This document shows, piece after piece, positions 1 through 27,506 of a stretch of DNA of 27,506 nt. The notes beneath the pieces are model-generated. The model did no database searches. It saw nothing but the letters and a program-made list of their open reading frames with translations, and was not told the DNA's origin. The stretch is from a virus. Taxonomy: Duplodnaviria; Caudoviricetes. How positions within the stretch are numbered: position 1 is the first letter of the stretch; each line of letters opens with the position of its first letter. Location: positions 1-27,506 of IMG/VR virus record IMGVR_UViG_3300030095_001123; one strand, given 5' to 3'. The position numbers and the translations under genes are program-made.

Positions 1-2
1 CA

Positions 3-266
3 ATGGACATTATTGTTCGTAAGAAAACATTGCTTGAAAAAGAAAAAGAAATAAAGTTTATGTTAGACTACAGGTTTGGTCTTGGCACATACGATGAAAT
101 GTTAGGGATGCGTAGACAAATACGTAAGGAACGTGAAGAGACTGTATATAAAGCCATGGAAGCTAAACGACAAATACAGAATAACTTAGCCATAGCCACT
201 CTATCGTTCCTAATTCTTGGTACATTAGGTGGGGGCATTTATTTAGTAATACTAGGAGTTAGTTAA
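3..266 (+). CDS. hypothetical membrane protein, probably 5'-truncated by the window edge
   Basis: Charged helical region followed by a C-terminal hydrophobic helix (LAIATLSFLILGTLGGGIYLVILGVS). Stop overlaps the next ATG (TAATG). Confidence 0.75.
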   Translation: MDIIVRKKTLLEKEKEIKFMLDYRFGLGTYDEMLGMRRQIRKEREETVYKAMEAKRQIQNNLAIATLSFLILGTLGGGIYLVILGVS

Positions 267-529
267 TGAGTAATTTTATAGTTATGCCACTTGTGTTGGC
301 AGGATTGTTAAGTAACCCTGAGTTTGTAATATGTCAATTAGCAAAAAGAACAGAAGTAAGAGAAGAAAAAGTTTGCATTTACCGTGGCCCTAATGGTACA
401 ATAGGGTATCATTACCCAAGTTTTAGTTTTAAAGAATGCCCAAAGCAATTTATGTGCAGGTACACACCTAATGCAAAGAAGAAAGTATCAGTTCAAGATA
501 TACTTGACGGATTAAAAGAAGGCTTTTAA
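266..529 (+). CDS. small Cys-containing hypothetical phage protein with hydrophobic N-terminus
   Basis: AGGAG RBS upstream, TAATG coupling at both ends, four Cys and a signal-like N-terminus. Confidence 0.75.
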   Translation: MSNFIVMPLVLAGLLSNPEFVICQLAKRTEVREEKVCIYRGPNGTIGYHYPSFSFKECPKQFMCRYTPNAKKKVSVQDILDGLKEGF

Positions 530-948
530 TGAACCTAGACTACAATAAAGCAGTAGCAGATGGATTAAGTTTATTTATAAAAAGCCCTTCACACTATAAG
601 TACAATACTTTTGATATACATACCTATTTAATACTACCTATTATTAATAATAGAATAAGAATATTTTATCAAGAAGACCTACCAATAGGATTAATAACTT
701 GGTGTTGGTTTACAGAAAATAAAACACAAAAATTTTTACAGTATAAATATGATCCTCAACAAGAAGACTATGAAGATACAAACATAAAAGACAAACAACT
801 TTGGGGTTTAGACTTTATATCTAATACAGGAAAAGCAAAACAAATGATGTCCTCAGTTAGAAAAGAACATTTAAAATTATACGGTAAGTCCAAAGTACAT
901 TGGCGTAGGTTTTCTAATCCTACTAAGACACATAAGAAAGAGTTTTAA
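529..948 (+). CDS. HlyC/RTX toxin-activating lysine acyltransferase family protein
   Basis: Motifs collinear with HlyC: S19-P-S-H22 (HlyC SPLH), ILPII, PIGLITWCW (PVAYCSWA), EDY (EDW), LWGLDFISNTG (KWFIDWIAPFG), and late WRR. Length 139 aa. Confidence 0.8.
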   Translation: MNLDYNKAVADGLSLFIKSPSHYKYNTFDIHTYLILPIINNRIRIFYQEDLPIGLITWCWFTENKTQKFLQYKYDPQQEDYEDTNIKDKQLWGLDFISNTGKAKQMMSSVRKEHLKLYGKSKVHWRRFSNPTKTHKKEF

Positions 949-950
949 CT

Positions 951-3803
951 ATGATCTATAATCCATTTATGCCTAGTATTCGTTTTGTAGACCATGCTGT
1001 TTTTGGCGGCGGTGGTGGTGGCGCACCTGCCCCGGCACCTGTCCCTGTGCTTCCTCCTGCTCCTGTAAGTCAAAACTTAACCTCTACTTTTCCAGAGTTA
1101 ATAGGAGAATTTTTTTTCGATCTGCAAGCACTGAATAACAGAGAACAAGAAATCATTGCACAAAGAGAAGCAGCAGCTTTAGCAGCTAAACAAAAAACTG
1201 AAGCAGAGACTGCAGCCACTACTGCTAAAGAATATGCTTCAGGTATTTCTTCAGACGTGAATACTGCAGCTATCAATGCTCAAGCAGAATCAAACAGGCT
1301 TAATCTTGAGGTATCTTCTTTAAGATCTCAGATAGCAAATGGGCCAAAAGAAGGTGAAGAAGGTCATAACCCTGAGCTTCAAAATACTCTTAGTGCAAAA
1401 GAAAAAGAGTTAGAAGCAGCAGTACGTAAAGCTACAGATATTGGACAAATACAGGCAGGAGAACTTAGAGCTGGTCAACGTGATATACTTGTTAAGTCTG
1501 CTACTGATCCTACCTCACTTATTTCAAAACCTGTAGTAGATACTATTGATCCTAATGCTACAGGTACAAGTGTGTCTACAACTGCTGGTCAAGTTACTGG
1601 TACAACACCTCAAGCTGGTAAGCCACAGATCCCTCGCCCTGATTTGCCAATAATTATGGGTCGGTCACCAAGTGGCAGACCTGAAGATATTCGTGGTTTT
1701 TATTCAGATCTACAACCGTCACCTGCTCTACGTGATGATGCACAGGTAACAGGACAACAACAAATCGCATCAGGGTTTCTTCCCGCCTTTCCACCCCCAA
1801 CAAAACCAACACCATTGGGTGTAGGTCAAACTACAGCAGCCCCTAGCCCTGTTGATATAGCTGCATCTACTATGGATGCTGACCAACGTTCTGCTCAAGT
1901 TCAAAGTATTACACAAGGTCTTACCGGGGAGCAAGGCACTGTATCAACTCAGGTAGACGCTGCTACTGGGACATTATCTGAAGGTGCGATACCAAATGCT
2001 GCCACTATGGACCCTAATTATATTAAGGAAGTTACATCAGGTACTCGTAATGTTTCTAGTGATGAGATTGCAAAAGCTCAAGGTTTGTCTGAAGAGGCAG
2101 TTAAGACACAGATAGCTCAGGCTAATACTCCTGACAATATTATTGCTGCTCAAACTACGGTTCAACCTAATGAAATACCTCAAGCAGCTGAGATAGCTGA
2201 GTCAGATATGGCACAAGCTGTTGCTATTACATCCGATGGATTAGCAGAAGATGCAGTAGCTGTTGCTACTAAAATGAAATCTTTTAGTGTAGATGCTGGA
2301 ACTTTAGCAGAGTTTAAAGAAGGTAAGATTGAAGCAAGAGATACTGTACAAGGACAACTTGCTCTACTAATGAAGCAGTTTGATGATGGGACTCCTGCAT
2401 GGGCTGCAGGTGCTATGAGGGCTGCTAATGCTACTATGGCATCCAGAGGATTAGGTGCTTCATCTATGGCATCTGCTGCTATTATACAAGCATCAATGGA
2501 AGCTGCATTACCTATTGCCTCTGCAGATGCTAATGCATTTCGTGAGATGAAACTTAATAATCTTAATCGTCAGCAACAAATAGCTTTAACTAATGCTGCT
2601 GCTCAACAAGGTGTAGAGTTACAAAACTTTAGTGCAGAGCAAGCTGCTATGTTGCAAAATTCACAGAATGCTTTCTCTGTGCAAACACAAAACTTAAGCA
2701 ACATGCAATCTGCTGTACTAGCTAATGCTCAAATTAAAGCTGCTCTACAAGGACAGAATCTTTCTAATCAACAACAAGCTAATTTAGTTGAAGCTGCAAG
2801 ATATGCTGAAGTTAATAATCTTAATCTTAACAACGTTCAGCAAAGTTTGCTGCAAGATAGTGCAAACAATCTACAAGTAAGTCTTGCAAATCTTAGCTCT
2901 AAACAACAAGCTTACGTTGCTAATGCACAACTTGAAGCTGCCTTACAAGGAAAACAAATTGATAACCAACAACAAGTTGCTATTTTAAATGCAGCTAAGT
3001 TTTCTGAAGCAAACAACCTGACCTTTACTGCAAGACAACAAGCAGAAATAAATAACTCTGAGCTAATGAAAACAATAGGTCTTGCTGAATTAAGTAGTAA
3101 GCAAGCAGCTACACTACAAGGTGCTGCAGCTATTGCTTCTATGGATATGGTTAATCTTTCTAACCAACAACAAGCTGCTGTAGAAAATGCTAAAAACTTT
3201 TTACAAATGGATATGGCTAACTTAAGTAACGCTCAACAAACTACTATGTTTAATGCTCAGTCTAATATACAAGCACTATTTACAGATCAAGCTGCTGAAA
3301 ATGCTGCACGTCAGTTTAATGCTTCTAGTGAAAACCAAACAAAACAATTTATGTCTAACCTTCATGCTCAGGTAAATCAGTTCAATGCAGAGCAAAAGAA
3401 TGCTATGTCTCAGTTTAATGCTGGTGAAGAAAATGCATTAGATAAATTTAATACTAGTATGAAAGAACAACGTAATCAATTTAACGCACAGAATGCTCTT
3501 GCTGTAGCTCAATCTAATGCACAGTGGAGACAAAATGTTGCTACTCTTAATACTGCTGCACAGAATGAAGCAAACATGTTGGCGGCTGCAGTCTCTAATC
3601 AGTTTACCCAAGCTAATATGGATCAGCTATGGCAAAGAGAACGTGACCTTATGGACTATGCTTTTAAAGCTTCAGAGTCAGACAAAAGCAGACACTTAGA
3701 GTTACTTATAGCCGATAAGCAAGCGGCTGCAGATGCATTAAAAACAGAAAATGCAAATAAAAATTCAAGAAATCAACTCTTAGCATACGCATTGTTTATG
3801 TAA
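951..3803 (+). CDS. internal virion (DNA ejection/pilot-like) protein with hendecad coiled-coil repeats
   Basis: 950 aa, A/Q/N-rich. Gly6 and Pro-rich N-terminus, RGLGASSMA small-residue segment, NLSNQQQ repeats about every 22 aa and FNA about every 11 aa. Located in the virion module. Confidence 0.75.
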   Translation: MIYNPFMPSIRFVDHAVFGGGGGGAPAPAPVPVLPPAPVSQNLTSTFPELIGEFFFDLQALNNREQEIIAQREAAALAAKQKTEAETAATTAKEYASGISSDVNTAAINAQAESNRLNLEVSSLRSQIANGPKEGEEGHNPELQNTLSAKEKELEAAVRKATDIGQIQAGELRAGQRDILVKSATDPTSLISKPVVDTIDPNATGTSVSTTAGQVTGTTPQAGKPQIPRPDLPIIMGRSPSGRPEDIRGFYSDLQPSPALRDDAQVTGQQQIASGFLPAFPPPTKPTPLGVGQTTAAPSPVDIAASTMDADQRSAQVQSITQGLTGEQGTVSTQVDAATGTLSEGAIPNAATMDPNYIKEVTSGTRNVSSDEIAKAQGLSEEAVKTQIAQANTPDNIIAAQTTVQPNEIPQAAEIAESDMAQAVAITSDGLAEDAVAVATKMKSFSVDAGTLAEFKEGKIEARDTVQGQLALLMKQFDDGTPAWAAGAMRAANATMASRGLGASSMASAAIIQASMEAALPIASADANAFREMKLNNLNRQQQIALTNAAAQQGVELQNFSAEQAAMLQNSQNAFSVQTQNLSNMQSAVLANAQIKAALQGQNLSNQQQANLVEAARYAEVNNLNLNNVQQSLLQDSANNLQVSLANLSSKQQAYVANAQLEAALQGKQIDNQQQVAILNAAKFSEANNLTFTARQQAEINNSELMKTIGLAELSSKQAATLQGAAAIASMDMVNLSNQQQAAVENAKNFLQMDMANLSNAQQTTMFNAQSNIQALFTDQAAENAARQFNASSENQTKQFMSNLHAQVNQFNAEQKNAMSQFNAGEENALDKFNTSMKEQRNQFNAQNALAVAQSNAQWRQNVATLNTAAQNEANMLAAAVSNQFTQANMDQLWQRERDLMDYAFKASESDKSRHLELLIADKQAAADALKTENANKNSRNQLLAYALFM

Positions 3804-3818
3804 TAGTAGGATTAACAA

Positions 3819-4589
3819 ATGACATATACAAAAATAACAAAACAAATAAAACCTATGAGAGGTCAAGTATCTACACTAAGTAGCTTATCGGCATCAGAAG
3901 AGGGTGAACAACGTGGTGTAACTAGCCGTAAATTAGTTCGTAGACCTTCAATATCTACAGAAAACTATGAACCGAAAGAAGATTTCTTTACCAAATTTAT
4001 AAAAGCTCAGGATGAACGTTTCTCTAAAATGAAAGAGTATAAGTTAGCTAGTGCAACAGATGAAGATATGTTGTTTGGAAAACCACCATCATTAGATGAT
4101 CTTAGTAATGGTGAAGGTTTAGGAGATGAGGCTATGTACAAACTTGATTACATGGCTAATGATATGATGGACACATTTATGAAAAGACTTAACATAAGTA
4201 GGGAACAAGCTGCAGCTTTAGTTGGTAATGCACACCATGAGACAATGGGTTTTAAGTCTTTACAAGAAATAAAACCTAAGTCAGGAAAAGGTGGATATAA
4301 TTATTTTCAATTTACTGGTTCCAGAAGAGAAGAATTTTTTAATTTTGCAAAAAATAAAAGTTTAGACCCTGATGATCTTAATACCGGAATTGAATTTTCA
4401 ATTTTTGAATTAACAAAAGGTTCAGAAAAAAATAAATTAAAGTTATTAAAAAATGCTAAGACAGTAGAAGAAGCATCTGACATTGTAGCTAAAAAATATT
4501 TAAGACCTGCAGCATCAACTGCTAAGTATAAAGTAAGAGAAAATTTATCCAGAGGGTATTTAAATAACTATATGGAAGGTATTAATTAA
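3819..4589 (+). CDS. virion-associated peptidoglycan hydrolase (phage tail lysozyme, Phage_lysozyme2-like domain)
   Basis: C-terminal half has AAALVGNAHHET, GGYNYFQFTGSRR, EFSIFEL and LKNAKTVEEASDIVAKKYLRPA, matching the tail-lysozyme pattern. Confidence 0.8.
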   Translation: MTYTKITKQIKPMRGQVSTLSSLSASEEGEQRGVTSRKLVRRPSISTENYEPKEDFFTKFIKAQDERFSKMKEYKLASATDEDMLFGKPPSLDDLSNGEGLGDEAMYKLDYMANDMMDTFMKRLNISREQAAALVGNAHHETMGFKSLQEIKPKSGKGGYNYFQFTGSRREEFFNFAKNKSLDPDDLNTGIEFSIFELTKGSEKNKLKLLKNAKTVEEASDIVAKKYLRPAASTAKYKVRENLSRGYLNNYMEGIN

Positions 4590-4591
4590 AA

Positions 4592-5119
4592 ATGTTTGAT
4601 GCACCAATTCCGGGTCAATCCCTTACTAATGAACCTAAGAATTACGCTTGGGAAAATCCTTCAAAGTTTGTAGAGCCAGAAGAAGCATTGATCTGGCACA
4701 TGGAAAGACTAGAGGAACCACAAAGAATAAAATCTATCTTTCATTTTTTAGAAATGGGTGTAGATGTTGTTACTCTCGTTGAAGGCATTACTCGTAATGC
4801 TGTAGCAGGAGGCTATCATACTGTGGATGTAAGTTTAATTATCTCCCCAGTTATACATGAGTATATTGTAGGTATTGCTGAAGTTGCTGACATAGAGTTT
4901 AATGAGGGTTTAGATGAGGAACAAGTTGACGATGAAGAGTTAGCTTATGACATAAGAGAAAAAGAAGCACGTAAAATTCTAAGCCAACTAAAGAAAAACA
5001 AAGAGCCTGACTTAGATGTTCTTGAAGAATCTTTGCCTAAACAACCTACTGCGACACAAGAGGATATCCCTGAAGAAAAACCACAAGGTCTAATGGCAAG
5101 ACCACAAGGAGTTAATTAA
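4592..5119 (+). CDS. conserved marine podovirus protein, putative virion component
   Basis: MFDAPIPGQSLT..PKNYAWENP N-terminus, as recalled from HMO-2011-type phages. Acidic; lies between internal virion genes. Confidence 0.65.
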   Translation: MFDAPIPGQSLTNEPKNYAWENPSKFVEPEEALIWHMERLEEPQRIKSIFHFLEMGVDVVTLVEGITRNAVAGGYHTVDVSLIISPVIHEYIVGIAEVADIEFNEGLDEEQVDDEELAYDIREKEARKILSQLKKNKEPDLDVLEESLPKQPTATQEDIPEEKPQGLMARPQGVN

Positions 5120-5120
5120 T

Positions 5121-6164
5121 ATGGCATTCTATTATGGTGGAATTTTAGAAGGTATTATGGCCGCTGAAGCAAAAAAAGCTGCTGATGAAGACCGTAGAAT
5201 AAATCAAGAACGTTATGATGCAAGTCAAAAAAGAGAAGACGAACGTTGGGCTTTGACTCTAAAGGAGCATGAGAATAGAATTAAATCAGGTGCTGAAAAG
5301 AATTTTTTAACTTATTTAAAATCTTATAAACCTTCAAGTAGTAATAAAAGTAGTGTTGCAAGTGATGTTGAGCTTACAAATGCATTAGAAACAATACAAG
5401 GAATGTTACCTAAAAATAGTCCTGTAACTGCTAAACTTGTTAATGCTCCATTTAAAGATTTACAAGAAGCTATAGGGATTATAAAAGCAGCTAAAGCTAA
5501 TGCACAAGAGAGTGGACAAGCTTGGTCTCCAGAACTTTCAGAAAGTCTTTTTGAAGATGTGTATGTAACTACAGTTGAAAATAAATTAACATTTGACCCT
5601 AAAGTTCTAGCAGAACAAGCAGGTATAGATTATGAGGGTAATGCTAGTTTTGGTGTTCCTTGGAAAGAAATAATTAGACAGTATATACCTGATACTACAT
5701 CTACTGCTGTTCAAATAATACCTAGAACACCAGTGAAGCCCCTTGATCTTACTCAACAAAGACAACTTCAGAGTGCGTATAGAGAAAGTTTAGAGGGTCC
5801 ACTAGCTGACATGAAAGCAGACTTTAATACTAAAATAGCTAATGGAGAAAATGTTGATCAATCTTTAGTTGTAAAAGTAGATAAAGCCCTTGCTGATCTT
5901 AAAGGAGACAACCCATCTACAAGGCTTGCAGTGCAGTTAATTGGACCTCAAGTTGCTATAGATTTACTTACTATGAACCCTAATGCTCAACAATATCGTA
6001 CTTATATTAATAAAGGTTTAGTGTTCTCAGAAGATGAAGTAGGAGAAGAGTTACTTGCTCAGGCAATAAGAGTTGGATTGCTTGTAGAGGGTGATAAAAT
6101 TATGTTAGGCACACGTCTAGTGCCTATAACTGCTGCAACTATAGCAGCGGCACAGGAGAATTAA
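5121..6164 (+). CDS. putative internal virion protein
   Basis: 347 aa helical protein with a Gly-containing N-terminus followed by a charged coil. AGGAG RBS; located before the largest virion gene. Confidence 0.6.
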   Translation: MAFYYGGILEGIMAAEAKKAADEDRRINQERYDASQKREDERWALTLKEHENRIKSGAEKNFLTYLKSYKPSSSNKSSVASDVELTNALETIQGMLPKNSPVTAKLVNAPFKDLQEAIGIIKAAKANAQESGQAWSPELSESLFEDVYVTTVENKLTFDPKVLAEQAGIDYEGNASFGVPWKEIIRQYIPDTTSTAVQIIPRTPVKPLDLTQQRQLQSAYRESLEGPLADMKADFNTKIANGENVDQSLVVKVDKALADLKGDNPSTRLAVQLIGPQVAIDLLTMNPNAQQYRTYINKGLVFSEDEVGEELLAQAIRVGLLVEGDKIMLGTRLVPITAATIAAAQEN

Positions 6165-6165
6165 C

Positions 6166-9100
6166 TTGAGTAACAATTTATTTAATACTCTTGGTCAAGA
6201 AATACCTCAACCACCAATAAAAAGTAGACCAAGTTTATTTGATACTCTTGGTCCTGCAACTTCTCAAACTGAAGAGGAGGAGGATTTCCCAAGTATTTTT
6301 GATACACTGGGAGAAGGAAGAGAAGTAGAACAAGCAGAGCAAGAAGACGGCTTTGGTTATACTACTATTATGAATGAGTTAGGTAAATTTAAAGGTGACA
6401 TTACAGAAGAACAAATGATATCTAATCCTGTTATCATGAAGGGTCTTAGAGAGATTATGAAGTCTCGTTACAGTGAAGACACACGTAATAGTTACACTAT
6501 GGATGAAAAGTATGACAATACTGCAGATGATTTAACTGTACTAGATGAGTGGCAAAACTGGAATAGATCATTAAGTGGTGGTCAAACTGTTACAACAGCT
6601 AATGATCTTGCGTGGTTTGTGGGTGCTGATGACAAACAAAAAGAATTATTAGGTGCTAACTTTGAAATATTTGAACGTATGCCTAACATTTTTACAGGGG
6701 ATGTTGGGTGGGATGAAACACGTGATGGTGTTTACGATTATTTAAAAGCTGGTATTTGGGATCCAACTACACCATTAAGTTTATATGTGGGAAGAATCTT
6801 TACTGCATCTGGGGCTAAAGCTGGTGGCTTTGCAATGAAACAAGTTGCCAAAGATTATGCAAAAGAAGCTGCAAAACGTGGATTAAGTCAGCAACTAATT
6901 AAACAAGGACAAAGAAAAATAATTCGAGGTGGTTTTAAAAAAGCTGGTGCTTTTAAAGCTGCCTCTGTTCCTGCTATGATGATCACTGATGCTGCCATTG
7001 CTGTAGCTGCTGACCGTGGTTATCAAAAACTTCGTGTAGGTTCTGGTTTTCAAGATGATTATAGTCTACCTCAATCTGTTGGTGCTGCACTTAGTGTTAT
7101 GATTATGCCAGCTCTGTATGCTAGTTCTAGGGGTGTTGTAAGTTTTACTAAAAGTAAATTAGCTGAGAATACAGCTTTTGAAAAATACGCAAACATTTTT
7201 AAATTACATGGTGGCAAAGGACCAAAAGCTATTGAGAAAGCTGTAATAGACGAAGTTGATCTATCAAAAGTTAATGCAAATCTTCGTTCTGTTTTTAAAA
7301 GATTTAAAGAAAATATAGGTGAGTTTACTCCTTACATGAAAGCAAGGGATGAAGCTGCCTCTCTAGTAACTAAAAAACAAATAGCGGGTAGTCCTACTTT
7401 ATTAGAAGATTTTTTTGAAGTCAGTTTAATGTTAAACATGGAGGGCGGATTTGTAAAGTCTATGCAAGAAGCTGGGTTTGTATATGTTCCAAGAGAAAAA
7501 GATGATAACATTTCTAAATTTTTAGGCGATGCATTAAAGTATTTAGACGATGATTTAGTTAAAGAATATAAAGATTCTTTTTTATCTCAGTTTGGTAAAT
7601 TGCCAGAAGCAATAAATAAAATAAAAACAGCAGAAGATTTATCAGCTTGGTATGTAAACAGGGGTAGGTTTGCAGGTAAAACTCTTTGGGATCGTAAAGA
7701 AGCTGCACGTATTCTTTCTAAAGAACCTGCTGATTTAACTGTAGAAGATATGTTGGGGACAGCTCTTAATGTAAGAGATAAAGACAAACCAGTTGCAAGT
7801 GCTGCTGATAGAATTAAATACATGCAATCTGTATGGAAACGTCTTGTAACTACTCACCCATCCACAGTAGGACTTAATGTAAAAGGTTGGGCATATACAG
7901 CAGGTATGAATACAGCATCTGATATTGTTCTTTCTGGTTTGCTTTTAGGTACTGGAAAATTTCAAAAAGCTAAAGGAACTTTATTAGGTGCTGCAAGACG
8001 TGGCGTAAATATAATGACACCTCAAGCAACCATAGAGTCTGCAGAAAATTTCTTTAAGTTTAGACCTGATGTAGCAGAAAAATTATTTGCTGAAAGGGCT
8101 GGGGGTGTAGACTCAGCTAAGATTCTTGAACGACTAAACTTAGACCCTAATTCTAAAATAAACCAGTTAAGTGAAAAAAGTTTAGGCGCTTTACAAGCAG
8201 TGGTAGGCGTTAAGATGCAAGACGAAGTAACAAAAATGTTGTCTTTTTATAGTGCATTTGATCAAAATATTATGTCCCATTATGGCATGACCCACAACCA
8301 ATTTATGAAACAAGAGGGTGCATTTTCAAAACTATTTTCTAAAGAGTTTTTAGAAAATGTACAAGAACCTGCAATTGAACGTGCTAATAGAGAAACTTAT
8401 TCTACTTCTTTTGCCCATAAAAAGGGGAGTAGTCCTTTTCTTTATATGGCAAAACAAATTGAGGCACTTTCTAACTCTGCAGGGGGTGGCATACTAATTC
8501 CTTTTGGAAGATTTTTTAACGCAGCAACAGCTACACTAGGAGACTACACAGGATTTAATGCTTTAAGACATCTTACTTTTAGAACGAGTCAGATTAAAAA
8601 TCCTTTTGATGAGGAGGGATTAAACCATCTTGCTAAAGGTATAGTTGGTTGGGGTTTTATATATGGATCACTTCCAGACGGAACTTCTAATAAAGACCGT
8701 GCTATGGAAAAGGTGCGGAAGGGTATACCTTGGAATAAAAATGAACGTGCTGACGGTTCTTTAACAGATGAAACCTATGAGTTTCCCGGTGGATATGTAG
8801 AAATACTAAGTCAAGCAGCAGCTCATGCTGAGATTGATGGTACAATACCTAAAGCTTTAAGAGAAGAGATGGCAAAAATTTTAATAACCCAATCGTTTAG
8901 AGATAGTGGTGCAGCTTATGATACATTTAAAGATTTGTTTATTACATATTCAGAATTAGACACAGATAAATCAATTAAAAAAAGTTTAGAAGTGTTAGCT
9001 TCTGGCTTCTCACGCATTGCTTCAGGTGCAACTAGACCTCTTGAGCCTTTAAATGTAGCAACAATGTTTGCAGAAGAAGATTTTTCTCAACCAGATAGAA

Positions 9101-9708
9101 GGCAAGATAATAAAGTATTTAATGATTCTATTCGTTATATAGATAAACTTTTTGAAATAAATACAGACTTACCTAAGCGTGAACAAGCCACCAGAGGTAG
9201 TGGAAATGAGTTTTTTGACGTAGGTAGAACTGTAGGTGGTGTTAGATCATCAGCACCATTAACACCTTCTGAGAGGTTACTAGGTTCTGTAGGCGCACAA
9301 GCTTGGCAAGCTGTTAGATGGGGCGGAACGGCTGAATATAAAAATAGACTTGATGGTTTAGTGAGTGATATTCTTAATTATGAAGCCTCTCTTTATATAG
9401 AGGATGGTATTTTAGATAAGAGTCTTCTTGAAAGAGAAGAGGCTGTTAAACGTGTTAATAAACGTTCTAAGAATAGAGCTAAAGAAGTTTTAACTTCTAG
9501 TTTGGATTATGATGATCAAATTTTAATTTTACAATCTAAAATAGGACTAAAAAATAAAGCCTATATAAATGAGGCTTTAAAAATAGCTGGTTATGAGAAA
9601 GGTCTAGACGAAATAAAAGACGAAGAGGGGGGTAAAGAGAAACTAGAATATATCCTTTATTTAATAGAGAACAGAGATTCTATCTTGTTTAAAAATTTAA
9701 GAGACTAA
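6166..9708 (+). CDS. large internal virion protein (positional analogue of T7 gp16)
   Basis: 1180 aa helical protein with TTG start after AGGAG. Central Ala/Gly-rich hydrophobic segments and an N-terminal (L/I)F(N/D)TLG repeat x3. Last gene of the late arm. Confidence 0.65.
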   Translation: MSNNLFNTLGQEIPQPPIKSRPSLFDTLGPATSQTEEEEDFPSIFDTLGEGREVEQAEQEDGFGYTTIMNELGKFKGDITEEQMISNPVIMKGLREIMKSRYSEDTRNSYTMDEKYDNTADDLTVLDEWQNWNRSLSGGQTVTTANDLAWFVGADDKQKELLGANFEIFERMPNIFTGDVGWDETRDGVYDYLKAGIWDPTTPLSLYVGRIFTASGAKAGGFAMKQVAKDYAKEAAKRGLSQQLIKQGQRKIIRGGFKKAGAFKAASVPAMMITDAAIAVAADRGYQKLRVGSGFQDDYSLPQSVGAALSVMIMPALYASSRGVVSFTKSKLAENTAFEKYANIFKLHGGKGPKAIEKAVIDEVDLSKVNANLRSVFKRFKENIGEFTPYMKARDEAASLVTKKQIAGSPTLLEDFFEVSLMLNMEGGFVKSMQEAGFVYVPREKDDNISKFLGDALKYLDDDLVKEYKDSFLSQFGKLPEAINKIKTAEDLSAWYVNRGRFAGKTLWDRKEAARILSKEPADLTVEDMLGTALNVRDKDKPVASAADRIKYMQSVWKRLVTTHPSTVGLNVKGWAYTAGMNTASDIVLSGLLLGTGKFQKAKGTLLGAARRGVNIMTPQATIESAENFFKFRPDVAEKLFAERAGGVDSAKILERLNLDPNSKINQLSEKSLGALQAVVGVKMQDEVTKMLSFYSAFDQNIMSHYGMTHNQFMKQEGAFSKLFSKEFLENVQEPAIERANRETYSTSFAHKKGSSPFLYMAKQIEALSNSAGGGILIPFGRFFNAATATLGDYTGFNALRHLTFRTSQIKNPFDEEGLNHLAKGIVGWGFIYGSLPDGTSNKDRAMEKVRKGIPWNKNERADGSLTDETYEFPGGYVEILSQAAAHAEIDGTIPKALREEMAKILITQSFRDSGAAYDTFKDLFITYSELDTDKSIKKSLEVLASGFSRIASGATRPLEPLNVATMFAEEDFSQPDRRQDNKVFNDSIRYIDKLFEINTDLPKREQATRGSGNEFFDVGRTVGGVRSSAPLTPSERLLGSVGAQAWQAVRWGGTAEYKNRLDGLVSDILNYEASLYIEDGILDKSLLEREEAVKRVNKRSKNRAKEVLTSSLDYDDQILILQSKIGLKNKAYINEALKIAGYEKGLDEIKDEEGGKEKLEYILYLIENRDSILFKNLRD

Positions 9709-9911
9709 CCACACTCATCCTCTAACATAAAGTCTGCCCACTCATATGCTGTACGTCTTACCTCAGACATATTTAAAGCCCCTCTACTACCTGATAGTAT
9801 CCCAGCAAGAGCTTGTCCTGCTAGATACCTTCGGGCAGTGAGGGGTTTTATCATGTCTGGGTTACGCTTCTTGCGTGTGTACTTCTTAGCTTCTTGCTCT
9901 AGCTTGTTCAT
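9705..9911 (-). CDS. conserved small phage protein
   Basis: RRYLAGQALAG...AYEWADFML matches the common phage RDYFAAKAMQG...AY.MADAML family. Confidence 0.7.
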   Translation of the reverse strand: MNKLEQEAKKYTRKKRNPDMIKPLTARRYLAGQALAGILSGSRGALNMSEVRRTAYEWADFMLEDECG

Positions 9912-10053
9912 CCTGTTTTACTTTTTCTAAGTTCTTGAAATATTCAGTATTAAAACCAAACTCCCAATCTTTATTAGGGCGTGTGTCTTTCTTATAAGGG
10001 TTGCCTAACTTACCCTTAATGAAAGCTTCTTTACCCTGATCGTATGGTTTCAC
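9886..10053 (-). CDS. Rmf/CrpP-fold-like small protein (55 aa, absent from the ORF track)
   Basis: Manual translation: MKPYDQGKEAFIKGKLGNPYKKDTRPNKDWEFGFNTEYFKNLEKVKQDEQARARS. GTG start overlaps the upstream TGA and follows a GGAGG RBS. Confidence 0.65.
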   Translation of the reverse strand: MKPYDQGKEAFIKGKLGNPYKKDTRPNKDWEFGFNTEYFKNLEKVKQDEQARARS

Positions 10054-10307
10054 TTATGAACCTCCCTCATAGCTTCTCTCATCCTCTGCATATACCAGTC
10101 AGCTTTATCCATATCCTCTACAGGTTTGTTCTTATACCTGTGACGATGTTGATACTTGATCATGTTACCGTGACAATATGCAATGAAACCTTCAACACCT
10201 AACACCTGCTTGATATAGTCAATGCATTCTATATCACCTATGTTATAATGTAAAGGTTTTTTTACAGGGTCAAAAGATTCTTGATTAGGAAGAGTCCACT
10301 TAGTCAA
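10050..10307 (-). CDS. DUF3310 protein (T7 gp1.7-like putative nucleotide kinase)
   Basis: DPVKKPLHY..GDIECIDYI...GNMIKYQHRHRYKN..EDMDKADWY signature. Confidence 0.88.
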   Translation of the reverse strand: MTKWTLPNQESFDPVKKPLHYNIGDIECIDYIKQVLGVEGFIAYCHGNMIKYQHRHRYKNKPVEDMDKADWYMQRMREAMREVHK

Positions 10308-10310
10308 AAC

Positions 10311-10532
10311 TTATACCCCTTTATCCACATTAAAAGGGAAGGGAGTACATTTACTTATCGCCTCTGCACTTTCACTTGGTCTTGAGTTATATAGCCTTAT
10401 CATGTCTGTCTTTCTCCATTGTTGACAAGACTCTTCACTTATAAAGGCTGTGTTTGGTGAGAATACTATAAAAGTTTTTTCACTTGTTGTTGGTTCTATC
10501 ATCATCATTACTACTGTATAAACCCATACCAT
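10311..10532 (-). CDS. hypothetical protein
   Basis: AGGAG RBS, hydrophobic N-terminus and an F.SEESC...C pattern; fills the operon gap. Confidence 0.65.
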   Translation of the reverse strand: MVWVYTVVMMMIEPTTSEKTFIVFSPNTAFISEESCQQWRKTDMIRLYNSRPSESAEAISKCTPFPFNVDKGV

Positions 10533-10533
10533 T

Positions 10534-10947
10534 TTAGTTCTCCTTTAAATATCTGATTGCGTTTTCTAAATATTTAGGGTCATCATTAAATGCACCTAAA
10601 CCTCTGTTACATTTGTGGCATAGCCAACCTCTAAATTTATTAGTATAATGGTCATGATCAAGAACCCATGGACCATTCTTTTTATTACCATTACCTGCCA
10701 CTTGATCTTCTGTAGATAGGCATATGGGACATACATAATTTTTATCTGGTAGTTCTAATCCTTTACGTAATTTAATACGTACATAAGAAAGTTCGTTGTT
10801 ACATTTTCTACATTCGGATCTTTTATAATTAGCAGAACTGTGTTGTGAAAAAGAGGTTAAAGGTAGAAGACGGTGGCATTTACTGCAAGTTTTACTTTCA
10901 CCATCTTCTATCTGGTAGGATAGTTTTTTAAACAACTCAAGCTGCAT
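10534..10947 (-). CDS. endonuclease VII-family (His-Me finger) endonuclease
   Basis: CPIC...VLDHDH...FRGWLCHKCNRGLG..NDD, with an N-terminal CSKC...CRKC zinc finger. Confidence 0.88.
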   Translation of the reverse strand: MQLELFKKLSYQIEDGESKTCSKCHRLLPLTSFSQHSSANYKRSECRKCNNELSYVRIKLRKGLELPDKNYVCPICLSTEDQVAGNGNKKNGPWVLDHDHYTNKFRGWLCHKCNRGLGAFNDDPKYLENAIRYLKEN

Positions 10948-12857
10948 TAAGTAATATCAACCACTTCACACACGTCACCACTACACGCCATTGTCTGCAT
11001 CCCGCTAGTATTATCTTCTTGTTCATACCCTGCTAACTTTGTCCAGTCAATAGACAATGGTGATGCATCAATCATATTGTAATAATCTTCTTTGTCACAC
11101 TCTTGGTATGGTGCTTGCTGATAGGTGTGTTCATTGTATGGCAAGAAGGATACACCTGACATTTCATCAAAGTGTTTATAAACAAACGCCCCAACATCAA
11201 ACCACTCGTCAGCTTTGACATTGATTGTTACACTAGGTTTATGTTCACACCAATGACGTTGATACATCAGCCACATCTCAAGCTGTTCTAATGCAGTCAT
11301 ATCAGCAGTGCATGTAGCACCTTGTGGTGCTTGCATAGGAAAGCTGAACACAGTAGTAGCATCAGGCTTCATAACGTCAGGTTCATTGGGTATGCCCTGA
11401 TCCATCATAAATTTTGTTAGTGGGTCTTTATTATCTCCACGCACAGTACGGATATAATAGGGAGAGTGACGAGCATGAATGCCAGAAGCTGAGTCAACCA
11501 GTTGGGAAACTGTTCCACTGGGCTTGACACAAGTAATAGCAGTGCTATGAGGGATACCAAGACGGTCAGCCCACTCAGCGTTAGTAGAAATAGCCACATT
11601 TTTAAGATACTCCAAGGTTTTAGATAGACCATTGTTATCTAAGGTCATCAACTTGTTGTCCATTATCCCTGTGAGTGACACACCAAGCAAACGTTCTGCT
11701 GATGTATTTGTGTGCCACACTTTTCGCAAGTATGGGAAGTGTGTGTAGGTGGATTGAAGTGTCCCAAGTATAGTTGCAACGCCGACCTTTCTTGCAAGGT
11801 CTTCCACACTATCGTTAGCACGGATGACAACTTCCGTGAGATTGCAAAACTGATTCGGCCTAAGTATGATTTCTGAGCAGGGGTTTGTTCCGAACTCATA
11901 GCAAGACTCTCTACGGCCATTTTTTGAAGCTTGTTTAATTGATGCTTCTCTGTTGAATATTCCTCGTTCTCCACTACCACTCTCCATTAGGGCTGTCCAT
12001 TCACGCATGAAGGACATACTGTCAGGCTTATCAGTGTAAGCTACTGAGTTATTAGCTAAGGCTCTATGCCCTGCGTTCTCCCACCAGTTACCTGACTTAG
12101 CGTGACGCATACGGTCATCAGAAAGATTAGACAGACTGATCATAGCACTACGTCTTACACCACCTACCACTACTACCTCACCAATCTTACACATTAGGTC
12201 ATGACACTCAATGCTAGATAGCCTACGCCCCTGTGCTTGTTTGAAGGTAGTAACAGCAAAGTTAAACAGATCAATCAGTGGAGCAGGACCAGATGCTCTA
12301 CCACCGAATGTCTTTAGTCTAGCACCAGCAGGTCGGACTTTAGATACATCCCACTTAGGGATTTCACCTGCCCATAGGAGTGCCAAAACTTGTCTCAGCC
12401 CTTTAGCCCAACCTTCCTTGCTGTCCTTGATGACGACACACGTTTCGCTTTGGAAAAGAGTAGGAACATCAGGGAGTTTAGTAATGAACTGACGCTCAAC
12501 ACTGAAACCAACCCCCGTCCCGCAAAGGAGGATGAACATAGCCTCATCGAAAGACTTAGGATCATCTACGGGTAGGTAGCTACAGTTATACATACAGGTA
12601 TTGTCACGTGAGGAAGCCTTACCTGCTGTCATGAGTGACCTCATACTAGGCATTACCTCTAGGCTGAGGATAGCATTACGTATTTCATCTAATATAATAG
12701 GGTCTTCACCTTCAATTAAAGGTGATACAATATTATTTATATATCTTTCTACTGTCTCGCCCCAAGTCTCACGACGACCTTCATCTTCAAGCCATCTGGC
12801 ATATCTACTGGTGGCAATAAATGTTTGATAGTCAGTAGGTAAATAGTTGCTCTTCAT
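10947..12857 (-). CDS. nrdJ: class II (adenosylcobalamin-dependent) ribonucleotide reductase
   Basis: SRYARW, MPSMR, NCSY, GTGVGFS, GGVRRSA, TNPCSEI, TCVKPSGT and a C-terminal CSGDVC redox pair. No beta subunit nearby. Confidence 0.93.
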   Translation of the reverse strand: MKSNYLPTDYQTFIATSRYARWLEDEGRRETWGETVERYINNIVSPLIEGEDPIILDEIRNAILSLEVMPSMRSLMTAGKASSRDNTCMYNCSYLPVDDPKSFDEAMFILLCGTGVGFSVERQFITKLPDVPTLFQSETCVVIKDSKEGWAKGLRQVLALLWAGEIPKWDVSKVRPAGARLKTFGGRASGPAPLIDLFNFAVTTFKQAQGRRLSSIECHDLMCKIGEVVVVGGVRRSAMISLSNLSDDRMRHAKSGNWWENAGHRALANNSVAYTDKPDSMSFMREWTALMESGSGERGIFNREASIKQASKNGRRESCYEFGTNPCSEIILRPNQFCNLTEVVIRANDSVEDLARKVGVATILGTLQSTYTHFPYLRKVWHTNTSAERLLGVSLTGIMDNKLMTLDNNGLSKTLEYLKNVAISTNAEWADRLGIPHSTAITCVKPSGTVSQLVDSASGIHARHSPYYIRTVRGDNKDPLTKFMMDQGIPNEPDVMKPDATTVFSFPMQAPQGATCTADMTALEQLEMWLMYQRHWCEHKPSVTINVKADEWFDVGAFVYKHFDEMSGVSFLPYNEHTYQQAPYQECDKEDYYNMIDASPLSIDWTKLAGYEQEDNTSGMQTMACSGDVCEVVDIT

Positions 12858-13048
12858 CTCTCGTTTCCCATAATAAATAATTGTCTTCGACCATCTTCGC
12901 CTATGTGGGCTTCAAGTATAGTCTTGGCCCTTTCAAGCATAGCACAGGCAAAAAGTAAAGCGTCTTCTCTACTATCACACATAAGTATTTGTTGTTCAAT
13001 AGGTCTCATCAATTGAGCAGCACGACTTGCAGTATCTTTATCGTTCAT
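12854..13048 (-). CDS. hypothetical protein (likely start ATG at 13048, 64 aa)
   Basis: MNDKDTASRAAQ.. start overlaps the mazG end; ATGA overlap with nrdJ. Confidence 0.65.
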   Translation of the reverse strand: MNDKDTASRAAQLMRPIEQQILMCDSREDALLFACAMLERAKTILEAHIGEDGRRQLFIMGNER

Positions 13049-13373
13049 CTCCACTGCCTTTGATTGTACCTCTAGCTTCACGTCCGTCAAGCTTCATCAT
13101 GTTCTGTGTAATAACAGAAGCAAGATTAAAATTATAGTAGTTGGCTAAGGCAGTGGTGTAGAATAACACATCGCCTAGTTCACTTATGATAGACTCAGGA
13201 GATACTTTTTTATTATCACGAATACGTTTTTTAATTTTACCTGCAACTTCCCCTGCCTCTTCACATAGACCAAGAACATTTTCATTAAGTCTGTCTTGTG
13301 GTTCAGTAATTATTTTTCTTTCCACCCACTCACTGTAGTTCTGGAAAGCCTTCATACCCTCTGCACTAATCAT
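13038..13373 (-). CDS. mazG: MazG-like NTP pyrophosphohydrolase
   Basis: LGLCEEAGEVAGKIKK..RD, ELGDVLFY and N..KL..R..RG.I.GSGD.R motifs. Confidence 0.92.
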   Translation of the reverse strand: MISAEGMKAFQNYSEWVERKIITEPQDRLNENVLGLCEEAGEVAGKIKKRIRDNKKVSPESIISELGDVLFYTTALANYYNFNLASVITQNMMKLDGREARGTIKGSGDER

Positions 13374-13566
13374 CAGTTTTTTCCTTTGCTAAAGAAGTTT
13401 TAAGTCTGTCTGAAAGTATCTCAGACACCACATTAAGACTTGTTACTTGATAGTTTAAGTTTGATGCTAAGTTCTTATTGTAGACTATCTCGCCAAGAAT
13501 CTTTTGTTGATCCTCAGTAAAATCTTCTGAGTCATATTCTATGTCGTCTAGTGTTACTTTAGTCAC
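13366..13566 (-). CDS. hypothetical protein
   Basis: GTG start after GAGG. VTLDDIEYD.EDFTEDQ followed by a coiled coil, a common marine phage small-protein pattern. Confidence 0.7.
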   Translation of the reverse strand: MTKVTLDDIEYDSEDFTEDQQKILGEIVYNKNLASNLNYQVTSLNVVSEILSDRLKTSLAKEKTDD

Positions 13567-13723
13567 GTCTTGTTACCTCTGCTTTTGCTATACTCAGGTC
13601 ATCTATTTCATATAGAATGTCCTGTATTAATTCTAGGACTACCCTAGAACTTTCTATATCATCCACCTCTAAATAATTGCAAGATGGGTCTATCTTTATG
13701 TTTAAAATAATTTCATATTCCAT
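13559..13723 (-). CDS. small acidic hypothetical protein (54 aa, absent from the ORF track)
   Basis: Manual translation: MEYEIILNIKIDPSCNYLEVDDIESSRVVLELIQDILYEIDDLSIAKAEVTRRD. Fills the gap and overlaps the next start. Confidence 0.7.
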   Translation of the reverse strand: MEYEIILNIKIDPSCNYLEVDDIESSRVVLELIQDILYEIDDLSIAKAEVTRRD

Positions 13724-13737
13724 AATCTGAAACCCGT

Positions 13738-13767
13738 AGTTATACCATAAAAATGGTAGAAGTCAAG
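13738..13767 (-). promoter_or_regulatory. putative sigma70-type promoter for the nucleotide-metabolism genes
   Basis: Minus strand CTTGACT-N16-TATAACT in an intergenic gap; same boxes as at 21275-21303. Confidence 0.6.
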
Positions 13768-14007
13768 TTATTCTCCACCATTACCCCCAGAAAATATCTC
13801 TAGTGGTTCTATACTTGTCTTAAAATGTTGCACCCATGCATTTGCATCTTCAGGATGCTCAAACCAGTAATCAACGTCTACTATTTTACCGTTAAGTTCT
13901 ACCTTACAGACTAACATGCAATCACAGTTATCAGGATAGTCATCAGGGTCATCACTATCTTCTCTGGATATTGGGCCTGATACTATGTCCCAAATTTTTA
14001 TTGGCAT
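13768..14007 (-). CDS. hypothetical acidic protein
   Basis: 79 aa ORF tightly packed in the operon. Confidence 0.7.
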   Translation of the reverse strand: MPIKIWDIVSGPISREDSDDPDDYPDNCDCMLVCKVELNGKIVDVDYWFEHPEDANAWVQHFKTSIEPLEIFSGGNGGE

Positions 14008-14009
14008 AA

Positions 14010-14357
14010 TTATTCTTTCTTCCAGTTACGTAGGAGTTCAGTATAGTGGTCCATACCTATCATGACAACCCAAGGCTTTCTATCCGAACGGTAGAAAACT
14101 ACAGGCTCTCCTTTGCCATGCTTAGATGCTTGTTCTATGTAACCATAGACAGTCTTAAGGTCATTCTTTCTACGCTTGACCTCAATACTTATGGGCATCT
14201 TCTTACGTGCAGCAGGGGATAGCTGTATATCCTCTCCTGTGTCACCCATAGTTGTGCTTTTAATATCATCAGGTTCAAACTCAGGGAAAGTTTTTAGTAA
14301 CTTGTCTCTGACTTCTTGTTGACCTGTCCTGCCTTTAGCCTTAGCTGCTCTGCTCAA
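14010..14357 (-). CDS. PD-(D/E)XK nuclease, putative Holliday junction resolvase
   Basis: AKAKGR..QQEVRD, GEDI, ISIEVK and EPVVFYRSDR motifs. Confidence 0.8.
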   Translation of the reverse strand: MSRAAKAKGRTGQQEVRDKLLKTFPEFEPDDIKSTTMGDTGEDIQLSPAARKKMPISIEVKRRKNDLKTVYGYIEQASKHGKGEPVVFYRSDRKPWVVMIGMDHYTELLRNWKKE

Positions 14358-15030
14358 TAGGTGGCTCCCATATCTGGTCCACTTCTCTTCTCAACCAAAG
14401 TAATCTAGCATTCTCAATGATACGATCAACGTCACCATCATATGCCTCTACACAGGCATCCCACAAAGATTGTTCAGTCTCACAATCATTTAGAATTTTA
14501 CCTGCTTTAACGGGGCCACAACGATGCAGCCCCTTTATGTTATCAGCTTTGTCACCTGTAAGTATCTGAGTGTAAAAGAACTTTATACCTTCAAACTCAC
14601 TTACAGCACTGAGTTCTCGCCTAGTAAGATTGTAATGAAAGCATGGTATCTGTAACATATCCTTATCAATAGATGCAACTACTGCATTCATCTCTAGTTG
14701 TGTTGCAGCTATAGCAATTAGATCGTCAGCTTCTTCGCCTTTGCTTACAATAGCTTCATACTTATCAGTAAGGTAGTCACGTATATGCTTCAAGTGTATG
14801 GGCTTAGGGGCATCTTTACGGTTGCCCTTATACTCAAGTGTCTTAGCTATATCAAAGCGGTAGTTGCCTTTACCAGTAAGATACACTTGATAATCTGTAT
14901 AGATAAACTCAGTATCCTCAATGACGGTATCAATCAGGGCATCAACTTTATCTTCTGCATCCTTTACCTCAAGATCATTTGAGGAAAATCCTGCACGGTA
15001 TGCAATGATATCACCGTCAATAAGAATCAT
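14341..15030 (-). CDS. 5'-3' exonuclease/RNase H (T7 gp6-like)
   Basis: ILIDGDIIAY, NYR, YKGNRK, EEADD, SIDKDMLQIP and LTGDKADNIKG motifs. Confidence 0.93.
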   Translation of the reverse strand: MILIDGDIIAYRAGFSSNDLEVKDAEDKVDALIDTVIEDTEFIYTDYQVYLTGKGNYRFDIAKTLEYKGNRKDAPKPIHLKHIRDYLTDKYEAIVSKGEEADDLIAIAATQLEMNAVVASIDKDMLQIPCFHYNLTRRELSAVSEFEGIKFFYTQILTGDKADNIKGLHRCGPVKAGKILNDCETEQSLWDACVEAYDGDVDRIIENARLLWLRREVDQIWEPPIEQSS

Positions 15031-15539
15031 TAGAACATCACCGCATCTTCTTCTAAGGTAGGAGTGTCAGTGGGTGGTGCAACTGATTGTACATTGTCAT
15101 CAGGTGCTTGATACTCAACGTGCTTTAGTACCTTAACCTTATCCAAACGTGTGCCTACAATGCTCTTCATCTTTGTATCATAGACTGATACAATAACTTC
15201 AACCAGTGAACCATTACCAATGCCACCTTCAGTGTCATAGTCCCACTCACTGTCATCAGCTTTGACAACTTGTGGTGGTCCATCTGCCCAAGAGTATCCT
15301 GTGTTATACTTACGCACAAGACGCACCATAGTACCTCTACCCTCTGGGTCTTCCTTGCCACGCTTCATAGACTTGGAAGCTTTAAGTAGTGCCATATTCT
15401 TATCATCCATAATCAGATCAAGAGTACAAGCACCATCACAGCTTACATATGCTTCTTCAAAGCCTAACATGTCACGATTCTGAGTAAACACCTTCGCCCA
15501 CTCAGCAATACCAGTTAATTTTAATTTACGTGTAGCCAT
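15030..15539 (-). CDS. single-stranded DNA-binding protein (T7 gp2.5-like); start 15539 or 15551
   Basis: G.AEWAKV, IGNGSLVEV..SVY and RLDKVKVL motifs, with an acidic tail ending in Phe. GGAGG precedes MATRK. Confidence 0.75.
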   Translation of the reverse strand: MATRKLKLTGIAEWAKVFTQNRDMLGFEEAYVSCDGACTLDLIMDDKNMALLKASKSMKRGKEDPEGRGTMVRLVRKYNTGYSWADGPPQVVKADDSEWDYDTEGGIGNGSLVEVIVSVYDTKMKSIVGTRLDKVKVLKHVEYQAPDDNVQSVAPPTDTPTLEEDAVMF

Positions 15540-15554
15540 ACGGCCCTCCATTTA

Positions 15555-17375
15555 TTAGTGAATATCACTATAGCGGAGACCGTACTGCACATCAATGCCT
15601 AAGTCAACATTTAATTTAAGTTCTTCGTTAAGTTTTTTTATAGCCCACAATAATGCATCAGTATGTATCTTTTCATCACCCTTCTTGACTAGGTTAATAC
15701 TTTCATCATGAAACTGTCCAATGATGTTGCCTCTCTTAGTACGGTACAATGCAACCCACTTGTCAAAGCAGTAAGCTCCTGTACTTTGATTGATTGTAGA
15801 GAAGGCATCTTTCTCATAGCGTAGATTGTGCCAGAACTTACTAACTGGATTCTGTACCCACATCTCACCGTCAATCTTTCTGATCTTCTGATCCTCAGCA
15901 AACTGTTTAACAGCCCAGTTACGCTCCCAGTATGCATCAAGTAAAGCTGATGCTTCACCTACAGACATACCTGTTTCACGTGATAGCTTGGCTGCACCTA
16001 CCCCATAGGTAGCTGAGTAGTTGACCACCTTGTAATTCTTACGCAAGGATTTAAGGCTAGACTCACCTGAGTTGTGCTTGTCTATCTGATCCTGAGTAAC
16101 AGCACCAGCATGTTTAGCAAGGTCAAGGTGTGGATCAAACCCTTCCTTAGACATTTCTTCTACATAGTCAGGGTCATAGGGCTTCATGTAGTGACGCTTG
16201 GTAGTGTCCTCAAGGGAAGTCATATCAGCACCGCACAAAGTGTAACCATCCGGTGCAATCAGGCAACCACGTATCTCCCTGCCCCAAGGCTTATCAACAC
16301 CGGGCAGATTAACCAAAGGTTTTACATGCTTGAAGCGTAAGGTGTTGGTCAAACCCTTTACACCAGCTTTTACGTAGCCATCAACTTGACACTGTATAAA
16401 CCCATGAAGAATACCTAGCCTGTGTTGAATGACAGTCAGACCGTCAAGAACATTTACTGCTGGGTTATCTTCAATGAGTAGCTGTACAGACCTAGTAAGC
16501 TCACCGTTCTTACGTATTTGTGGTACTTTCCTATCGTCCTTATAGTCAAAAGTACAAGGCTCCCAGCCTAGACCAAAGAGCCAATCCTTAACCTGCTCAG
16601 GTGAGTTGGGGTTAGAATCCTCAACGCCCCTAACAACAGTCACATCACCCTCATAGTCTTTGGGTAATCCGTGTTGTGATAATAGATCGTACCAACGCTG
16701 ACCATGAGCAGACACAGAGCCATCCTTCTTGACACATACCTTTGGCTTTGTCTTGACGGACATGACCTTACGCATAGGCATGACTTCACGTAGCTCGTTG
16801 ACCTTATGATCTTGTTGCTCTTTTAGTTTCTCAATGCTGGACTCAGCAAGATCAACGTCAAGCTTCCACCCCACATGTTCTGCAACATACGCACAGTTCA
16901 TCTTGAACGAAAGATAACCAAAGAACTTGTCAAGGTTTTTCTTATCCTTGTACACAAATAGAAAACGCTTAAGAAGATTACGCCAAAGTTTCCAGTTGAT
17001 CTTAACATCTTCTTCACAACGATGGATGTACACTTCTACTGGTTGCTCAGACCAATCAGTAACGACTGGTTTGGGTATCCCAAAGTCTTCACCGAATCCT
17101 TCAAGTCCATGCTTACCCCTGTCATAATTCATAACCCATGACATAGGCAAGGTATCAAACAGACGTGCCTTAATCTTGATACCGAGGATACGTTCAAGCA
17201 CAGGTATATCATAGCGTACAATGTTATGACCTACTAAGCCCCTCTCATTCAGTACTAACTGTCTCATGTCTTCGTAGTCAGTGATAGATTTATATTCATC
17301 ACCATCTCTGGTGTAGGATAGGCAGTGTATCTTTGAAGGGTTAAGACCGTCAGTCTCAATATCAAATACAATCAT
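15555..17375 (-). CDS. polA: family A DNA polymerase with 3'-5' exonuclease domain
   Basis: FDIETDG (ExoI), GHNIVRYD (ExoII), RCEEDV (ExoIII), GADMTSLED (motif A), RKNYKVVNYSATYG (motif B), QFHDE (motif C). Confidence 0.95.
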   Translation of the reverse strand: MIVFDIETDGLNPSKIHCLSYTRDGDEYKSITDYEDMRQLVLNERGLVGHNIVRYDIPVLERILGIKIKARLFDTLPMSWVMNYDRGKHGLEGFGEDFGIPKPVVTDWSEQPVEVYIHRCEEDVKINWKLWRNLLKRFLFVYKDKKNLDKFFGYLSFKMNCAYVAEHVGWKLDVDLAESSIEKLKEQQDHKVNELREVMPMRKVMSVKTKPKVCVKKDGSVSAHGQRWYDLLSQHGLPKDYEGDVTVVRGVEDSNPNSPEQVKDWLFGLGWEPCTFDYKDDRKVPQIRKNGELTRSVQLLIEDNPAVNVLDGLTVIQHRLGILHGFIQCQVDGYVKAGVKGLTNTLRFKHVKPLVNLPGVDKPWGREIRGCLIAPDGYTLCGADMTSLEDTTKRHYMKPYDPDYVEEMSKEGFDPHLDLAKHAGAVTQDQIDKHNSGESSLKSLRKNYKVVNYSATYGVGAAKLSRETGMSVGEASALLDAYWERNWAVKQFAEDQKIRKIDGEMWVQNPVSKFWHNLRYEKDAFSTINQSTGAYCFDKWVALYRTKRGNIIGQFHDESINLVKKGDEKIHTDALLWAIKKLNEELKLNVDLGIDVQYGLRYSDIH

Positions 17376-18976
17376 GCTGCCATATCACTCCTTTCAACAT
17401 AAGACTCTTCACTGAGGATCGTAGTGTCAGGGTCATAGTAAACTGATCCAGCATTGCCTAACTTAGCAAAGGGTCTGTTCTTGTCAATGATAAAGTTGGT
17501 GGTGTTCTGCAATACCTCGTCATCAGTCTCAACATCACGCTCAATCTTGATGCATATGATTGCCTCTTCCTCAAGAGAGGCGGCATACTTGGTGCGTCCA
17601 TCATCATTGACCTGAGAGATAAAGATCACCCCAATGTTTAACTCTTTGGCAAGTTGTGCTGCACGTGAGCCTAGTGTGGTAAGTGTACTGGTAGCACCAT
17701 CAACACCTGAGTTTGATAGGTATGCAAGACGTTGCACATGGTCAATGAAGATGTACCCTGCACCATACACACTAGCTGCTAGGCGTATGTATTGCAGAAG
17801 TTTTAGCGGATCATCGTGTGACCTCATCTCAAAGACAATGGTACGCTCACCTTTAGTGGCTGTCTTTGCTGCCTCTATCACTCTTTCCTCAGAGATATTA
17901 TTCTCCTTAGCATCATCCTTAGTACGGACATTGCACCCTAACTCATAGGTAGCCATAGCACGGTAAGTGGTGGACTTCATCTCTTCCATGTGCAGAAGGG
18001 CAATGCGTACATCAGGTGTTCTGAGCAAGCCTGTCTCAAAGTAACGTATCACCTCAGTCTTACCTGTACCACGTGGTGCTTTGATAAACGTGATGCCACC
18101 CTTAACAAGACCACGCAGCTTGTCATCAAGACCTGTGTGACCTGTCGGTACGTACTCGTAGGGGTTCTCATTGCGTATAGCTGCCTCTACTTCCTCGTCA
18201 GAACAGAAGAAGTTATCAGGTGAATACCTTTGTGGTTTAAGTGCAGCCCACTTAAGATCATCACTGTCACCATTCATTAGGAAGTCATTGGCATCTTTGT
18301 GCTTGGACATAGGGACGTACCAAAACTTATCAGCTAATGCTTCATACAGTTTGTCTGCTGCACGTCTACCTGCATCATCCAGTTCACCTGCGTATACAAC
18401 TTCCTTGAAAGAGTTGAGGTATTTATGGTTAGCCTTGATAAACTTCTCGCCTATTGAGGCGCTGGGCAAGGACTTTACTGGATATTTCTCACCAAGTATT
18501 TGATACAAAGATGCTGCATCAAACTCTCCCTCAGTGATGTATATACGTGTGGATGATCCTGTGTTAAACTCTGGGCCAAACAAATGGTTCATGCCCATGC
18601 CTCTGTCTTTCATCCAAGACTTAGACTTGTCATTGTAATCACGATACTTGACCGTATGTGGGTACTTGTAAGCGTATCTTACAGGTTTATTGTCTTCACC
18701 TAGTTGAACTTGAATACCATAGACCTGACAGATATCAGGGTTCAACCCTCTTATATCGTTGAAGGTGCTACTCTTAACGGGTATGTCCATAATACTTATC
18801 CTCTGTTTCAAGGGGTATGTACCAGCAACCCAATCAAATGTCAACATACTCTTCTTGGATGGGTAGGACTCACCACAACTATGACAGAAGCCATACCCGT
18901 CATCATTCCAGTTGAATGCATCGGATGATCCACAGTCCTCAAAGGGACAAGCTAAATGTGGGTTATCACCCATCAA
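17372..18976 (-). CDS. DNA primase-helicase (T7 gp4-like)
   Basis: Zn finger CPFEDC..CHSC, TOPRIM ITEGEFDA/LDDAG/KDAND, Walker A PRGTGKT, IFIDH, ISQVN and KNRPF. Confidence 0.94.
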   Translation of the reverse strand: MMGDNPHLACPFEDCGSSDAFNWNDDGYGFCHSCGESYPSKKSMLTFDWVAGTYPLKQRISIMDIPVKSSTFNDIRGLNPDICQVYGIQVQLGEDNKPVRYAYKYPHTVKYRDYNDKSKSWMKDRGMGMNHLFGPEFNTGSSTRIYITEGEFDAASLYQILGEKYPVKSLPSASIGEKFIKANHKYLNSFKEVVYAGELDDAGRRAADKLYEALADKFWYVPMSKHKDANDFLMNGDSDDLKWAALKPQRYSPDNFFCSDEEVEAAIRNENPYEYVPTGHTGLDDKLRGLVKGGITFIKAPRGTGKTEVIRYFETGLLRTPDVRIALLHMEEMKSTTYRAMATYELGCNVRTKDDAKENNISEERVIEAAKTATKGERTIVFEMRSHDDPLKLLQYIRLAASVYGAGYIFIDHVQRLAYLSNSGVDGATSTLTTLGSRAAQLAKELNIGVIFISQVNDDGRTKYAASLEEEAIICIKIERDVETDDEVLQNTTNFIIDKNRPFAKLGNAGSVYYDPDTTILSEESYVERSDMAA

Positions 18977-19664
18977 CTAAAGCCGCCCATGATACAGGAA
19001 ATAAATCTTTCATACCTTGAGACACACACTGTGCTGTTTGTAAGGTTTCAAGTTGCGTATCCTTTTTGCATCTCAGATTGCACATATCAGCAAAAGCGTC
19101 AAGACTACCTGACCAATACCATTCTGTCATGGTGCTTTGTGGCAACACCATACGTGCTTGTTCTGGGCATACTCCTGCATCAAGAAGACCACGGTAACAA
19201 TATAAAGCATCTTCATAAGCAAGGCTAGGCATTGGGGTCCAACCATCGTCAGAAAAGTTCTCTGTCCAATACTTGTCTATATCCACTATACCAGCACTAC
19301 CTTGTTTCTTATCGTCAGCCCTACCACGCCACTGATCAGGCATATAAAACTCAGGTTCATCGTCCACATACCTACGACTGATCTCATTCCAACGTAGAAA
19401 CTTATGCTTGACCAACTGCCTAGCTACAAAGATAGGAGCCTTGACATGAAAGGATGCAAAGGCATGACCAAAGGGTGACATATGTTTGTGCTTGGCTAAA
19501 TACTTGATCAACCTCTTGTCTGTATCATGTAGGATAGGCGTCATACGGTCTCCTTCAACACCACTCCAACCTAGTTCCTTACTATTTTTACCAAAGGATA
19601 CACGTGCTGCATTGACTACAGACAGGTCACTCCCCATGTGATCTATGTATGTTACTTCAATCAT
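18966..19664 (-). CDS. thyX: flavin-dependent thymidylate synthase
   Basis: VVNAARVS, HKHMSPF, APIFVARQLVKHK..WNEISRRYV and PEQARMVLP motifs. Confidence 0.95.
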   Translation of the reverse strand: MIEVTYIDHMGSDLSVVNAARVSFGKNSKELGWSGVEGDRMTPILHDTDKRLIKYLAKHKHMSPFGHAFASFHVKAPIFVARQLVKHKFLRWNEISRRYVDDEPEFYMPDQWRGRADDKKQGSAGIVDIDKYWTENFSDDGWTPMPSLAYEDALYCYRGLLDAGVCPEQARMVLPQSTMTEWYWSGSLDAFADMCNLRCKKDTQLETLQTAQCVSQGMKDLFPVSWAALVDG

Positions 19665-19999
19665 CAGTCATGCTCCCCGTTGTTTCGCCTACCATTGTAT
19701 CCATCAACACGTCTAGCAAAATCAGATAATACTTTAGGATTTCTACTAGCAGTATCAAACGTACCAACAGTGATAGCTATTGCAGCTAGTAGTAACACGT
19801 GAGCTATTGCTGTTAGACCAAACACAACATAGCTACCCAAGAAGATACTAAACACAATGCACCACATCCATGCAAGTATCTGCAAGATTAGATGACGTGC
19901 ATTGTTGTCAGGTATATTCTTTAGTGGGCTTCTATCTGAGTCCATGATCAGTGTCCACGTGTCGTATATGTGTTGTCTCACGGTGCTGTACCTTTCCAT
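19664..19999 (-). CDS. membrane protein with two hydrophobic helices (start may be GTG at 19981)
   Basis: SPLKNIPD..RHLILQILAWMWCIVF..AIAHVLLLAAIAITVGTF. Confidence 0.75.
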   Translation of the reverse strand: MERYSTVRQHIYDTWTLIMDSDRSPLKNIPDNNARHLILQILAWMWCIVFSIFLGSYVVFGLTAIAHVLLLAAIAITVGTFDTASRNPKVLSDFARRVDGYNGRRNNGEHD

Positions 20000-20109
20000 A
20001 TTTTTAATTCAGCTTCCAACTTCTCTGCAAGATTTTTCCAGTACTTAACCTCAACCTTTAAGGCTTGATACTTCTCACACAATTCTTTATGTGTCTCCCT
20101 GTTTATCAT
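19978..20109 (-). CDS. small coiled-coil protein (43 aa, absent from the ORF track)
   Basis: Manual translation: MINRETHKELCEKYQALKVEVKYWKNLAEKLEAELKIWKGTAP. ATGA overlap with the integrase stop; AGGAG RBS. Confidence 0.6.
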   Translation of the reverse strand: MINRETHKELCEKYQALKVEVKYWKNLAEKLEAELKIWKGTAP

Positions 20110-21194
20110 TTCTTTCTCCTATCCAATGCCTCAGTAGCAGTCTCAAGATTATGTTTGAGGTAGGGGTTGAGTGACGTAATGTTCTTATGTCCAGTGACAG
20201 ACATAACCTGCATAGCCTCAGCCCCACCCTTAATCATCTCAACTATAGCTGTCTTTCTTAGATCACCCACACGTAGCTCTGAGGGTAGGTCACAGGCATC
20301 CTTTACCTCACCCACTAGATAGTTCATCTGGACTACAGAGAGTGGTCTGTAGGCGTTGTCTGAGGCTCTCTGACAGGGTACTACATACTGTTGCCAACCC
20401 CAATCAGTGTCTTGCTGTTCTAGCATCTCCATCAGGCGATCATCAATAGGTAACTCAACGGTAGCACCACGTTTAGATTGGGTAATAGTCACAGTCTTCT
20501 TGGTGAAGTCAATGCTGTCCCATGTGAGGTTGCGTATGTCTACAGGACGTTGACCCCACTCGTATGCAAACAGTACAAGCAACCCTACGTTACGCCATTT
20601 GTATTTACTAAACGCTGTGTCTAAGAACAACTCAACCTGTTCATTGGTCCAGATGATTGACCGTGGTGTATGACTACGCTTCTTCACGTTCTTCATGGGG
20701 TTATACATCATCAACTCCATTGAAATACAGTAGTTGATAAGCACTGAGAATATCCTAGCTAATTGATTAGCATGGTCTGTACTTACAGTAGCTTCCCACT
20801 GGTCATACATCTCAGTGCATATGTTTGTGTTCAACTTGTTTAGCGGAATGTTGCCTACTGATTTGTTAAACACAGCACCAGCACAAATAGATTTAAGATT
20901 ATACTCATAGTTTTTCTGTGTGTTATACGACAGAGAATTAAAATGCTTTGTGTTTAGGTAGTAGTCTAGGACTTGGCTTAGGGTAGAGCTTGGACCACAT
21001 CTACCTACTACTATCTCCCCTCTCCTAAAGCTATCAACCAAAGCTATTAGCTTAGGTATCTCATGCCTAGCTGTACGACCATCCCTAAATGTCCTAGTGG
21101 ATAGTACCCCAGCCCTAGCTACGTCCTCTGGTGGAACAAACATCCAGCTTGTACCACCGTCAATTTTTCGTTTGATCTTGTGTGTATACTTCAT
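20106..21194 (-). CDS. int: tyrosine recombinase/integrase
   Basis: SAM-like core-binding domain and catalytic R (WGQRPVDI), K (QSKRG), DLRKT, TGHKN and Y (LNPYL). Confidence 0.9.
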   Translation of the reverse strand: MKYTHKIKRKIDGGTSWMFVPPEDVARAGVLSTRTFRDGRTARHEIPKLIALVDSFRRGEIVVGRCGPSSTLSQVLDYYLNTKHFNSLSYNTQKNYEYNLKSICAGAVFNKSVGNIPLNKLNTNICTEMYDQWEATVSTDHANQLARIFSVLINYCISMELMMYNPMKNVKKRSHTPRSIIWTNEQVELFLDTAFSKYKWRNVGLLVLFAYEWGQRPVDIRNLTWDSIDFTKKTVTITQSKRGATVELPIDDRLMEMLEQQDTDWGWQQYVVPCQRASDNAYRPLSVVQMNYLVGEVKDACDLPSELRVGDLRKTAIVEMIKGGAEAMQVMSVTGHKNITSLNPYLKHNLETATEALDRRKK

Positions 21195-21274
21195 GTTTAC
21201 CTTACGTATACTTTAAGTATTATTACTACCTTTATAATTAATAGTAGTAATAAAAACTTTAAGTAAGTACTTTA

Positions 21275-21303
21275 AGTTATACTCAATTAGATCTACAGTC
21301 AAG
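21275..21303 (-). promoter_or_regulatory. putative sigma70-type promoter upstream of the integrase/replication operon
   Basis: Minus strand CTTGACT-N15-TATAACT (or TTGACT-N17-TAACTT), with a TGTGAC-N5-GTCACA palindrome immediately upstream. Confidence 0.55.
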
Positions 21304-21315
21304 TGTGACCTGTTG

Positions 21316-22296
21316 TCACATATACTTTCTTGATACGTAATCACTGGTATAACTACGTGATTCAATCTTAGCCTCGTCAATCAGTAGATCAGGTGTGAAC
21401 CCCATCTCAATAAGCATTTTAGTTACTAGATCAGGATGCTCTGAAACTAATATATGCATATCCTCAGTGTCATAATTATCCAGAGGCTCATTGTAGTTAC
21501 CATAAGTTTTACCACTTAAGCTACCCCATCTTGACCAGAAGTCATCATCATCATAGTGCATCTCGTACATGGATGGATCACGTGATATCACTAGCTTGGA
21601 CCAGTCAGCTTGTGTCAAGGCATACATCAACAGGTCAGCATACTCAAGGTCTTGTGTCTCATTGACACCGTGCTGACCATAGTAACCTACACTGATGTTG
21701 GTACACTCAGGAACTTTATCAGCATACTCATTGCTGTCAGTGAATGAGCCACCTGTGTCAGCCACAAGCTGTGGTAGGTCAAGTGCTGTAGCAAATGATT
21801 TAGCAAAGTCATCTGATGCTGTACGTCTGCCCATCTGATGTGTGATCACTGAGTTTTCACCGTATCTGTCAAAGGATATAACTGCGTCAATGTGTGTCAA
21901 CCAATAAGGATGACTCTTGACAAGTGCGCCACTACCAACACAACCAGACTCTTCTGCTGCATGGACTACATACACACCCTCAATACCCTCTTCAATCATA
22001 CCAAGCATGAGCCATACACCAGTAGTACAGTCAGCACCAAGGCATGAGGATGTAGCAGCGTCAGCTACGGATACTATGTTGTTAGTGACAACAAGCTTCT
22101 GTAAGCCCTCTGTCTTGTGTACTGTGTCATGGTGTGACGCAAAGCATATCTTAGGGTTATCACCTATACGCAGTATGTAGTTGCCGTTGATATCAGGCAA
22201 ACCAAAGTGTGGTTCTAGGAACCGTTCACAGAACTCTTGCTGAGTGCTGGAACCTTGCGGTCTCTTGTACCGCAGCATTTCTATTAAGCTATACAT
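21316..22296 (-). CDS. M28/M20-like zinc metallopeptidase (amidohydrolase)
   Basis: Metal-ligand motifs SHHDTVH, LGADCTTG, AEESGCVGS, ISFDR, FTDS and NISVGYYGQH..ETQD. Confidence 0.85.
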   Translation of the reverse strand: MYSLIEMLRYKRPQGSSTQQEFCERFLEPHFGLPDINGNYILRIGDNPKICFASHHDTVHKTEGLQKLVVTNNIVSVADAATSSCLGADCTTGVWLMLGMIEEGIEGVYVVHAAEESGCVGSGALVKSHPYWLTHIDAVISFDRYGENSVITHQMGRRTASDDFAKSFATALDLPQLVADTGGSFTDSNEYADKVPECTNISVGYYGQHGVNETQDLEYADLLMYALTQADWSKLVISRDPSMYEMHYDDDDFWSRWGSLSGKTYGNYNEPLDNYDTEDMHILVSEHPDLVTKMLIEMGFTPDLLIDEAKIESRSYTSDYVSRKYM

Positions 22297-23912
22297 TATT
22301 CTTCCTCTTCTACTTTTATCCAGACACCTTCAGGATTCTTCTCCCAAGTATCATTACTATCAAGAATCTCATCCTCTGCTACATCATGACCATCCTCAGT
22401 GAAACACCTGACACCATTGTTGTATACTTCACCATCCCAATCTGATTGGAAGTAATCATCTTCCATGTCTTTAGGTGATAGCCAAACCTCTTCAGACGTA
22501 CACCATGTTGCATCATCATCAAGCCAATGCTTACCATCCTTACACAGAATATAGTTGGCATCACGTGCATCCTCGGATACATTATCTAATGATGGCCCCC
22601 AACTACACTGATGCCAAACTTCAACAAGCTCAGAGTTGTGTACATGCTCACATATGTAATCACAGTAAGTATGCTCATTGTGGAAGCAATGCTCACAATA
22701 GTGATACCCATTATGCTCTGAGCAATAGTAATCATCCTCATTGAGTGACTCACCACACTCACAACACTCAGTGTATGAGCCATTAAGTATGCCATGATAT
22801 GTACTAGCATCCACCTCACCACATTCATCTATGATAAGATACTCACCATCACTACACTCAATCATACGCTGTGGTGTCACATCTAAGTATGGACCTATGA
22901 AACCACCCTGATGAGGCTTGGCTAGTAGCCTAGCACCTAACCAGCGTGATCCACGTTCATACCCTACTGCATTGATACTGTCAAGCCAATCCTGTAATTG
23001 ATTGATTGAGTTCTCACAAACACCATAGATAGGACCAGCTTGTGGTCTCTCTTTGTATGATGTACACACCATAACACGACCAGCAATCTCACCACTAGGT
23101 GTCTCTAACCAAGCAATCTTGAAGTCACCACTGCCATAGACAGAGCAAGGGTGCTGTGGCAGTTGATCAAACGTATACCGCATACATGAATGAGCAATAG
23201 CCTTTCTGGTAGTGGTAGTCTTAGGATTGTCCATGTCTGCCTGATTGTGTGAATAGGCATGAGTGAAGTCATCAGGTGATGTACCTGTCTTGAGTGTGAA
23301 GGTACGTAAGCCGAACCTCTCACGGAAAGCATCAGTAAGTATCTCAATGTCTGAGTCAGGTAACTCAGGGAAGATGTACTTGAAGGAACGACCAGCCTTG
23401 ATAGCTACCTGTCTGTCATTGTCTGCATCTTTACGTGTCTGGTACATGCTGATCTTACCATGTGCAATCTTGGAACGGATAGGCTGCAATGCACGTAGAC
23501 GTAACAACCAGTTCTGATACTTATGTTCCTTAGAACAAATGTCAGTCTCGTCAAGCTTGGTCCTGAGCCAATTAACAAACACATGATCTTTAAATATTGC
23601 ACAATCATCCTCAAAGGGACCAAAGCGTTGCAGTACCTTGTCAGTAGGGTGTAGGTCAGCAACCCTACGCACAATGAACCCATTGTAACGTGGGTTGACA
23701 CCAAAGGTGACACGTACCATGCTGTCAGCTATTGTGATGAAGCCACCGACAAGATCACCATTACTGTGTATCTCGTCTTCCCTTCTGATAGGGTAGGGTT
23801 TCCATTTCTCAATGTACATCTCAACAAGATACTCACTGTTGTCAGTGATACCACGCCCAACACATACATGCTGGGCTAGGTCTGGATCTACCATTACTAT
23901 CTCATATGGCAT
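22296..23912 (-). CDS. conserved phage protein with SCM core and C-terminal Cys/His-rich zinc-binding and acidic repeats
   Basis: 538 aa. HSCM..HPCSVYGSGD..IAGRVMV core, PYLD, then CCECGE..CEHC..CDYICEH. AGGAG RBS and TAATG coupling to the peptidase. Confidence 0.75.
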   Translation of the reverse strand: MPYEIVMVDPDLAQHVCVGRGITDNSEYLVEMYIEKWKPYPIRREDEIHSNGDLVGGFITIADSMVRVTFGVNPRYNGFIVRRVADLHPTDKVLQRFGPFEDDCAIFKDHVFVNWLRTKLDETDICSKEHKYQNWLLRLRALQPIRSKIAHGKISMYQTRKDADNDRQVAIKAGRSFKYIFPELPDSDIEILTDAFRERFGLRTFTLKTGTSPDDFTHAYSHNQADMDNPKTTTTRKAIAHSCMRYTFDQLPQHPCSVYGSGDFKIAWLETPSGEIAGRVMVCTSYKERPQAGPIYGVCENSINQLQDWLDSINAVGYERGSRWLGARLLAKPHQGGFIGPYLDVTPQRMIECSDGEYLIIDECGEVDASTYHGILNGSYTECCECGESLNEDDYYCSEHNGYHYCEHCFHNEHTYCDYICEHVHNSELVEVWHQCSWGPSLDNVSEDARDANYILCKDGKHWLDDDATWCTSEEVWLSPKDMEDDYFQSDWDGEVYNNGVRCFTEDGHDVAEDEILDSNDTWEKNPEGVWIKVEEEE

Positions 23913-23973
23913 ATTAATCTCCTTGTAAGAAGGGGTGTACCCTCACACAGTATTGCATGAGGGGTAGTGCTTT

Positions 23974-24474
23974 TTATTCATCCTCTTTGAGGGATTCAAG
24001 AAAGTCAAACATTTTATTCTGAATGGAGGATGCATCAGAACGTAGGTTATCAACAAGACCTTCAAGCTCACGCATCTTTTCACGGTAGTCTTCAGCTTTC
24101 TTATTAGCTTCCCACATTGCCTTAGCGTGTAGCTGTGACACATCATCGGGTGTCTTGTCCTTTGACAAGTTACGGTTCTGAATCTTGCGTGGATACCCAT
24201 AGTCATCACGCCATTTGTATAGTGTGGCTTGACTGATTTTGAAAGCCTCACAGGTCTGCCACCATGTATGGTGTGTGTAGTACTGGCAAGCACAGTGGAT
24301 CAAGTCCAAGCTGTGGTTTTTGTAAGATGGTTTCTTACGTTGACCAGTAACCTTGTTGTACCAATTACACACAGTACCTACTGACACATTGTACTTCTGT
24401 GTGGTGGCTGATAAGGTATTATTCTTGTAAAACTCTACCACTTCATGTTTTAAATCTAAAGGATAAGAGGGCAT
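23974..24474 (-). CDS. tandem helix-turn-helix protein with C-terminal coiled coil (likely start ATG at 24474)
   Basis: Two copies of an IS3 OrfA-like HTH (YPLDLKHEVV..KYNVSVGTVCNW and HSLDLIHCAC..AFKISQATLYKW). GAAAGGA RBS before MPSYP. Confidence 0.75.
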   Translation of the reverse strand: MPSYPLDLKHEVVEFYKNNTLSATTQKYNVSVGTVCNWYNKVTGQRKKPSYKNHSLDLIHCACQYYTHHTWWQTCEAFKISQATLYKWRDDYGYPRKIQNRNLSKDKTPDDVSQLHAKAMWEANKKAEDYREKMRELEGLVDNLRSDASSIQNKMFDFLESLKEDE

Positions 24475-24563
24475 TGTTTGTTCCTTTCTAAGAACATTTC
24501 TCATAAGGTACTTTATCAGTACCATGAAGTGCATATCTCCGAACTATGCACTCTAGGTAATGA

Positions 24564-24653
24564 TCAACCCATGAACAGGATTGCCATCGTCAATACAGCT
24601 ATCAATAATACAGCCGCAATGTCAATCAATATGTGGTCATACCATTTTTTCAT
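24564..24653 (-). CDS. 29 aa single-helix membrane peptide (absent from the ORF track)
   Basis: MKKWYDHILIDIAAVLLIAVLTMAILFMG; TAATG coupling and AAGG RBS. Confidence 0.55.
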   Translation of the reverse strand: MKKWYDHILIDIAAVLLIAVLTMAILFMG

Positions 24654-24820
24654 TATGTTACCTTTGCTTGATGCCATACAATTACACCAGAACCGTATAA
24701 TTGTTTTTGAAGGTTGTGTACCTCATCCCTAGTCATAAGACCTAGATACACTTTAGGGCCAGTCACCCCACACTTAAAGCCCCTCACCAAGTCAGGGTTT
24801 TTGGCTTGTTCACGTGTCAT
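24653..24820 (-). CDS. 55 aa hypothetical protein (absent from the ORF track)
   Basis: MTREQAKNPDLVRGFKCGVTGPKVYLGLMTRDEVHNLQKQLYGSGVIVWHQAKVT; TGATG and TAATG coupling at its two ends. Confidence 0.6.
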   Translation of the reverse strand: MTREQAKNPDLVRGFKCGVTGPKVYLGLMTRDEVHNLQKQLYGSGVIVWHQAKVT

Positions 24821-25215
24821 CACATTATCCTTTCGTATACTAGTAGTGCCTTGGCTGTTTCTGAGTACATACGTCTTTCTTCTCCTAAGATAGTAGACTT
24901 AAGGGCTTTGTGGGGTAACTCATGACCCATACCACTAATTTTGTAGTAAGTGTTTGTCTTAGTGTTTGTCACAAGAAAGACCTTATAGGTCTCAGTTACT
25001 TCACGTGGAGACACACCTACTTCGTTTGAAGTGTATCTCCTTTGATTACTGCCATCTTTTGGTTTAGTGTGAGCAGTACTACCGTTTCTGATACGGCGTT
25101 CCTTGCTGTAGACCGTATTCGCAGTTGTACCTAACACAAGGGCAGTCTCTTGTGCAGTTAAGCCACTCTTACGCAGCTTAACCATTTGTTCCATTTTCTG
25201 GTCATCCCAGATCAT
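24820..25215 (-). CDS. protein with GcrA-like N-terminal HTH domain
   Basis: MIWDDQKMEQMVKLRKSGLTAQETALVLGTTANTVYSKERRI matches the GcrA N-terminal pattern W.DE....L......G.SA.QIA..LG.TRN.V.GK..RL. Confidence 0.65.
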   Translation of the reverse strand: MIWDDQKMEQMVKLRKSGLTAQETALVLGTTANTVYSKERRIRNGSTAHTKPKDGSNQRRYTSNEVGVSPREVTETYKVFLVTNTKTNTYYKISGMGHELPHKALKSTILGEERRMYSETAKALLVYERIM

Positions 25216-25415
25216 TGCAGCATCCTATCAGCTTTGTGTTCAGCCCATGCAATGTTGATCTCATGCTTACGGCGATCAGCACTATGCTCCCACTCTTTCG
25301 GACCCATCATATCAGCATTGAGCTGGTACAATTCTTGACGTAAGACCTGAGACTGTCGGCTCAGTGCCGTCCACTGGTCAAAGAATTTACCACAAAGAAA
25401 GTCATCACGAAACAT
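25212..25415 (-). CDS. hypothetical early protein
   Basis: GGAGG RBS; coupled to both neighbours. Confidence 0.7.
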   Translation of the reverse strand: MFRDDFLCGKFFDQWTALSRQSQVLRQELYQLNADMMGPKEWEHSADRRKHEINIAWAEHKADRMLQ

Positions 25416-25543
25416 TATAGTTCCTCCATTTTGTATTTACTTAGAATGTACTGAGCAATCAACTCAGCAGCAAAGGTAGACACACCGCCCATCTGTGTTA
25501 GGGCAGTGAGTAGGTCAGCGTGTATACGCTGTTGGTTATTCAT
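25415..25543 (-). CDS. 42 aa hypothetical early protein (absent from the ORF track)
   Basis: MNNQQRIHADLLTALTQMGGVSTFAAELIAQYILSKYKMEEL; GAGGTG RBS and TAATG coupling. Confidence 0.65.
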   Translation of the reverse strand: MNNQQRIHADLLTALTQMGGVSTFAAELIAQYILSKYKMEEL

Positions 25544-25682
25544 ACGTCACCTCAATCCCTTTGCGTTGCATTGCATGACGCAGATCATCCACGTCACGCT
25601 TTGGCATGGTACAAAGCAAAGTGCCATTGACATACACCTTGACTTGCATCATTCTTACCCTCATTTCTAGGTCTGATTCCAT
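25536..25682 (-). CDS. 48 aa hypothetical early protein (absent from the ORF track)
   Basis: MESDLEMRVRMMQVKVYVNGTLLCTMPKRDVDDLRHAMQRKGIEVTYE; strong AAGGAGGT RBS. Confidence 0.65.
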   Translation of the reverse strand: MESDLEMRVRMMQVKVYVNGTLLCTMPKRDVDDLRHAMQRKGIEVTYE

Positions 25683-25698
25683 CTACTACCTCCTTTAT

Positions 25699-25745
25699 AA
25701 ATAAAAAGCCCCACATTCAACACGTAACCAACGTGGTGTGGGGAC
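25699..25745 (-). terminator. putative intrinsic terminator
   Basis: Minus strand CCCCACA-C-CACGT-TGGTT-ACGTG-TTGAA-TGTGGGG hairpin followed by CTTTTTATTT. Confidence 0.6.
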
Positions 25746-25864
25746 TAACCGTCTCGTGGTTTCTACGGTAAGATCACAAGTAGTGAGACCTTGCTCTTAC
25801 TGCTGCGGTTACGGGGGGGAACAAATGCAAAAAACCCCCACCCACTCACAGCTTGGGTATTATT

Positions 25865-25960
25865 CTGTGCGGGTAGGATTTGCACCTACAAAACTTTGGT
25901 GACACTGTAAGAGTTGTCTCACAGATCACACACCCACCCATGCTAAATGTGGGCGCACAG
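25865..25960 (-). ncRNA. tRNA-like structured RNA element (non-canonical)
   Basis: Closing stem CTGTGCG/CGCACAG, arm CCCAC/GTGGG, long arm GTGA..CTGTGAGA/TCTTACAG..TCAC, and T-arm GTAGG-TGCAAAT-CCTAC. Confidence 0.45.
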
Positions 25961-26151
25961 CACTCTCATGTATATAGTTGGCAATCCTTGGGGGTTCACT
26001 GACGGTTCACCCCTATGCCTAGTCATTGAAACCTCAACCGTTGAGGCTGTATTCAAAAGGCTTGAACACAGAAAGCGCCCCATGCAGGACGCTATCAGTA
26101 GTCAAGAAGTCACACCCCATGCTGATACATGGGGTGCTTAGTTTTTGTGGA

Positions 26152-26643
26152 TCATGCAACAATAGCCTTGAGTGCCTTGATCTTGTCAGACGGAACAACA
26201 TCTTTATCTGTCAGTCCATCATCCCTACGCTTCTCAGCTTTCTTGATAAGCGCAGCAATCATTGCATCAAGGTCCATTGGCTTATAATCAGGCTCAGGCT
26301 TGAACTCCCAAAAAGGAGTTTGAATTGCAGCCTTAGCATCCTCAAAACTGATCTTGGTACGTGCCTTGTGGTATGCAAAGCACTTGTCGTCTGTATTCCA
26401 AACGAACGTAGCATAAGCCTCTACCCACGCTTTGAAAGCATTGGCACGACCCATTGCAGGAATTGCGACCAGTAAAGCGTTCATCTGCTTTACAGCCTTA
26501 GACACATCGCTAGTGTCATGCCAACGCCGGATAATTGCACACCCACAAGTATGAATATCATCCTGCATTTTAACACCACGCTTTGCTATTGAAGCAATAC
26601 CAGCATCAATTTGATTATCAGTTTTCACGTATTTGTTAGCCAT
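26152..26643 (-). CDS. conserved podovirus early protein (likely start ATG at 26643, 163 aa)
   Basis: GGAGG RBS before MANKY. IDAGIASIAKRG..DV..MNALL.A.P..GRANAFKAW..PFWEFKPE resembles early proteins of phiKMV/SP6-like phages (from recall). Confidence 0.75.
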   Translation of the reverse strand: MANKYVKTDNQIDAGIASIAKRGVKMQDDIHTCGCAIIRRWHDTSDVSKAVKQMNALLVAIPAMGRANAFKAWVEAYATFVWNTDDKCFAYHKARTKISFEDAKAAIQTPFWEFKPEPDYKPMDLDAMIAALIKKAEKRRDDGLTDKDVVPSDKIKALKAIVA

Positions 26644-27306
26644 AGGAACCTCCATGATGTAGCCAAACACCATGCACACAGGACGTATGCACAGTGCAAG
26701 CTACACCAACACTATTACACCCCACGTTGGTTGGCAGGATAGAATAGCGTTAGGTTTACTTACCATGCGGTTTCTGCATCTCAGCATAGTCCACCGCAAA
26801 TATATAACTCAAGAGCAATGGCAATTACTCACATTGACAAGCACAAACTAAGCACTATCAAATAGCACACAAGTATATTGTGCAAACGCAATGAGATTGC
26901 CATAACTCACATTATCAACCGTGCACCCTAGCAAGCTAGGACTTACGCCACTGTCTTATTGGGCAGCACTACACCACCACCGATTGACGACACAAAAAGT
27001 GCCATAATGTTAAGCCACTATAAAGAACAAGTGTTATACATGTAGTCAGCTAGTCCCGTAGCACTCCCCTAGTCCCCCAAGGATAGGATGCAAACGGTAG
27101 GCCGATACAAGAAGATTCCGAAAAACCTTGAAACCATATAGACACATAATCAAAAGATAATAAACATATTTAAAGATAGTGAATAAAAACAACAGGTTAC
27201 AGGCTTGTTTAGAATAGTTCTAAGTATTCAAAAAACGAATCAGGCCTTTTGTGTAGGTGATACATACTTTTGATTCACTGGAGATTATTCATAACAGGAA
27301 TAAATT

Positions 27307-27418
27307 ATTCATGTATAAGAGTTGTTGTATAAGAGATAATGTATAAGGGGTAGTGTATAAGATATAATGTACAAGAGGTAGTGTATAGGACATAATGTAT
27401 AAGACATAATGTATAAGA
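27307..27418. repeat. tandem array of eight 14-bp imperfect repeats (consensus approximately CATAATGTATAAGA)
   Basis: TGTA(T/C)A core at 27312, 27326, 27340, 27354, 27368, 27382, 27396 and 27410; degenerate copies at 27465-27492. Confidence 0.9.
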
Positions 27419-27506
27419 CATAGGGCAGCATGATTGACATAATGGGGTGGGGTATATGTGCAGACATAATGTATTAGGTATAGTGTAAAGAGCATGACTT
27501 CACCCC

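Follow-up and report, generated by a model that had tools for sequence, protein, structure and literature searches.

An HlyC-family acyltransferase gene of a marine podophage and a candidate acylation site at the N-terminus of the neighbouring late protein

Gene content of the locus

The window (the whole 27,506-nt stretch of DNA analysed here) derives, judging from its sequence, from an HMO-2011-like marine podophage. It is a 27.5-kb fragment of a genome type that runs to ~54 kb, and its DNA polymerase matches are to family A only. Only small shares of the window were represented in five RNA runs. Contigs of runs X4 (497-1621) and X8 (493-2717), neither of them marked as the source, cover both of the genes considered below. 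The features of the locus are listed in Table 1.

Table 1. Features of the acyltransferase locus and surrounding genes (positions in the window)
Feature	Position	Strand	Basis
87-aa gene just upstream; left edge of swapped cassette	266..529	+	common to HlyC-less relatives
HlyC/TAAT-family acyltransferase, 139 aa	529..948	+	Pfam, AlphaFold model, ApxC alignment
Acyltransferase active-site codons	Ser19 583-585; His22 592-594; Asp95 811-813; Arg127 907-909	+	
Partner protein, 950 aa, candidate ejection protein	951..3803	+	gene order, long-helix model
18-aa leader with Y-N-P-F motif, ending A-V-F; predicted to be removed	951..1004	+	
Gly6 run, the predicted acyl acceptor at the N-terminus exposed by cleavage	1005..1022	+	
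Phage tail lysozyme-domain protein, 256 aa	3819..4589	+	PF18013, E 5e-21
Three further late genes (175, 347 and 1180 aa); operon end	4592..9708	+	order as in HMO-2011, CRP-1, CRP-345
M28-like peptidase, considered as leader peptidase	21316-22296		family searches

As the first-pass annotation had reported, an HlyC-type ORF ends 2 nt before the 950-aa ORF, on the same strand. The absence of RTX toxin and type I secretion genes was also borne out within the sequence searched: no RTX nonapeptides were present in six frames of the 27.5-kb fragment, and no type I secretion family of Pfam was found in the 30 ORFs scanned of the 98 listed.

The 950-aa product had been described as an ejection protein. 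That identity is kept as a candidate because of gene order and the long-helix model; a family match did not follow, since Pfam, PHROGs, NCBIfam and PDB sequences (the last searched with the single sequence and with a profile) yielded nothing meaningful, and resemblance to an established ejection protein, such as P22 gp7 (PF25688), was not detected. Two Atlas searches were likewise of no use; a lead to P22_gp7 scored only 0.82, within the chance range. An identity profile reveals a variable, low-complexity N-terminal half and a conserved, helical C-terminal half, and positions 3048-3755 were modelled as a single long helix (pTM 0.27). Homologues occur in 27 phage records, including HMO-2011 and CRP-1/2/9. 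The partner is a large helical protein encoded in the block after the tail genes, with a muralytic gene nearby; the tail lysozyme domain of the latter supports the assignment of an entry module. The products of the last three late genes, for which Pfam and other family searches gave no match, are presumed to be internal virion proteins. The late genes themselves, as well as their order, are common to the phages named in Table 1.

The acyltransferase

The 139-aa protein matched PF02794 (HlyC) with an E value of 1.7e-12 and 47.8 bits, against a gathering cut-off of 25. This was its only Pfam match at E 0.01; PF11090 and PF11039, which the T7 and P22 proteins do match, were absent. Its AlphaFold model (pLDDT 85) was searched with Foldseek, and the best PDB match was ApxC (4whn; TM 0.73, E 6.6e-6). 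All of the top three matches were 4whn chains (TM 0.69-0.73), with GNATs next. Every residue of the HlyC motif set listed by the first-pass annotation was found at its position; His22 and Asp95 align with the catalytic dyad of ApxC, and the Ser/His/Asp centre is in place. The ORF is therefore a true member of the HlyC/TAAT acyltransferase family. The C-terminal third of the protein is basic (net charge +7), which is compatible with acyl-ACP as the predicted donor.

Conservation of the active site was assessed in 185 unique viral HlyC-partner pairs, which fall into 20 HlyC clusters and about 10 partner families (BLASTP); near-copies are included, and 60 of the 185 belong to one cluster. Position 95 is Asp or Glu in 185/185 sequences, a count partly built into the search pattern used to collect them, and Arg127 is present in 183/185. 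His22, by comparison, is replaced by Tyr in 7 of 23 close homologues and is missing in 66/185 viral sequences, among them the whole siphophage cluster. Because Tyr occupies this position in close homologues, an H22A mutant would be a weak control, and Asp95 would be the better choice.

These data bear on an alternative that we regard as unlikely, namely that the protein is a non-catalytic assembly helper which binds the N-terminal peptide of its partner, or that it transfers a short (acetyl) group in the manner of a GNAT. The replaceability of His22 would suit such a role, as would the GNAT fold common to TAATs and the example of T7 gp13, which carries the Pfam label of a probable scaffold protein and which morphogenesis requires although the virion does not retain it (PMC4819975, accessible text). 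Against it, every viral HlyC cluster retains the catalytic acid and Arg127, the top fold match is a TAAT and not a CoA-using GNAT, and ApxC with His24Ala is described in the accessible text of PMC8510554 as having residual activity.

The N-terminus of the partner protein

The extreme N-terminus of the partner is conserved. Among 51 homologues, N4 and P5 of the leader are invariant, as is G20, and G19 and G21 are conserved in at least 90 %. Synonymous variation was observed at all four codons of the YNPF motif. In 63 of the 63 close loci with downstream DNA, HlyC is followed by a partner with a leader and GG, at a gap of -4 to +3 nt.

Removal of the leader is inferred because sister partners are leaderless and because P22 gp7 provides a precedent. 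The adjacent HlyC clade has a non-homologous partner that starts M-G-G-G-G, without a leader. Leaderless starts (M-N-G-D, M-G-G-D, M-S-G-D) mirror the residues that follow the aromatic residue in proteins with leaders (F-N-G-D, F-G-G-D, F-S-G-D). In other partner families the leaders lack N-P-F and end, nevertheless, in the same junction of an aromatic and a small residue. In approximately one-quarter of leaders, K, Q, D, N or S directly follows the aromatic residue, which counts against the proposal made below.

The Gly-Lys dipeptides that the first-pass annotation had pointed to as possible acylation sites did not hold up. Three are present in the 950-aa protein, against 1.74 expected, and their lysines are kept in only 1, 3 and 4 of 46 HlyC-adjacent homologues. 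They were rejected as target sites, the conserved signal being the partner N-terminus. The broader possibility that HlyC acylates some partner lysine, as HlyC, CyaC and CdiC do, with the glycine tip serving as a docking site or being unrelated, is improbable. Lysine side-chain acylation is the chemistry of the family, the target lysine of CdiC lies in no fixed motif (PMC8510554, accessible text), some partners have Lys-rich N-terminal helices, and 8 of 87 partners place Lys immediately behind the leader (K-G-D, K-S-D). In the 950-aa protein, however, the first Lys is residue 80, 61 residues beyond the glycines (there is no Cys), and in 40 of 52 partners any Lys lies more than 10 residues from the glycines. 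Furthermore, an alignment that is rough in the repeats revealed no lysine column specific to HlyC-adjacent partners; the best stood at 0.89 vs 0.57, and is Asn here.

Association of HlyC with the partner N-terminus

To this evidence can be added the co-variation of the gene with the leader. It was determined in 62 5'-complete loci collected via the core of the partner, with L241 counted as HlyC-adjacent and L214 as a regex false hit. The leader was present in 14/14 HlyC-adjacent loci and absent in 46 of the 48 loci without HlyC, where another N-terminus is mostly found; the two exceptions are L191 and L196. The 87-aa upstream gene is shared with L195, L202-L204, L206-L210 and L214. Of these, L206 tracks the window closely as far as the stop codon of that gene, and then has another N-terminus. 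A loose contig in run X8 ends at 530. HlyC and the leader form an optional module that exchanges with another N-terminal domain; the acyltransferase gene is considered optional because most relatives lack it, as do four of the five cultured relatives checked. Within this family HlyC and the leader are adjacent, and a single crossover could move both. A test of independence, based on quick trees (as was the clade comparison), yielded only three well-supported independent pairs and was not significant (sign test, p 0.25). Alignments A2-A4, built to be diverse, diverged too far to serve in locus scans.

The survey of the 185 pairs extends the association to unrelated proteins. Partner families include podophage late proteins, a siphophage central tail fibre and post-portal proteins, so that the term 'ejectosome' used in the first-pass annotation is too narrow. 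All but two of the partners start with Met-Gly or Met-Ser, or with a leader plus small residues, and this pattern was found in 18 of the 20 HlyC clusters. A Met-Gly-Gly start was observed in 84/185 partners vs 0/516 other neighbouring ORFs. Reverse searches gave HlyC adjacent in 54 of 56 judgeable loci for the tail fibre, 11/11 for gp29 and 3/3 for gp45, all with Met-Gly; the tail fibres of L637 and L638 have a Met-Gly start without HlyC. RTX repeats were found near viral HlyC in 0 of 184 loci. The pair is also present in the cultured phages CRP-235 (gp30/gp29), HTVC112P (gp46/gp47) and HTVC115P (gp46/gp45). HlyC homologues are thus tightly linked to virion-module genes across the surveyed loci.

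Such linkage might also arise if the true target were a different virion protein or some component of the host envelope, and HlyC and its neighbour had hitch-hiked on one recombination cassette. The sharp cassette edges and the non-significant independence test fit this explanation, as do a second Met-Gly protein nearby in CRP-235 and the HlyC gene of HTVC103P and HTVC104P, which sits in the early part of the genome with a non-Gly gene behind it. We give it slightly less credence than the lysine alternative. About 10 unrelated partner families and two phage HlyC clades share the N-terminal pattern, and HTVC103P retains a virion-module gene with a Met-Gly start, the equivalent of which in HTVC115P lies next to HlyC. 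The case for the neighbour as acylation target is strengthened by the co-variation with its N-terminus.

Proposed role in N-terminal acylation

The data on family membership, adjacency and the partner N-terminus suggest that, on balance, the HlyC enzyme probably N-acylates the new glycine N-terminus of its partner from host acyl-ACP, after removal of Met or the leader. A peptidase of phage or host origin (oligopeptidase A, as in P22, being one candidate) would cut the leader beside its last aromatic residue, and the acceptor would be the alpha-amine of the exposed glycine run rather than a lysine. The fatty acyl group would be donated by host acyl-ACP; the partner would be packaged and ejected, and the lipid would help it to seat in the host envelope. 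The first-pass interpretation, a fatty-acylated ejection protein, is in this respect partly supported; two of the three findings that would have refuted it, a missing HlyC fold and homologues unlinked to internal virion genes, did not come about. It is very improbable that the leader instead stays in place, with its aromatic-N-P-F start as a membrane anchor and any acylation on Met1: the two HlyC-less tail fibres do start with the same short motif (M-G-F/W-N-P-F), and a leader peptidase was not identified in this analysis, but leaders of other families share the junction without N-P-F, and leaderless sister partners start at the glycines.

More tentatively, N-terminal acylation may be general: HlyC enzymes of marine podo- and siphophages, having moved from lysine to alpha-amine chemistry, could lipidate the virion protein that is the first to reach the host membrane (ejection protein, central tail fibre or post-portal protein) at its glycine tip, once Met or the leader has been removed. 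If so, this would be phage-encoded lipidation of a virion protein, with a new acceptor for TAAT enzymes, in a swappable module that may tune the host range of abundant ocean phages. It may extend to pairs of HlyC and Hint-domain genes on Rhodobacteraceae chromosomes, and would offer a small enzyme with which to lipidate proteins at the N-terminus.

Comparison with known systems

Phage HlyC genes are already known by annotation, in seven cultured phages (CRP-235 gp30, HTVC103P/104P/115P and HTVC026P/111P/112P), and the legend to a figure in bioRxiv 10.1101/2019.12.14.876532 names them by abbreviation only; no published target or role was found in the accessible texts. Nor did a search of openly accessible papers find a report of phage virion protein acylation or virion proteomics for HMO-2011-type phages.

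The phage protein shares family, fold and Ser/His/Asp centre with HlyC, CyaC and ApxC. It differs in length (139 aa vs about 170), in its location in a phage late operon where searches nearby showed neither an RTX toxin nor type I secretion genes, and in having a partner without a conserved target lysine. Characterised TAATs acylate lysine side chains, and the accessible text of PMC8510554 reports no alpha-amine activity for them. According to the same text, CdiC of class IV CDI lipidates a non-RTX protein that must grip the outer membrane of the target cell, and loss of its gene accompanies change at the target site. CdiC, as is proposed for the phage enzyme, is a TAAT co-opted for a non-RTX neighbour; it modifies a lysine within a two-partner secretion protein, whereas the target predicted for the phage enzyme is the partner N-terminus.

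The position of the HlyC gene would correspond to the IVP-A slot known from T7 and P22 if its 950-aa neighbour, assigned by gene order, is the first internal virion gene. In those phages a small acyltransferase-fold gene, T7 gp13 (PF11090) or P22 gp14 (PF11039), lies 2-4 nt before a virion protein gene (gp14 and gp7, respectively), and an acetyltransferase-family gene is described as preceding IVP-B (PMC4819975, accessible text). HlyC is of another family than these GNATs, and no homology links its partner to gp7. In P22, removal of a 20-aa leader gives gp7 the start K-G-G-K-G (PMC8402733, accessible text); that mature end is unblocked, because it was read by N-terminal sequencing, which counts against the parallel. 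No IVP-A activity is demonstrated in the accessible texts of PMC4819975 and PMC8402733, the terms acyl, lipidat, gp14 and cleav do not occur in a preprint on the P22 channel (10.64898/2026.09.03.749273), and PMC11288001 treats phage GNATs as metabolic genes. The HlyC cassette may take over the function suggested for the GNAT genes of T7 and P22 at this location, and N-terminal acylation, if correct, would show what the IVP-A slot is for. The slot before the candidate ejection genes is here filled by a family known for protein fatty acylation, and the genomes indicate a precise site; the question bears on how short-tailed phages anchor the proteins that they eject in the envelope of the host.

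Non-enveloped animal viruses enter membranes with N-myristoylated penetration proteins, such as picornavirus VP4, in which a host enzyme using acyl-CoA places the fatty acid on a glycine exposed by removal of Met or a leader. The phage system differs in its phage-encoded TAAT and predicted acyl-ACP donor, and the likeness is one of function, without homology. If the proposal made here is correct, the phage HlyC partners would be the counterpart of these N-myristoylated viral penetration proteins.

The acyltransferase, its partner and the phage

The two ORFs proposed in the first-pass annotation, the 2-nt gap between them and all of the residues named there were recovered in the window. The 139-aa protein matched PF02794 at 47.8 bits (Pfam cut-off 25). 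The top three Foldseek matches of its AlphaFold model (pLDDT 85) were ApxC (TM 0.69-0.73), with GNATs ranking lower. By sequence, a profile built from 23 close enzyme homologues matched only ApxC in the PDB, weakly (E 0.058), and in that profile alignment Ser19, His22 and Asp95 line up with ApxC. By every sequence and structure test, then, the protein belongs to the HlyC family, as had been claimed. Among 185 unique viral pairs, Arg127 was retained in 183 and His22 in 119; Asp/Glu95 was present in all, a figure partly fixed by the search pattern. No RTX repeats were found in the window, and the enzyme is not part of an RTX system. Nor is it an IVP-A GNAT, though it is placed in the IVP-A slot, ahead of a presumed internal virion gene.

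The window represents approximately half of the genome of an HMO-2011-like marine podophage. The C-terminal half of the partner matches 27 phage records, CRP-1/2/9 and HMO-2011 foremost, and the downstream gene order is that of HMO-2011-type phages. Half or more of the window was present in 15 of 24 listed sequencing runs, those labelled being marine or aquatic metagenomes, and contigs from two runs not marked as source spanned both genes. Searches of family databases and the PDB yielded no family name for the partner; its position heading the last late block, beside the tail-lysozyme gene, and its long-helix model make it a candidate ejection protein.

Features of the window and of the compared loci (L numbers denote individual loci)
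Feature	Coordinates	Strand	Evidence or context
HlyC/TAAT acyltransferase, 139 aa	529-948	+	PF02794, AlphaFold model, catalytic residues
Partner, 950 aa	951-3803	+	2 nt downstream of enzyme ORF
Repeat block in partner core	2400-3300		Copy number differs between strains (lengths 600-1020 aa)
M28-like peptidase (phrog_4191) and 538-aa protein	21316-23912	-	Early region, beside integrase
HTVC103P HlyC gene	L455:4459-4908		Early region; corresponding Met-Gly late gene retained
HlyC among Met-Cys genes	L086:1702-4463		Upstream M-C-M-G-G-G-G, downstream IVP-B-like
Central tail fibre J, HTVC112P/111P/026P			Met-Gly-Gly start, amphipathic-looking helix
Partners of L072, L099, L069			Between portal and capsid genes
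Partners of L086, L126, CRP-235 gp29			Among tail or lysis genes
Rhodobacteraceae-type loci L334, L338, L344, L346, L357, L363, L366, L370, L381, L388, L396, L397, L404 and others			HlyC-family gene directly before ~300-aa protein with cadherin/Ig-like and Hint domains

The partner N-terminus in close relatives

Close homologues were surveyed at 64 viral loci, 63 of them with downstream DNA. In all 63 the partner lay at -4 to +3 nt and opened with a Y-N-P leader that runs, usually through an aromatic residue, into at least two glycines, after which the sequences diverge. Synonymous variation was seen in the leader codons. These comparisons indicate that what tracks the enzyme is the partner N-terminus. 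As a reverse control, 67 loci were found by the partner core, 62 of them 5'-complete. The leader was present in 14/14 HlyC-adjacent loci (13 adjacent, plus L241, which shows the cut end of the enzyme gene), and another N-terminus in 46 of the 48 loci without adjacent HlyC. The two exceptions (L191 and L196) carry the leader without HlyC, and both have a non-glycine residue right after the first junction aromatic. Because locus L206 is a close match to the window as far as the stop codon of the upstream gene and switches beyond it, the enzyme gene and leader form a swappable cassette.

A quick tree of 76 partner cores gave eight state changes, at least five on strong branches, but only three independent pairs were well supported (p 0.25), and adjacent genes can move as one. 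Most relatives manage without the enzyme gene, which was present in 1 of 37 records behind the HlyC-less loci. HlyC-less members of the 950-aa family (L190-L253, L186, L188, L189) end their other N-terminal domain in [FYMLW]-x-x-G-G, an ending found in 22/30 HlyC-less versions versus 4.0 in shuffles; possibly these use the same processing junction without acylation.

Unrelated partner families

Stronger evidence comes from across families. The wider set, cultured records included, comprised 276 viral loci with an HlyC ORF, 271 with a downstream start; 164 partners longer than 200 aa fell into 10 BLASTP families, and the enzymes into 20 clusters. HlyC homologues were tightly linked to virion-module genes. 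Partner starts in the 185 unique pairs were Met-Gly (89), Met-Ser-small (2), leader plus small residues (87) or other (7), counts that overstate independence because 60 pairs belong to one siphophage cluster. By eye, five of the seven others are leaders; the last two come from HTVC103P and from a locus that is cut. Met-Gly-Gly opened 84/185 partners versus 0/516 neighbouring ORFs, among which the background was 31 for Met-Gly and 42 for a loose leader pattern. The N-terminal pattern was followed in 18/20 enzyme clusters. The HlyC clade neighbouring that of the window pairs with the non-homologous gp29 family, whose members lack a leader and open with the same run of glycines; in another family, leaderless starts mirror the residues after the leader aromatic.

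In reverse searches, HlyC was adjacent in 54/56 judgeable loci for J (8/64 cut), 11/11 for gp29 (2 cut) and 3/3 for gp45, the HTVC115P partner (1 cut). L637 and L638, the J genes that lack an adjacent HlyC, still open with Met-Gly and then Phe/Trp-Asn-Pro-Phe, the motif of the window's leader. Seven cultured phages are annotated with an HlyC gene, and HlyC is named in a figure legend of a preprint (10.1101/2019.12.14.876532). HTVC115P has the gene ahead of a late gene that starts Met-Gly. HTVC104P, like HTVC103P, has it early, apart from its Met-Gly late gene, and the two phages offer a natural test of whether the enzyme can act at a distance.

In the families of L068, L069, L074, L099 and L115, leaders close with Cys-Phe or Cys-Tyr ahead of small residues, resembling Hint domains, which start Cys-Phe, and T7 gp14, which starts Met-Cys; cysteine may be the acceptor there. 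At L086 HlyC lies among Met-Cys genes, and therefore several targets per enzyme are possible.

Proposed mechanism and comparison with known systems

Acylation at Gly-Lys dipeptides, as first suggested, fails on conservation: the three sites (1.74 expected) are retained in 1, 3 and 4 of 46 HlyC-adjacent homologues, and no lysine column specific to these was present in the alignment, which is rough over the repeats. In the partner itself no lysine occurs before residue 80.

Family, fold, dyad, linkage and N-terminal pattern are direct observations. Fatty acylation of the adjoining protein at some site is suggested by them as likely, and N-terminal acylation as slightly better than an even prospect. 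The leader would be removed at the aromatic junction, an acyl chain from host acyl-ACP would pass to the new alpha-amine, and the partner would be packaged into the virion and would seat in the membrane at entry. The gene pairing is real and well linked, and the proposed target is testable and sharper than the original one. No report of acylated phage virion proteins was found in the open literature; subscription papers and supplements could hold proteomics.

Against N-terminal acylation, lysine is the acceptor of known TAATs, and several loci break the pattern (L191, L196, L637, L638, HTVC103P). The mature end of P22 gp7 was also readable by sequencing and is thus unblocked. Published precedents for the mechanism include this same protein: host OpdA trims 20 residues from P22 gp7 to leave Lys-Gly-Gly-Lys-Gly, and leaderless gp7 is functional at 60% burst (PMC8402733). 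In T7, IVP-A shows a match to acetyltransferases, as do its equivalents, and lies ahead of IVP-B (PMC4819975). Acyl-ACP is the TAAT family donor, and CdiC, the TAAT of class IV CDI systems, lipidates CdiA, whose target residue is altered in loci without cdiC (PMC8510554). At L367 and L395, bacterial HlyC lies between two-partner secretion genes in CdiC-like order, adjoining an acyl-carrier-like ORF. A Hint start motif occurred in 16/72 bacterial loci (nine starting Met-Gly, seven Met-Val), and PF13403 in 4/4 scanned Hint-type partners. The pairing of a self-cleaving domain with an acyltransferase at the Rhodobacteraceae-type loci resembles the logic of Hedgehog.
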